Shown in pieces: positions 1 through 64,000 of a stretch of 64,000 nucleotides of DNA. The translations under genes and the position numbers were made by a program. The number at the start of each line of letters is the position of its first letter. Position 1 is the stretch's first letter. Source of the stretch: Verrucomicrobiota bacterium (GTDB lineage Bacteria; Verrucomicrobiota; Verrucomicrobiia; Opitutales; Seribacteraceae); contig JAQBYT010000003.1 of assembly GCA_027622665.1 (NCBI GenBank), positions 64,001 through 128,000 of the forward strand, given 5' to 3'. The notes beneath the pieces were generated by a model that made no database searches, was not told the origin of the DNA, and was given only the letters and a program-made list of their open reading frames with translations.

Positions 1-308
1 ATGCCCCACCCTTCGCCGTCCGTCAGTACGTACCCGAAAAGCAGGTGGGCAAGGGTATCGGCCATTTCTTTGGAGCCATGCGCATAGACGCTTTCATCGA
101 ACCCGACGAGTTCAAGAGGCAAATCGACGCCTACCGCCGCGTACTTCTTGCCACGAAACCGGCCCCGGGAACGGACGGCCCCATTGTCCCCGGCGATCCC
201 GAGCGAGAAGCCGAAGTCATTCGCTCCAAGGAAGGCATTCCGTTGGTTATGCCCGTAGTCGAGGAACTTCGCGATATTTCCAAGCAGACCGGAATCCCGC
301 TTGAGTAA
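1..308 (+). CDS. Ldh_2 family (malate/L-lactate dehydrogenase-like) oxidoreductase, 3' part only
   Basis: The frame is open from the window edge (APPFAVRQ...GKGIGHFFGAMRIDAF...IVPGDPE), matching the typical Ldh_2 C-terminus. Confidence 0.8.
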   Translation, partial: APPFAVRQYVPEKQVGKGIGHFFGAMRIDAFIEPDEFKRQIDAYRRVLLATKPAPGTDGPIVPGDPEREAEVIRSKEGIPLVMPVVEELRDISKQTGIPLE

Positions 309-422
309 ATTCTCAATAGCCATTTTGCTCGGACCAGTATCCCTTTGGGCAAAATGCCTTGCTCCGCCACAAGCAACCATTCCTCATCGGACTTCTTCCG
401 GTTCCGGGAAATTGCGTAATCC

Positions 423-1064
423 ATGTACCTTACCAATTCACAGCGGACCTTGAAACTAGTAGGTCAATTGGCTAGGAATCCATCCCATCTCCTACCTTAC
501 CTGCGCCATTCGCTAACTAGCCTGAGTCCATTAGATCTAGAACTTCCTTGGTGGTCCCTCAAAGCTATTCGCACTTTGGACAAGCACCTAGGGCCGGATC
601 AAAAAATCTTCGAATGGGGATCGGGAGGTTCCACCCTCTTCCTTGCAAAGCGTAGTCAAAAAGTCACTACAGTAGAGTAAAACCCGGAATGGCTAGACAG
701 GGTTAGTGGGGCACTAAGCAAACGGAGTCTCACCAACGCCACTCTACTCTTTCGCGAGTTGAACATGGATAATCGAGAAGCCTTCGAATCTTGTCCCTAT
801 GCCCAAGCGCTTGAATCCATCCATGAAGTCATTATCGTGGACGGCGAAGACTCCTTCGGTCCCGATTCGAAATGGTCGACAAGGGAGTCCTGCTTTTGCA
901 TCGCAGAAAAATGGATCAAGAAACCCGGGGGCTTAATCTTGGTGGATGACTCTTGGCGGTACCCTTTGATCCGCAAGGAAAGCCACGCAGAAAAGCGAGT
1001 CGTTCATGAAAGCATCGGACCTTGTCGAAAAGGGGTAACTTCCACCGACTTTCACTACTACTAG
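423..1064 (+). pseudogene. Class I SAM-dependent methyltransferase-like gene interrupted by an in-frame TAA at 678-680
   Basis: ORFs 423-680 and 759-1064 share a frame. Read-through gives FEWGSGGST...VTTVE*NPEWLDRV...VIIVDG...GGLILVDDS, a complete methyltransferase motif set. Confidence 0.8.
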
Positions 1065-1082
1065 CGAAATACCCTCCCTCCT

Positions 1083-1988
1083 TCAGAAAGAAAACTCGGC
1101 TTGGACTAGACGATGATCGGAGGCCGTGCGAGCATTTGGGCCATCTTGCACGATACCGGTATTCGATACGAAACGCTCGGACATGGCTGGCGTCGCCAGA
1201 ATGAAATCGATCCGGGAATAGCTATCCTGCTTGGCGTAGTGATGGGTCCAGCGGTGTCCCCGCGAATCAGCGCAAGGCATCGCAGAAGTGAGCTGGGTTT
1301 TGTTGACTGTAAGGAAACGGCGGACGGCGGGTGTGCTTTGGTGGTCGTTGAAATCCCCCACGACGAGGTGGTTCGGCTTGCTCTCGGGAACATAGGTTTT
1401 CCGAATGTAATCCCTAATCGTACGGGCCTCCTTCTCTCGCCTTAAAGTACCTTCGGGATCGTCCTTGCGCTCGGTCCACTTGCTCTTGAGATGAAGATTG
1501 AACAGCCGCCAGCGAACGCCGGCGGTTTCGAATTCCACTTCCAGAACACCACGGTCGGATCCCTCCTTGGCATCGAAATAGTTGAATTCCAGTTCCGTAT
1601 GCCTCGTAACCGAAACAAACGGCAAACGCGAAAAGACAGCCAAGTGCCGTTCCTCTTCGGGATCGGCCCCATGCATCCACACGGCATGGGGGTACTTGGG
1701 GCCACCCGTGGTATTCAGGTCGTGCCAAAGCTCGCGGAGAAAGGATTCGTCACCTATTTCCTGAATGGCCAGAACATCAGCGTTGGCCTTGGTTATTATT
1801 TGCCGAAGGGCCGTCTTTTCCTTCTCGGGCTTAGGATATTCGGGACGCCATCTGCCTTCAACAATGCGGTCGCACACGAGATAGTTGCGTAAATTGTAGC
1901 TGGCTACTCGAACCTTCTCGCCCGCAATTACCTCGCCCCAGAGAGCAAGACCGGCAAGCAAGGGAAAGGAAAGAAAAAAAACTCTCAC
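1083..1988 (-). CDS. Secreted endonuclease/exonuclease/phosphatase (EEP) family protein
   Basis: Signal peptide and motifs ASYNL, ADVLAIQE, HLKS, VVGDFN, RIDFI and SDH. Confidence 0.9.
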   Translation of the reverse strand: MRVFFLSFPLLAGLALWGEVIAGEKVRVASYNLRNYLVCDRIVEGRWRPEYPKPEKEKTALRQIITKANADVLAIQEIGDESFLRELWHDLNTTGGPKYPHAVWMHGADPEEERHLAVFSRLPFVSVTRHTELEFNYFDAKEGSDRGVLEVEFETAGVRWRLFNLHLKSKWTERKDDPEGTLRREKEARTIRDYIRKTYVPESKPNHLVVGDFNDHQSTPAVRRFLTVNKTQLTSAMPCADSRGHRWTHHYAKQDSYSRIDFILATPAMSERFVSNTGIVQDGPNARTASDHRLVQAEFSF

Positions 1989-3787
1989 TTCCCTCGAGTT
2001 ACGAATATGTTGAGACGCCTGTTCTTCGGGACCACGTCCCGGTATTTATCATCTTCAGAAGTGTAGCCTATGTGAACGCTCTGAAAGGGAAAAACTCCCG
2101 AGTATCCCTTGCCCCACGCCAAGCGCATTCCCTTCGTATTAGTGGGAGTCACCTTTATCTTGTGAGACCCAAACGGCTTGCCCATGAGCTCGGCCGACTT
2201 GATAGGGTTCCAGTCGTTGCCCTTAAACCTTCGCATTAAGTCATCCCACTTTTCGGTAAAGGGGAGCTTGGCCCGTTTTTCCTCAATTGGGTCGATGTAT
2301 AGGGCGCCGTCGCCGATGATGGGCATGATCTGCTCCATGCTCATGTTGATGGCTTCCGGGGCGACGTCCGGGGTACGAACTCCAATGCTCATTCGAGTTG
2401 GCCACTCCTCCCCTGCGGGGTCCTTCAGTTTCCCCCAGAAACCAAGGCCCCTATGATTTATCTCCATCTCGTACTCAAAGGTACCGTTGTTATCGAAAGT
2501 GCCGCTTAGGGTCGTAATTTCACGATCCATGGAAGGCTCGGGCGACACGTCGTAAGCAACAATCTTACGATGGCGATGGCGAACCCTCTCGGGATCGGAA
2601 CGATCATAGTAATGAGAACTGAAATGAATGGCGATCGGTCGTTCGTTTGCACGTTTGCCATCAGTAGCGTTGCGGGAACTTCCCGGAGATTTCAGCCAAA
2701 GGTGCACGACGTTTCCGTTCTGGTGCAGGGCCACGTCGTATAGCACACTCTGAAAAATAGAATTGTAACCTCGAAAACGCCCACTGCCATAAGCAGCCAT
2801 TCGACCACCCTTGGCGGGAATGATCTTAGGATTCTTCGGCATAATCTCTTCTTTCTTCCGACGTAGGGCCTCGGCCAAGGCTTGGGAAGTGGGGTTGAAC
2901 TTGGTCCACGGCAACTCGAACGTCCGGGTAGGATTGTCACTCAAGAAAATGGTCACGTACTCGTCGTTCGCATCCACGAAGGTAGCCTTGATTGCCTGGT
3001 TTTCCGAGCTATTCCAATCGTGTTCCCGGTCCAGATCCGCCTCGGTCACCTTCGGGAGTTTCATTTTCGAGCGGGTCTTGGCGAGGGCGGCCAGCTTCTT
3101 GGCCTCGGAGACAGCCAATGTCTTCAGCTTCTTGGCCAAGGCCTGCGAGTCCACGGAAAGCCTGCTTAGGGGAATCGTCACCTCACGACGACCGCCTAAA
3201 GTGGAAAGGGTGAGATTGGCGTCGTTCACCTCAACGAACCGCCCCTTCAGCGGGTTGCCGTCCGAACTCGTCCACACCTGTTCGGCGGAAAGGTCTAACT
3301 CGCCCTCAGGATCGGTCGCCTCCAGTCCCAGAGAAGTCGAGCCCGCCGGCGGTTTCGGCCGAGCGGCGGCTCGCAGCTTGGCCGCAAGTTTTTGGGATTG
3401 AGGTTGAAGCGTGTTCAGAGGCAGCGTGAATACTTGCCCGTTCCAGTTGATGGTAACGCTGGTGGCGTCGGCCTTGAGAAAACGGGCCTGCAGGGTACGC
3501 CCCTTCAGGTCGGTCCACGGATGGATACCGGTTACGGCGGGACCGGAAGGCTTCGATCTGGCGCCCAGTTTGGAGGCGAGCGCCTGCGATTCCGGGTTCA
3601 GGGTATTCAGAGGCAGGGCAAACACCTGGCCATTCCAATCGATGGTTACGCTGGCGGCGTCGGCCTTGAGGAACTTGGCCTGCAGGGTACGGCCCTTCAA
3701 GTCGGTCCATGGGTGCAAGGCTCCCGCGTCCTGTCCGACCGCGTTCAGGGCGAGGAATAGGAAAAGTAAGGATATTGTTTTCATCAT
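1985..3787 (-). CDS. Secreted protein with four SHD1-like repeats and an uncharacterised C-terminal domain
   Basis: Signal peptide and four W(T/N)xxxG/N..I/L.A/G.F repeats ending in SQ(A/K)LA. The start at 3787 gives an ATGA overlap with the upstream stop. Confidence 0.75.
   Translation of the reverse strand: MMKTISLLFLFLALNAVGQDAGALHPWTDLKGRTLQAKFLKADAASVTIDWNGQVFALPLNTLNPESQALASKLGARSKPSGPAVTGIHPWTDLKGRTLQARFLKADATSVTINWNGQVFTLPLNTLQPQSQKLAAKLRAAARPKPPAGSTSLGLEATDPEGELDLSAEQVWTSSDGNPLKGRFVEVNDANLTLSTLGGRREVTIPLSRLSVDSQALAKKLKTLAVSEAKKLAALAKTRSKMKLPKVTEADLDREHDWNSSENQAIKATFVDANDEYVTIFLSDNPTRTFELPWTKFNPTSQALAEALRRKKEEIMPKNPKIIPAKGGRMAAYGSGRFRGYNSIFQSVLYDVALHQNGNVVHLWLKSPGSSRNATDGKRANERPIAIHFSSHYYDRSDPERVRHRHRKIVAYDVSPEPSMDREITTLSGTFDNNGTFEYEMEINHRGLGFWGKLKDPAGEEWPTRMSIGVRTPDVAPEAINMSMEQIMPIIGDGALYIDPIEEKRAKLPFTEKWDDLMRRFKGNDWNPIKSAELMGKPFGSHKIKVTPTNTKGMRLAWGKGYSGVFPFQSVHIGYTSEDDKYRDVVPKNRRLNIFVTRGK
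3374..3715 (-). repeat. Intragenic duplication of about 150 bp with a 192-bp period (SHD1-like repeats 1 and 2)
   Basis: HPWTDLKGRTLQAKFLKADAASVTIDWNGQVFALPLNTL versus HPWTDLKGRTLQARFLKADATSVTINWNGQVFTLPLNTL; the DNA is nearly identical. Confidence 0.9.
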
Positions 3788-5253
3788 GGTGAAGATTGAC
3801 ATTCTTCCGGTTCATTCTCCCATGGCAAGGTTACGTTTACGGGAACGTGCTCCCAAGGTCGGAAGGGCTCGAAGATTTTTCCGGGGTTCAGGATGCCGTT
3901 CGGGTCGAGCGTTTTCTTGATCGCCTGCATGGTTTTCCACTCGGCGTCGTTGAACATGAGTCGCACGAATTCGGTCTTGGCCAACCCAATCCCGTGCTCG
4001 CCGCTTATGGCGCCGCCCAGTTCCACCACCTTGCGCATGAGCTCGCCCAAGGCGATGCGGGCTCGCTCCGCCTCGTCGGCATCCTCCCGGTCGTACATGA
4101 AGTTCACATGCAGGTTCCCGTCCCCGCAATGGCCGAAGGTGCCGATGCGCAAGTCGTGCTCCTCACGCAGGCCGTTCACGAAGGCGACGAGCTCAGCCTG
4201 TCGCTTCAGGGGCACCACCACATCCTCGTTCAGCTTGGTGTTGGCCAGCTTCTTCATTGCCTGCGAACCCTTTCGGCGCACCTCCCACAATTCCTCGGCC
4301 TCCTCCCCGTTCGCGGCCGCCTTGTGTGAAACCGCCGCCTCGGAAAACCATTGGAGGAGCTTGGCCGCATCCTCTTCCACTTGGGCGGGATGGCCATCCA
4401 GCTCCACCAGCAGCACGGGCAGTCCCGAAGTTCCCTCCAGCACGGTTTTGCCCGTGTAGCTCTCCACCCCGGAGACCGTCCATTGGTCCAGAAACTCCAG
4501 AATCGACGGCCGAATTCCCAGCCTACCCAAGGCGAAAGGCCCCTGCAGGGCTTCCTCCTCCGAAGCGAAAGCCGCCAAAAAGGTACGGGAAACAGCCGGT
4601 TTCGGAACCAGTCTCAGGGTGACCTCGGTGATCACTCCCAGCGTACCCTCGCTCCCGATCCACAGATCACGCAAATTGTAGCCCGTGGCGAACTTGCGGG
4701 TCGCCCTGCCCCACTTTACCTTCTCTCCCGTGGGCAGGAAACCGCCGAGGGCCAGCACGTAGTCGCGGGTCACCCCGTACTTTACGCACCGCAGCCCGCC
4801 CGCATTGCAGGCAACGTTGCCCCCGATCGTGCAAAACTTCTTCGACGAGGGATCGGGCGGATAAAACAGCCCCACCTCCTCCGTCGCCTTTTGGATATCC
4901 GCCACCACCGCTCCCGGTTGGGCCACGCACACGCGCTCGTCCTCGTCTATGGAAAAATCGTTCATCGCCGAGAGGTCCAGCACCCAACCACCATGGATGG
5001 GGGCCGCACTCCCCGTGAGGGACGAACCCACGCCGCGCGTGGTAACAGGAATCGCAAACTCGTTCGCCAACCGAAGCAGCTCGCCCACCTGGGGATCCTC
5101 GGTAGGTTTCACCAAGGCCTCCGGAGTAAAGCTCACCTTCATCGCATCGTAGGAAACCCGACGGAGATCCTCCACCTCGGTGGAGGTCACCTCACCTAGG
5201 CTCCCCAGCAAAGCGGCCAAGCCCATGTCTGCGTTCTCATTCTCTTTCGTCAT
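3784..5253 (-). CDS. FAD-linked oxidase, GlcD/D-lactate dehydrogenase family
   Basis: Motifs FYPPDPSS, TIGGNVACNAGG, VKYGVTRDY, GSEGTLG, GHCGDGNLH, SGEHGIG and DPNGILNPGK. Confidence 0.9.
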   Translation of the reverse strand: MTKENENADMGLAALLGSLGEVTSTEVEDLRRVSYDAMKVSFTPEALVKPTEDPQVGELLRLANEFAIPVTTRGVGSSLTGSAAPIHGGWVLDLSAMNDFSIDEDERVCVAQPGAVVADIQKATEEVGLFYPPDPSSKKFCTIGGNVACNAGGLRCVKYGVTRDYVLALGGFLPTGEKVKWGRATRKFATGYNLRDLWIGSEGTLGVITEVTLRLVPKPAVSRTFLAAFASEEEALQGPFALGRLGIRPSILEFLDQWTVSGVESYTGKTVLEGTSGLPVLLVELDGHPAQVEEDAAKLLQWFSEAAVSHKAAANGEEAEELWEVRRKGSQAMKKLANTKLNEDVVVPLKRQAELVAFVNGLREEHDLRIGTFGHCGDGNLHVNFMYDREDADEAERARIALGELMRKVVELGGAISGEHGIGLAKTEFVRLMFNDAEWKTMQAIKKTLDPNGILNPGKIFEPFRPWEHVPVNVTLPWENEPEECQSSP

Positions 5254-5388
5254 CTCTTATTCTTGTAGCCACGACGATCGGCAGTAGGCAAAGCAAAAGC
5301 TTTCAGCCGCTCTTGCCATCAGAAGGAACAACCCTCCCCTAACGATGTCCTTGCGAGCCGCAACATAGCGCGGTCATCCCACACACTT

Positions 5389-5519
5389 TTGTCATTGCGA
5401 GCCCGTCAGGGCGTGGCAATCCAGTCCGGATCGTTATACGGGATGCCCGGGCGATGCGGGATGCCCTACGCGGCCGCTGGATTGCCGCGTCGGGGCTCTG
5501 CCCCTCCTCGCAATGACAA
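5389..5519. repeat. Nested palindromic repeat element (REP/RPE/MITE-like)
   Basis: Perfect 13-bp terminal inverted repeat TTGTCATTGCGAG (5389-5401) / CTCGCAATGACAA (5507-5519). Inner inverted repeat CGTGGCAATCCAG / CTGGATTGCCGCG with one mismatch. Internal direct repeat CGGGATGCCC, two copies. Confidence 0.85.
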
Positions 5520-5616
5520 CACAAAAAAAACTGGCTCCGATTGAAGTAATCGTCTCCCGGGCAGTCGCTCGTTTCAATCCTTGAACAAACCACAAATTCC
5601 TTTTTATAACCCGCGG

Positions 5617-5645
5617 TTGACATCATGCGCGTAATTGCGTACGCT
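5617..5645 (+). promoter_or_regulatory. Sigma70-type promoter of the toxin-antitoxin operon, with a palindrome over the -10 box
   Basis: TTGACA-17 nt-TACGCT. The palindrome GCGTACGC (5637-5644) overlaps the -10 box, and the ATG follows 7 nt later. Confidence 0.75.
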
Positions 5646-5652
5646 TTGAATC

Positions 5653-5895
5653 ATGACAACGATCACTGCCACTCAGGCTCGGCAAAAACTTTATTCCTTG
5701 ATCGACGAGACTAACGATTCCCATCAACCCATCCAGATTACTGGGAAGCGGGCCAATGCCGTCTTGCTTTCGGAGAGTGATTGGCGAGCGATACAGGAAA
5801 CTCTTCATTTGCAATCGGTTCCCAGATTAGTCGATTCCATACAGGAGGCGAGACAGGAAGGAATCGAGCAAGCGAGTGAAGAACTCGACTGGTGA
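5653..5895 (+). CDS. yefM: Phd/YefM family antitoxin
   Basis: MTTITATQARQKLYSLID...PIQITGKRANAVLLSESDWRAIQETLHL; overlaps the toxin start. Confidence 0.92.
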   Translation: MTTITATQARQKLYSLIDETNDSHQPIQITGKRANAVLLSESDWRAIQETLHLQSVPRLVDSIQEARQEGIEQASEELDW

Positions 5896-6158
5896 GCGAA
5901 TATCGGGTGGTTTTTTCTCGCCATGCCCGGCGGGATGCCAAGAAGCTGGCCCACAGTCACCTCAAGGAATCGGCTGAAAAGTTGATCGAGATACTACGGG
6001 TTGCCCCCCTTCAATCTCCTCCGCCTCACGAAGCGTTGAAGGGCGATCTGGAAGGCTGCCATTCACGCCGAATCAACATTCAACATCGCTTGGTCTACGA
6101 AGTTTTTGAGGATAAAAAAACCGTGCTCGTGCTTCGCATGTGGACGCACTACGAATAA
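5892..6158 (+). CDS. yoeB: Txe/YoeB family toxin (ribosome-dependent mRNase)
   Basis: PPHEALKGDLEGCHSRRINIQHRLVY...LRMWTHYE C-terminus. Confidence 0.92.
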   Translation: MSEYRVVFSRHARRDAKKLAHSHLKESAEKLIEILRVAPLQSPPPHEALKGDLEGCHSRRINIQHRLVYEVFEDKKTVLVLRMWTHYE

Positions 6159-6264
6159 TTCTTGAACAGAACTGCGGGTATGAGGGGATCGGGGAGCTCG
6201 CCCCGGTGGATTGTACCAAGCCATGGCTTGCAGGAAACTTAGGCAAGCGCTAGAAGGCGTGCGA

Positions 6265-7776
6265 ATGAAATCTCGACTGAAGGAGGGAAGGACTTGGATC
6301 GCCTTGGCATTGGCGGGGGCGGTCTGCTGGTTCGTCTACCCGGTGATGCGAGTGGGGGTGTTTCTGGCAATGGATCCTGCGAGAGACGATGCGGGAATTC
6401 TCCTGACGGAAGAACGAGCGGATGATGCATCGGGCTTGAACGCCATTTCGCACAAGGGGATCGTACGGCTTAGCTCCGATCTTGCCGAAACGGAGAAACT
6501 GCTCCGGGAGACCTTGGAGCGAGCTAGGGCCGAAAAGCTATCCGTGGTTCCGTTCGGAGCTCGGCACTCGATGGGCAAGCAGGCCCTGAGAGAAGGTGCC
6601 CTGCACATCGACACCTCGGGCTTCGACCATTTGGAAATGGATGGAGAACTGCTGCGAGCCCAGGCTGGCGCAAGGTGGTGGAAAGTAATAAGATTTCTGG
6701 CCGAGCGCGGGCTTACGGTGGAGGTGATGCAGAGCAACAACGACTTCTCGATCGGGGGCACCTTGAGCGTGAACGCCCACGGCTGGCAACCGGATCGGCC
6801 ACCCGTCGCCTCCACGGTGGAAAAGTTTCGGCTCATGCTGCCGGACGGAAGCATTCGAGTTTGCTCGCGGACGGAGGAGGCAAACCTTTTTCGGCACGCC
6901 TTGGGTGGGTATGGCTTGTTCGGGATTATTCTGGACACATGGATACGGCCGGTGCCGAACGAGATGCTGCGATCGAAACACGTGGTTATGAGCGCGGATC
7001 AATTCGCGGAAGGATGGAAGGCGGAAGCCGTAGAAACCGAGGCTCGCCTGGCCTACGGCCGGCTATCGGTGGCGCCTTCGACGTTTTTTCAGGAAGTAAT
7101 GCTCACCGTCTACGAGTCGACGGGAGAAATTCAACCGACTTGGAAACCGCAGGAACGAGACGACTGGATGACAAAGGTGGCCCGAGCCACCTTTCGGGCC
7201 TCCCTCGGAAGCCAAAGGGGCAAGGGATTTCGGTGGTTCCTCGAAAAAAACATCGGAGGCGAAGCAAGTGGTTCTCACCCGAGGTCGTATCTTTTGAATG
7301 AGCCTGCCTGGGTATTTGCCAACTCGGATCCCGAAAAGACGGATCTGTTACTCGAGTTTTTCGTGCCTCAGATACGATTTGCGGAGTTTGCGAGAGCGGC
7401 CCGAAAAATACTGGAGGGTCAAGCGGACGACTTAATGAACGTGACCATCCGGCAAGTGAAGAAGGACACCGACACCGCCCTGCCCTATGCAAAGGAGGAC
7501 ATGTTCGGCTTCGTCATGCTGTTCACGGTGGAACGTTCCGCGAAGGGAGCCGCCAGCCTGGAGGACCGAGCAAGACGGTTGACCGATGAAGCCTTGAAGC
7601 TAGGGGGGAGTATCTACCTGCCCTATCGCAACTATGCCACGCCGGGACAACTGATGCGGGCCTATCCGGAATTCCCCGCCTTCGTTAAGGAAAAACAAGC
7701 GATTGACCCGACCTATCTTTTCACCAATGGCTTTTTCGACTATTATGCCCAAGCAATCGACTTCCCCGCTGAATAA
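6265..7776 (+). CDS. Membrane-anchored FAD-binding oxidoreductase (ALO/DprE1-like, FAD_binding_4)
   Basis: N-terminal TM helix and motifs GARHSMG, SIGGTLSVNAHG, GGYGLFGII, GGSIYLPY and K..IDP. The start is approximate. Confidence 0.85.
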   Translation: MKSRLKEGRTWIALALAGAVCWFVYPVMRVGVFLAMDPARDDAGILLTEERADDASGLNAISHKGIVRLSSDLAETEKLLRETLERARAEKLSVVPFGARHSMGKQALREGALHIDTSGFDHLEMDGELLRAQAGARWWKVIRFLAERGLTVEVMQSNNDFSIGGTLSVNAHGWQPDRPPVASTVEKFRLMLPDGSIRVCSRTEEANLFRHALGGYGLFGIILDTWIRPVPNEMLRSKHVVMSADQFAEGWKAEAVETEARLAYGRLSVAPSTFFQEVMLTVYESTGEIQPTWKPQERDDWMTKVARATFRASLGSQRGKGFRWFLEKNIGGEASGSHPRSYLLNEPAWVFANSDPEKTDLLLEFFVPQIRFAEFARAARKILEGQADDLMNVTIRQVKKDTDTALPYAKEDMFGFVMLFTVERSAKGAASLEDRARRLTDEALKLGGSIYLPYRNYATPGQLMRAYPEFPAFVKEKQAIDPTYLFTNGFFDYYAQAIDFPAE

Positions 7777-7788
7777 CATTACTTTCCC

Positions 7789-8751
7789 ATGAAAAAGATT
7801 ATGCCCAAACTCATTCTCACCCTACTATTCGCAAGCCTTTCGGTTTCCTCGAACGCCGCCGAGACGGTAAAGGTATTCCTGCTTGCGGGACAGTCCAACA
7901 TGGAGGGCCAAGGCGTAGTCGACATGGACCACCCGGAATACTACAACGGCGGGAAGGGAACCCTTCTCCGGGTCATGAAGCAATCGAGCGACCCGAAGCG
8001 CTACGCCCACCTGAAGGACAAGAAGGGAGACTGGGTGGCGCGTGACGACTCCTTCATCCGCTTTCGCAACAAGCAAGGCGTGATGGCGGGAGGCGTAAGC
8101 ATAGGGTTCACGGGATACGGGAACGACAAGAGCCGACACCACATCGGGCCCGAACTGCAGATCGGACACGTATTGGGCGACCACTTCAAGGAACCGGTGC
8201 TGTTGATCAAGACGGCATGGGGAGGCAAGAGCCTGTACAAGGATTTTCGCCCGCCCTCCGCGGGAGGCGAAACGGGCCCCTACTACAAGCAAATGCTGGA
8301 CGAGGTGGAAGAGGCCTTGGCGGGGATTGGAAAGGAGTTTCCCGAACTGAATGGGGGCAAGCCCGAATGGGCGGGCTTCGTATGGTTTCAAGGCTGGAAC
8401 GACATGTTCGACAAGGATGCGCTGGCCGAGTACGAGCAGAACCTCGTTCACCTGATCCAAGACCTGCGAAAGGAATTCAAGAGCCCGGACTTACCGGTGA
8501 TCGTGGGTGAACTGGGCAACGGCGGCCCCAAGGCGGGAGGCAACATGCTGGCTATTCGGGCAGCCCAGAAGGGTGCAACCGAGCGGAAGGAATTCAAGGG
8601 AAAGGTAAAGTTCGTAAGCACCACTGAATTCGCCCGACCCAAGGAGGATTCGCCGAACGTCGGGCACGGGCACCACTGGTTCGGAAACGCGGAGAGCTAC
8701 TTCCTGATCGGCGATGCCCTAGGCAAGGGCATGGTGGAATTGCTGGACTGA
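7789..8751 (+). CDS. Sialate O-acetylesterase (SASA/SGNH) family, secreted
   Basis: Signal peptide and motifs LLAGQSNMEG, IKTAWGGKSL, FVWFQGWND and HHW. Confidence 0.88.
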   Translation: MKKIMPKLILTLLFASLSVSSNAAETVKVFLLAGQSNMEGQGVVDMDHPEYYNGGKGTLLRVMKQSSDPKRYAHLKDKKGDWVARDDSFIRFRNKQGVMAGGVSIGFTGYGNDKSRHHIGPELQIGHVLGDHFKEPVLLIKTAWGGKSLYKDFRPPSAGGETGPYYKQMLDEVEEALAGIGKEFPELNGGKPEWAGFVWFQGWNDMFDKDALAEYEQNLVHLIQDLRKEFKSPDLPVIVGELGNGGPKAGGNMLAIRAAQKGATERKEFKGKVKFVSTTEFARPKEDSPNVGHGHHWFGNAESYFLIGDALGKGMVELLD

Positions 8752-8768
8752 CCAAGGTTCCCTGCGAC

Positions 8769-9446
8769 TCAGGGCTGTTCGGCCATGCCGTTGTCGAAAA
8801 CCTTTTGCAACTGAGGCGCTTTGGAGAGGTCGATCGGGGTAATCATCTCGCGATCCAGAGGAGGGTCTCCGCCTTCGTACTTGCGAATGGTCGCGACGTA
8901 GGGACGCCAATTCAAGTCACCCAGCTTGGCGAGCTTGCCCAGCGGCTTTCCCGTGGCGTCCCGATAGGCCTTGTAGACGAGTTCGGAGCAGTAAATGAAC
9001 TTGTCGTCCATACGGTAGCGCAAGTCGTAGGGGCGACCGGCGTACTTGGCCAGGGCCGACTTGAACTTGGGAAGTTCGGAGGCGTGTTCTTCCTTGAGAC
9101 GAAAGGCGGAAAACTTCTTGCCGCGTCCGCGGGAGACCCAGTTTTTTAGAGGGATCGCTCCAACCAGACCGATCGACTCGAAGACCTCCCAGCTTCCGTC
9201 CTTCCCCTTCAATACCACCCCGCAGTGGGAGTAGTTGGAACGGGTGACCCCTTCGATGGCCTCGACCAGATCGACGCCTCGTGGCAAGGCTTGAAAGAGA
9301 ACGTCGCCGGCCCGCGGGTGGTAAACATCGGAAACCTTCTTGGATGCCTTACCCGTTGGGGAAGCGAGGGAAGATCCGACCAACGGAGAGAGGCAGAAGG
9401 AGAGAACCGCAACTGCGACGATAAAACGATGGAAGGGGAAACTCAC
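8769..9446 (-). CDS. YiiX/YebB-like permuted NlpC/P60 cysteine hydrolase
   Basis: Motifs GDVLFQ, SNYSHCG, GRPYDL and IYCSELVYKAY. Confidence 0.88.
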   Translation of the reverse strand: MSFPFHRFIVAVAVLSFCLSPLVGSSLASPTGKASKKVSDVYHPRAGDVLFQALPRGVDLVEAIEGVTRSNYSHCGVVLKGKDGSWEVFESIGLVGAIPLKNWVSRGRGKKFSAFRLKEEHASELPKFKSALAKYAGRPYDLRYRMDDKFIYCSELVYKAYRDATGKPLGKLAKLGDLNWRPYVATIRKYEGGDPPLDREMITPIDLSKAPQLQKVFDNGMAEQP

Positions 9447-9486
9447 TCAGTTCACTCCCGGAAGGTTGCAGAAGATCGAAGAAAAC

Positions 9487-10386
9487 TTACTCGAGCGGGA
9501 GGAAGACCAATTTGCCGGCGAGCATGTCGGGCACGATCAACTGCTTGTTCTTGCGGTCCAGATAGAAGTCGGCGGCGGTGGTGAATTCGTCGCTAAGGAC
9601 TTTGCTTTTCTTGGTCTTGCGATCGTAGACCCAAACCTTGCCGAGCGGCCAACTGGAAACGTATATCTTGCTGCCGAAGGCTTCCACGGCGTCGGCTCCT
9701 CTAAAGCCCTTGGCCACGATGCGCAGTTTGTCGTCGGAATAGGCGAGGATGTTTCCGGTGAAGAAGTCTCCCATGAGGAGAATCTCCTTGTCCTTGGAGC
9801 CCGTGACGCCGACACCGTTTGGTCCGGGCATGCGCTTATCCCCGTGAGGGACGGCTACGGAGACCTTGCCATCGAGCGTCACCTTGTAGACGCAACCGGT
9901 CATGGGCGAGACGGCCTTGTCGCTGTCGACTGGCCAGAGCTTGCGTTCACCATCGGGATCGAACATCCACTTGGGATGGCTCATGTCGGTGACGTACACG
10001 CTCTTGCCGTCCCGGCTTCGAGCCACGTCATTGAGAAAAGTGACTTCCTTGGGGAAATCCTCGGCCTGAGCCAAAACGGTTACATTACCCTTCTTGTCGA
10101 TCTTGCGAACCACGGTCTCGTCCGATGCGACGAGAAAGCCGCCGACGAAGGCCATGCCCTTGGGGTTGTTCAAGCCCTTGGCGAAAACCGTGATCTTGTC
10201 ACCATCGATCATCTTGATTTCACCGTCTCCGGGTTCGTCCCCGTTGATCATGGTGACGTATAGTTTGCCGCCAAACCCGCGGCAGACGCTCTCGGGCTTT
10301 GTGCCGATCTCGATGACCTTCTTGGCCCCGAAGGAGAAGATCGACGTGAGAAGAAAAAAGAGAATTAAGGAGGTTGTTACTTTCAT
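9487..10386 (-). CDS. SMP-30/gluconolactonase-like beta-propeller protein, secreted
   Basis: Signal peptide and motifs KPESV, NPKGM, FLNDV, GPNGV, GADAV and AADF. Confidence 0.75.
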   Translation of the reverse strand: MKVTTSLILFFLLTSIFSFGAKKVIEIGTKPESVCRGFGGKLYVTMINGDEPGDGEIKMIDGDKITVFAKGLNNPKGMAFVGGFLVASDETVVRKIDKKGNVTVLAQAEDFPKEVTFLNDVARSRDGKSVYVTDMSHPKWMFDPDGERKLWPVDSDKAVSPMTGCVYKVTLDGKVSVAVPHGDKRMPGPNGVGVTGSKDKEILLMGDFFTGNILAYSDDKLRIVAKGFRGADAVEAFGSKIYVSSWPLGKVWVYDRKTKKSKVLSDEFTTAADFYLDRKNKQLIVPDMLAGKLVFLPLE

Positions 10387-10500
10387 GGTTTGAATAGCTT
10401 CAGCGCGATCCGGCTACAGGCAAGTTAGAAAATGCGGGAACCATGCATTATCGATTCGATCTCGCCTTTAATCGGGGCTCTTGCCAAAACTTTCGAGCTC

Positions 10501-11970
10501 ATGAAATCCTTTGTTTACGCCCTGTTGCCCTTGGTCCCATGCTTGGCGCTTTCCGCCAAAAAGCAGCCTAATATCCTATTCCTTTTCACCGATGACCATG
10601 CAACGCAGGCACTAAGCGCCTACGGGCATGGACTCAACAAGACGCCGAATCTGGACCGCATCGCCAAGGAGGGCATGCTCTTCCGGCGTTGTCTCGTGAC
10701 TAATTCGATATGCGCGCCGTCTCGGGCCGTAATCCTGACGGGAAAATACTCGCACCTGAACGGGCAACGCACCAACAAGGACGTCTTCGACGGTTCACAG
10801 CAAACCGTCCCCAAGCTCCTGCAAAAGGCGGGTTACCAAACGGCCATCGTGGGAAAGTGGCACCTGAAGTCGCCCCCCACGGGCTTCGACCACCATGAGG
10901 TGCTCGTAGGACAAGGTAGTTACTACAACCCGATACTAATAACCAATGGCGAACGGGTGAAGCACGAGGGATACACCACGGACCTGATAACCGATCGAGC
11001 GTTCGATTGGCTGGGCAAGCGAGACAAGAAAAAGCCGTTCTTTCTAATGTGCCAACACAAGGCGCCCCACGGTCGATGGGAACCGGCTCTCCGGCATTTG
11101 GGCATGTTCGACGACATGACGATTCCGGAGCCCCCCACCCTCTTCGACGACTACGCGGGCAGAGGCAAAGCCGCCTCCATGCACAAGATGGGAATAGCCG
11201 ACCACATGGGAGACGCTCGCCTGATGTTCAAGTACTCGAGTAAGTTCACGCCGGAGCAGTTCAAGGTCTTCGACGGATATTTTCGGCCGCGCAACGAGTC
11301 CTTTCTCGCCGCCAAGCTCAAGGGAAAGGAACGCACCCGTTGGCATTACCAACGCTACATCAAGAACTACTTAAGCTGCGTCAAAGCCGTGGATGAAAAC
11401 GTGGGGCGATTACTCGACTATCTGGACAAGCAAGGATTGGCCGATAACACGGTGGTCATCTACAGTTCGGACCAAGGTTTTTATCTTGGTGAGCACGGCT
11501 GGTTCGACAAGCGCTGGATGTTCGACGAGAGCCTGCGAACTCCCTTGATAGCCAGATGGCCGGGCGTAACCAAACCTGGAACCGAATCGGCCGACATGGT
11601 GTCGAACGTTGATTTCGCGAAGACCTTTCTTGAGATTGCGGGAACCTCCATACCCACCGAGATGCAGGGCCGAAGCCTCGTCCCGATCCTAAAGGGCAAA
11701 ACACCCGATGACTGGAGAACCTCCCACTACTACCACTACTACGAGGCAGGAGGTCATGGCGTACCCATCCATTACGGAGTGACTACAAAAAACCACAAGT
11801 TGATCCGCTATCCCGCGCCCATCGACGAATGGGAACTCTATGACCTGGAGAAAGACTCCCGAGAGTTGAACAGCGTATTCGGCAAACCGGAGTATGCCCA
11901 AGCGACCAAGCAACTGGAGAAGGAGCTGCGCAGACTGCGAAAAGAATTGAAGGTCACTGAAGAAAAGTGA
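10501..11970 (+). CDS. Formylglycine-dependent (S1) sulfatase
   Basis: Motifs [34 protein letters not shown] and YSSDQG. Confidence 0.95.
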
Positions 11971-12026
11971 TCCGCCCCACCCTACCTGCGCTTGCCAAGA
12001 TCTAAACAATCCGAAACCCTAACAAA

Positions 12027-12788
12027 ATGAAAATCTTAGCCACCCTCATCATCAGCCTTCTCTTCATCATGCTCGCACAAGCCGAGGAGGACAAGACCAC
12101 GCCTAAAGCTCTAAACGACCGCTTATCCGTAAAAGGATGGAAATCCATGGGCGAAAAGGATTTCGCCCAAGTAAATTGTGACCCGGAGACCTTTCAGTTC
12201 AAGAAGGACGGCACCATTCACTGCACGGGAAAGCCAAGCGGTGGTTTGCGCTCGGTAAAGGTCTACAAGAATTTCGAGGTAGCCTTCGAGTGGCGACACC
12301 TTAGGCACGCGGGCAATGCAGGGGTGTTCCTGTGGTGTCCCCGCGAAGTGCTCGACAAATTGCCACGCGGTCGATTACCGCAGGGGATAGAAGTGCAGAT
12401 TCTCGACTTGGGTTATGAGGCGAATCACCTGAAGAACAAGGGCAAGCATTCGGACTGGTTTACCAGCCATGGGGACGTATTCCCCGTGGGCGTTGGTCGA
12501 ATGAAGGCCTTTACCCCGGAGATCACCTACACGGCGGAGGACGGAACGAAATACAAGGTCGGCAAGCCCACGAGCAGTCGCTGCTTCCCCACCAAGCGCT
12601 TAACCAAGGGAGTGGGCGAATGGAACCATTATTACATCGAGGCCAAAAAGGGCGAAGCTCGGCTGTGGGTAAACGGCGAAGAGGTTTCCGGTGGCTACGA
12701 GTGCAAACCGAGCGAAGGGCACTTCGTACTCGAATCCGAAGGCGCCCCGATGGATTATCGCGGAATGAGATTGCGTGAACTTCCTTAA
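12027..12788 (+). CDS. DUF1080 / 3-keto-disaccharide hydrolase family protein
   Basis: Motifs YKNFEVAFEW, GNAGVF, GIEVQILD, GEWNHY and LESEGAP. Confidence 0.85.
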   Translation: MKILATLIISLLFIMLAQAEEDKTTPKALNDRLSVKGWKSMGEKDFAQVNCDPETFQFKKDGTIHCTGKPSGGLRSVKVYKNFEVAFEWRHLRHAGNAGVFLWCPREVLDKLPRGRLPQGIEVQILDLGYEANHLKNKGKHSDWFTSHGDVFPVGVGRMKAFTPEITYTAEDGTKYKVGKPTSSRCFPTKRLTKGVGEWNHYYIEAKKGEARLWVNGEEVSGGYECKPSEGHFVLESEGAPMDYRGMRLRELP

Positions 12789-12810
12789 ATAACCAACCCC
12801 CTTCAGAACC

Positions 12811-14061
12811 ATGAAAACGACGAAGTTTCTTCTCCTTACTCTCTTTGCCGGCTCCACCTTGTGGTCCGCACCGAAAAAGCATTGGCCGGCTTGGCGCGGG
12901 CCTGATGCATCGGGTTCCTCCGAGGGAGGGTCCTACCCCACCAAGTTGAACGGTACGGAAAATCTGATATGGAAAGTCCCCCTCCCTGGCAAGGGATGCT
13001 CCACTCCAGTGGTATGGGGAGAACGAATACTGCTCACCTGCCCCGTCGATGGGGAGGACGCCGTACTGGGTTACGACTGGGAAGGGGAAAAGCTCTGGCA
13101 AACCACTCTCGGTAAGGAACGCAAGGGCAAGCACAGAAACGGTTCGGGCAGCAACCCTTCCGTTGTGACGGACGGCGAGAGCATCTTTAGCCTTTTCAAG
13201 AGCGGCAACTTCGGAGGTCTCGATTTCAATGGGAAGGTCCGATGGAAAACCAACTTGTCGGGCTACGGCAGCGATTCCCTCTACTGGGACTTCGGGACCT
13301 CCCCCATCCTGACCGATAAGCATGTGATCGTAGCCCTAATGAGAGAAAAAAACTCATGGCTCATCGCATTCGAGAAAGCCAGCGGGAAGGTGGCATGGAA
13401 AGTCGAGCGCAACTATGAAACTCCGAGAGAAGGCGATCATAGTTACGCCACTCCCATTCTGATTGAGCACGAGGGCAAGGAAGCTATTTTGGTATGGGGA
13501 GCAGAACGTCTAACAGCCCACTCCGCAAAGGATGGTTCGATCCTATGGATTTCCTCGGGATTCAATCCCAAGAAGAAAAACAACTGGGTAGTGGTCGGGT
13601 CCCACCTCGTAGCAGGCAACGTGGCAATTGTCCCCTACGGTCGAGGTAGCCACCTGGCCGGCATCCGCATGGGCGGCAAGGGAGACGTGACTGAATCCAA
13701 TCGTCTATGGACACGCTCCGACTCCGGTTCCTTCGTTCCCACTCCAGCCGTTGCCGACGGAAAGGTTTACGTTCTGCGCGATCGGGGTGAAGTCCACTGC
13801 ATCGACCCAAAGACAGGGAAAAGCCATTGGGAGGATGCCTTTCCAAAATCCAGTTCGAGCTACTACGGGTCTCCCACGATAGCCGGGAACAAACTTTACG
13901 CCCCTCGCGAAGACGGTGTCATCCTCGTCGCCGACGTATCGGACGGCTTTCGCTTCCTCGCCGAGAACGACATGGGCGAACGCGTAATCGCTTCTCCCGT
14001 CCCCGTGGCCAATCGCCTACTCATCCGTGGCGAAAAACACCTATTCTGCCTCGGGGAATAG
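12811..14061 (+). CDS. PQQ-binding-like beta-propeller repeat protein
   Basis: WPAWRGP N-terminus, repeated (S/T)P-V/I and G...W motifs, and a LLIRGEKHLFCLG end. Confidence 0.9.
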   Translation: MKTTKFLLLTLFAGSTLWSAPKKHWPAWRGPDASGSSEGGSYPTKLNGTENLIWKVPLPGKGCSTPVVWGERILLTCPVDGEDAVLGYDWEGEKLWQTTLGKERKGKHRNGSGSNPSVVTDGESIFSLFKSGNFGGLDFNGKVRWKTNLSGYGSDSLYWDFGTSPILTDKHVIVALMREKNSWLIAFEKASGKVAWKVERNYETPREGDHSYATPILIEHEGKEAILVWGAERLTAHSAKDGSILWISSGFNPKKKNNWVVVGSHLVAGNVAIVPYGRGSHLAGIRMGGKGDVTESNRLWTRSDSGSFVPTPAVADGKVYVLRDRGEVHCIDPKTGKSHWEDAFPKSSSSYYGSPTIAGNKLYAPREDGVILVADVSDGFRFLAENDMGERVIASPVPVANRLLIRGEKHLFCLGE

Positions 14062-14069
14062 CCAAGAGA

Positions 14070-16133
14070 CTACTGAAAGGAAAAGAGTCCGGTTCCGTTC
14101 AGTTGAATGTTCCCATTCGGGGTAGCGAAAACAACCGATACGTCTTGAGATCCGCTACCGGAGCCAGTTGGTATGGCCAAACTACCTGTAACGCTGGTTG
14201 TAGTTGACCTTACCACCCCCATTAATGCAATTCCCCCGACCTGAACTGAGCTAGGGGCAACACTCGCGGGCGGCAAGGGAGGTTGAGAATTGGCGTCGAG
14301 GGTAATAGTGACGGAAACGGTATTTCCGACACTTCCTGCAGAAGGAGAGATTGAAACGATTCCAGTTCCCTGCGCATTGTTTTCACCTCCGGAATTCGTA
14401 GTGGATTCCCCAACTCCGGAAACTCCAGATGCAGAGGGGGTCCCCCGATATTTTCTGATCGTATATGGATAGGCGATTTGCATCGTTTTAAATTCCGAAG
14501 CGATTGCAGTCATGGCATTAGCATTAAGCGTAGCCTGCATGGCTTCAATGAACTTGACGAAGGTACTGAAGCTGTCCGTTCCCGAAATGGAAACGCCATT
14601 GACCATAAAGCCAACCTTGAGAGCTACAATATAGGCGGTATCATCCGTCCATGAAAGGGGTAGAAGATTATGTTTGTTGAGAGTATTGCGGACATCGTAT
14701 CCGTAATGCGGATTGAGGTAGCGGAGCACTGTACCGTCGGGGTCCGCCTCGATACTCATAACATAGTGATAGATGCCCTCGGGGAACTCCGGAGTTGGCG
14801 AAACCAAACCATTACACTCGTCTAGGTCTCCGCTGCCTTCGACGTATGCGGGATTCCCGGCTGAGTCGTTTGCACCCGTGTAACTATTCGCAAGTAGGAC
14901 TCCGGTCTTATTGTCGACATTTTTCCAACCAACGGGTCCGTAAATAGGCCAACCATCCACCGCAAAGCCGATTAAGGGAGAATGACCATTTGGGACAAGG
15001 AGGGCATCGATTTCGTCACATTTGTCTTTCTCCGACTTCCAGACATCCTTGATCAAGCGAAGGCAAGTCGGATACTTGTGATAATGGTATACGCCGTTAA
15101 TTTGGGGATGCCCGCAACAACCGGAAAAGATTCTACCGTAAGCAGCCGTTTCATTCGGATCCTCGAAGGGGTTATATACAGGTATACCGTTCAGTGCGAC
15201 ACCCACTGTGCCCAGAGAGGTATCGGTAGCGTTTGTATTGTTTACAGGATTGAGCGGAATGCGAAAGATTTCCTCGGCAACTGCAACTTGGTTGGGATTG
15301 TTTCCCCCGCTTGCTCCGAGATTATTCTCGCTCAGCTTAAGGCTTTCGAAACCTCCGTTGGCGCCGGTGTTCCAGCCGTTGGTAATGTCGATCCCCATGA
15401 TAGTTGGGGTGTAGTTTGGCACGCCATTTCCCGTGACGACCATCTGGTCGAGATCCGTATCGTGTTCAACCGATATGGAGCTCGACACGGATTGACCGCC
15501 AATAGTCAAAACCTCGGGACTACTTCCCGCCAATTGCCGCAGGTAGTTTGCCGCCACCAAGCGAGCTCGTCGCTCAAAAGCAGTTGATCCTTGAAGAAAG
15601 AGCGGATCAGTACTCGCTGAACTTATGCTCTCCTCCCCAACTTGGCGCCAACCGTCGGAAATGGCTGAATCCTTTACGAAATATAAAATTCCGGATTCTC
15701 GACTCATGGTAAACTTACCAATGACGACGTCTGGAAACTTACTGGCCAAAGACACCAACGGGGTCCAAGTCTTGGTCTCGTAATCGTAAAAGGACAGATT
15801 TCCAGAATCACTCCCGAAATAGAGCCATGAGGAAAGGTCGTTAAAATAGATCCAAGGATAGTAAGCTTCCTTGACCCACAACCAATTCCAATTTGGATGG
15901 TAGAGCCAAGTGGCATCCGTGCCCGCATCGACCGGGTAGAGCCAGCCTAAGGATTCGTGATGAATCCAGTTCGTACTCGAGTCATAAAAGCTCCCGAACC
16001 AAGAACTTTGCTTCCAACCGGAAACCGAGTCGGAAGTACCGTATCGGATATAGTTCCCATCCACAGCGCGAACCACATGGTTAAGACCTGAAAGGAAAAT
16101 GACGCCGAAGAGAAAACTTTTGAATTTGATCAT
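14070..16133 (-). CDS. Secreted YHYH-domain protein with an N-terminal Trp-rich module and a C-terminal IPT/TIG-like domain
   Basis: Motifs GVALNGIPVYNP, GHPQINGVYHYH, HSPLIGFAVDGWPIYGP, GDLDECNG and YHYV. The N-terminus carries the GWKQSSWFG...LGWLY module. Confidence 0.85.
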   Translation of the reverse strand: MIKFKSFLFGVIFLSGLNHVVRAVDGNYIRYGTSDSVSGWKQSSWFGSFYDSSTNWIHHESLGWLYPVDAGTDATWLYHPNWNWLWVKEAYYPWIYFNDLSSWLYFGSDSGNLSFYDYETKTWTPLVSLASKFPDVVIGKFTMSRESGILYFVKDSAISDGWRQVGEESISSASTDPLFLQGSTAFERRARLVAANYLRQLAGSSPEVLTIGGQSVSSSISVEHDTDLDQMVVTGNGVPNYTPTIMGIDITNGWNTGANGGFESLKLSENNLGASGGNNPNQVAVAEEIFRIPLNPVNNTNATDTSLGTVGVALNGIPVYNPFEDPNETAAYGRIFSGCCGHPQINGVYHYHKYPTCLRLIKDVWKSEKDKCDEIDALLVPNGHSPLIGFAVDGWPIYGPVGWKNVDNKTGVLLANSYTGANDSAGNPAYVEGSGDLDECNGLVSPTPEFPEGIYHYVMSIEADPDGTVLRYLNPHYGYDVRNTLNKHNLLPLSWTDDTAYIVALKVGFMVNGVSISGTDSFSTFVKFIEAMQATLNANAMTAIASEFKTMQIAYPYTIRKYRGTPSASGVSGVGESTTNSGGENNAQGTGIVSISPSAGSVGNTVSVTITLDANSQPPLPPASVAPSSVQVGGIALMGVVRSTTTSVTGSLAIPTGSGSGSQDVSVVFATPNGNIQLNGTGLFSFQ

Positions 16134-16144
16134 TCGCAAACTTC

Positions 16145-16161
16145 AGCACGAGCCATGCCAA
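16145..16161 (-). promoter_or_regulatory. Possible sigma54 (-24/-12) promoter of the YHYH gene
   Basis: The minus strand reads TTGGCATGGCTCGTGCT (GG-N10-GC), about 12 nt upstream of the ATG at 16133. Confidence 0.35.
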
Positions 16162-16206
16162 TGACAGCAATGCCACAAGAATCCCGTGAACCTCTAAATT
16201 TCGAGT

Positions 16207-16755
16207 ATGCTAGGAAATATAAACGGTATAAAAAGACCCTTAGCTCCCGTATCCCTAGATCGTTTGGTTGTAAAACTTAGCGACGATAGTGGAAACCTTC
16301 ATGAAATAGATTCCGCAATAAGATTTGAATCTAGGCTAGATCCAGACGCTGTAAGGCTAGAATTAAAAATGGGAGGTCTTGACGATTCTTTAATGAAAGT
16401 AAGAGAGGGAGGCATTTTTTATGAGTATGTCCCCCTTAAGGGTCAACGATGGACAATTGGGGCAGGATATGGAGACACAACCATAAATGGAGAGGTTACG
16501 GAAAAGAGGCATAAAATACACGCCAAAATAGAAACTCGGGATTTATTCTTTCAGTTTGATTATTTAAAATCACATAGAGACAACGGGACGATGAATGAAT
16601 ACCGGGCCACTCTTCATAACAAACTGACAAAAAACATAACTTACGGCCTTGATGCTCTTTATTTTAGCGGCAAAACAGACGTTCATTACTCAGATGATGG
16701 AAAATCTGTTGCCGAGGATCTCTTTCTGGGTATGGGTTTGATTTGGCGCTGGTAA
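16207..16755 (+). CDS. Hypothetical protein, possibly a 5'-truncated outer-membrane beta-barrel
   Basis: Alternating amphipathic strands and a terminal aromatic motif (LFLGMGLIWRW). No signal peptide; the DNA is AT-rich. Confidence 0.5.
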   Translation: MLGNINGIKRPLAPVSLDRLVVKLSDDSGNLHEIDSAIRFESRLDPDAVRLELKMGGLDDSLMKVREGGIFYEYVPLKGQRWTIGAGYGDTTINGEVTEKRHKIHAKIETRDLFFQFDYLKSHRDNGTMNEYRATLHNKLTKNITYGLDALYFSGKTDVHYSDDGKSVAEDLFLGMGLIWRW

Positions 16756-18972
16756 TTATTTCGCAATTAATTCCAAACGGCAATCATAGGGAAGATTTAT
16801 ATCTCTGTAGACTGTTCCGTTATGGGTTATCGACCCTGGCGTTTCAGAATTTCTGGCAAAGGTTACCTCGAATTCAGATTGGGGAGGAATAACGTCATCC
16901 GAATCCCAAATTGCCATGTACCCAGTTGCATCGGTTGCGTCAGATAGATAATATCTGGCCCCGACATATATGTGGTCTGCGTAATTGTGATCGTTTGTTT
17001 TCATAGGCCAGCCCCCGAAAGTAGAAAGCCCATATTTAGTTTTCATCAATTGAGCCACAACATTTGTTTGGCCTGAAAATACAGAACCAGAAGGTAAGGC
17101 AAGTAACCCCTCCGTATAACTGACATGCGGTCCAAGTGAATTATTGCTGATTGATTCATACATGTGACTTGATCTCCATTCCCCTTGGGGTGATGTTGGA
17201 AAATCAAACGGCCTGGGAATCTTGTTCCAGTTGGCTGAATTATTCGGAACGTCTGAATCCAAAAGGATATCCCCGGGGTTTATATTGCCATTTTGGGTAA
17301 AACTAAACGGAACGGTCATATAATCTGATTCCGCACCAGGCGTAGCCTTTACAAACCCCCAAGTATACCTTGAGTCAGGAGACCCTCCTGAGGCCGGCTT
17401 CAATACCGTACCGTTTTGTTTTATAGTAATGTGCATGAGCTCATTATCCAAATGCCCCCAGTTATTAAGACTAACCAAAGAATGCCTTTTGAACTTCAGC
17501 CTGATCTTTATTCCCTTGAATGCTTTATTCTGAAGTTTCGCGGTTAAGGGAGCTTCTTTATGAAAGCCATTAAATTTATATTGAATCGTATTCCATTTTT
17601 GAGCGACTAATTGGGAACTCCATGTAGCAGCCGTCATTCCATACCCCGCAAAACCCAAGTCCGTATAATTTGTTGTCGCCGCTTCAGGGTCTGAGCTACT
17701 TAACGAGCCCATGGAATTGCCCTGAAAGGAGCCTAATACAATTGTTCCGGAAGGCGCATAGGCGAGAGACACCGCCAGATCCGTAAACGTGATCCAAGAA
17801 GTCGAGTTGGCGTCGTAGAACTTGGGCACACCCGACACAGTGCGGAAATAGCGCCAACCCTGAAGGTCATTAAGGTACAACCACGGAAAAAACTCCTTCT
17901 TCGTCCACATCCACTTGAGGTCGGGATGGTACAACCAGGTCGCATCCACCCCAGAGTCCACGGGATAAAGCCAGCCCAAGTTTTCATGATAAATCCAGTT
18001 CGAACCGGAATCAAAAAAGTTGCCGAGCCATGAACTCTGCTTCCATCCCGAGGAAGCGTCGGTCGAGGCATCCGCTCGGACGTACGCTCCGAGAGCGGAA
18101 GAAGAACTTGAGGACGAACTCGGCGAGTAATTTCCATCGGGGAGTTTCGAAATGGGGAACTTGTAGTCGGTTGAAGTCAACAGAGCGACGACTGCCGGAT
18201 CGGTAGACTCTAGCATGGATCGAGTATAGGGTTTCCACTCGCCCGTAAAATCGTCATGAACACGCCCGGACCAATCCTGTCCACCGAGATAAGTAGTGGT
18301 CGCCCAGTAAACGTATTCGGTAATCTGGGTTCCGTAGTCGGCCGTGTCATCGTAATAGGAATACCACGCGTTTAAAGGATACGAAGAAGGGATTGTTTGA
18401 AAGTGTCCTCCACGAGCCGTATCCATGGCCAAGGCGATACTGCTTCCTACTTTTTCACCCCATACGGCGGGAAAGGCTTCATCCCAGCCTTTGTCGGTAA
18501 CCAGATGCAAGACCTCCTCGAGGGTGGCATCTCGGTCACTTCCGTTGCTACCATTCTCGAAAATCTCCATGGCAAAAAGATTTTGGGCTCGAGTAATGGA
18601 ATTTTCGAATGCCTCGAATGCGCTTTGCTTGCTTTCCTGTTCTTGCTCGGAAGCAAAAAGAACCATTGTAGCTATTTGGGCATTGGAACTTCCTTTCAAC
18701 GCCGCCAGTACTTCGGACTGGTCAATGTTTCCGTCTTCGTCGTTATCCAAATATTCGGCCAATACGTTTGCCGTATGGAGAGTCTTTGCCTCGGAGACTC
18801 CGGAAGTGGCAAGCACGCGAAGACCAAAGACCTCTACGCATTTGTCGAAGACCGTTTTGCTCGCCTGAATATCGGAAGGGAAAGATGCTGAGAGTTGAAT
18901 GGCAGCAGCAAAGGATTTGAGTAATCCTAGAGCCAACCAGCAGGTTACAAGGAGAAGAGGACGTAATGACAT
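16756..18972 (-). CDS. Secreted mosaic protein: possible zincin-like N-domain, Ser linker, Trp-rich module and an unknown C-domain encoded by AT-rich DNA
   Basis: Signal peptide, EYLDNDEDG, DATLEEVLHL, poly-Ser and GWKQSSWLG...LGWLY. The 738-aa ORF is uninterrupted. Confidence 0.75.
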   Translation of the reverse strand: MSLRPLLLVTCWLALGLLKSFAAAIQLSASFPSDIQASKTVFDKCVEVFGLRVLATSGVSEAKTLHTANVLAEYLDNDEDGNIDQSEVLAALKGSSNAQIATMVLFASEQEQESKQSAFEAFENSITRAQNLFAMEIFENGSNGSDRDATLEEVLHLVTDKGWDEAFPAVWGEKVGSSIALAMDTARGGHFQTIPSSYPLNAWYSYYDDTADYGTQITEYVYWATTTYLGGQDWSGRVHDDFTGEWKPYTRSMLESTDPAVVALLTSTDYKFPISKLPDGNYSPSSSSSSSSALGAYVRADASTDASSGWKQSSWLGNFFDSGSNWIYHENLGWLYPVDSGVDATWLYHPDLKWMWTKKEFFPWLYLNDLQGWRYFRTVSGVPKFYDANSTSWITFTDLAVSLAYAPSGTIVLGSFQGNSMGSLSSSDPEAATTNYTDLGFAGYGMTAATWSSQLVAQKWNTIQYKFNGFHKEAPLTAKLQNKAFKGIKIRLKFKRHSLVSLNNWGHLDNELMHITIKQNGTVLKPASGGSPDSRYTWGFVKATPGAESDYMTVPFSFTQNGNINPGDILLDSDVPNNSANWNKIPRPFDFPTSPQGEWRSSHMYESISNNSLGPHVSYTEGLLALPSGSVFSGQTNVVAQLMKTKYGLSTFGGWPMKTNDHNYADHIYVGARYYLSDATDATGYMAIWDSDDVIPPQSEFEVTFARNSETPGSITHNGTVYRDINLPYDCRLELIAK

Positions 18973-18998
18973 GACATTTAATTGGAGTGAACAGTTGA

Positions 18999-20225
18999 TC
19001 AGACGCTTTTCGTGGTTTCAACTTGTAAAAAAGCAAGCAAGGTTTCCACAGCTATGCGGGAGAATTCGGGATCATTGACGGTAGCGGGAATTTCTTGAAG
19101 ATCTATGTCCTTGCGAAGGTTAGACTTTATGGCAGCGAAGAGGGCTTGATCGGCGGCGGGATCGTGAAAGGGTTGGCCGGGAGCGGAAATGATGCTGATC
19201 GCTTTGGTGGGGAGCAGGACCGCTACGGGACCGGCGGAAAGGTTCGCCTTCTCCGCAAGGATGCGACCGAGATCGGAGCATTCCTCGGGAGTTGTTCGCA
19301 TGAGAGTGACTTGTGGGTTGTGCTCGTAAAAGAGACGGCCTGAGAATTTTCCCGGGATGGTGTCGCGTGGACCAAAATTCACCATGTCGAGACATCCCGG
19401 AGCTATCACGGCAGGCACACCGTTTCTTGCCGCCGCCTCCAAACGAGTAGGCCCGGCGCCAAGAATGCCACCGACAAGTTCATCGGCCCACTCGGTGGTC
19501 GTGAGATCGAGCACACCTGAAACGAGTCCGGTCTCGATGAGGCTCTCCATGGCGCGACCGCCGGCTCCCGTGGCGTGAAAGACGAGCACCTCGTAACCGG
19601 ATTCCTCAAGGATGTTCTTTGCATGATTCACGCATTCGGTGGTGTTTCCGAACATGCTAGCCGCGATGATCGGCTTATCATCGGCTGAAGGAACTTGCGT
19701 TTCCACCATCCCGCAAATGGCTCCTGCGGCATTGGCGAAGATGGCACGTGACACTCGATTAAGGCCAGCGACATCGACCACACTCGGCATCATGACCACA
19801 TCCTTCACACCAACGTAGGACGGCACGTTCTCACTGGCCGCGAGGGTAGACACCATCAGCTTGGGGAAGCCTATGGGCAAGGCCCGCATGGCGGCAGTGC
19901 CGATGGCAGTTCCCCCTCCTCCACCGAGAGAAACGATACCGTGAATCTTCTTTTCGGCTGCCAGCTTGGCGATGACTATAGCGGCGCCTTCCGACATGAC
20001 CTTGACTGCTTCGCCTCGATCACGACGGTCAACGAACGCAGCAAGGTCAGTTCCCGTTGCGGCTACCAATTCCTCGCGAGAAACGTCCGGAGCAATGCTT
20101 GGAGAATCGAGGGAACCAGCGTCGACCAACAACACCTCGTGCCCACGCTTGCGAATAAGGTCGGCGACGTAGGCATGCTCCTCGCCCTTGGTGTCGAAGG
20201 TTCCGAGGACTGCAATGGTAGACAT
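18999..20225 (-). CDS. Tm-1-like ATP-binding domain protein (UPF0261)
   Basis: Motifs LGTFDTKGEE, LGGGGGT, LPIGFPKLMVST, SVVDVAGLN, SMFGNTT, VFHATGAGG and HNPQVTLMRT. Confidence 0.92.
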   Translation of the reverse strand: MSTIAVLGTFDTKGEEHAYVADLIRKRGHEVLLVDAGSLDSPSIAPDVSREELVAATGTDLAAFVDRRDRGEAVKVMSEGAAIVIAKLAAEKKIHGIVSLGGGGGTAIGTAAMRALPIGFPKLMVSTLAASENVPSYVGVKDVVMMPSVVDVAGLNRVSRAIFANAAGAICGMVETQVPSADDKPIIAASMFGNTTECVNHAKNILEESGYEVLVFHATGAGGRAMESLIETGLVSGVLDLTTTEWADELVGGILGAGPTRLEAAARNGVPAVIAPGCLDMVNFGPRDTIPGKFSGRLFYEHNPQVTLMRTTPEECSDLGRILAEKANLSAGPVAVLLPTKAISIISAPGQPFHDPAADQALFAAIKSNLRKDIDLQEIPATVNDPEFSRIAVETLLAFLQVETTKSV

Positions 20226-20229
20226 GCGA

Positions 20230-21075
20230 TCAATCCCTCTCGGGAAGCTCGATCTCGCAAAAGGCCTTTACCTGAGAAGTTAGGGCCGTCTCCGTTGGGA
20301 GACGCTCCATCGAACTCGCTCCATAGAAACCGTCGACGCCCCGGCAGTTCCTCAGGACGTAACCCGCGTCCTCAGGCATGGAAATTGGGCCGCCGTGGCA
20401 AATCACCAAGACGTCGTCGCGAACAGACTTGGCGGCATCGGCAATGGCCTGCACTTCCCGCACGGCGTCATCCAGAGTCATGGCAGTCTCGGCCCCGATG
20501 GAACCGCCGGTGGTCAGGCCCATATGAGCCACGATGATATCGGCGCCTGCCTCGGTCATTCGTTTCGATTCCTCCACGTTAAAGACATAAGGAGTTGTCA
20601 GTAGGTCGAGATCGCGTGCCGCCCGTATCAAGTCCACTTCCAAAACGTACCCCATCCCGGTTTCCTCCAAGTTCACGCGCATCTTCCCGTCGAAGAGTCC
20701 GACCGTCGGAAAATTCTGGATCCCGGCGAAGCCCATGTCCTTGAGCTGTCGTAGGAAGGGATCGCGAAGCATGAAGGGGTCGGTACCGTTCACGCCGGCG
20801 AGAACGGGCGTATGCGTCACGGCGGTAAGCACCTCGCGAGCCATGTCCACGACCACCTCGTTGGCATTGCCATAGGCCATAAGCCCGGAAAGAGAACCAC
20901 GACCAGCCATGCGATAACGGCCCGAGTTGTAGATAACGATGAGGTCCACGCCTCCGGCCTCCTCACATTTGGCTGAAATCCCGGTGCCGGCGCCTCCACC
21001 CACGATTGGCTTACCCGAGGCGACCTTGGAGCGAAGGCGTTGGAGAATGGCTAACCGGGTATCGTTTGTAGACAT
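20230..21075 (-). CDS. TIM-barrel signal transduction / PEP-hydrolase-like protein (homolog of the Tm-1 C-terminal half)
   Basis: Motifs [38 protein letters not shown] and [12 protein letters not shown]. Confidence 0.92.
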
Positions 21076-21103
21076 TGGCTCGATGAAGGGGAACGGGGAA
21101 AAA

Positions 21104-21526
21104 TCAGCCGCCTTTTCCGTCGAGGCTAAGCTTAGTCAAATTGCGAGATTTAAGCATGTCCACGACATCAATAATTTTCTGGTAAGGAAGATTTTTATCC
21201 CCGCGAATATGCACTACGGGCTGGTCCAGTGGTGGGGCCTCGGCGATTTCGTCAAGCAAAGCCTCAAGGCGCTCCTTGGTAACGTCGTCCTCGCCCCATT
21301 GGTAAACGCCATTCGCGTCTATGGTTATTGTTTTGTCCTCGAGCTGCTTCTTGGGTTGCTGTTCGGAGGTACTTTGGTCTGGCAGTTCTATGCGATTATA
21401 TTGCTCGATCACAGGGGTTGTAATCATGAAGATTATGAGCAGGGCAAAAGCCAGATCGATAAGCGGTGTGACGTTTAGGTCGGAAATGGACTCGAGCTTT
21501 TTCTTCTGTTTGAAATCTCGTGCCAT
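21104..21526 (-). CDS. ExbD/TolR family protein
   Basis: Motifs [20 protein letters not shown] and IRGDKNLPY. Confidence 0.92.
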
Positions 21527-21590
21527 GATAAACTTTAAGAATTAGCTGATCGGGAATTTCTCAGGACTTAGACAGAAGCTAAAGAAAAGC

Positions 21591-22289
21591 TTAATTTGCG
21601 GAATCAAGCTCAATGCGGTCGGCCACCAGACTTGCAAAATTCTCCAGACGTGTGATCTCGCTCCGGGTCGAACTAAGCAGGGAGTTGTATATGAAGACGG
21701 TGGGGATCGCGACCAAAAGAGCGGCCACGGTAGTGAGCAAGGCCCCGGATACGCCGGGAGCCAATTGGTCGATCGTAGCCCCGCCCTTTCCCATGGAACC
21801 GAAGGCATCCATCACCCCCCAAACGGTACCGAGAAGACCAAGAAAGGGAGCTCCCGAGACAATAGTTGCAAGATAGATCATCTTGTCCTCATATCTATCG
21901 GTGAGTTCCGAAAGAGTGCGACGGAGAGCGTTTTCGACTTGGCTCATGCGAGCCGAATGGCTTTTGGCACCACTCTTCTCGTGCTTACGGTAAGCCTCCA
22001 TGGCTCGAGACACCAAGCGAAGGAATGGCCCTCCCTCCCCTTTGAACAAGGCGTCGTCATAGTGCATGAGGCTAGGCAGTTCGTGAATTTTCTTTTCGTG
22101 ACGGGCATTGAACTGCTTCAGCTTCCGCAGGTCGGAATACTTCGAATATATAAGCGACCAAGCATAGATGCTGAGACCGAAAAGTGCGAAGATGACGCAC
22201 TTGCCGGCCAAATTGGAATTCCAAAAATAGTCGAAGACATTTGCATCCGCGAGGAAGGAAAATTCGTAGGTGAACAAATTCTTTAGCAT
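21591..22289 (-). CDS. MotA/TolQ/ExbB proton channel family protein
   Basis: Motifs APFLGLLGTVWGVM and LAPGVSGALLTT. Confidence 0.92.
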   Translation of the reverse strand: MLKNLFTYEFSFLADANVFDYFWNSNLAGKCVIFALFGLSIYAWSLIYSKYSDLRKLKQFNARHEKKIHELPSLMHYDDALFKGEGGPFLRLVSRAMEAYRKHEKSGAKSHSARMSQVENALRRTLSELTDRYEDKMIYLATIVSGAPFLGLLGTVWGVMDAFGSMGKGGATIDQLAPGVSGALLTTVAALLVAIPTVFIYNSLLSSTRSEITRLENFASLVADRIELDSAN

Positions 22290-22529
22290 GGCGTTAAGTT
22301 TGCGTAAAAATAGACCAAAGACATCAACGATTGTTCAATAAGGTAAATGAGAGAGTGCAATGAAAAAGAACAGTAATCACAATATAGTGGCTTTCAGACA
22401 ACTTTGAAAATGGTTTTTCGTAGAGATTTCCGAGACAAAAAAAGATACGTTAATACTGATTAATTAACTCGGAGTCCAATCGCTTTAAGTTTGCGAAGAA
22501 AGGCTTTCGCGTACTATTTATTTGGCGAA

Positions 22530-23651
22530 ATGGGAAACGCTGAAGAAACGCTCAAGGAAGCGGAAGAAAGAACCTTCACTCTAACTGGACACAAAGCCTT
22601 GGTGGGTCTTGACGGCTTCGTCGACAAGATAGTTACGCCCGTCAACCAACGGCATGGCATGGGGGAAAACTTCGATCCCATCGAGACCATATCCGATCTC
22701 GGATCTCGAATCACCGCGGCCGCAGGCAAGAGCACCAACATCGAACTGTTTTCCCGATTCGACAAACTCGGCGGCAACGGCCCCATCATGGCAAACTCCT
22801 TGCTCTCTCTTGGATTGCCCACCCGATACGTCGGGGCGCTTGGCCGATCCGAACCTCATCCAGTGTTTAAGGATTTCGCAGAAAAAACGGAAGCCATCAC
22901 CTTGGCCGATCCGGGGATCACCACAGCCTTGGAATTCAAAGACGGCAAAGTGATGTTCGGTGACATGAAGAGCCTCGACGACGTCGATTATTCGCGAATC
23001 CTCGAAGTTTGTGGAGAAGGTAAGTTCATCGACATGCTCGCCCGAGCAAACTTGGTCGCAATGGTCAACTGGACGATGATTCCGAAGATGACGGCCACCC
23101 TCGTCGAAATCTTAGAGAAAATAATGCCCAGCTTGCCTCCTCTGGACACTCGACAGTTTTTCTTTGATCTTGCCGATCCCGCCAAGCGTTCGCAGGAAGA
23201 CATTTTAGAGGCGATGAGAGTTTTTGCTCGTTATCAGGCGCACGCCGAAGTCACCTTGGGATTGAACTTCAACGAAGCCATCCAAGTCTCGCAAGTTCTG
23301 GGATTGAATCCGCAAGACGACGATTCCGCGGGTTTACGGCAAATGGCACAGGATATTCGCAATGAACTGGAACTGGCCTGTGTAGTCGTCCATCCGGTGA
23401 GTTCCGCCGCCTGCGCCACAAAGAAAGACAGTTGGTGGGCGCCGGGACCTTTTACTCCTAATCCCAAAATTACGACCGGGGCGGGCGATCACTTCAACGC
23501 CGGGTTCTGCGCGGCTCGATTGTGCGGATTCTCGCCAAGAAGTTGCCTTACGCTCGCCAGTTGCACCTCCGGGTACTATGTTCGGACTGCACAAAGCCCG
23601 TCCTCCTCACAGGTGGTGGGTTTCCTACGAGAACTTACACAAGAATCATGA
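22530..23651 (+). CDS. PfkB family carbohydrate kinase
   Basis: Motifs LGGNGPIMANS and TTGAGDHFNAGF. Confidence 0.85.
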   Translation: MGNAEETLKEAEERTFTLTGHKALVGLDGFVDKIVTPVNQRHGMGENFDPIETISDLGSRITAAAGKSTNIELFSRFDKLGGNGPIMANSLLSLGLPTRYVGALGRSEPHPVFKDFAEKTEAITLADPGITTALEFKDGKVMFGDMKSLDDVDYSRILEVCGEGKFIDMLARANLVAMVNWTMIPKMTATLVEILEKIMPSLPPLDTRQFFFDLADPAKRSQEDILEAMRVFARYQAHAEVTLGLNFNEAIQVSQVLGLNPQDDDSAGLRQMAQDIRNELELACVVVHPVSSAACATKKDSWWAPGPFTPNPKITTGAGDHFNAGFCAARLCGFSPRSCLTLASCTSGYYVRTAQSPSSSQVVGFLRELTQES

Positions 23652-24298
23652 GTCACGAAAAAGGAATTTTAATCTCCTTCGAGGGATCCGAAGGATGCGG
23701 CAAGTCTACCCAGATTCGTCGCATCGCCGATCGTCTGGAGGACATCGATCACCGCGAGGTGGTAGTAACGCGCGAACCCGGAGGCACACTTATCGGCGAG
23801 GATATTCGCCACCTTCTCATGCATGCGGAGGAAGCTCAGGCCATGTTCCCCGAGACAGAACTTCTGCTCTTTGCCGCGAGCCGGGCTCAGCTGGTGAGGG
23901 AAGTCATTTTCCCTGCCGTCAAGGAAGGGAAAATCGTCCTTTGCGACCGTTTTCTCGACTCCACAACAGTCTACCAAGGCGTAGCTCGACAAATTGCCGA
24001 GGACCCCGTGACTCAAATCAACAACTTCGCCGTCGGTGAAATCATTCCCGATCTCACCGTCATTCTGGATATTCCTCCGGAATTAGGTCTGGAGCGCATT
24101 CGGCATCGGGTGTCCGATATGCCTGACCGCATGGAGCAGGAAAACGTCGAGTTCTATGGTAAAGTGCGAGAAGGTTACCTCCACCTGGCTCGTTCCCTTC
24201 CTGAACGCTTCTTCGTAATAGACGGCGAGCTCGACCCCGACGATATCGAACTTGAGATTTGGAATGAGATGCACGCCCGCTTCTTTGCCGAAGATTAG
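23648..24298 (+). CDS. tmk: Thymidylate kinase
   Basis: Motifs FEGSEGCGKSTQ, TREPGG and LCDRF; ATGA overlap with the pfkB-family stop. Confidence 0.96.
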   Translation: MSHEKGILISFEGSEGCGKSTQIRRIADRLEDIDHREVVVTREPGGTLIGEDIRHLLMHAEEAQAMFPETELLLFAASRAQLVREVIFPAVKEGKIVLCDRFLDSTTVYQGVARQIAEDPVTQINNFAVGEIIPDLTVILDIPPELGLERIRHRVSDMPDRMEQENVEFYGKVREGYLHLARSLPERFFVIDGELDPDDIELEIWNEMHARFFAED

Positions 24299-24311
24299 TA
24301 GTCACTGAATA

Positions 24312-26663
<2,352 letters not shown>

Positions 26664-26739
26664 CTCCCCGTCGAAGACGAGCTAAATTGTCCAACTGAAA
26701 AGCCAAAGTCGATAGAGAAAAAGTGGGGGTAAATCTCTG

Positions 26740-27864
26740 TTAAACCCTCAGAACCCTAGCTACTTCCTCAGCGTTCAGTGAATGCCCGACAAGAGGTTGA
26801 GAACCGTCGGCGGCCACTTGCTGCCATGCTGCGGATAGGGTTCCATCGGCAAGGAAAATCGCCGAGGCATAACGACTGCAACCGGTTGCATGAGGTGAGA
26901 TGAATAGAGGAAAATCTTGCGATATGCGACGCAACTGTGGAAACTCATCGTCAAATCCCCAAGCGAGTCCGCCGAGTTCCTCGCAGGAGTAACCTCTGGG
27001 TCTACGAGCCGCCTTCGGATTTTGGTCAAGGGACCGTAGGCACTCTGCCCCGTCATAGAAGTATAAAGACAGAGGAGCCAGATTCTCGAGAATGCCCACT
27101 TGCGGCAACGGGAGCCGTTCAGTAACACGAACACAGGCGACGTCCCAGCTCGGACCTCGATCCAGTAAGCTCTTGCTAACGAGGTGGAAGGGGCCTCCGG
27201 AAGCCTCGCGAGTGGCCAAACCTGTATTGGAGCTAGACCAAGAAAAGGGATGCGAGCAAAAAACGAGTTGCGTGAAACCATCGGAAGTCCGAAAGGCCAC
27301 GGGATCCTTCATATGCAAAAAACCTCCCTCCGAAGTCGAAAGTACAGTAGCCGAGTTTTCGGTACTGATCGAGGTCGGATCCGAGGAATCACCAGAAAGG
27401 CAGTCGATGCTCCAGACTCCAGTTCCGGGCTTCTGAAAGTGAATGAGATTCTTGGGATACGGAATTTGTTTCTCGGTAGAGACAAACAATTCCCAAGACT
27501 CACCATCGACGGAAGGCAAGAGACTTCCACCCTCGATTGAGACTACGGAAGCATCCTCGGTGGAGAGATCCGCCTTGGAGAAGGAATGAATTTTCTCGAA
27601 CGGGCCTTCGGAATTCGTTGCCCTGAAGATGGAAAGCTCAAGGCCTCTCTCACCGGCGTCGGTTCCCTTGCGGGCATCTCCAGAATTACGATAGCGACCA
27701 CAAAGCAACAAGTCGCCGGAAGGCTCTTGAACAAGGTTTCCTCCTCCGAACCAGTAACCGCTTGCTTCGCCCAACGCAGGAACAAGAGTACGGGCGGCAT
27801 GCTGATCGAGCAGGCGAAGACCCAACTGACGAAGCTTTTCCGGGAGTTCTTCGGGAAAGTTCAC
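26740..27864 (-). CDS. Conserved hypothetical protein, glycosidase/sialidase-like beta-propeller
   Basis: 374-aa ORF with GYWFGGG, SIEG, KDP and WD motifs reminiscent of propeller glycosidases. Confidence 0.55.
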   Translation of the reverse strand: MNFPEELPEKLRQLGLRLLDQHAARTLVPALGEASGYWFGGGNLVQEPSGDLLLCGRYRNSGDARKGTDAGERGLELSIFRATNSEGPFEKIHSFSKADLSTEDASVVSIEGGSLLPSVDGESWELFVSTEKQIPYPKNLIHFQKPGTGVWSIDCLSGDSSDPTSISTENSATVLSTSEGGFLHMKDPVAFRTSDGFTQLVFCSHPFSWSSSNTGLATREASGGPFHLVSKSLLDRGPSWDVACVRVTERLPLPQVGILENLAPLSLYFYDGAECLRSLDQNPKAARRPRGYSCEELGGLAWGFDDEFPQLRRISQDFPLFISPHATGCSRYASAIFLADGTLSAAWQQVAADGSQPLVGHSLNAEEVARVLRV

Positions 27865-27920
27865 TGTTTACAAAGCACTGACAGTTGCGACCGGAATACA
27901 AACAGAAATCGGGAGACGAA

Positions 27921-29195
27921 TTAGCGCATCATACCTGCGGCCAAAGTCTCGTTGGTGAAGGAGTCCACCAAGATAAAACTCCCCGTATTGCGATTGCGCC
28001 GATAAGTATCGAAAAACAAAGGTTGGGAAACGCGCAGGGTGACTCGACCGATGTCGTTCATTCCGAACTCATGATCATCCTCGACCTTGTGCAAGGTATT
28101 GACGTCCACCTTGTACAAAACCTCGGTGACGATAGCCTGAACGTCCTTGGTAGTATGCCGCAGAAGATATTTTGATCCGGCCACTAGCTTCTTGGAAGAG
28201 GAAAACCAGCACAACATCGCATCCAAGTTCTGATCAACCTTGGGCTGGTTGTTGGGCTTCACCAGCATGTCGCCGCGGCTGACGTCGATTTCGTCCTCAA
28301 GCGTAACGGTAACGGAGAGCGGATTATACGCTTTTTCCAGTTCCTTCTCCGCCATGAAGATCTTCTTTATCCGTGTCGAAAACCCGGAAGGCAGCACGGT
28401 CACCTCGTCGCCCGGCTTGAAGACCCCCCCGGCCACTCGACCGGCAAAACCCCGAAAATCGTGATGTTCGTCGGAATGCGGGCGTATCACCCACTGGACG
28501 GGAAAACGGGCATCCACATGATTGGCATCGGACCCCACGTATACGGTTTCGAGATGATAAAGGAGCGAAGACCCCTTGTACCACGGCATGTGCTCGGATC
28601 GCTCCACGACGTTGTCACCTTTCAATGCGCTGATCGGAATGAAGGTCAGCTCAGTAACGTTATCGAGACGGGAGGCAAAATCGCCGAACTCCTTGAGAAC
28701 CTTATCGTATGGATCCTGACCGTAGTCCACGAGATCCATCTTGTTAATGCAGACGGCGACGTGCTTGATCCCGAGAAGATCAGCAATGAAAGCGTGGCGC
28801 TTGGTCTGCTCGATCACTCCCTTGCGGGCATCGACCAATATGAGGGCTAGGTTTGCCGTAGAGGCCCCCGTCACCATGTTGCGGGTGTACTGGATGTGGC
28901 CCGGCGTATCCGCGATGATGAATTTTCGCTTGGGCGTGGCAAAATAACGGTAGGCGACGTCGATGGTAATTCCTTGCTCTCGCTCGGCCCTCAATCCGTC
29001 GGTCAACAAAGCAAGGTTAACGTTTTCGTCACCATGCTGCTTGCTGGAACGCTCGATGGCCTCTAGCTGGTCCTCGAAGATGGACTTGGTGTCGTAAAAA
29101 AGTCGCCCGACGAGGGTACTCTTTCCGTCGTCCACGCTTCCCGCAGTAGTGAACCGCAGCAGATCCATTTCCAGATAATTCTTGTCTTCGGTCAT
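27921..29195 (-). CDS. cysN: Sulfate adenylyltransferase subunit 1
   Basis: Motifs GSVDDGKST, AEREQGITIDVAYRYF, DTPGH and NKMD. Confidence 0.97.
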   Translation of the reverse strand: MTEDKNYLEMDLLRFTTAGSVDDGKSTLVGRLFYDTKSIFEDQLEAIERSSKQHGDENVNLALLTDGLRAEREQGITIDVAYRYFATPKRKFIIADTPGHIQYTRNMVTGASTANLALILVDARKGVIEQTKRHAFIADLLGIKHVAVCINKMDLVDYGQDPYDKVLKEFGDFASRLDNVTELTFIPISALKGDNVVERSEHMPWYKGSSLLYHLETVYVGSDANHVDARFPVQWVIRPHSDEHHDFRGFAGRVAGGVFKPGDEVTVLPSGFSTRIKKIFMAEKELEKAYNPLSVTVTLEDEIDVSRGDMLVKPNNQPKVDQNLDAMLCWFSSSKKLVAGSKYLLRHTTKDVQAIVTEVLYKVDVNTLHKVEDDHEFGMNDIGRVTLRVSQPLFFDTYRRNRNTGSFILVDSFTNETLAAGMMR

Positions 29196-29204
29196 TTGAA
29201 TGTC

Positions 29205-30110
29205 CTAAAAATATCCTTGTTTCTTACGGTCTTCCATCGCTGCCTCGGAACGACGGTCATCGGTGCGGGAACCACGTTCGGTAATTCTCGAGGCAGCCAC
29301 CTCTTGGATAACCTCGTCAAGAGAAGAGGCATTGGACCGAACGGCACCCGTGCAAGTGGCATCACCAATCGTGCGAAAGCGTACCGTTTCCTTGGCAGGG
29401 TTTTCACCCTCACGGGGAACGACGAATTCCGAAACTGCGAGAAGGCTGCCGTTCCGCTCAACCACCTCTCGCTCATGGGCGAAGTAAAGACTCGGCAAGT
29501 CGATTTCCTCGAGTCGGGCATATTGCCAAATATCCATCTCCGTCCAATTGCTAAGAGGGAAGATACGAAAGTTTTCGCCGGGAGCCATTCGACCATTGAA
29601 CAGGTTCCAAAGCTCGGGTCGCTGGTTCTTGGGGTCCCACTGCCCAAACGCATCACGATGAGAGAAGAAACGTTCCTTCGCCCGAGCCTTCTCCTCGTCC
29701 CGGCGACCGCCACCGAGACAGGCGTCAAAGCCTTCACGCTCGATGGACTCCAACAGGGTCACGGACTGCAGGCCATTTCGGCTGGCGTCTGGCCCCGTTT
29801 CTTCCTCCACCGTGCCTCGTTCGATCGAATCCTGCACCAACCCCACGACCAATTGGGCTCCCCGTTTCTCCACGAAACGATCTCGGAACTCAATGGTCTC
29901 GGGGAAATTGTGCCCCGTGTCCACATGAAGAAAATGAAAGGGTGTCTTTGCAGGGGCAAAGGCCTTAGCGGCCAAATGCGCCATCACGATGGAATCCTTC
30001 CCCCCCGAAAAAAGAAGGCAGGGACGTTCGAACTGGGCGGCCGTCTCCCGCAGCACGAAAATGGACTCGGACTCGAGTTGGTTGAGGTGCGTGGCGTTGT
30101 ATGTGCGCAT
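29205..30110 (-). CDS. cysD: Sulfate adenylyltransferase subunit 2
   Basis: Motifs FSGGKDS, GGRRDEEKARAKER, WDPKNQRPELW and MEDRKKQGYF. Confidence 0.97.
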   Translation of the reverse strand: MRTYNATHLNQLESESIFVLRETAAQFERPCLLFSGGKDSIVMAHLAAKAFAPAKTPFHFLHVDTGHNFPETIEFRDRFVEKRGAQLVVGLVQDSIERGTVEEETGPDASRNGLQSVTLLESIEREGFDACLGGGRRDEEKARAKERFFSHRDAFGQWDPKNQRPELWNLFNGRMAPGENFRIFPLSNWTEMDIWQYARLEEIDLPSLYFAHEREVVERNGSLLAVSEFVVPREGENPAKETVRFRTIGDATCTGAVRSNASSLDEVIQEVAASRITERGSRTDDRRSEAAMEDRKKQGYF

Positions 30111-30170
30111 CGTATTTGTTCAAAAAAAAGATCTTGGCAGTAAGTCTAAAAAAGGAATTAAATATCCGGC

Positions 30171-30776
30171 TTATTCGTGAAGCTGAACCAAGGGGAGGAC
30201 CGCATCCATCAATTGAACGAGGGATTCCTCGGGCGAAGACTTCTCGGTCTCGATGGTCAACCAAGGCGAGTCCGGTTCATCGAAGGTGGACGCCTTGCCC
30301 GTGAAATCGGATATCTCCCCTGCCCTCGCCTTTGCATAAAGCCCCTTCACGTCGCGCTCCTCGCAGGTAGCGTAGGAAGCCTTGACGTAAACCTCTCGAA
30401 AATCATCTTCGCCTACGATTGCCCGTGCGGTCTCGCGAAATTCCTGCCGAGGGGTGATGAAGGAAACGATGGTCACCAAACCGCTCTCAGCAAAAAGCTT
30501 GGCCACCTCGGCCACCCGACGCAGGTTTTCCTCACGATCCTCATCGGAAAAACCGAGATCCTTGTTCAAGCCCGATCTCAAGTTATCACCATCCAGAACG
30601 GCGGCAACCAGACCGTTTTCATGCAGGCTACGCTCCAATCCGATGGCCAACGTGCTCTTCCCCGAACCCGACAATCCATACAACCAGAACACCCGCCCGC
30701 TTTGGCGAAGCAGGCGTTCCTTGTCGGCCCGGGGCAATAATTTGTCCGCAACCGGATGTACGTTCGTGGCGACCAT
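30171..30776 (-). CDS. cysC: Adenylyl-sulfate kinase
   Basis: Motifs GLSGSGKST, LDGDNLR, DLGFS and RDVKGLY. Confidence 0.95.
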   Translation of the reverse strand: MVATNVHPVADKLLPRADKERLLRQSGRVFWLYGLSGSGKSTLAIGLERSLHENGLVAAVLDGDNLRSGLNKDLGFSDEDREENLRRVAEVAKLFAESGLVTIVSFITPRQEFRETARAIVGEDDFREVYVKASYATCEERDVKGLYAKARAGEISDFTGKASTFDEPDSPWLTIETEKSSPEESLVQLMDAVLPLVQLHE

Positions 30777-30897
30777 GAAGTATCGGGGGGAAACAAACAA
30801 GCATACCATTTTCCCCGAAAAGTAAAAGCCAATACCTGTCATAGGACATTAGCGGGAGCTCATGGCAATGGGTTCCGTGATCTGAATGCTGGCTAGG

Positions 30898-32041
30898 CTA
30901 CTTGATTTCTACTTCTAGGCGGCGGCCTTTGTCGATTTCTCCGCCAGAGAGATCACGGAGAATGTAGTAGTGATGCTGGAGCGGGAAAACACCGGAGTAA
31001 CTTCCAACGGTAAAGAGGGAATTGCGAAGTGACTTCGGGCCAATAGTGATTTTCCTTTTCCCGAAGACTTTGCCCGAAACGAAGGCGGTTTCAATTCCCT
31101 TGTGGTAGGTAAGCTTCTTTTTCAGGTCGTCCCATTTTTCGAGATAAGGAATGGTTTCCCTCGCACCCGTTTTGGTTTTCACCTCAATGGCCGTTTCGTC
31201 CACAAACTTCTTCCACTGCTTGGGACCATCGCCGTCTTTCATTAGAATGGAGTCCGGGGAGTGAAACCCGACGGATAAGACGGTTTCGTGATCCACGCTG
31301 GAAGGATCGTCCGCTTCCGCCCAAATGGCGACCCCGCGAGAAGTGGCCTCGAAACCGATCTCGAGGATGACCCCGTCCTCCAGTTCCGCCTGCAGTTCTA
31401 TCCGACCCAATTTCTCGGAGGGCTTGGGCGGGTTCTTGAAACCAACCATCTTGCGAAAGTAATAGTGGAGATCGGCCCTTGTCGACGAGTACGCATGGGT
31501 GTCTCCTCGAGGGTTAGGTTTGTTGTAATATCCGTGGTAGAACCTAAAAACAAGAGGGCGACCTTGAAGGAGCGGTTCGCTGCCGTCCTTCAGGTAAAGA
31601 TAGAAATGACCGTTTCCGTGCAGGGCTACGTCAAAGTTGGTGGACTCGAGCACGGAGTGATAACTCGCCCACTTGCCCGAACCGAGAGTGGGGAGGAGAA
31701 CCTTCCCTCTGGGTCCCGCAGTTTTCTTAACCGCCGGAGGATCAGGCGAATCGGGATCGGATGGGGCGGATGGATTTTACAGGTAACGAAAGAGGCGTTG
31801 CAGGTGGGGGAGGCACGGATGATTTCCGGGCCAACTCCTGAGACTCGAGCCTGAGATCCGACAGTTTAATGACGAAGTTTCGACCGTTCATAAAAAGCGT
31901 AACGGTCTCCGCATCTCCTCGGACGAATTTGGCCTTGATCATTCGGCCCCCACTGTTCGTCCACTCATATATCTCGGACTGAGCGAGGACGATCTGGATA
32001 ATAGAAATCAGGAACAGGATAGAAAACTTGATAGATTTCAT
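30898..32041 (-). pseudogene. Frameshifted secreted SHD1-like protein, paralog of 1985-3787
   Basis: Signal peptide plus an SHD1-like repeat (EWTNSGGRMIKAKF) in one frame. The Pro-rich linker and C-domain continue in another frame, with the switch at a T4 run (31775-31778). Confidence 0.75.
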
Positions 32042-32072
32042 TTCTACAAGTGTCCCCACAGAAAGAAAAACG

Positions 32073-33248
32073 TCAAACAACGGTGGCCAGTTCGGGCAAC
32101 TCTGATGCTATGGCATCGGCGAGAATCCGACCTGCGTCGAGCAAACGGTATCGCTCCCCCGCTCTTTCCGCCAATCCTTCGTCCTCAAAACGTTGAAAAA
32201 ACAGGCGCAAAGGATCAAAGGCAGAGGACGGGACTGAAAACCTGTGCCCAATCTCGGCAAAATCGAAACCAGCGTTGAGCCGAAGCCCGAATAGCACGGA
32301 ATCGTAGGCAAGGCTTCTGTCGGAAAGCGCTTCGACGTCCTCAACCGGGGAAGCATTGTTTTCTTCGAGAGAGTGGCCCCATGCCTCGAGGTTGGAAACA
32401 TTGCGGTAACGTTTGCCGCCGAATTGAGAAGCGGCAGAAGGTCCATAACCCAGCCACTCGTTCATTCGCCAAGTATTGAGGTTGTGAAGAGATTCCATGC
32501 CTGGCCGGGCGAAATTGGAAATCTCGTACTGGTCGTAACCACGGCTAGGCAGGTATTCCCACGCCAATTCGTAAAAAGCAGCCTCCCTCTCGGGGTCTAT
32601 GCTCAGTTCGCCCTTGGCCAAGCGCGCGTACAAAGCCGTGTCCTCCTCAAATGTGAGACAGTAAGTGGAAATGTGGTCGGGACTCAGTTCAATGGCCCGG
32701 CTAAGATCGCCTTCCCATTGCTCAATGGTTTGCCCAGGAGCACCGAAGATAAGATCCAAGTTGACGGATTCGAACCCCATGTCTCGAATCAAATCGTAAG
32801 CGGACAGAACTTTTTCAGGAGGATGCCGGCGACCCATTTCGCCAAGAAGTTCAGTATCGAAGGTTTGTACCCCCAATGAGACTCGGGTTACGCCCCCGGC
32901 CTTGAGTGCCCCCAGCTTTTCCGGAGTTACTTCATTAGGCGCTAATTCCACGCTCCATTCCTTCACCTCGTCGCCGGACTTTCCTCCCACAATTTCGCAC
33001 AACTCGAAAAGTTGATCGGGCGAAAGCACTCCTGGCGTCCCTCCCCCGATGAAAATCGTCTCCACGGAACGAGGTGGCACAATCCGCATAAACTCTCGCC
33101 TTAACCAAATTATGTAACTTTTGATTGAGTTTTTTCTTGGTTTCTCTTGGTAGAACGCGCAAAAGTCACATGTGGACGAGCAGAACGGCACGTGGACGTA
33201 TAAGCCCAGCGAGTTTTGCTCTGCCTTGTTTTTACCTTGAACGTTCAT
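32073..33248 (-). CDS. hemW: Radical SAM heme chaperone HemW (HemN-like)
   Basis: Motifs LYVHVPFCSSTCDFC, GGGTP, YEISNFA and HNL. Confidence 0.9.
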   Translation of the reverse strand: MNVQGKNKAEQNSLGLYVHVPFCSSTCDFCAFYQEKPRKNSIKSYIIWLRREFMRIVPPRSVETIFIGGGTPGVLSPDQLFELCEIVGGKSGDEVKEWSVELAPNEVTPEKLGALKAGGVTRVSLGVQTFDTELLGEMGRRHPPEKVLSAYDLIRDMGFESVNLDLIFGAPGQTIEQWEGDLSRAIELSPDHISTYCLTFEEDTALYARLAKGELSIDPEREAAFYELAWEYLPSRGYDQYEISNFARPGMESLHNLNTWRMNEWLGYGPSAASQFGGKRYRNVSNLEAWGHSLEENNASPVEDVEALSDRSLAYDSVLFGLRLNAGFDFAEIGHRFSVPSSAFDPLRLFFQRFEDEGLAERAGERYRLLDAGRILADAIASELPELATVV

Positions 33249-33284
33249 GCCAAATTCACAGACCAAGAAATCATAAACCTCTTA

Positions 33285-34190
33285 ATGACGATGCAACGCC
33301 TATCTCTCAAGTCTTTCATGCTCGCAACCGCTTTTCTCTGGTTAGCTGGTTGCAACAAGCCAAGTTTCATAAACCTCACGTCGGGGAACCTGAACCAGAA
33401 TCCATCCGGCATCTACACCCTGCAGACCGAGATCGACCTGCAGGATCGGAACATCGTCGAAGGTTCCGTCGAGGTCTTCGCCGTAATCGGCGGACAAGAG
33501 GTGTCGATGGTTACCGATCAATTGAACAATAGGATATGGAGTTGCGACTACAAACTTCCCGCTGGTTACGATGAGGCGGCTTATTACTTCCGAGCGGATT
33601 ATAAGGTAAACACAAACGGATCGACTCCTAAAAAGGAAAAGAAGAGCAAGTTGCAGCGCTTTAGCTTGGAGAACCGCTATGTCGGCAACCTCGCCAGCTA
33701 TCGGGCTCCCGTCGGTTCCGAGATCGCGGTACAGGGACGCGGTTTCACTCGGCACGACAATGTTCGCTTCGGTGGCCAAGCTACCCAAACCAAATACCTT
33801 TCGGAAAATGAAATTCGATTCGTGGTTCCCGCCCTGCCCGCCGGAGTGGACTATCCCGTGCAGTTAATCGGTGGTCCCTACGGCAGCTTCGACGTGGGAG
33901 ATTTCCGCATCGACGAAAGCTCCTTGAGCGTGTCACCGCAAAGCATTGAAATTTCTTCCGGGGAAAGCGAAATACTGCTCTTCAAGATAGACTTCGAGGC
34001 CCCTGCGGGCGGATTGCCCGTCCAAGTCGAGACCGATGTGCCCGCCTCCGTCATCATGCCCGAGGCTCGCATCCAATCAGGCACCCGCACCGCCACAATC
34101 CCCGTAAAGGGAGGGCAACCGGGGTCGGGCAACCTCTTCATTAAGGTACTTGGTCTCAAGGAAGTCACCGTACCGATAAAGGTGCTCTAG
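33285..34190 (+). CDS. IPT/TIG-domain lipoprotein
   Basis: Lipobox LAGC and TIG-like segment PVGSEIAVQGRGF...VRFGG...IRFVVP. Confidence 0.75.
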   Translation: MTMQRLSLKSFMLATAFLWLAGCNKPSFINLTSGNLNQNPSGIYTLQTEIDLQDRNIVEGSVEVFAVIGGQEVSMVTDQLNNRIWSCDYKLPAGYDEAAYYFRADYKVNTNGSTPKKEKKSKLQRFSLENRYVGNLASYRAPVGSEIAVQGRGFTRHDNVRFGGQATQTKYLSENEIRFVVPALPAGVDYPVQLIGGPYGSFDVGDFRIDESSLSVSPQSIEISSGESEILLFKIDFEAPAGGLPVQVETDVPASVIMPEARIQSGTRTATIPVKGGQPGSGNLFIKVLGLKEVTVPIKVL

Positions 34191-34276
34191 TTTACTCCGT
34201 CGGCATCGCCTTGCTCAGAGGTGGACGGCTTGACTTTCAAGGGCATCATACGGTAGAAGGAGTCCTACAAACAAAG

Positions 34277-34352
34277 GCCACCTTAGCTCAGTTGGTAGAG
34301 CAGGGGTTTTGTAAACCTCAGGTCGTCGGTTCGAGTCCGACAGGTGGCTCCA
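34277..34352 (+). tRNA. tRNA-Thr(TGT)
   Basis: 76-nt cloverleaf GCCACC...GGTGGC-T-CCA with anticodon loop TTTGTAA and a GTTCGAGTC T-loop. Confidence 0.97.
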
Positions 34353-34358
34353 TCTTCA

Positions 34359-34448
34359 GGAAGGGTGGCAGAGTGGTCTAATGCGGCGGTCTTGAAAACC
34401 GCTGAGCCGGAAACGGTTCCGGGGGTTCGAATCCCTCCCCTTCCGCCA
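34359..34448 (+). tRNA. tRNA-Ser(TGA)
   Basis: 90 nt, acceptor stem GGAAGGG/CCCTTCC, anticodon loop CTTGAAA, long variable arm and encoded CCA. Confidence 0.97.
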
Positions 34449-34539
34449 TCAATACCGGGACTTAAGAAAATCTAATCCCTCGGTCATCCAAATGGATTTT
34501 GCAAAATAATGCTCATCATTGAGATAAAATGAGAGAATT

Positions 34540-34559
34540 CTGTCCGAAACTGTCCGAAA
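34540..34559. repeat. Tandem 10-bp direct repeat CTGTCCGAAA x2 (possible integrase arm-type sites)
   Basis: An exact repeat about 90 bp downstream of tRNA-Ser in AT-rich DNA. The function is inferred. Confidence 0.6.
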
Positions 34560-34795
34560 ACAAATAAGGGCAAGAAGGGAAATCTATCCCCCGAAAGTTT
34601 AATCATTAGATTTAAATCCAATTAAGATCCTTCCTCGGACCAACACAGCTTAATTCTCTTATTGGGAAGAAGCGTATTTTAGCCTTTATCGCGGCAATGC
34701 CGGCAAAGCCCGAAAAAAAGCGCCGCTTTGTTCGGCTCCGGTCGCTCCCCGCGCAGGCTCCGCTCTGCTCGGCGGCTCCCTCCGTTCTCACTCCG

Positions 34796-34936
34796 CTACT
34801 GGCTGGTCGGTCGGAGACTGAGGCGGAAGCCCAGGAAGTTGATGCTGAAGGCGGGCCCGTCCCTGCTCCGATCCGCGGAACGGGCGGAGTACGCCGAGAA
34901 GTACCAGGAACCACCGCGTAAGACGCGGATGGAGCC
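34796..34936 (-). other. Putative DGR variable region (VR)
   Basis: Codons for conserved residues are adenine-free, and the interspersed variable codons are mostly NNC, consistent with A-to-N mutagenesis of AAC. Confidence 0.65.
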
Positions 34937-35749
34937 ATCCGCAGGACCGACAGGATCACGCACTGCACCGGCCGGGTAATCGCCATACCAGTCCGCGCAC
35001 CATTCCCATACGTTGCCATGCATGTCGTGGAAGCCCCAAGCGTTCGCAGGATACTTGCCCACGTCCGTGGTCTCGTCGGGACGAGCAAGACTTGCGTTAA
35101 TATTCGCCTGTCCGGAAGTCAGGCTGTCTCCGAAAGTATAAGCCGTCTTAGTTTCTGCTCGGCAGGCATACTCCCACTGGGCCTCCGTGGGCAGTTGGTA
35201 AGACATCCCCGAAGGTAGGCGTCCCGCCTTGCGCTCCAGCTCAGTGAGCTTCTCACAAAAAGACGTTACCGCCGTCCAAGACACTCTCTCCACGGGGCGA
35301 TCCGCTCCATTGAAATGACTGGGGTTACTTCCCATCACCTTCTCCCACTCCGACTGAGTCACCTCGTGTTTGCCGAGGTAGAAACCTTGCGACAGCGTCA
35401 CAGTATGCGGGGTTTCGTCGTCCGCACGATTCTTCTCGGACGACCGACTACCCATCTCGAAAGTTCCCGGCTTCACCCACAGCATCTCCATGGACAGATC
35501 GGCTATGACGAAAGATGCGTTGGCCTCGAAGACCGATGTGGAAAGGTTCACAGGCGCGGGCGAAACCTTCTTGGGAGGTGTACGAGGTTTCGGACGAGGA
35601 GTTTCAGGGGCGGGAGCAGGCGAGGGTTCTCGAGAAGGTCCGGGGGCGGAAGTCGCCGTATCATCCTCCACGACTTTCGTAGTTTCTTCATCCTCCCCAC
35701 ACCCCGCCATCAGCAGGGCGACGAACATCGTAACAAGTAACTTCTTCAT
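34796..35749 (-). CDS. FGE-sulfatase/SUMF1-like (C-type lectin fold) lipoprotein, non-catalytic; candidate DGR target
   Basis: Lipobox MAGC, Pro-rich linker and motifs GTFEMGS, HEVTQ, LPTEAQWEYACRA, DMHGNVWEWC and RGGSW...LGFRL. The catalytic Cys pair of true FGE is absent. Confidence 0.92.
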   Translation of the reverse strand: MKKLLVTMFVALLMAGCGEDEETTKVVEDDTATSAPGPSREPSPAPAPETPRPKPRTPPKKVSPAPVNLSTSVFEANASFVIADLSMEMLWVKPGTFEMGSRSSEKNRADDETPHTVTLSQGFYLGKHEVTQSEWEKVMGSNPSHFNGADRPVERVSWTAVTSFCEKLTELERKAGRLPSGMSYQLPTEAQWEYACRAETKTAYTFGDSLTSGQANINASLARPDETTDVGKYPANAWGFHDMHGNVWEWCADWYGDYPAGAVRDPVGPADGSIRVLRGGSWYFSAYSARSADRSRDGPAFSINFLGFRLSLRPTSQ

Positions 35750-35906
35750 CTCGTTATTGTAGAGCTTTGCGATTGATTCGACTATTACAAGTTTCCGCTG
35801 ATTTTATAACAGGTATTGGGTACGGCTACGGCCAAGTTTTATCCGCACAACTCGAAGAGCAGGTAACAGCCGTAAAGGGACGCAATTTCCGGTTTCACCT
35901 CTAATC

Positions 35907-35931
35907 GAAAAGCCAAGGGGATTCGCTTTTC
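35907..35931. terminator. Hairpin downstream of the FlgN-like gene (possible terminator)
   Basis: GAAAAGC-N11-GCTTTTC immediately after the stop at 35932. Confidence 0.4.
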
Positions 35932-36408
35932 CTAAAGTCGACCCGGAGGTTCTGCCGGGGTTTCCGGTTCTGGCGGGGTTTCCGGTTCTGGCGGGGTTTC
36001 CGGTTCTGGCGGGGTTTCCGGCGGGGGTTCGGTTCCGCCTCGTCCGTGGAATTCGTCTATTTGGTCGGTTTCGGCAAATCGGTTGAATGATGCCCGCTCC
36101 AAGGGTTGAGAGAATTTGAGAAGTAATTCCTCGTTTTCCCTGTCTAGATAAAAAATCTGGAGGAGTTTGGAGTGGGACTCGTTGACGAGCTTCTTGGAGT
36201 CGTCGAAGGGGGAGAACAATTCGGGCTGCAGGCGCTTGAGGTTACTGAGGGACTCGTCGAGCTTGGGCAGGAGGGCTTTCTTACGTTCTATCAAGCTGTC
36301 ATCGGGAGCGGTCTTTTGGGTCTTGAGCCAAGTGTTTTCCTCAAGCAGCAGGGCGTGAACATCTTCACAAAGGCCAAGGTGTCGGACCAGTACATCGCAA
36401 GGTTCCAT
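35932..36408 (-). CDS. FlgN-like helical flagellar chaperone candidate with a Pro/Glu repeat tail
   Basis: About 100-aa helical domain (LLLEEN..L, ERKKALL..L, LDRENEELLL) resembling FlgN, followed by a (PPEPET)n tail. Confidence 0.55.
   Translation of the reverse strand: MEPCDVLVRHLGLCEDVHALLLEENTWLKTQKTAPDDSLIERKKALLPKLDESLSNLKRLQPELFSPFDDSKKLVNESHSKLLQIFYLDRENEELLLKFSQPLERASFNRFAETDQIDEFHGRGGTEPPPETPPEPETPPEPETPPEPETPAEPPGRL
35948..36021. repeat. 18-bp tandem repeat GGTTCTGGCGGGGTTTCC x4 (encodes PEPETP)
   Basis: Four copies, one with a single mismatch. Confidence 0.95.
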
Positions 36409-36501
36409 TCCCAAATGGTGGCGAAACGGTAACGAACCGTCAAAGCTAGAATTTCGGGATTGGGAAAAACAATCAAAGCTTGGCGGGGACAGGCGGACGG
36501 T

Positions 36502-38496
36502 TTACCCCGACTTGACACCCAAACGATTGGCGGACTGCCTGATGCTGCGAGTGTCCTCCAATTGCTCCCGGCGCCACTTGGCCATGCCGAAAACATACTT
36601 GAGGTATTTGTTTTCGATAACGCGTTTGGCGGCGGTCGCGCTCCCTTGGTTAACTTCGTCGCGAACCTCTTGATAGGTTTCGACTGCTTGTATGTATAGA
36701 CCAAGCTTTTCCTGGCAGAGAGCAATTTGATAAAGAACGGGGACTCGCCAGTCCGGCGACATGTCGATTTCACGCATAGCCTCGTAAACTCGAAGCGAGG
36801 AATGAGAATCACCTTCCTCGAAAAACTTGTTTGCCAAATAGTTGCCGGTTTTCTTCTTCCAGTAAATCCAGAGTCCCTTCATGCGGGCAAGTTCGTTGTA
36901 ATCCAAATCCTTGGCTGGTTTGCTTCTGACCTCCTGCTCAATTTCTTCAGGTCGGAAGGGGGCGCCTTCCAATAGGGCAAGGAGTTCGACAATCGCCATC
37001 TTGCGCGCATCGAGCTTATCGTAGGTAAGGGCGAGCAGATAGCGAGCCTCAGGAACGTACTGGCTCCGGGGAAAGCTCTCCGAGAAGCCGCGGAGGTCCA
37101 GCTTAACTTGCGTGAAATCTGCCTTGGGCAAGTTCTCCAACTTGGATTGACGCGGCTTCGAAGAATCCGCCGACATTTGTTCCTCTAGCTTTATATTTTC
37201 TCGCGCTCTCCGATAATGCGAAAGAGCGTGCTTGAAAAGAACCTCGGCCCTATCGCTTTCATCCATGTCTTCTACGCGAATTATGCGGCCATAAAACTTG
37301 ATTGCCCCATCGTAATCCTCGGCGTCGAGGTAAGTTGCGGCAATCTCGATCATCGCTTGCTTGGCCACGGCATCGTGGCGAGTTTGGCGGGAAGAGTAAT
37401 CTTTATCGATATTACCCGAAGGAACCTCCGCCAAAACCATGGTGGAGTTCATGGCATCGTAAAACTTGTTACTTGCCATTTGATGCGCTCCCAATTTCCG
37501 ATAGATTTTCCCAAGTCGGAAATGAGTCTCGGGAATGGTGGGAGCACCGCGTTTGACTCCTCTTACCCATGCCCCGCTGTCTCCGAGATCGGATCGCAGT
37601 TCGGAAATCCCCGGAGCCGACATGTATTCCTCAAAGGGGTATTTTTCGTCGGAAGCAAATTCCTCGAGAAAGCGCTCATAGGTTTTTGCGGCATCGACCC
37701 ATGCACCATTGCGTTCGTGCATGCGTAGGAGCGAAATTAATATGTCGCGACGGTAGCGCTTGTAGTTAGGAAGGTTAAGACGCCCAAGAACACGATTACA
37801 GTAGGCAGTGGCTTTAAAAACGGAACGGGTGACGTAAGGATTGCCGGTGCCACCCGAGGCCTTTTTCGTTTCCGAGATGGCCTCTTCGATTTTTTGTTGC
37901 AGCTCCTCGTCCACTTCGTCGCCAAGGACTAAGTAGGGTTCCACGTCGATTTCGAGTTCCGGTTGAGCATTCTGCTGCTCGTAGAGATTAGGTGTTTCAA
38001 TGATTTGGTCGCCGGATTCAACACCTGACGGAGATGAGCTCGGTTCCGATGCAAGCAACGATGACTCGGAAAGGTCGGGCTTGCCATTAGGATCGCGCAG
38101 GAGCTTGGCTTTGTTGGGTTCACCGAAGGGGTCGACCCGTTCGAGAAGTTGCTCCAACGTAAAGTCCTGAAAATTTTCTGGGGATGATTCGGAACCGCCT
38201 CCAGTTCCACCTACGATGGGTTTGGCAGGGTCATTAATGAGATTGGAAGGTTTCAACGCCTTGTCATAACGGAAGGAACCTATGTCTTTATCATTTGGCT
38301 GGGGGGGTTGCTGTGCAACCGGAGAAGGCGACGGCGTGGACAGTAGCACTCGATCAAAGCCTTGTATGAGCTTATCTACGTCCTTAAGCACTTCTTCGAT
38401 TGGCTGAAGGGTAGCGGAATTTTGCCCGTATAACGAAACGCCGAAGCAGATTAGAATTAAATGAAAAAAGTGAAATGGAGTTTTCAGCGTGTGCAT
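36502..38496 (-). CDS. Secreted tetratricopeptide-repeat protein
   Basis: Signal peptide and TPR-like helices (THFRLGKIY, ARYLLALTY, VLYQIALCQEKLG). Confidence 0.8.
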   Translation of the reverse strand: MHTLKTPFHFFHLILICFGVSLYGQNSATLQPIEEVLKDVDKLIQGFDRVLLSTPSPSPVAQQPPQPNDKDIGSFRYDKALKPSNLINDPAKPIVGGTGGGSESSPENFQDFTLEQLLERVDPFGEPNKAKLLRDPNGKPDLSESSLLASEPSSSPSGVESGDQIIETPNLYEQQNAQPELEIDVEPYLVLGDEVDEELQQKIEEAISETKKASGGTGNPYVTRSVFKATAYCNRVLGRLNLPNYKRYRRDILISLLRMHERNGAWVDAAKTYERFLEEFASDEKYPFEEYMSAPGISELRSDLGDSGAWVRGVKRGAPTIPETHFRLGKIYRKLGAHQMASNKFYDAMNSTMVLAEVPSGNIDKDYSSRQTRHDAVAKQAMIEIAATYLDAEDYDGAIKFYGRIIRVEDMDESDRAEVLFKHALSHYRRARENIKLEEQMSADSSKPRQSKLENLPKADFTQVKLDLRGFSESFPRSQYVPEARYLLALTYDKLDARKMAIVELLALLEGAPFRPEEIEQEVRSKPAKDLDYNELARMKGLWIYWKKKTGNYLANKFFEEGDSHSSLRVYEAMREIDMSPDWRVPVLYQIALCQEKLGLYIQAVETYQEVRDEVNQGSATAAKRVIENKYLKYVFGMAKWRREQLEDTRSIRQSANRLGVKSG

Positions 38497-38509
38497 CGTG
38501 GATAATTAA

Positions 38510-39064
38510 TTATTGTCTCGGTCGTCTAATATACTTGGCTTCCGATCTAATTTCAAGGTTTGCGGGAGCCGCGGAATAAGGTGGAATGAAAGGGAGAAAG
38601 TCCGGCATGCCCGAACCGCGTTTGATTTGTTCTCGTTGTTCTCGTTCGAGGACTTCAATCAAGTCGTCTGTCGAAGGTTCGCGATTAGCCGGGATGTCAA
38701 AAGGATCCGAGGGAGGTAAGATGACGGGAAACGTCACGACTACGGGTGGACTCACTTCAGGCAAGGTGGTCTTGGACTCTTCAACGGAAGATGGCTCGGG
38801 AGTGATGGGAGGCAAAGAAGCGATGGTCGCATTGGATTCAATCGACAGGACGGGCAGGAAAAGTAGATTGTACCGATCTGCCGGAATGGCTTTCGGCACT
38901 CGGAGAGCGAGCGCCGGAGGACGGAAATATTTGAGGTAACCGTCTTGCTTCGGTTCAGGTGCGTCAAAACGCTTCAAGATGGATCCGGAGACCGAAAAAG
39001 CGACCGTCAAAAAGAACAGGGCGAACACGTGCGGAGTCAAATTGGAGTAGTTCATAATTGGCAT
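38510..39064 (-). CDS. Hypothetical secreted Pro-rich protein
   Basis: Hydrophobic signal segment and Pro-rich body; lies in an apparent operon with the TPR gene. Confidence 0.65.
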   Translation of the reverse strand: MPIMNYSNLTPHVFALFFLTVAFSVSGSILKRFDAPEPKQDGYLKYFRPPALALRVPKAIPADRYNLLFLPVLSIESNATIASLPPITPEPSSVEESKTTLPEVSPPVVVTFPVILPPSDPFDIPANREPSTDDLIEVLEREQREQIKRGSGMPDFLPFIPPYSAAPANLEIRSEAKYIRRPRQ

Positions 39065-39110
39065 GAGTTTGGAATGCGTAATTAAACAATCGGCCGGACT
39101 TGGGAAAACT

Positions 39111-39689
39111 TTACTCTTTTTTTCCCGTGGCATGCCTCCATTCTTCCGGCAGGTCGGGTTGATGGGCTCGGTGAACAGCCAAAAGGTCCTCCATGTGATG
39201 AATGTCCAAGGGATGGATACGATCATCTTCAAAACGGGTTGCATTGATATCGAAAGGGTTACCGTAATTGAAGATTCGTTCACTGGTCAGGGCCCATACG
39301 GCATAAGGGACGGACAGTGCCTCACCCGTATCCTCCGCGAGCGCAACCGCCTTGGCCACCACTTCGGGCGAACATTCGGGGAAATTGCAATTATAGTTCA
39401 CATGAACATCGCAAGGGAAATGCTCGATGACGTGACGAAAGACTGGAATTGAAGCCACATCGTCTCCCGAGAGTTCAGGAGGTCGCCAAAGAATTTCAGC
39501 CTTCGAGTCCATGCAAGTCCTAGCTATTAATTCGCTGTCCGTGGAGAGCACGACTCGGTCGACGATCGGGCAACGCTCCAGAAACCTAACGGCCCGCAAC
39601 ACAAGAGGGACCCCCTTATAGGGAAGTAAGTTCTTGTAGGTCAGACGCTTACTACCAAGCCTAGCAATAACCGAACCAATAACTTTCAT
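39111..39689 (-). CDS. Acylneuraminate cytidylyltransferase family (NeuA/PseF-like)
   Basis: Motifs IARLGSKRLTYKNL, VLSTDS, RPPELSGD and LDIH..ED. Confidence 0.85.
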   Translation of the reverse strand: MKVIGSVIARLGSKRLTYKNLLPYKGVPLVLRAVRFLERCPIVDRVVLSTDSELIARTCMDSKAEILWRPPELSGDDVASIPVFRHVIEHFPCDVHVNYNCNFPECSPEVVAKAVALAEDTGEALSVPYAVWALTSERIFNYGNPFDINATRFEDDRIHPLDIHHMEDLLAVHRAHQPDLPEEWRHATGKKE

Positions 39690-39784
39690 ACCGTGCATAT
39701 TATGAACACTTCCGGCGGCAGGCAAGCTTTGCCTCAACTAAAAACAGCTTGAAATAAGGTCTTCACCTAGATTGCCTTATAAAC

Positions 39785-40957
39785 ATGTCGAAAGATATTC
39801 CATATTCTCGTCAGTGGATTGAAGATCAGGACATCCAATCCGTTGCCCAAGTCCTGCAATCGGACTATCTCACTCAGGGTCCTGCGGGCGAGGTTTTCGA
39901 ACGCTCGTTGGCCAGTTACTTCGGAGTCAAGCGGGCTGTAGTTTGCTCGACGGGCACAGCAGCCTTGCATTTAGCCTACGCGGGCATGGGCGTGAACGAA
40001 AAATCCCTTGGTCTTGTCCCTCCCATTACTTTCGCCGCCACAGCCAACGCCTTTCTTTTTCTCAACGCCGAGGTGGCTTTTTGCGACGTCGATCCGGTCA
40101 CGGGGCTTCTGGCCACCGAAAACCTCGAATCTGTAATGCAGGAAAGCTCATTCGACAGTTCTGCCGTAAATCTTGTGGCTCCGGTTTCTTTTGCAGGCGC
40201 CCTCGCCCCTCTTGGGGAATCGGCGAAGATTGCTCAAAGATTCGGTTTCTCGCTCGTGGAGGACGCCGCTCACTCCCCCGGAGCTTGGAACGAAGACGGC
40301 GGGACTCGCGAACGCAGTGGAGCCTGCGACCATACGCAAGCGGCCATACTAAGCTTTCATCCGGTGAAACACATATGCTGCGGCGAGGGGGGAGCAGTCC
40401 TCACCAACGACGAGGAACTTGCCGACCGCATCACCCATCTCCGCAGCCATGGCATTGCTCGCCCGAACGATCCCGACGGGACAAGACCGTGGTTCTACGA
40501 ACAAACCGAACTAGGCTGGAACTATCGTCTCACGGATATCCAGTCCGCCTTGGGCATTTCCCAGTTGGCTCGCCTCGACCAATTTCTTGAACGCCGCAGG
40601 GTTCTAGCCTCACGATACCAAAATGCTTTGTCCACTGTGCCATTTTCGGATATTTGCTCACTGCCTCTCGCTAATCCCGGTCACGCTTGGCACCTCTATG
40701 TCATTCGCTTTCACAAAACCGGTCAACGCGACAAAGCTCACCTATTTCTGAAGGAACGCGGAATACACACGCAAATCCACTACGTACCCATCTATCGACA
40801 CCCTTACTACGAAAGACATTTCGGAAAAATTCGCTTACCGGGTGCGGAAAAATTCTATGAAAGTTGCTTGAGCATTCCTCTTTTCCCAAAGATGACCGAC
40901 TCCGAGCAAGACCGAGTAATCGAAACCCTCGCCAACTACGCGGAGCAAGCTACATGA
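39785..40957 (+). CDS. pseC: PseC-like UDP-4-amino-4,6-dideoxy-HexNAc transaminase (DegT family)
   Basis: Motifs IPYSRQWI, LQSDYLTQGP, EDAAHS, SFHPVKHI..GEGG and LGWNYRLTDIQ. Confidence 0.85.
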   Translation: MSKDIPYSRQWIEDQDIQSVAQVLQSDYLTQGPAGEVFERSLASYFGVKRAVVCSTGTAALHLAYAGMGVNEKSLGLVPPITFAATANAFLFLNAEVAFCDVDPVTGLLATENLESVMQESSFDSSAVNLVAPVSFAGALAPLGESAKIAQRFGFSLVEDAAHSPGAWNEDGGTRERSGACDHTQAAILSFHPVKHICCGEGGAVLTNDEELADRITHLRSHGIARPNDPDGTRPWFYEQTELGWNYRLTDIQSALGISQLARLDQFLERRRVLASRYQNALSTVPFSDICSLPLANPGHAWHLYVIRFHKTGQRDKAHLFLKERGIHTQIHYVPIYRHPYYERHFGKIRLPGAEKFYESCLSIPLFPKMTDSEQDRVIETLANYAEQAT

Positions 40958-41562
40958 GTCTTTTCTCACCAAAACCCAAGAGCGGTTACCTCGTCTTAGG
41001 TGATTTCGTTGCCCAATTCCGCGATTACAAAATCTCCTCCATCCATATGGACGACGCTCTGCCAATCATGAATTGGCGAAACGAACAAATCTCCGCCCTA
41101 CGGCAAAATCAACCACTCGTGGAAGGGGAACAGCTTCGCTACTTTCGAAACGTCGTTTCCCCGGGTTTCGGGAAGCAAAAACCTGAGCAAATCCTGCTTC
41201 GCTTCACGCATCGAGATACCCTTATCGGCTACGGGGGTCTTGTTCACATCGATTGGCCCGGTCGCATCGGAGAAGTGTCTTTTCTGCTCGAAACCGAACG
41301 AACAAAGGACATGCACAACTACGGGATGGAATGCAGTATCTTTCTTCAACTCCTAAAAAAATGCGCGTTCGAGAACCTCGATTTCAATAAGATCTTCACC
41401 GAGTCCTACTCACATCGACCTTGGCACGTCATGAGTATAGAAGCTGCCGGTTTCCGAAGAGAAAAGGTTCTTCCCGATCAAACCACGGTAGATGGCAAAT
41501 CAGTGGACGCCGTAGTCGCCTCATGTCTGAAGGAAGAATACTTAAAGAGTATCCCCGACTGA
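40954..41562 (+). CDS. GNAT N-acetyltransferase (PseH-like)
   Basis: Motifs IMNWRN, IGYGGLVHIDW, AFENLDFNKI and GFRRE; ATGA-coupled to pseC. Confidence 0.75.
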   Translation: MSLFSPKPKSGYLVLGDFVAQFRDYKISSIHMDDALPIMNWRNEQISALRQNQPLVEGEQLRYFRNVVSPGFGKQKPEQILLRFTHRDTLIGYGGLVHIDWPGRIGEVSFLLETERTKDMHNYGMECSIFLQLLKKCAFENLDFNKIFTESYSHRPWHVMSIEAAGFRREKVLPDQTTVDGKSVDAVVASCLKEEYLKSIPD

Positions 41563-41570
41563 TCTTAACA

Positions 41571-42527
41571 GTGCCCCACCCTATTCTGCTCCTCACTAGT
41601 TTATCGGCAAAAAAGTCGCTCTACGACTATGTGCTGAAAGACGCTCATCGCTTTCATCCAGATACACGGCTAATCGGTGCCGATTCCAATCCTGCATGCT
41701 CGGGAGCCCAATACGCGAAGGAATTCATTCCGATGCCCCCTCTATCGGAGCTAGACCCGAGGGGTTTATGTGATTTTTGCATAAAACACCGCATCTCTCA
41801 CATCATTCCCACAAGGGACGGAGAACTCGCCTTTCTCGCGGAAACCGGCAAAATCCTTGGGCAAGAAAACATTCATGTTTTCGTTGCACCTCCCGAAGCA
41901 CTCTCAAAATGTCTGGACAAGCTGGTCTTTTCTGAACGATTGGCAGCGCTCGGAATGCCGGTGATTCCGGCATCCTCAACGATTGCCGAGCTACCCGACG
42001 ATCACTTAGTCGTAAAAGAAAGGCATGGTTCCGGCTCCGAACAAATAGGCATAGACCTTACCCGAGAAGCAGCCGAAATTCATGCCGGAAAACTTAAAAA
42101 CCCCATATTCCAGCCCTATGTAGGAGGGCGTGAATTCAGTGCTGAAGTCTGGTTGGACAAAACAAGTCGTGCTCACGGAGTGGTGTTACGCTGGAGAAAG
42201 CGAGTGGTGAGCGGGGAGTCCCATCATACGATAACTTTTCGCAACGAGGAATGGGAGAATCTCGTCGTCGCTTGCGTTCAGATGTTGGGTCTCACCGGTC
42301 ACGCCCTCGCTCAAGTCATCGTGGACGAAAATGATTCTCCAAATATTGTGGAAATCAATCCGCGCCTAGGCGGAGCCTCTCCCCTTTCCCTAGCCTGTGG
42401 TCTCCACTCGATCGAATGGTTCCTTCGCGAAACCGCAGGTGAAGTGATGTCTCTTGGCTCAACATTCAAACCTGCTCCGGGGAAAAGCCTCTCCCGTGTA
42501 GGGGATCGAGTGACCATCGAGCTCTGA
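41571..42527 (+). CDS. ATP-grasp domain protein
   Basis: Motifs IIPTRDGEL, CLDK, VKERHGSGS, FQPYVGGREFS and EINPRLGG. Confidence 0.85.
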   Translation: MPHPILLLTSLSAKKSLYDYVLKDAHRFHPDTRLIGADSNPACSGAQYAKEFIPMPPLSELDPRGLCDFCIKHRISHIIPTRDGELAFLAETGKILGQENIHVFVAPPEALSKCLDKLVFSERLAALGMPVIPASSTIAELPDDHLVVKERHGSGSEQIGIDLTREAAEIHAGKLKNPIFQPYVGGREFSAEVWLDKTSRAHGVVLRWRKRVVSGESHHTITFRNEEWENLVVACVQMLGLTGHALAQVIVDENDSPNIVEINPRLGGASPLSLACGLHSIEWFLRETAGEVMSLGSTFKPAPGKSLSRVGDRVTIEL

Positions 42528-42602
42528 TTTATCGGTTCAGGAAATTTCTCATAAACCGTTTCCTCTCGACTCCAAACGAGACCGAATTAGTGTAATTTCT
42601 CC

Positions 42603-43397
42603 ATGTCGGCCATAGTTGTAGCAGTTGGAAATCAAAAAGGTGGCGTGGGGAAAACGACCACCACCGTAAATCTTGGGCATGCTTTTGCCGCATCAGGCGT
42701 ACCTACCCTGATTGTGGATCTTGACCCCCAGGCCAATGCCACCAGTGCCTTGGGCTTTGAAAAAAAACCGGGCGCGGGCATCTATGGCCCCATTACGGGA
42801 AACGGTTCCGCCAGCGAGCAGGTGCAGGCCACGCGTTCAGAAAACTTATGGATTCTACCATCCGAACTGGATCTTGCCGCGGCTGAGCTCGAACTAGGTG
42901 GTCAACCCGACTACCTTCTGAAGCTAAGAGAATGCCTATCAGCCCTGAAGGAAGACTATGGCCTGAGCTTGATACTCGTGGATTGCCCCCCGACCTTGGG
43001 ATTGCTCTCGATGAATGCTCTTTGCGCCGCCGATTATCTGCTCGTTACTCTACAGTGCGAATACTTGGCGCTGGAGGGACTTGGACAGATCCTCGGCGTA
43101 GTGGATCAGTTGAGGGAATCAGGTGCGAACAAAGACCTCAAGGTAGGAGGCATCGCAATGACGATGTTCGACAACCGCACACGCCTTTCCTACGATGTAT
43201 GGGAAGAGGTGGGGACGCACTATCCTCAACTCATGTTCAGCACGGCGATTCCTCGCTCCGTCCGCCTCAGCGAGGCTCCCAGTCATGGACAGACCATTTT
43301 TGAATACGATCCCGCGGGGCCGGGAGCGCGAGCGTACCGCAACCTCGCCGACGAGGTTTTGTCCCGTTTTTTCCCTCAGTCTCCGGAAAGCTCGTGA
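42603..43397 (+). CDS. ParA/Soj family ATPase
   Basis: Motifs NQKGGVGKTTT, DLDPQANA, DCPP, QCEYLALEG and IPRSVRLSEAPSHG. Confidence 0.95.
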   Translation: MSAIVVAVGNQKGGVGKTTTTVNLGHAFAASGVPTLIVDLDPQANATSALGFEKKPGAGIYGPITGNGSASEQVQATRSENLWILPSELDLAAAELELGGQPDYLLKLRECLSALKEDYGLSLILVDCPPTLGLLSMNALCAADYLLVTLQCEYLALEGLGQILGVVDQLRESGANKDLKVGGIAMTMFDNRTRLSYDVWEEVGTHYPQLMFSTAIPRSVRLSEAPSHGQTIFEYDPAGPGARAYRNLADEVLSRFFPQSPESS

Positions 43398-44218
43398 ACT
43401 GGATTCGCAGGCTCACGGGCAGAATCCGTTACGACGGAACGGAAACGGACGATCCTCCATCCGCAGAGGAGGAAAGTGCCCTGCAAGCGTTGGAGAAACG
43501 GCTCGGTTATCGTTTCCGCAACCTATCGCTCTTACGACGGGCGACCACCCATCCATCCCTTGCCGAAGATCGCCGTGGTTGCGAAGACAACCAAAGACTG
43601 GAATTCCTTGGGGACTCCATACTGGGAGCCATTCTCGCGGAAAAGCTTTTTCGGATTTTCCCAGAAGAAAACGAAGGCATCTTGACCAAAGGACGCTCGG
43701 TACTGGCCCGCGGCGACTACCTAAGCAAGCTCGCGCGCGGTCTGGGCATTCATGACACCATGAGGATGAGCCGGGCGGAGATTCGAGACGGAGGCAATGA
43801 ACGAGACTCCACCTTGGAAGACGCCATCGAAGCAATAGTAGGAGGCATTTATCTGGACTCCGGCATGCAAGCCACTCGCAAGACGGTGCTTTCATGGTAT
43901 GGAGACATGGAGGAAACCTTGTCAGACGCCATGGAGGATTATAATCCCAAAGGACGTCTGCAGGAAATCGCTCAAGCTCTACACGGACCAGACCAAATCC
44001 GCTACTTGATTGATCGCGAAGAAGGCCCTTCCCATAGAAAAAGATACTCCGTTTCAGTCGAGGTTGCTGAACGCAAACTAGGCTCGGGATCGGGTCGAAG
44101 CAAGAAAGAGGCTGAAGAAGAAGCGGCTCGAAAGGCTTTGCAATCCATTAGTCGAAAGCAAAAAAAAACGAAAAAGCGCACAACTGGTCATAGGCAAAAG
44201 AACGAAAGCAAGAACTGA
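43394..44218 (+). CDS. rnc: Ribonuclease III
   Basis: Motifs NQRLEFLGDSIL and EDAIEAIVGGIYLD, plus a dsRBD (NPKGRLQE, GRSKKEAE). Confidence 0.96.
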   Translation: MNWIRRLTGRIRYDGTETDDPPSAEEESALQALEKRLGYRFRNLSLLRRATTHPSLAEDRRGCEDNQRLEFLGDSILGAILAEKLFRIFPEENEGILTKGRSVLARGDYLSKLARGLGIHDTMRMSRAEIRDGGNERDSTLEDAIEAIVGGIYLDSGMQATRKTVLSWYGDMEETLSDAMEDYNPKGRLQEIAQALHGPDQIRYLIDREEGPSHRKRYSVSVEVAERKLGSGSGRSKKEAEEEAARKALQSISRKQKKTKKRTTGHRQKNESKN

Positions 44219-44383
44219 TGCATCGAAAAGCCGAAACACCTTACCAAGGATCCCTCGACATGCCGACGCTCGCATTGCCCCTTTCGAAGACAGAAGTGTT
44301 TGTCATCCCGCAATGGAAAGCATTCTCTCCAGTCCGAGGATTGATTAAGTTTATGCTCCACCGACGGCTAAACAGGTAAGGGA

Positions 44384-47300
44384 ATGAAAAGGGTGGTCAT
44401 TCCTTCGGGTCGTGACGCCATGTTTTTGCAAGGCGTACCCGAGGCGGCAACTGCAATCTTGGCAGCCGATTTCATCTACAAGGCAAAGCCAAAAGTCGTA
44501 ATCTTACTCACTGAGTCCATTCCCAAGGCTGAGGAGTGGGCTGAAGACGTCGCGGCATTCCTTGAGTCGGCCAAACCGGATTTCCGCATCCGCCTGCATC
44601 TATTCGACGAACCTCCTTCGACCGAACACCCGGACGCATTCGACAGGATTTGCGACAGACTCGCAGTGCTATCCGCCTTGGGTGAGCTTTCAAATAAAGA
44701 GAGAGCCTCCTCGGAGAACTCCCTCCTACTTCTCGCCGCAACTCCCGAATCGATCCTGGCCCCATGCCCGTCGGTGGAATCGCACGAAAAAAACGAGCTA
44801 ATCGTGAGGCAGGGAGAAAAACTTTCCTTCAAAAGTTTTGTCAAAGAATTGGCCGAGCGATTCGATTATTCCTCGGAAATTCTTTGCGAAGCTCCCGCTC
44901 AATTCGCCGTCCGTGGAGGGTTGATTGACGTATACCCCGTAAACGGAGAGTTTCCGGTCAGGATCGATTTCTTCGGGGACGAGATTGAAGACCTGAGAAG
45001 ATTTGACCCTAATACGCAGCGTACGATCGAAAGTGTGGATTCCGTAACTTTGGCCTCTGCGGGAAGTACCGAGGACAGAGAGGTCGAAGGAGCGTTTTTC
45101 GGACATCTCAAATGCCCCGTCACCTGGATATTGAGAGAACCCGAAGATCTACTGGTGCGATCCCCATTGATCTTTCACTATTCGGAGAAAAGAAAATCCG
45201 CTCCCAAATGCTTTTTCGACGCACTGGAAAGAAAGGCGGCGAAGAAAGACAAATTCCTAGGCATGGCCGAAATCGACTCTGGTCGAGGAATCTTCGACAA
45301 CGCTCCTTGCCATGAAGAGAAAGTGGAAACATTGGAAAACTTACGCCATGAAAACTCACTTGATGAGCTCGGTCTCGAACGTTTCGAAAGCGAACGATCC
45401 GGACGCAAAGCCTACCTGCAAGGTTTGCTTCTGCGGGCGAGAGAGGGATTCTCCGTACAAATAGCCGCCGGAGTCGACTCGGAAAAACGACGAATCATCG
45501 AAACAATTGAAGAAGAAGAGAAGTTGCGGGATCTTCAAGTAACCTTTCTCCAGATGGGACTAAGAGAAGGATTTGCTATAGTTCTGCCGCCAGGTGAAAA
45601 ATTTCTGGGAAGAAAAACCGGCACTCAAGAAAAAGGATTACTTGTTGCCACCGCCAGAGAAATACTAGGTCGAGAAAGAAGTCGACGACCCGGACGGTCG
45701 AAGCGCATGGTGGCGCAAAGACCACAGGTAGATCAGATTTTGGACTTTTCCGAACTGGTCGAAGGCGACTTCTTGGTCCACCTTCAGCACGGCGTATGTC
45801 AGTACAAATGCATCCAGAGGATAAAGGACGAAGGCCGTGAGGAGGAAGCCGTCACGGTTGAATTCGCTGATGGAATCCTGCTACACGTGCCCTTGCCCGA
45901 ATCGCATTTGCTTTCATGTTATGTAGGTCTGGTCAAAAGTCGTCCGAAACTGGCTAAACTCGGGGGCAAGTCATGGTTCAAGGTAAAGGAGGCGGCCGAG
46001 CAAGCCGCTCTCGACATGGCCGCCGACTTACTTCGTATGCAAGCCGCTCGCGAGGCAGCGGAAGGACACGCATTTCAGCCGGACGATGAATGGCAAAAAG
46101 AGTTCGAGGACGCATTCTCGTTTACGGAAACTCCCGACCAATTGTCGGCCATCGAGGCCGTCAAAAAGGATATGGAAAGTCGTGCCCCGATGGACCGGTT
46201 GCTGTGCGGAGACGTTGGTTATGGGAAGACCGAAGTCGCATTGCGAGCAGTATTCAAGGCAGTCATGGATGGTCGTCAGGTAGCCGTGCTCGTCCCTACT
46301 ACCGTCCTATGCCAGCAACATTTAAACGTATTCAGAGAACGGGTCGCAGACTTTCCCGTGACGGTGGAAACCCTGAGCCGGTTACGTAGCCCAAAGGAGC
46401 AGAAACGCATACTCGCGGGAGTGGCGAGCGGAGGAATCGACATTCTGGTGGGCACTCATCGAATCCTAAGCGCGGACGTCAAGTTTCGTGACTTGGGTCT
46501 GCTCATCGTAGATGAAGAGCAACGATTCGGAGTGCGGCACAAGGAAAGCATCAAGAAGATGAAAACTTCCGTCGACGTACTGACCTTAAGCGCAACTCCG
46601 ATACCCCGAACGCTCTATTTCGCAATGGTAGGCGCAAGGGCGCTGAGCTCGATCGAAACAGCCCCAGTGAACAGGCGACCCATTCGGACCGAAGTCATGC
46701 GGCACACGCCGGAAGTCGTCAAGAAAGCAGTGGATGCCGAAATGCGGCGCGGCGGACAAGTTTTTTATCTCCATAACAAAGTCAAAACCATACAAGCCGT
46801 GGCTCGCCGGCTTAATGAAAGGTTTCCAAAGATCCGGATCGCAGTGGGGCACGGCCAAATGGGAGAAAACGAACTGGAAGACGTAATGACTAAATTCGTC
46901 GCTCATCAGTACGACATGCTTGTCTGCACAACGATAATCGAGGCAGGCATAGACATTCCCAATTGCAACACGATCATCATCGAAGGCGCCGACCGATTCG
47001 GGCTCTCGCAACTTTATCAACTTCGCGGTCGCGTAGGAAGATTCGACAAGCAAGCCTATGCCTACCTTCTACTGAACAGTCACAAGCCAGTCTCGGACAA
47101 GGCTCGAAAGCGACTTTCAGCCATCCGGCAAATCACGCGATTGGGGGCAGGGTTCCGAATCGCCTTGAGAGATCTGGAGCTAAGAGGTGCGGGAAATCTT
47201 CTTGGAGGCGAGCAGAGCGGGCATGTGGCAGGCGTGGGATTCGACCTATATTGTCGTTTGCTCAAACAAAGCGTGGCTCGTCTAAAGGGAGACGAGAAAG

Positions 47301-47797
47301 CCATTCGTTCAAGGGCGACCGTGCGTTTAGGCTTCACCACAAGCGGGGTTCTCTCCGAAACTGATTCACCAGAACCTGAACCCCCGGAAGAGGTCTCGGA
47401 TGTCATCGGGACCTATCTGCCCGAACACTTTGCTGCAGAAACCCGACTTCGCATCGATTTCTACCGCAAACTGGCCAATGCCATAGACGCCAAGGAAGTG
47501 GAGGAGATTAGAGAGGAATTGGCTGATCGTTTTGGAGAATTACCAAGGGAAGCCAAGGCTCTTTTGCTCGAAACGGAAATTCGTTGTTTGGCCGAAGAGG
47601 CCGGATTCGATCGACTCGAAACCGAGGGAAGTTCCCTGCAATGCCGCTTTGCCAAAGGGAAAAAGCCTAACAAGGACAATAAGTTTCTAAAGGTGGCGGG
47701 GCGCTTCCCAAAACTTTCGGAAAAAGAACCTTTTTTGAAGTTGAAGGAAATCGTTCGATTTCTCAAACTGCGAATCTATGCGAAAGAAGTTGAATAA
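44384..47797 (+). CDS. mfd: Transcription-repair coupling factor
   Basis: UvrB-homology region, CarD/RID domain, [35 protein letters not shown] and a TRCF C-domain. Confidence 0.97.
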
Positions 47798-48797
47798 AGT
47801 AATCACTTTCAATCACGCGGCGTTATTGCTGCTTACAGCAATCCCCTTGGTTTCACTGAAAGCCGATCTGGTGGAGATCAACAGGGTGATGGCAAAAGTG
47901 GAGGATCGCATCGTAACCAGGGGCGAAGTGGACAAGGCCATGGACATGCTCAACTTCACGAAGGCCGAAAAAGACTCTAGAGCCAAGGAGTTCGTGGACG
48001 GTAAGATTGATCGCCTGCTCGCCATTCGCGCTTTCTATGAAAAAGGTATGATAATACCCGACTCCTATCTGGAGAACGAGTACAACAAACACCTCATTCG
48101 AGAATTCAACGGCGACCGAAAACTATTTCGAGACATACTGCTGAGCCGTAATCAGTCGCAACTGGAATTCCGGAAAGACCTGGAAGAGGAACTCATACAC
48201 GGTCATATGCTGAGTGCCCGACGTCGATCTAGAGAGGAAGTTCGCCCTGACAAGGTAGAGCAATACTACCGTGAAAACCGTGTTCAATTTTTAACCGATG
48301 CAAAGATTCGCCTCCGGGAAATCGTTTTTTCACAAATCGCCGGTGAACCGGAAGCCGTCCTTCTCCAGCAAGCCCAACAAGTAATCGACCAGATAAAGGT
48401 TGGTGTAACTTTTGAAGAACTCGCTAAAAAGCATGGGCAAAGCCCTTACAAAGCAAAAGGCGGTGATTGGGAAGTAATGGTCGCCAAGCGAGAAATTCGC
48501 AACGATGCCATTCGAGAACAAGCCTTCTCCGTAGACGAAAACCAAGTGACTAAACCTTTCAGCGTCGAGTTGCTGGAAAGAAAAGCTGATGGTACCGTGG
48601 GGAAATCCGGTAAAAAAGCCGTCTACATCATCAAGGTGGACAAAAAAATCGCCGCTGGGGTAAAACCACTAGACGAAGTCCGGCAACAAATTGAAAAGAC
48701 GCTTGCCAACCAACTCGAGTCCCAGAGCCAACGCCAATGGCTCAGTCGCCTAAAGCGGGATGCCTACTTGAAGTACTATTTTAACGACGAAAGCTAG
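47778..48797 (+). CDS. SurA-like parvulin peptidyl-prolyl isomerase
   Basis: NRVMAKVEDRIVT N-domain and FEELAKKHGQ...KGGDW; located after mfd. Confidence 0.85.
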   Translation: MRKKLNKVITFNHAALLLLTAIPLVSLKADLVEINRVMAKVEDRIVTRGEVDKAMDMLNFTKAEKDSRAKEFVDGKIDRLLAIRAFYEKGMIIPDSYLENEYNKHLIREFNGDRKLFRDILLSRNQSQLEFRKDLEEELIHGHMLSARRRSREEVRPDKVEQYYRENRVQFLTDAKIRLREIVFSQIAGEPEAVLLQQAQQVIDQIKVGVTFEELAKKHGQSPYKAKGGDWEVMVAKREIRNDAIREQAFSVDENQVTKPFSVELLERKADGTVGKSGKKAVYIIKVDKKIAAGVKPLDEVRQQIEKTLANQLESQSQRQWLSRLKRDAYLKYYFNDES

Positions 48798-48913
48798 TCG
48801 CCGGGTGCAAATCCGTAGAGAAGGAGCCATTATTTAGAGGCAGTCACCGCTAGTTAGTAATTTCGCACATGCCTGATTCGCCCACATCACCTCCATAAAC
48901 CCGCTCGCACCCC

Positions 48914-49681
48914 ATGAGCAATTCCAGTAACAAAACGGAAAGTCATGCCAAGGAAGCCAAAGGCCCTAAACATTCGTCCCCACCCCTTCGTCTAAGAGAT
49001 CTACCTCCTCACGAACGCCCACAAGAACGACTCGAAAACCTAGGAGCGAGCGCCCTGTCGGATCGTGAACTCGTGGCCATGCTCGTGCGTTCGGGCAATG
49101 CCCGCATGGATGTTCTCGCAATTGCAGACGCGCTGCTCGCTCGAGCAGGTTCTCTAGCCGGACTTCTACGCTGGGACGTCGAGGATTTCCGTCAGGTTCC
49201 GGGGATTGGCCCCGTGAAGGCACTGCAACTATCAACATACACCGAAGTCGCCAAACGGATGTCGAGGTCGAATCGATCCTCCTGCCCAAAGCTAAGCGAA
49301 CCTCTCGCCGTATTCACTCACCTCTATCCAGAGGTTAGATCGGACAACGTAGAAAAAGTCTGGGTGCTATGCCTGGACCGCAAGAACAAATTGATCCGAA
49401 TGGAGTCGGTAACCTCCGGAACCGCAACAGGAAGTCTCGTTCATCCTCGGGAGATATTTCGTCCCGCCATCCGGCACGGGGCCACTGCCGTAATCGTAGC
49501 TCACAATCATCCCAGTGGCGACCCAACCCCGAGTAAAGCGGATTTAACCATCACCCGAAAACTTCGAGAATCTGCAGAGCATCTTGACATCGAGTTGCAC
49601 GATCACATCATTATTGGCGAACCGGAAGACGACCCTAGAGGCCTCGGTTTCTATAGCTTTGCCGAAGCGGGCGTACTTTGA
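48914..49681 (+). CDS. radC: RadC family JAB-domain protein
   Basis: Motifs ERPQERL, LSDRELVA, GIGPVKA, VHPREIF, HNHPSGDPTPS and DHIII. Confidence 0.95.
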   Translation: MSNSSNKTESHAKEAKGPKHSSPPLRLRDLPPHERPQERLENLGASALSDRELVAMLVRSGNARMDVLAIADALLARAGSLAGLLRWDVEDFRQVPGIGPVKALQLSTYTEVAKRMSRSNRSSCPKLSEPLAVFTHLYPEVRSDNVEKVWVLCLDRKNKLIRMESVTSGTATGSLVHPREIFRPAIRHGATAVIVAHNHPSGDPTPSKADLTITRKLRESAEHLDIELHDHIIIGEPEDDPRGLGFYSFAEAGVL

Positions 49682-49767
49682 ATGGGAACTCGAGCTAGCA
49701 ATAAATTCGAGTAAAACCGACAGACTTATTCTTTGACCTCACGCACCATACTTCCATTGATAACCTA

Positions 49768-52700
49768 ATGAGAAAACTCCTAATCACCCTCGCCCTCAGC
49801 TTAACGGCAGGCTCAATCAATGCAGACGAAACCATTGTTTTCAAAAAGGGGGATCGCGTAGTCTTCGTCGGGCCCACTTTCGTGGAACGAACGGCTCGAT
49901 TCGGACATCTGGAAACCGCCCTAACTTTGGCAATGCCGGAAAAAGAGCTGATTTTTCGGAACCTCGGCTGGTCGGCAGACACGGTCAAGGGAGAATCCAG
50001 AGGTTACGAAAAGCCCCAGTCCGGCTACGCCAATCTACTTAGGAGCATTCGCGAGTCCAAGCCCACCCTGCTCTTCTTAGCTTATGGTCCGGCCGAATCG
50101 TGGGAGGTAACCCCGGAAACCTTCGCCGCCAACTACCAAAAACTGCTCAACGATCTAAAAGACCTAGGTGCTCGAAAAGTTCTCGTCTCTCCCTTTCTGC
50201 AGGAGAACTGGGGGCCACCTATGCCCAATCCCACCGCACACAATGAAGACCTACGCAAACATACGGAAATCATTGCAAAACTAGCGGCAAAAAACGCATT
50301 GGCTCACATCTCGCTCATCGACCTGATAAAGCCCGAAGTCGAGAAAGGGAAGCGCCTCACGATGAACTCCCTTCACCTTGACGACACCGGTTATCGGGCA
50401 CTCGCCAAGACGTTTCTCGCCAAGCTTGGACTCGTCACCCCTGACCTAAATACCGCCAAGGCCATTCGTCTTCGAGATTTAATCCGTGAAAAGAATGCCC
50501 TTCACTTTCACAGTTGGCGTCCACAAAACCAGACCTACATTCTCAGCTTTCGCAAGCACGAACAAGGTCGTCACGCCAAGGACCTTCCAAAGTTCGCTCC
50601 TCACATTGCCGAGAAAGAGCAAGTAATTCGCAAACTGCTTCTGACTCCGGAAGAACAAGTCAATCTTCCGGCCAAGCCAAAACCTCCCTCATGGGAGTCG
50701 ATAAAACCTTCAAAGGAAGCCCAGTTGGATATGCAGACACTACAAGTGCCCGACGACCTAGAACTGAATGTATTCGCCTCCGAACCCGCCATAAAAAACC
50801 CAGTTCAATCCGCATGGGATGAACGGGGTCGCCTATGGGTCGCCACCGCCGAAAGCTATCCGCACATCGCACCCGGCTTCGTAATCAATGACAAGATCAT
50901 CATCCTCGAAGACGTGGATCGCGATGGCGTGGCAGACCGCCGACAGGTCTTCGCCGACGGTCTCCTCATGCCCACCGCCATACTGCCGGGCCACGGCGGA
51001 GTCTACGTAGGAACCTCCACCGAAATCCTGCACCTACGTGATACCGATGGAGATGGGCGAGCAGATGAAAAGACCATCCTCATCTCAGGACTGGGTACCG
51101 AAGACACCCACCACGTTGTTCACAGTCTCCGTCACACCGAGGACGGGAAGGTGGGTTTCAATCAATCCATCTACATCAACACTCATATTGAAACTCCATG
51201 GGGGGTTCGTCGCCTACTGAAAAGCGGGGTTTGGGCTTTCGACCCCAATACGCACGACATGGAGGTTTTCGCCTATGGCCTCGTAAATCCATGGGGACAT
51301 GAAACGGACGAATTCGGCCAATCGTTCCTTACGGATGGGGCCGGCGGGGCGGGCATCCACTACGCCTTCCCGGGCGCAGCCTACGTCACCTCCGCATATC
51401 ATAGTCGAGCCGAAGTTCTGCCTGGGCTCAATCCCGGCCAACCCAAGCAATGCGGTCTGACCATCATCAACTCCGGCATCTTTCCTGAAAAATACCGAGG
51501 ACTTCTCGTCACCAACGACTTTCGCGGACACCGCACCATCAGTTTTCGCCTGAGCGAAAACGGATCGGGCTTCTTTTCGACCCAAAAGGAAGACCTCATT
51601 CACGTCGCCTCAAAAGGAACTGATCGACATGGATCCGCGGGGATGTATCGCCCCATTGACATAGATGAGGGTCCCGACGGCGCGCTCTATGTCAACGACT
51701 GGAGCAACCACATAATCCAGCACGGCGAAGTGGACTTCCACGACAAACGCCGTGACCATGAACACGGCCGCATCTGGCGTCTGCTACCAAAGGACGCCTC
51801 CCGCCCACACCATGCCGACCTCCCCAAAAAGAAGCCTGCGGATTGGTTGAATGCCTTGGCCTCTCCGGAGCTCTATGTTCGGAGAGTTGCCCGCCGACTC
51901 CTCGTAGAAAAAGCAGGGCCCTCGATTCTGCCAAATTTACTCGAAAAAGCACGAGGCACCGATAAAGACGAAACACTGCTCGAATACCTTTGGACTGCCC
52001 GAAGCCTAAGGGCCAAGATTCCCCACGACCTGTTCAAAAGGCTAGCCGAAAGCGAGAATTTCCGTATCCGAGCTGCAGCCATTCGTCTCGGCTACGACAA
52101 ACCCGACGCCATCGACGATCCTCATCCCCGCGTTAGACTCGAAGCCATTTGCGCACTCCGTAGCCAAGGCGACCTCAAGGCCATCGAGACTCTAATCCGA
52201 GCAACCGATCACGAAACCGATCGCAACATCGACTTCGCCCTACGGGAAGCACTTCGTCATCTCCGTCCCATCTGGGAAGGGAAGACCACTTTCGAAAACC
52301 ACCCCACCCGACTCGCCCGGGTCGTCGCTCTTACCAGAAGCCAAGCACCGCTCGACAGCCTGCTCGCCTCACTCAAAGCTATGCAGACAGGCGACTCCAA
52401 ACGCCTGTCCACCCTTCAGGCTCTCGCCACTGCAGGTCAACCCAAGCACCTCGATGCAGTGCTGAACGCCAGTCTCGAGGAGAATCTCAAAGCTACCGAT
52501 CGACTCATTCTCCTCAGAAGCCTTCTCGCGACCAAAAAAAACCGCAAGCTGATGCCCGGCAAAGACAGGGGGCGTCTGGCTAAACTTTTCGAGCACCCCG
52601 TGCTTGGTTCGGATGCTCTCAGACTCGCCGCATACTGGAACCTAGCTGGTGCCCAAGAAGTCGCGGTCAAACGCCTCGCAGGAGCTTCCGCCGAGGACCT

Positions 52701-53994
52701 CTTTGCGCTACGCCGACACACGTCCACCCTCGCAGCATTCGGGAGACCCGGCATCGAAAAATTAGTCGCCTTCGCCCAAGACACGGAAAGCACCGAAGCG
52801 GAACTCGCCGCACTCGAAGCTATCGCTCAGGTCGATGCAATCTCAGCTGCGAGGCTCGCTCCGGCTTTTCTGGCAAAAATCCCCAACGAAGTCGATGCCG
52901 CCCCTCTCTTCGCTCATCTATTACGTTCAGCTGAAGCACCTAAGATTCTTGCCTCGGGCCTAACGGGGAAAACTCTCTCGGCAAACTCCGCACTCGCAGG
53001 CATACGCGCCACCACCACCTCCGGTCGGGATCTCTCCGCCCTCGTCGCCGCAATTCGCAAAGCGGGCAACCTGAAACCCATGATCCAAAACCTTTCTGCA
53101 GCCGAAATGAAAAATCTCACCTCAGATGTGGGGAAACACGGAGATCCCGCTATCGGTGAACAAGTCTACCGCCGAAAAGCTCTCGCCTGCATGGCATGCC
53201 ACGCAATCGGCGGAGTGGGACCACAAGTCGGTCCCGACTTGGTCAGCATTGGTGCGTCCGCCCCCATCGACTACCTCGTCGACTCCCTACTCGCCCCATC
53301 GAAAAAAATCAAGGAGGGCTATCATCTCACCGTAGTTAACGCAAAAGGAGGCAAAGTCGCAGCGGGTCTGGAGCTAAGCGCAAACAAGACCAAAGTCGTA
53401 ATCCGTGACGCATCAGGAGCAATCATCGAAATCCCCTCCCAAGAGATACTATCCAAGTCGATATCTCCCACTTCACTCATGCCCGCGGGACTCACGGCAT
53501 CTCTTACCCGCGACGAGTTCCTCCACCTCACGGCGTTCCTATCCGCCCTAGGCAAGGAAGGAGCCTATCGACACCCCAAAGAAGCTTTCGTACGATCCGT
53601 GGAAGTACCCAGCGCCGAAAGCGCCCGCACCTTTAAACAGGCCAACAACTTCCTCAAAGACTCGCCTGAACGCTCGAACAAACTCCACGCTCTCGTAAAC
53701 GGCTCCATACCCTTGGCGGAAATACCTGCATCCCCGAACGGCAACCGCTATCTCCGTTTTCGGCTACAAGCCGACGACCCCGAGGAAATTCGCTTTTCGC
53801 TCGACGAAGCGAATGGTCTTCACATGCAACACGAAGGACGTCGCGTCTACTTTCAACCCCAAGCTAAAATGTTCAAGCATTCGGTAAAAAGCGGCACCCA
53901 TACCTATGTGCTCGCCATTACACCTCAATATCCCGCCGACGGCATCAAATTGAGATTCCATTCCGCATCCGCAAAAGTCCGTCTTCTCGATTGA
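49768..53994 (+). CDS. PVC-type heme-binding CxxCH protein: SGNH/GDSL-like N-domain, dehydrogenase-like propeller, HEAT repeats and cytochrome c
   Basis: FRNLGWSADT, FASEP..KNP...WDERGRLWV, DVDRDGVAD, HPRVRLEA and CMACH...VGPDL. Confidence 0.9.
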   Translation: MRKLLITLALSLTAGSINADETIVFKKGDRVVFVGPTFVERTARFGHLETALTLAMPEKELIFRNLGWSADTVKGESRGYEKPQSGYANLLRSIRESKPTLLFLAYGPAESWEVTPETFAANYQKLLNDLKDLGARKVLVSPFLQENWGPPMPNPTAHNEDLRKHTEIIAKLAAKNALAHISLIDLIKPEVEKGKRLTMNSLHLDDTGYRALAKTFLAKLGLVTPDLNTAKAIRLRDLIREKNALHFHSWRPQNQTYILSFRKHEQGRHAKDLPKFAPHIAEKEQVIRKLLLTPEEQVNLPAKPKPPSWESIKPSKEAQLDMQTLQVPDDLELNVFASEPAIKNPVQSAWDERGRLWVATAESYPHIAPGFVINDKIIILEDVDRDGVADRRQVFADGLLMPTAILPGHGGVYVGTSTEILHLRDTDGDGRADEKTILISGLGTEDTHHVVHSLRHTEDGKVGFNQSIYINTHIETPWGVRRLLKSGVWAFDPNTHDMEVFAYGLVNPWGHETDEFGQSFLTDGAGGAGIHYAFPGAAYVTSAYHSRAEVLPGLNPGQPKQCGLTIINSGIFPEKYRGLLVTNDFRGHRTISFRLSENGSGFFSTQKEDLIHVASKGTDRHGSAGMYRPIDIDEGPDGALYVNDWSNHIIQHGEVDFHDKRRDHEHGRIWRLLPKDASRPHHADLPKKKPADWLNALASPELYVRRVARRLLVEKAGPSILPNLLEKARGTDKDETLLEYLWTARSLRAKIPHDLFKRLAESENFRIRAAAIRLGYDKPDAIDDPHPRVRLEAICALRSQGDLKAIETLIRATDHETDRNIDFALREALRHLRPIWEGKTTFENHPTRLARVVALTRSQAPLDSLLASLKAMQTGDSKRLSTLQALATAGQPKHLDAVLNASLEENLKATDRLILLRSLLATKKNRKLMPGKDRGRLAKLFEHPVLGSDALRLAAYWNLAGAQEVAVKRLAGASAEDLFALRRHTSTLAAFGRPGIEKLVAFAQDTESTEAELAALEAIAQVDAISAARLAPAFLAKIPNEVDAAPLFAHLLRSAEAPKILASGLTGKTLSANSALAGIRATTTSGRDLSALVAAIRKAGNLKPMIQNLSAAEMKNLTSDVGKHGDPAIGEQVYRRKALACMACHAIGGVGPQVGPDLVSIGASAPIDYLVDSLLAPSKKIKEGYHLTVVNAKGGKVAAGLELSANKTKVVIRDASGAIIEIPSQEILSKSISPTSLMPAGLTASLTRDEFLHLTAFLSALGKEGAYRHPKEAFVRSVEVPSAESARTFKQANNFLKDSPERSNKLHALVNGSIPLAEIPASPNGNRYLRFRLQADDPEEIRFSLDEANGLHMQHEGRRVYFQPQAKMFKHSVKSGTHTYVLAITPQYPADGIKLRFHSASAKVRLLD

Positions 53995-54137
53995 CGACCG
54001 AGGAGTCGGTAATGAATTTTCTACGCTCGTCGAGAAAACTACGTTTCCGAAAAGGCTAGTGACAAACAGCGCAAGATTTTGTAATGGATGAAAACTCTGC
54101 TAATGAGCTATAATTCGGGTTATCTCATTGCTTTGAA

Positions 54138-55424
54138 ATGAATTCTTTACGCATAAGGCTACTCGCCGTCCTGGCCGGAATAGTAATTATGGGGAGCGGG
54201 TACTTCTTGATTTATGAAGAAGAAAAAACCAGCTGGATAATATCTGGAGGCGAATCCGGCGGACATTATGATGAGGCAGCTAAGGCAATTGCTGATGTTC
54301 TTCGCAATTCAAATGGGTGGAAGGTCGAAGTTTCTGGGAGTTCCGGAAGCGGGGACAACCTAACTCGCTTGGCAAAGGGAGAGGTCGACCTTTGCCTTGT
54401 GCAAAACGATTTGCCACGAGGCGAAAGCGGCAGAGCGGTAACCGCTCTTTACGAAGAGGTTCTGCATGTAATCATTAAGGATGAAAACAAGACTTTGTCG
54501 GACTTAGCAGGCGCGACAGTCTCCATCGGCCCCGAAGGAGGAGGCACGGAGACCTTGGCAATTGCCCTGTTTAAGCAATTCGGCATTTCCAATAATCTGG
54601 TCCAGTGGCGAAGGGAGAGCTTGAGGGAGGGTCTAATCAGTTTGAGGGAGGGAGAGGCGGAAGCTTTATGCGTAGTCACGGGTATCGGCAACGCTCTGGT
54701 CAGTGAGGCATTGAGAAAAGGAGATCTCAATCTCTTGCATCTAGGCAAGAAACCGGCGGCGAACTTATCTCTAGCGTACCCCTTCATTCACCATGCCGAG
54801 ATTCCCTCAGGTGCGTATCCCATTGAGGCGGGCAAAGGTTTGCCTCGTGAGAAATTGCCGACTATTGGAACAGATGTTATCCTAGCTTGTTCAAGCGATT
54901 TATCCGACTCCGCCGCATTGCAACTCACGAAAAGCCTAAACGAAGGTCGCGGGTCCCTGGCGGTCAGGCAACCATTGCTAGCTCAACTGACCTGCCCGAC
55001 CTTGCCCCACCATCAGTTCCCCCTTCATGAGGGAACTCGTCAATACTACGAAAGAGATGAGCCGACCTTTATACAAAACTGGTCTAAACCCATTGCCTTG
55101 CTCGTCTCTCTTCTAGCTGTTGCATGGGGAATCGGAGTAACCTTGCGTGAACTGTTTTTGCAACGCCGCAAGAACGGTTTGGACGTTAATTTCGAACAGG
55201 TCGACGAGATAACTTCCGAACTCGTAAAAGGCACGGAACCAGAACGCATTCAAGCTATTGCGAGCAAACTGCATGACATTCGTCGTCAAACAACTCGAAA
55301 ACTAATGGCGGAAGAACTTGCCGCCAACGAATCCTTTGTCATTTTCCAGAGACAACTCCATACTGCTCAGCAAATGGTAAACGAATTTATTAGAAATAAC
55401 GAAAACAGTTCAAACAAAGGATAA
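54138..55424 (+). CDS. TAXI family solute-binding protein with an extra C-terminal TM helix and helical tail
   Basis: Motifs GGESGGHY, SSGSGDNL, LVQND, LYEEVLH, GPEGGGT and PLHEG..QYY, followed by a TM helix. Confidence 0.85.
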   Translation: MNSLRIRLLAVLAGIVIMGSGYFLIYEEEKTSWIISGGESGGHYDEAAKAIADVLRNSNGWKVEVSGSSGSGDNLTRLAKGEVDLCLVQNDLPRGESGRAVTALYEEVLHVIIKDENKTLSDLAGATVSIGPEGGGTETLAIALFKQFGISNNLVQWRRESLREGLISLREGEAEALCVVTGIGNALVSEALRKGDLNLLHLGKKPAANLSLAYPFIHHAEIPSGAYPIEAGKGLPREKLPTIGTDVILACSSDLSDSAALQLTKSLNEGRGSLAVRQPLLAQLTCPTLPHHQFPLHEGTRQYYERDEPTFIQNWSKPIALLVSLLAVAWGIGVTLRELFLQRRKNGLDVNFEQVDEITSELVKGTEPERIQAIASKLHDIRRQTTRKLMAEELAANESFVIFQRQLHTAQQMVNEFIRNNENSSNKG

Positions 55425-55430
55425 ATCAAA

Positions 55431-56033
55431 ATGAGTTCAACAGCCATAACCATTGCCGCAGTCGTCGGTGGCACCGTGATCCTGATCGCCGTCGTGGTAA
55501 AAATATATAACTCGCTGGTGACCTTGAAAAATCGATTCGAGAACGCCTTCTCCCAAATCGAAGTGCAACTCCAACGGCGCTATGACTTGATCCCTAATTT
55601 GGTAGAAACCGTAAAGGGGTACATGAAACATGAAAGAGAAACCCTGGAAGCCGTAATCCAAGCCCGAAATCAAGCATCGCAAAGCCTACAAGCAGCATCA
55701 GGGAATCCGGGCGATGCTACAGCCATGGCGAGTCTGGCGGGTGCGGAAGGCATGCTGGGTGGAGCATTGGGAAGACTCTTCGCACTCTCGGAAAGCTATC
55801 CTGACCTCAAAGCCAATCAAAACGTCTCGAATTTGCAGGAAGAGCTCAGCACCACGGAAAACAAAGTCTCGTTTTCGAGACAGGCTTTCAACGACGCAGT
55901 TACCAGTTACAACACTTACAAACAGACCTTCCCCCCCGTGTTTTTCGCCGGAATGTTCGGTCACGGGCAAGACGCGAGTTTATTGGAATTCGACAGCAAT
56001 GCCATAAAGGAAGCCCCGAAGGTTTCGTTCTAA
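55431..56033 (+). CDS. lemA: LemA family protein
   Basis: Motifs YNSLV, QIEVQLQRRYDLIPNLVETVKGY, YPDLKA and TENKVSFSRQ. Confidence 0.95.
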   Translation: MSSTAITIAAVVGGTVILIAVVVKIYNSLVTLKNRFENAFSQIEVQLQRRYDLIPNLVETVKGYMKHERETLEAVIQARNQASQSLQAASGNPGDATAMASLAGAEGMLGGALGRLFALSESYPDLKANQNVSNLQEELSTTENKVSFSRQAFNDAVTSYNTYKQTFPPVFFAGMFGHGQDASLLEFDSNAIKEAPKVSF

Positions 56034-56068
56034 AGTCTAATCAGCGATTGGTTTAATATTTCAGGCAG

Positions 56069-58000
56069 GTGGATTTTTTCGAACACCAAGACAAAGCCCG
56101 TCGCAACACCGGACTACTAATCCTCTATTTCGGATTGGCGGTTCTTTGCATCTTCGGCGCGCTGTTTACCTTGGCCTCCTATTTTCTATCGAGGGATCCT
56201 TATAGTGAAAAAATCCTCTGGGATATAGGTTTGGCGGTGCAGGTCGCACTGGGCACCGGCTTATTCGTGGGATTGGGTAGTCTTTATAAAATCGCCACTT
56301 TGAATGGAGGGGGCAAGGTAGTAGCAGAATCATTGGGAGGAAATCCACTCTATCCCGGCACCGATGACCCAAAGGAAAAACGCCTCTTGAACATTGTGGA
56401 GGAAATGGCCATTGCATCAGGCACTCCGGTTCCCCCGGTCTATCTCATAGAGGAAAACTCGATCAACGCGTTCGCCGCAGGTCACTCTCCCGAAAACGCC
56501 GTCATTGGGGTTACGCGAGGTTGCATTGACAAACTGAACCGGGATCAACTTCAAGGAGTCATGGCTCACGAGTTCAGCCATATATTGAATGGCGACATGA
56601 GAATGAACATTCGCCTCATCGGAGTCCTTCATGGAATTCTACTAATCGCCGGCCTTGGTTATTTCCTTATGCGCATTGCTCCCTACCTAGGTGGCGGGAG
56701 ACGAAATCGTGAAAGCGGAGGACTGGGTATCGCCCTGCTTGTGGCAGGAATAGGCATGCTGGTCATCGGTTATGTCGGGGCCTTTTTCGGTGGTCTGATT
56801 AAGGCAGCAGTCAGTCGTCAACGGGAATTTCTTGCGGATGCTTCCGCCGTACAATTCACTCGCAATCCTCAAGGTATTTCGGGCGCATTGAAGAAGATAG
56901 GAGGACTGACCGAAGGGTCGCGAATAGAAGCGCCAAAGGCGAACGAATGTAGTCACATGTTTTTCGGAGCGAGCGTTGCTAGCCTTTTCGCCACCCACCC
57001 GCAACTCGAGAAACGCATACGACGTATCGATCCGAACTGGAAAGGAAGTTTTCCAGATACCGACAACCTAACGGAACATCCGGACACCACCGAATTCGTC
57101 GGCGCATCCGGCTTCTTGGGTGAAATCGGAAAAGCTGCTAAGAGTAAGCCGAAAGCCGGTACCAGAACCAGAACCGCAAGACCTCGGGACGCTATTCGCT
57201 CCGCGGGCAACCCAACCCAAGCACATGTTGAACATGCCCGCAAGGTAATCACCAAGACCCCGGCAGCACTTCTAGACCAAGTCCGGGAACCCTTCGGGGC
57301 CCGCTGCGTAATCTTCGCCCTCCTGCTTGACGAAGTTGATAAACTCGTGCGCGATAAACAGATCGCCCTTTTGCTCCGTCAAACAGAACGCGGTTCGGTC
57401 GAAGAAACAGAGACGGCATCCTCCCGCCTGCCAGATCTTTCCTCCGAGCAGAAGTTCGCCCTCGTGGCAATGGCTGCTCCGGCTCTTGCCCACCTTTCTC
57501 CAGGCCAGTATGCCGCCTTCCGCAACACTGTGGAGCACTTGGTCGCCGCGGATAAAAGACTCGACCTCTTCGAGTGGAGTCTGCGTAAAGTAATCGATCA
57601 CGACCTTGGTCGCCGTTTTTCCAAAAGGCGCTCGCCGCACGGTTCGGCTTCCATCCGCCGATTGCTTCCCGACTGCCTTCTCGTCCTAGGAACATTGGCC
57701 CGCCACGGGCAGGACGGGATGGAGCCGGAACCCTCGTTCAACGCTGGAGCCTCTGCCCTCACCCGGTCGAAGACTCTCTCCCTACCTTCCGTAAAGGAAT
57801 GCGGAGTGACTCAACTGAATGAAGCCGTGACGCGCCTCGAGCGGCTCACGCCTCTGGAAAAACGTTCTCTTCTGGAAGCCTGCTCGCGAACCATCGACTT
57901 CGATGGTAAAGCCACTGAAGTGGAAGTCCAAGTTCTTCGCGGAGTGGCAGCGGGAATCTCGTGCCCATTGCCTCCGGTTACAGCAGAAATCGACTCGTAG
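56069..58000 (+). CDS. M48/HtpX-like membrane zinc metallopeptidase, long form
   Basis: Motifs MDFFEHQD, INAFAAG, AHEFSH, SRQREFLADA and THP. Confidence 0.92.
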   Translation: MDFFEHQDKARRNTGLLILYFGLAVLCIFGALFTLASYFLSRDPYSEKILWDIGLAVQVALGTGLFVGLGSLYKIATLNGGGKVVAESLGGNPLYPGTDDPKEKRLLNIVEEMAIASGTPVPPVYLIEENSINAFAAGHSPENAVIGVTRGCIDKLNRDQLQGVMAHEFSHILNGDMRMNIRLIGVLHGILLIAGLGYFLMRIAPYLGGGRRNRESGGLGIALLVAGIGMLVIGYVGAFFGGLIKAAVSRQREFLADASAVQFTRNPQGISGALKKIGGLTEGSRIEAPKANECSHMFFGASVASLFATHPQLEKRIRRIDPNWKGSFPDTDNLTEHPDTTEFVGASGFLGEIGKAAKSKPKAGTRTRTARPRDAIRSAGNPTQAHVEHARKVITKTPAALLDQVREPFGARCVIFALLLDEVDKLVRDKQIALLLRQTERGSVEETETASSRLPDLSSEQKFALVAMAAPALAHLSPGQYAAFRNTVEHLVAADKRLDLFEWSLRKVIDHDLGRRFSKRRSPHGSASIRRLLPDCLLVLGTLARHGQDGMEPEPSFNAGASALTRSKTLSLPSVKECGVTQLNEAVTRLERLTPLEKRSLLEACSRTIDFDGKATEVEVQVLRGVAAGISCPLPPVTAEIDS

Positions 58001-58038
58001 GCATCAAGACAAGGCAGGTCCTTTTACTGGGGAAACGG

Positions 58039-59310
58039 TTATTTACCGATGGTTTCGATGATCTTGACGATTGGCAGGAAAAGGGCGATCACGATAAATC
58101 CCACCACGACGGCAAGAAAGACGATCATTACCGGCTCGATCAAGGAGACCATACCAGCCACGGCGTTGTCCACGTCCTCGTCGTAGTTGTCTGCAATACG
58201 AGTGAGCATCGCGGGAAGCTCTCCCGTTTCCTCACCAATTTCAACCATGCTGGAAACCATCGTGGGAAACACGTCTTCTCTCTCCATTTGAGTGGCCATG
58301 GCTTCACCGTCCCTAACGGAATCATGTATATTGTTTATTGCCTCGGCGAAGTATGAATTGTTCAAAGTATCGCGAGTGATTTGCAAGGCTTGCAAAATGG
58401 GTACGCCGCTACTTAGCAAAGTACCGAAGGTACGAGTAATTCTCGAAATGTTCGATTTACTGATTACATCTCTAATCGCAGGCACGTGAAGGCCCAACCA
58501 GTCGAACACACGAGAACCTTTTTTTGTTTGCTTGAACATGAAAAGGCCAAACACCGTGCCTCCCATGCCGCCCAAAACGAGTATTGGATGTCCCGAAAAA
58601 AGTTCGCTGATATTAATCACGACCTGAGTAGGTCCGGGCAGAGGGGCACCTCGAAGCATTTGCTGGAAAATAGCTTCAAATTGTGGAACCACCACCATCA
58701 TCAACAAGGTGACGATGACCACCGCGACAAACATAATTACGCTTGGGTAAATCATGGCGGACTTCACTTTCTTTATGGTGCGGATGGATTTTTCCTGAAA
58801 TTGAGACAAGCGATCGAGAACGAGTTCCAAGACACCGCCGGCCTCCCCGGCCCTGACCATATTGACGTATAAGTTATCAAAAGTCTTTGGGTACGTAGCC
58901 AGCCCATCGGAAAGGTTTCCGCCGGACGACACTTTCTCGGAAATTTTCTCTAGCATTTCCTTGAACTTCGGTTTTTTCTCCTGCTGTTTGGTCATGACCT
59001 CGAGGCTTCGAAGAAGGGGTAAACCTGCCTGAACCAGAGTCGCCATTTGCCGGGTGAAAATCGAGATGTCCTCACTATTGGGACCGCCGCCTATTTCGAT
59101 ATTGAACCCCTTCTTGCCTTTCTTTTTTTTCTTGCCCGCACCTCCTCCTGCCTTGCCGGCTGATGGGGCTTCCCGTGAGGGAGAGATTTCGGAAACCATT
59201 AGCCCGCGCTGCCCCAAAAGAGCCAAGGCCTGTTCTTGGGATTCCGCCTCTACGCTACCGTTGGAAGAAGAGCCGTTTTGATCGACTGCAACATAATTAA
59301 AAACTGCCAT
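58039..59310 (-). CDS. pilC: Type IV pilus / T2SS inner-membrane platform protein (PilC/GspF)
   Basis: Motifs FTRQMATL..AGLP, AGEAGG, SAMIYP, GEETGEL and LIEP. Confidence 0.92.
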   Translation of the reverse strand: MAVFNYVAVDQNGSSSNGSVEAESQEQALALLGQRGLMVSEISPSREAPSAGKAGGGAGKKKKKGKKGFNIEIGGGPNSEDISIFTRQMATLVQAGLPLLRSLEVMTKQQEKKPKFKEMLEKISEKVSSGGNLSDGLATYPKTFDNLYVNMVRAGEAGGVLELVLDRLSQFQEKSIRTIKKVKSAMIYPSVIMFVAVVIVTLLMMVVVPQFEAIFQQMLRGAPLPGPTQVVINISELFSGHPILVLGGMGGTVFGLFMFKQTKKGSRVFDWLGLHVPAIRDVISKSNISRITRTFGTLLSSGVPILQALQITRDTLNNSYFAEAINNIHDSVRDGEAMATQMEREDVFPTMVSSMVEIGEETGELPAMLTRIADNYDEDVDNAVAGMVSLIEPVMIVFLAVVVGFIVIALFLPIVKIIETIGK

Positions 59311-59331
59311 AATTCAAGATATTGGAGATTT

Positions 59332-61023
59332 CTAGGTATATTTCAAGACTTCCTCGATAGTAGTTTTACCATCAAAGATTGAGCGAAGGCCATCTTCGCG
59401 AAGAGTACGCATTCCTTGTTCAATGGCTTTTTGCCGAAGAACAAGCGTAGCTGCTCCGCCATTAATAAGTTCACGAAAGCTGTCTGTAATAGAGATCATC
59501 TCAAAGAGGCCGGAACGGCCACGGTATCCCGTCTGGTTACACTCGGGGCATCCACCACCAAAGTAAAATTTTCGATCACCGAGTTCTTGCGAATTAAGTC
59601 CGAGAGCTTCCAGAATATCGCGCTTTGGTTTGTATTCTTGTTTGCACTCCTTGCAAATTTTACGAACCAGACGCTGGCCAAGCACAAACTCGATTGAAGC
59701 AGAAAGCAGGAACGGTTCGAGTCCCATGTCGATGAGACGAGTGATGGCGCCGGGAGCATCGTTTGTGTGCAAGGTACTTAGAACCACATGCCCCGTCAGA
59801 GAGGCTTGCACGGCAATACGCGCGGTCTCAATGTCGCGAATTTCACCGACCATGATCTTATCCGGATCTTGACGAAGGAAAGCACGAAGCGCTCGGGCAA
59901 AATCTAGACCGACCTTATGATTGACCGGCACCTGCATGATCCCCTCGATCTCGTATTCCACCGGATCTTCGGCGGTCAAGATTTTGGTATCAATCACATT
60001 AATCTCACGCAAAGCACTGTATAAAGTGGTTGTCTTACCTGAACCGGTGGGACCGGTTACAATGAAAATTCCGTTGGGACGTCTGACAGCTGCTCGTATT
60101 CCTTCTTTTATGTTTTCCGGTAATCCGAGATTATCAAGATCTAGATTCACGGCCGATTGATCCAAGACACGAAGCACAACGCTTTCCCCGAACTGCGTAG
60201 GCAGGGTTGAAACTCGAAGATCTACGGGGCGACCCGCAATCGTCATTCTGATGCGACCGTCCTGAGGTACACGGTGCTCGGCAATATTCAGCTCGGAAAT
60301 GACCTTCACTCTGGAGATAACAGGAAGCGCCAAGCTTTTGGGTGGAGGCGACATCTCATAAAGTGCTCCGTCGACCCGATAACGAATACGAAACTCATTT
60401 TCAAAGGGTTCAAAGTGAATATCTGAAGCTTTAGCACGAACTGCTTGCTGAAGAACAAGATTTACGAACCGGATGACGGGAGTCTCATTAGCTGCGTCAA
60501 TGAGTTCGCTCTCCTTCGCTTCGTCCAAGTTTTCGAAACCTTCGGAACTGATATCGCCCAAAAGATCGGCGAGAGTCGACTCATCCTTACCGTAATGCTG
60601 TTCGATAAGGCGATTAACCTCCTCGGGATCACACACGATAAGACATATGTCCAAGTTAAGGGAAAAAGTAAGATCGTCGATAATGGAGGAATTAAAAGGA
60701 TCAGCGGCCAAAAGGTGTAGTCCGTCTGTAGAAAGGTACAAAGGAACTACTCCGTATTGATTGGCTACGTCGCTCTTAACTAAAGCAAGAACTTCACCCT
60801 CAATTTCATCCAATGCTCCGACCTGCACCTCGTAGCCAAGATACTCTCCGACGAGACCAAACACATCGGCCCGAGAAGCGATTCCTGCACGCACAATCTC
60901 TTCGGCATAGGATTTTTGCCCGTCTCGAACATCCTCATCGAACAATTCGTCCAATCCATGTTGCGAAACTCCTTCGACTTGCGAGAAGATTTCACGAACA
61001 ATGGAGTTATGATCGATATACAT
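59332..61023 (-). CDS. GspE/PilB family assembly ATPase
   Basis: Motifs [34 protein letters not shown] and Zn-binding Cys pairs. Confidence 0.95.
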
Positions 61024-61035
61024 CGTGGTTTGCTC

Positions 61036-62763
61036 CTACTCCTCGGCAATGGTACTCATGAGCACCTCATCAAGAGTGGTAATGCCTGCAAGCACTTTGC
61101 GAAAACCGTCGACTCGCATCGAACGCATACCCATCTGACGAGCTTTGTGGCGCAACTCGACCAAGCTGACGTTATTGTAGATCATTGCCTCGATTTCCTC
61201 GTCCACGATAAAAATCTCGAATAGGCCCTTTCGGCCACGATACCCCGAACCACCGCAATTGTCGCAACCTGCCCCCATCATGAATGAGGCTTTCTGAGCT
61301 TGCTTTTCGTTGAGTCCGAGGATCTTCAACTCATTGGCGGTGGGATCATAGGGTTGCTTGCAACCTTGACAGATGGAACGGACCAAACGCTGAGCCAATG
61401 CCGCCCGCAAGGAAGCCGACACAAGGAAGGGCTTAACACCCATGTCGATCAATCGGGAAACCGCGCTGGGAGCATCATTAGTGTGTAAAGTACTAAATAC
61501 CATATGACCGGTGAGAGAGGCGTTAATCGCAATCTCGGCAGTTTCAAGATCACGAATTTCTCCCACCATAACAATATTTGGAGCTTGCCGCAACATGGCT
61601 CGTAAAGCAGCAGTGAAAGTCATCCCCACCTCTGCCCTCACTTGCACTTGATTGATTCCTGCAAGTTCGTACTCGACGGGATCCTCGACGGTGATAATCT
61701 TACGGTCTGGAGTATTGATGACGTTGAGGGCGGAATAAAGGGTGGTCGACTTCCCGGATCCCGTTGGCCCGGTTACAAGAAAGATACCGTCCGGCATGCC
61801 GATAATTCTCTCGAACGTCTCTTGATCGTCTGCAAAAAAGCCCAGCTGAGGCAAACCAAGACGAAGGCTTTCCTTGTCGAGAATTCGCATGACAATACTT
61901 TCTCCATGAGCAGTCGGCAATGTCGATACGCGGAGGTCAATCACCTTTGCTCCAGCCTTGACGGTGATCCTACCGTCAAGCGGTACGCGCTTCTCGGCCA
62001 AACTAACGTTTGCCATTAACTTAGTACGAGAGAGAATCGATGGTTGCAGACGTTTCGGTGGGTCGGGTTGCTCTCGTAATTTGCCGTCGATCCGAAATCT
62101 TATGCGAAATTTCTTCTCCAGAGGCTCCATATGGATATCCGAAGCCCGCATCTCCAAGGCATCCTTAATGAGGGAATGAACATACTTGATGATGGGAGCG
62201 TCTTCCTCGCTAACCGTTTCGGTGTGCATGCCATCGCCTATTTCGAGATCCTCTTCCGCAATATCGCTGAAGAAATCAGCCATTTTCCGTTCGTCTGCCA
62301 CACCGTAAGCCTCATCGATCGATTTCAGAACATCCCCTCGATAGGCAATCCTAGGATTAATGGTTTTGCCGAGAACATGAGCGAGATTATCGAATGCGTC
62401 CTGATCAACCGGATTAGCAAGAGCGAGATCGATCTCGGTTCCGTTTAGCTCCAAAGGGAAAACCTCATATTGACGAGCAACCTCGACCGGAACGGCTGCA
62501 AGAGCGTCATTGCCTGGTTTGACTAAGGAAAGATCCACTGCTTCCATGTTCAACTCGGAAGCAAGGAAATCGACGAATATCCGACTGGAAGAACCCGTTA
62601 TCTCGATAAGCCTATCCATGAAAGCCAGATCAGGGTCTACGGACACTTTCAGTTCATCGGACTGGACCGACTCCAATTCCGCCCGAACGGAAGCCACAAT
62701 TTGATCAAAACCTTCGTTGTTTTGTTCGAAGGCCTGCAGCAAGTATTCGTCGGTCTGGTTCAC
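61036..62763 (-). CDS. GspE/PilB family assembly ATPase (second copy)
   Basis: Motifs [29 protein letters not shown] and Cys pairs. Confidence 0.95.
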
Positions 62764-62866
62764 GGAGCTAAAAAGTATCGATTAAGATACGGAAACCTCT
62801 TGAAAAAAGGCAACCGAAAGAAAAGCGAACAAACCGCCCGACAAGAAGACCCCGCAAGAAAGCGTA

Positions 62867-64000
62867 TCAACGACCCAAACCCATGAGGAATTCGGGATTG
62901 TTTTTGGTTTTCTTCACACGCTGAATGAACATCTCCATAGCATCGACGGGAGGCACGCCTTTGAGGGAGCGTCGAAGAGCGTAAATTTTTCCTAATTCGT
63001 CGGGATGATATAAAAGTTCCTCTTTTCTGGTTCCGCTTTTCTCGAAATCCAAGGCGGGGAAGATGCGCTTGCTGACGAGTTCTCGGTCAAGATGAAGCTC
63101 CATATTGCCAGTGCCCTTGAATTCCTCGAAGATAACTTCATCCATCTTGCTGCCAGTGTCTATCAAGGCAGTGCCGAGAATCGTCAAGCTTCCCCCTCCC
63201 TCGATGTTTCGGGCAGAACCGAAGAAACGCTTCGGTCGTTGAAGAGCCGATGCCTCCACACCTCCACTGAGGATTTTGCCGCTGTTCGGCATAGTCGTAT
63301 TGTAAGCCCGAGCGAGTCGAGTAATGGAATCCAACAATATCACCACCTCTTTCCCCACTTCCACCATACGTCGAGCCTTCTCTATGACGATTTCAGCGGC
63401 GTGCACATGACTTTCGGCGTTTTCGTCGAAAGTGGAAGCGATTATCTCTGCATCGGAAACTTGACGGCGGAAATCGGTGACTTCCTCGGGTCGCTCGTCA
63501 ACCAACAAGATGATAAGGTGGGTATCAGGGTTGTTGGTCCTTATGGCACGAGCCATGCATTGCTGGAGGACAGTTTTACCCGTTCGAGGCGGGGCCACGA
63601 TGAGCCCGCGTTGCCCAAACCCGATGGGAGAAACCAAGTCGACCACACGCATGGAGACATTGTCCCATTCGACATCCGGACTCGTCTCAAGAAAAATCCG
63701 AGACAAGGGATAGTAAGGAGTCAGCTCTGTGAATGGTATTACCTTGGCGGCTTCCTCCGGCGGTTTTCCCATTACAGTTTCAACCCTTATCAGCAAGGGG
63801 CAGGTGGCCCCTTCCATTTTAGGTCTCAGAAAACCTTCCAATAAATGTCCCGTTTGGAGTCCAAAACGTTTGACCACTGCCTTTGGAACAAAAGGGCTCT
63901 GGCTTTTGATTCTATAATTATCCTTCGCCTGAAGCAGCAAACCATAACCTTCTTCAAGAACCTCCAGCACTCCAGAAGTCTTGACTGGAATTTTTTCTTC
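62867..64000 (-). CDS. rho: Transcription termination factor Rho (5' end outside the window)
   Basis: Motifs [47 protein letters not shown] and SGTRKEELL; the frame is open to the window edge. Confidence 0.96.

Follow-up and report, generated by a model that had tools for sequence, protein, structure and literature searches.

The DGR of Treponema denticola has an HRDC accessory gene and up to seven non-adjacent targets with lipoprotein signals, and leftover targets occur in strains without its core cassette, according to the passages of PMC5758913 and PMC4891356 that treat it. Clade 5 DGRs, as portrayed in the relevant part of PMC10907252, show trans activity and have few planktonic hosts; in the same account, those of Thiohalocapsa PB-PSB1 comprise many RTs, with conflict-system targets and multicellular hosts. 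The RT-anchored survey of Roux et al. misses remote targets, by its own statement in the part that deals with them (PMC8144416), and its DGR tables could list the RTs discussed below without naming them. A literature search that left subscription journals and supplements outside its reach found no paper on DGRs in Opitutales, and Verrucomicrobia go unmentioned in PMC11661182.

Here we describe a probable target of such a system in a marine or estuarine Opitutales lineage. It lies in a window of 64,000 nucleotides (the whole stretch of DNA that was analysed), and it is predicted to encode a binding protein anchored in the membrane (Table 1). The mechanism is already known and the system is of the same kind as the T. 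denticola HRDC-type DGR; it is new in marine Opitutales. Common to both, as the latter is described in PMC5758913 and PMC4891356, are FGE-type CLec lipoprotein targets with a C-terminal variable region, or VR (TvpA 2y3c; Architecture C of Wu et al., PMC5758913), an HRDC accessory gene (here in sister cassettes), more than one remote target, and targets that occur in genomes lacking the core cassette (PMC4891356). The gene order differs, being target-HRDC-RT-template in the sister genera, whereas the T. denticola-type Architecture C is drawn in that part of PMC5758913 with HRDC between template and RT. Unlike in T. denticola, an oral spirochaete, tandem multi-CLec proteins are among the targets here, and one template scaffold is common to species about 88% identical in flanking DNA.

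The Legionella LdtA DGR reportedly has a surface lipoprotein as its target. Like the present system it is a chromosomal DGR that diversifies a lipoprotein CLec domain; it differs in its Avd and MSL genes, described in the pertinent part of PMC5758913, of which none were found here. The Thiohalocapsa PB-PSB1 DGRs resemble the present system in having CLec targets, some of them best explained by trans activity in the portion of PMC10907252 that covers them. In contrast, there is apparently one cassette per genus here, and the targets are predicted to be lipoproteins or secreted proteins. A Treponema-like hypervariable lipoprotein family is now placed in a marine bacterium, offering a concrete system for asking what cellular DGR targets bind, be it phage, prey, polysaccharide or partner cells.

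Table 1. Features of the target locus, in coordinates of the window
Feature	Position	Strand	Basis
DGR target gene, 317 aa predicted lipoprotein	34796..35749	(-)	ORF
Predicted lipoprotein signal peptide ending in Cys17	35699..35749	(-)	By-eye reading: two Lys, hydrophobic run, MAG followed by C
Pro/Thr/Glu-rich linker	35525..35698	(-)	Sequence
FGE-sulfatase-type CLec domain, aa 88-310	34820..35488	(-)	PF03781, E 1.1e-49
Variable region, 125 nt, 33 template adenines, 18 variable codons	34818..34942	(-)	Alignment of template contig
IMH-like 3' end common to VR and template	34818..34834	(-)	Loose alignment end behind L005:1643
Conserved GA-rich non-coding element after stop codon	34716..34795	(-)	Conservation among copies

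The target gene and its surroundings

The target gene is located at 98.8 kb of a contig of 227 kb (C47). It is at least 98 kb from either contig end and the contig is without RT or template, so that any cassette in cis would be at least 98 kb away. The leader of the protein is common to the paralogs, and the linker region has a weak, sub-threshold match to a PARP repeat (aa 14-61). Both the PF03781 match and the match to T. denticola TvpA (2y3c, E 8.4e-32, the best of 24 PDB matches) place the VR at the C-terminus of the CLec domain. An AlphaFold model of the protein has a mean pLDDT of 64, with values below 50 in the VR. The same Pfam domain occurs in formylglycine-generating enzyme (SUMF1), the name that homologs carry in the databases. 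This identity was rejected because the window protein has no cysteine after RGGS, in the sequence and in the PDB alignment; we take the position after this motif to be that of the catalytic cysteine pair of the enzyme, and in the window protein it is hypervariable.

At 35085-35098 the window protein is three residues longer than P0127 and P0268, and metagenome runs X2, X3 and X5 carry the short form; the extra residues are either a strain allele or an assembly error. Genes for tRNA-Thr and tRNA-Ser (34277-34448) lie 350 nt downstream of the target gene and are convergent to it, and a short tandem repeat of PPEPET units (35950-36040) is found at the end of ORF 35932-36414. Several congeners (L064, L065 and L067) have a target at the corresponding position, therefore the gene is not a recent insertion.

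The element that follows the stop codon is 82-92% identical at six other places in the genome, with a mean column identity of 83% over 23 copies, and is a candidate target-recognition signal. A hairpin or cruciform directly 3' of the VR is a DGR target feature according to the part of PMC3240598 concerned with it. The fold of the element is not significant here (z -0.82, covariation term -0.14), and the sister-genus element folds at z -3.54. Foreign DNA interrupts the element in L010, L014, L023, L027, L040 and L061. Two target copies of the genome that holds the window (G000) are also split (C52:8597-11872 and C30:59612-63080); the inserted DNA is unique and measures 2.4 kb in the first and 3.3 kb in the second, where it adjoins tRNA-like sequence. 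All these interruptions represent either insertion hot spots or misjoins.

Adenine pattern of the variable region

The codons quoted in the preliminary description are present at the end of the minus-strand ORF 34796-35749, and the scaffold codons that it lists are free of adenine. The pattern is real and exceeds chance. Its interval (34796..34936) needs amending: the span homologous to the template is 34818-34942, slightly 5' of the one proposed. From 49 VR-like rows we kept 40 distinct copies with the family 3' end, dropping nine that included sister VRs and templates. Their alignment has 126 columns, of which 33 vary, 31 of these at codon positions 1-2. All 33 have adenine in at least 10% of the copies, and the other 93 columns are conserved, with C, G or T in 91 of them. 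Variation in this genus-wide family is located at template-adenine sites, the restriction that had been expected of paralog differences. The 33 adenine sites of the 125-nt span were set by hand, with two marginal columns replaced after the template contigs had been aligned.

The encoded residues follow the same rule. Lysine, glutamate, glutamine, methionine and tryptophan, which are out of reach from AAC or AAT through adenine changes, occupy five of 1020 such VR sites in 85 homologous proteins, compared with 22.4% in the domain body. In the same proteins, 1500 of 1530 variable residues can be reached from the template through adenine changes (65% expected), using a template that was inferred from overlapping data and later checked on metagenome contigs.

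Template, cassettes and dispersed targets

Most of the locus is present in 14 DNA runs from five studies, one of which (X1) may be its source. Contigs of runs X4, X6, X7 and X9 were aligned to L005, the natural VR richest in adenine. Three of these contigs, measuring 2072, 1310 and 813 nt (X4, X7 and X9, from three studies), align solely over L005:1519-1643, with unrelated flanks, and each differs from L005 in this span by exactly 11 letters; L005 itself has exactly 11 non-A letters at inferred template sites. The same template flank is also found in X6. Five X9 contigs cover the core, and the letters of the template rest on this match in the count of 11 letters together with the X9 depth sums. 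By these sums the 5.79x contig has adenine at 8 of the 11 sites, two sites lie outside the listed rows and one is ambiguous. Translation of the metagenome template agrees with that of the template proposed earlier from the window alone. Compared with it, the window VR has 19 of 33 adenines substituted; among the 92 sites that are not adenine it has a single difference, which is silent and lies at the 5' edge. As judged from these alignments, the window carries a true DGR variable region whose template occurs in seawater metagenomes that also contain the gene.

Over the 30 letters read on each side, the 5' flank of the template resembles the spacer ahead of sister templates, and the 3' flank diverges right after the common end, as IMH* would. 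VR and template part immediately after this IMH-like end, with a similar divergence in sister cassettes, and we infer an IMH role for 34818..34834. The X4 contig has 1637 nt upstream of the template and the distance from VR end to template is 1667-1808 nt in five sister cassettes, so that there would be just enough room for HRDC and RT ahead of the common repeat. The sequence of RT P0036 continues into a template that is closely related to this one (29 of 41 residues, read in a shifted frame), showing that RTs of its group do accompany this template type. The template motif had no match in 401 genomes of the order, and the template flank motifs had none in viral contigs. Among the matches listed for a degenerate VR/template pattern, 24 metagenome stretches, nine genome stretches and one viral stretch are all VRs.

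The genome that holds the window has 4.5 Mb in 66 contigs and is 93.5% complete. It contains four complete VRs of this scaffold (the window, C11, C47 at 226 kb, and C52) and VR fragments on C4, C30, C52 and C64, most of them followed by the same 80-nt non-coding element. The term stand-alone, used in the preliminary description, holds for the locus and not for the genome, which has at least three more VR copies and four contig ends (of 132) within such genes; the dispersed paralogous targets that it envisaged are present in this genome and in the genus. An aged VR at C47:226.6 kb and another at L060:1507 lie in differing contexts but have similar alleles, rich in non-A changes, possibly a domesticated, selected variant.

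The absence of a DGR RT, Avd or template noted for the window extends to the whole assembly. BLASTn with word size 7 against this genome matched the paralogous VRs and found no template, nor did a scan of its AAC density, and a bAvd search of it was negative, although the accessory that matters for this kind of DGR is HRDC. Its HRDC search gave one weak partial match (E about 1e-6 over 65 aa) and no convincing accessory gene. The sole RT of the genome (L001, C65:26900-28200) was rejected as a DGR RT, as its frame is broken, its best match is the group II intron RT TIGR04416 and sister DGR RTs do not match it.

The VR was matched in 10 of 41 genomes, namely the genome of the window, six of eight congeners and three other family members, and was not found in 16 genomes of other families. 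Nine records that carry the same VRs have a title, which names Opitutales or Opitutia in eight cases and Planctomycetota in one, in keeping with the Verrucomicrobiota-like host that had been suggested. An RT search matched 19 of 76 family genomes. In seven of 75 family relatives (2/20 in genus g3, 5/44 in genus g5 and 0/9 in this genus) a DGR RT is preceded by an HRDC gene and, where the contig reaches that far, followed by a template. Between these sister templates and the window VR there are 24-30 differences at about 90 non-A sites, which excludes them as its template.

The sister cassettes also display the organisation of one template and many targets that had been put forward for the window. 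Targets that lie away from the cassette contig in G069 and G012 have 0 of 82-83 non-A differences to the local template, so that the family offers a direct view of a single template with targets not adjacent to it. Two targets at G087:C17 have 12 and 15 of 84 non-A differences. Four matches in G002 held three further target-like copies, without a template. With a sister RT as query none of 10 genomes matched, and P0038 had 14 matches in 401 genomes of the order, none in this genus. The candidate RTs P0033-P0042, most of which lie on short contigs, reach 54-60% against the sister RT and showed no tie to the template found here. RTs present in G004, G007, G011 and G013 were discarded, as by eye they resemble the retrotransposon or retron type. 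The two retrotransposon-like RTs at L032 and L036 in G004 are probably eukaryotic contamination of that bin.

Competing explanations and signs of activity

We consider it likely that the window gene is a remote target of an HRDC-type DGR whose cassette, of roughly 2 kb, is present in the population, remains unbinned and probably escaped inclusion in this bin. Following established DGR biology, the RT and the HRDC accessory protein would reverse-transcribe the template RNA with errors at adenines, and the cDNA would replace the VR of any gene ending in the common IMH and 3' element. Up to 18 residues of the predicted CLec binding site would be re-randomised in this way in several dispersed and tandem genes. 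By inference, RT and HRDC would sit on the template contig, this strain would have the cassette and the product would be displayed at the surface.

Alternatively, this strain could be without the cassette and the gene an orphan target. RT and template flank are absent from all nine genomes of the genus, four of which are at least 90% complete. In g5, VRs are found in 21 of 44 genomes and 16 of those 21 have no RT; RT-less bins are the rule in the family. Strain-level gain and loss in T. denticola, described in the relevant part of PMC4891356, would be a precedent, and two of the four complete VRs in the genome of the window are aged, with 10 and 12 non-A differences. Moreover, the window VR allele is repeated identically in L052, P0127 and P0268, and nine runs hold 0.91-0.97 of the words of the locus, which suggests that the dominant allele is stable. 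Among the aligned VR pieces listed, with 666 more beyond the listing, those free of differences occur in no run other than X1, which has no bearing on allele frequencies. On the other side, the template has a depth of 102.5 in X4, close to the single-copy depth of 83-107 for window-specific contigs in X5 from the same sample (S4), a comparison between different runs to which congeners may contribute, as these could share template-bearing samples. The single non-A difference of the window VR is silent, and P0269 presents a fresh allele on the same gene body. In addition, the smallest contig in the bin measures 3566 nt, and the template is likely absent because its contig of about 2 kb is shorter than any in the bin. 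We therefore hold an orphan target to be unlikely and retain the remote target with an unbinned cassette. The cassette is in none of nine genome bins, yet its template is predictable from the VRs and recoverable from unbinned contigs, which reveals both a blind spot and its remedy.

The alleles themselves tell something of the timing. P0269 and P0127 are identical at 189 of 190 residues of the gene body and differ at 14 of 18 variable codons and at none of 24 scaffold residues, and several further pairs of this kind exist. Such change around an intact scaffold in a near-identical gene copy points to recent diversification. P0269 has a further difference, a single residue 3' of where the template stops, and paralog recombination or an assembly chimera could therefore explain this copy. 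This additional change, the long flanks that paralogs have in common, and the interrupted and recombined copies at C52 and C30 would agree with an ancient VR diversity that homologous recombination or gene conversion now merely redistributes among paralogs, retrohoming having ceased. We find this very improbable, since 87 of 88 VR protein sequences of this type (among 120 listed homologs) are distinct and an intact template persists in three studies. Silent sites also argue against it: four-fold sites are 46.7% divergent in gene bodies and 10.8% in the VR scaffold, and adenine sites 64.6%, in all pairs of 35 copies, which are hence not independent.

L066:1574-3440 (G002:C22) contains three consecutive VRs of differing template types. 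One of them has no non-A difference to the template of this genus, stops at its 3' boundary and continues into a sister-type tail, which suggests template replacement. The tract ends at the template boundary and not in paralog homology, and this fits cDNA replacement better than gene conversion.

That a phage or other mobile element carries the cassette, visits the population and edits host genes is hardly credible: one IMG/VR contig (L070) has a target of this type and the cassette is absent from every bin of the genus, but neither a template nor a close RT was found in viral contigs (identity of 47% at best), chromosome-like contigs of up to 331 kb carry the sister cassettes, and remote targets are reported almost solely for non-phage DGRs in the part of PMC5758913 that addresses them. 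The L070 target (4923-5852) adjoins an ORF of at least 1357 aa, and the contig is either a prophage edge or host DNA.

A broader view built on the remote-target explanation is tentative, and we lean against it somewhat. One small cassette, with a template almost constant across species, would rewrite dispersed lipoprotein and tandem-CLec genes (about 2e18 sequences each) into a genus-wide antibody-like repertoire and could capture the targets of an older template. Being systematically invisible in bins, remote-target DGRs would then be much commoner in the ocean than RT-anchored surveys show. In another family of the order, more DGR templates lie beside related RTs at L135 and L137 (G320 and G355).
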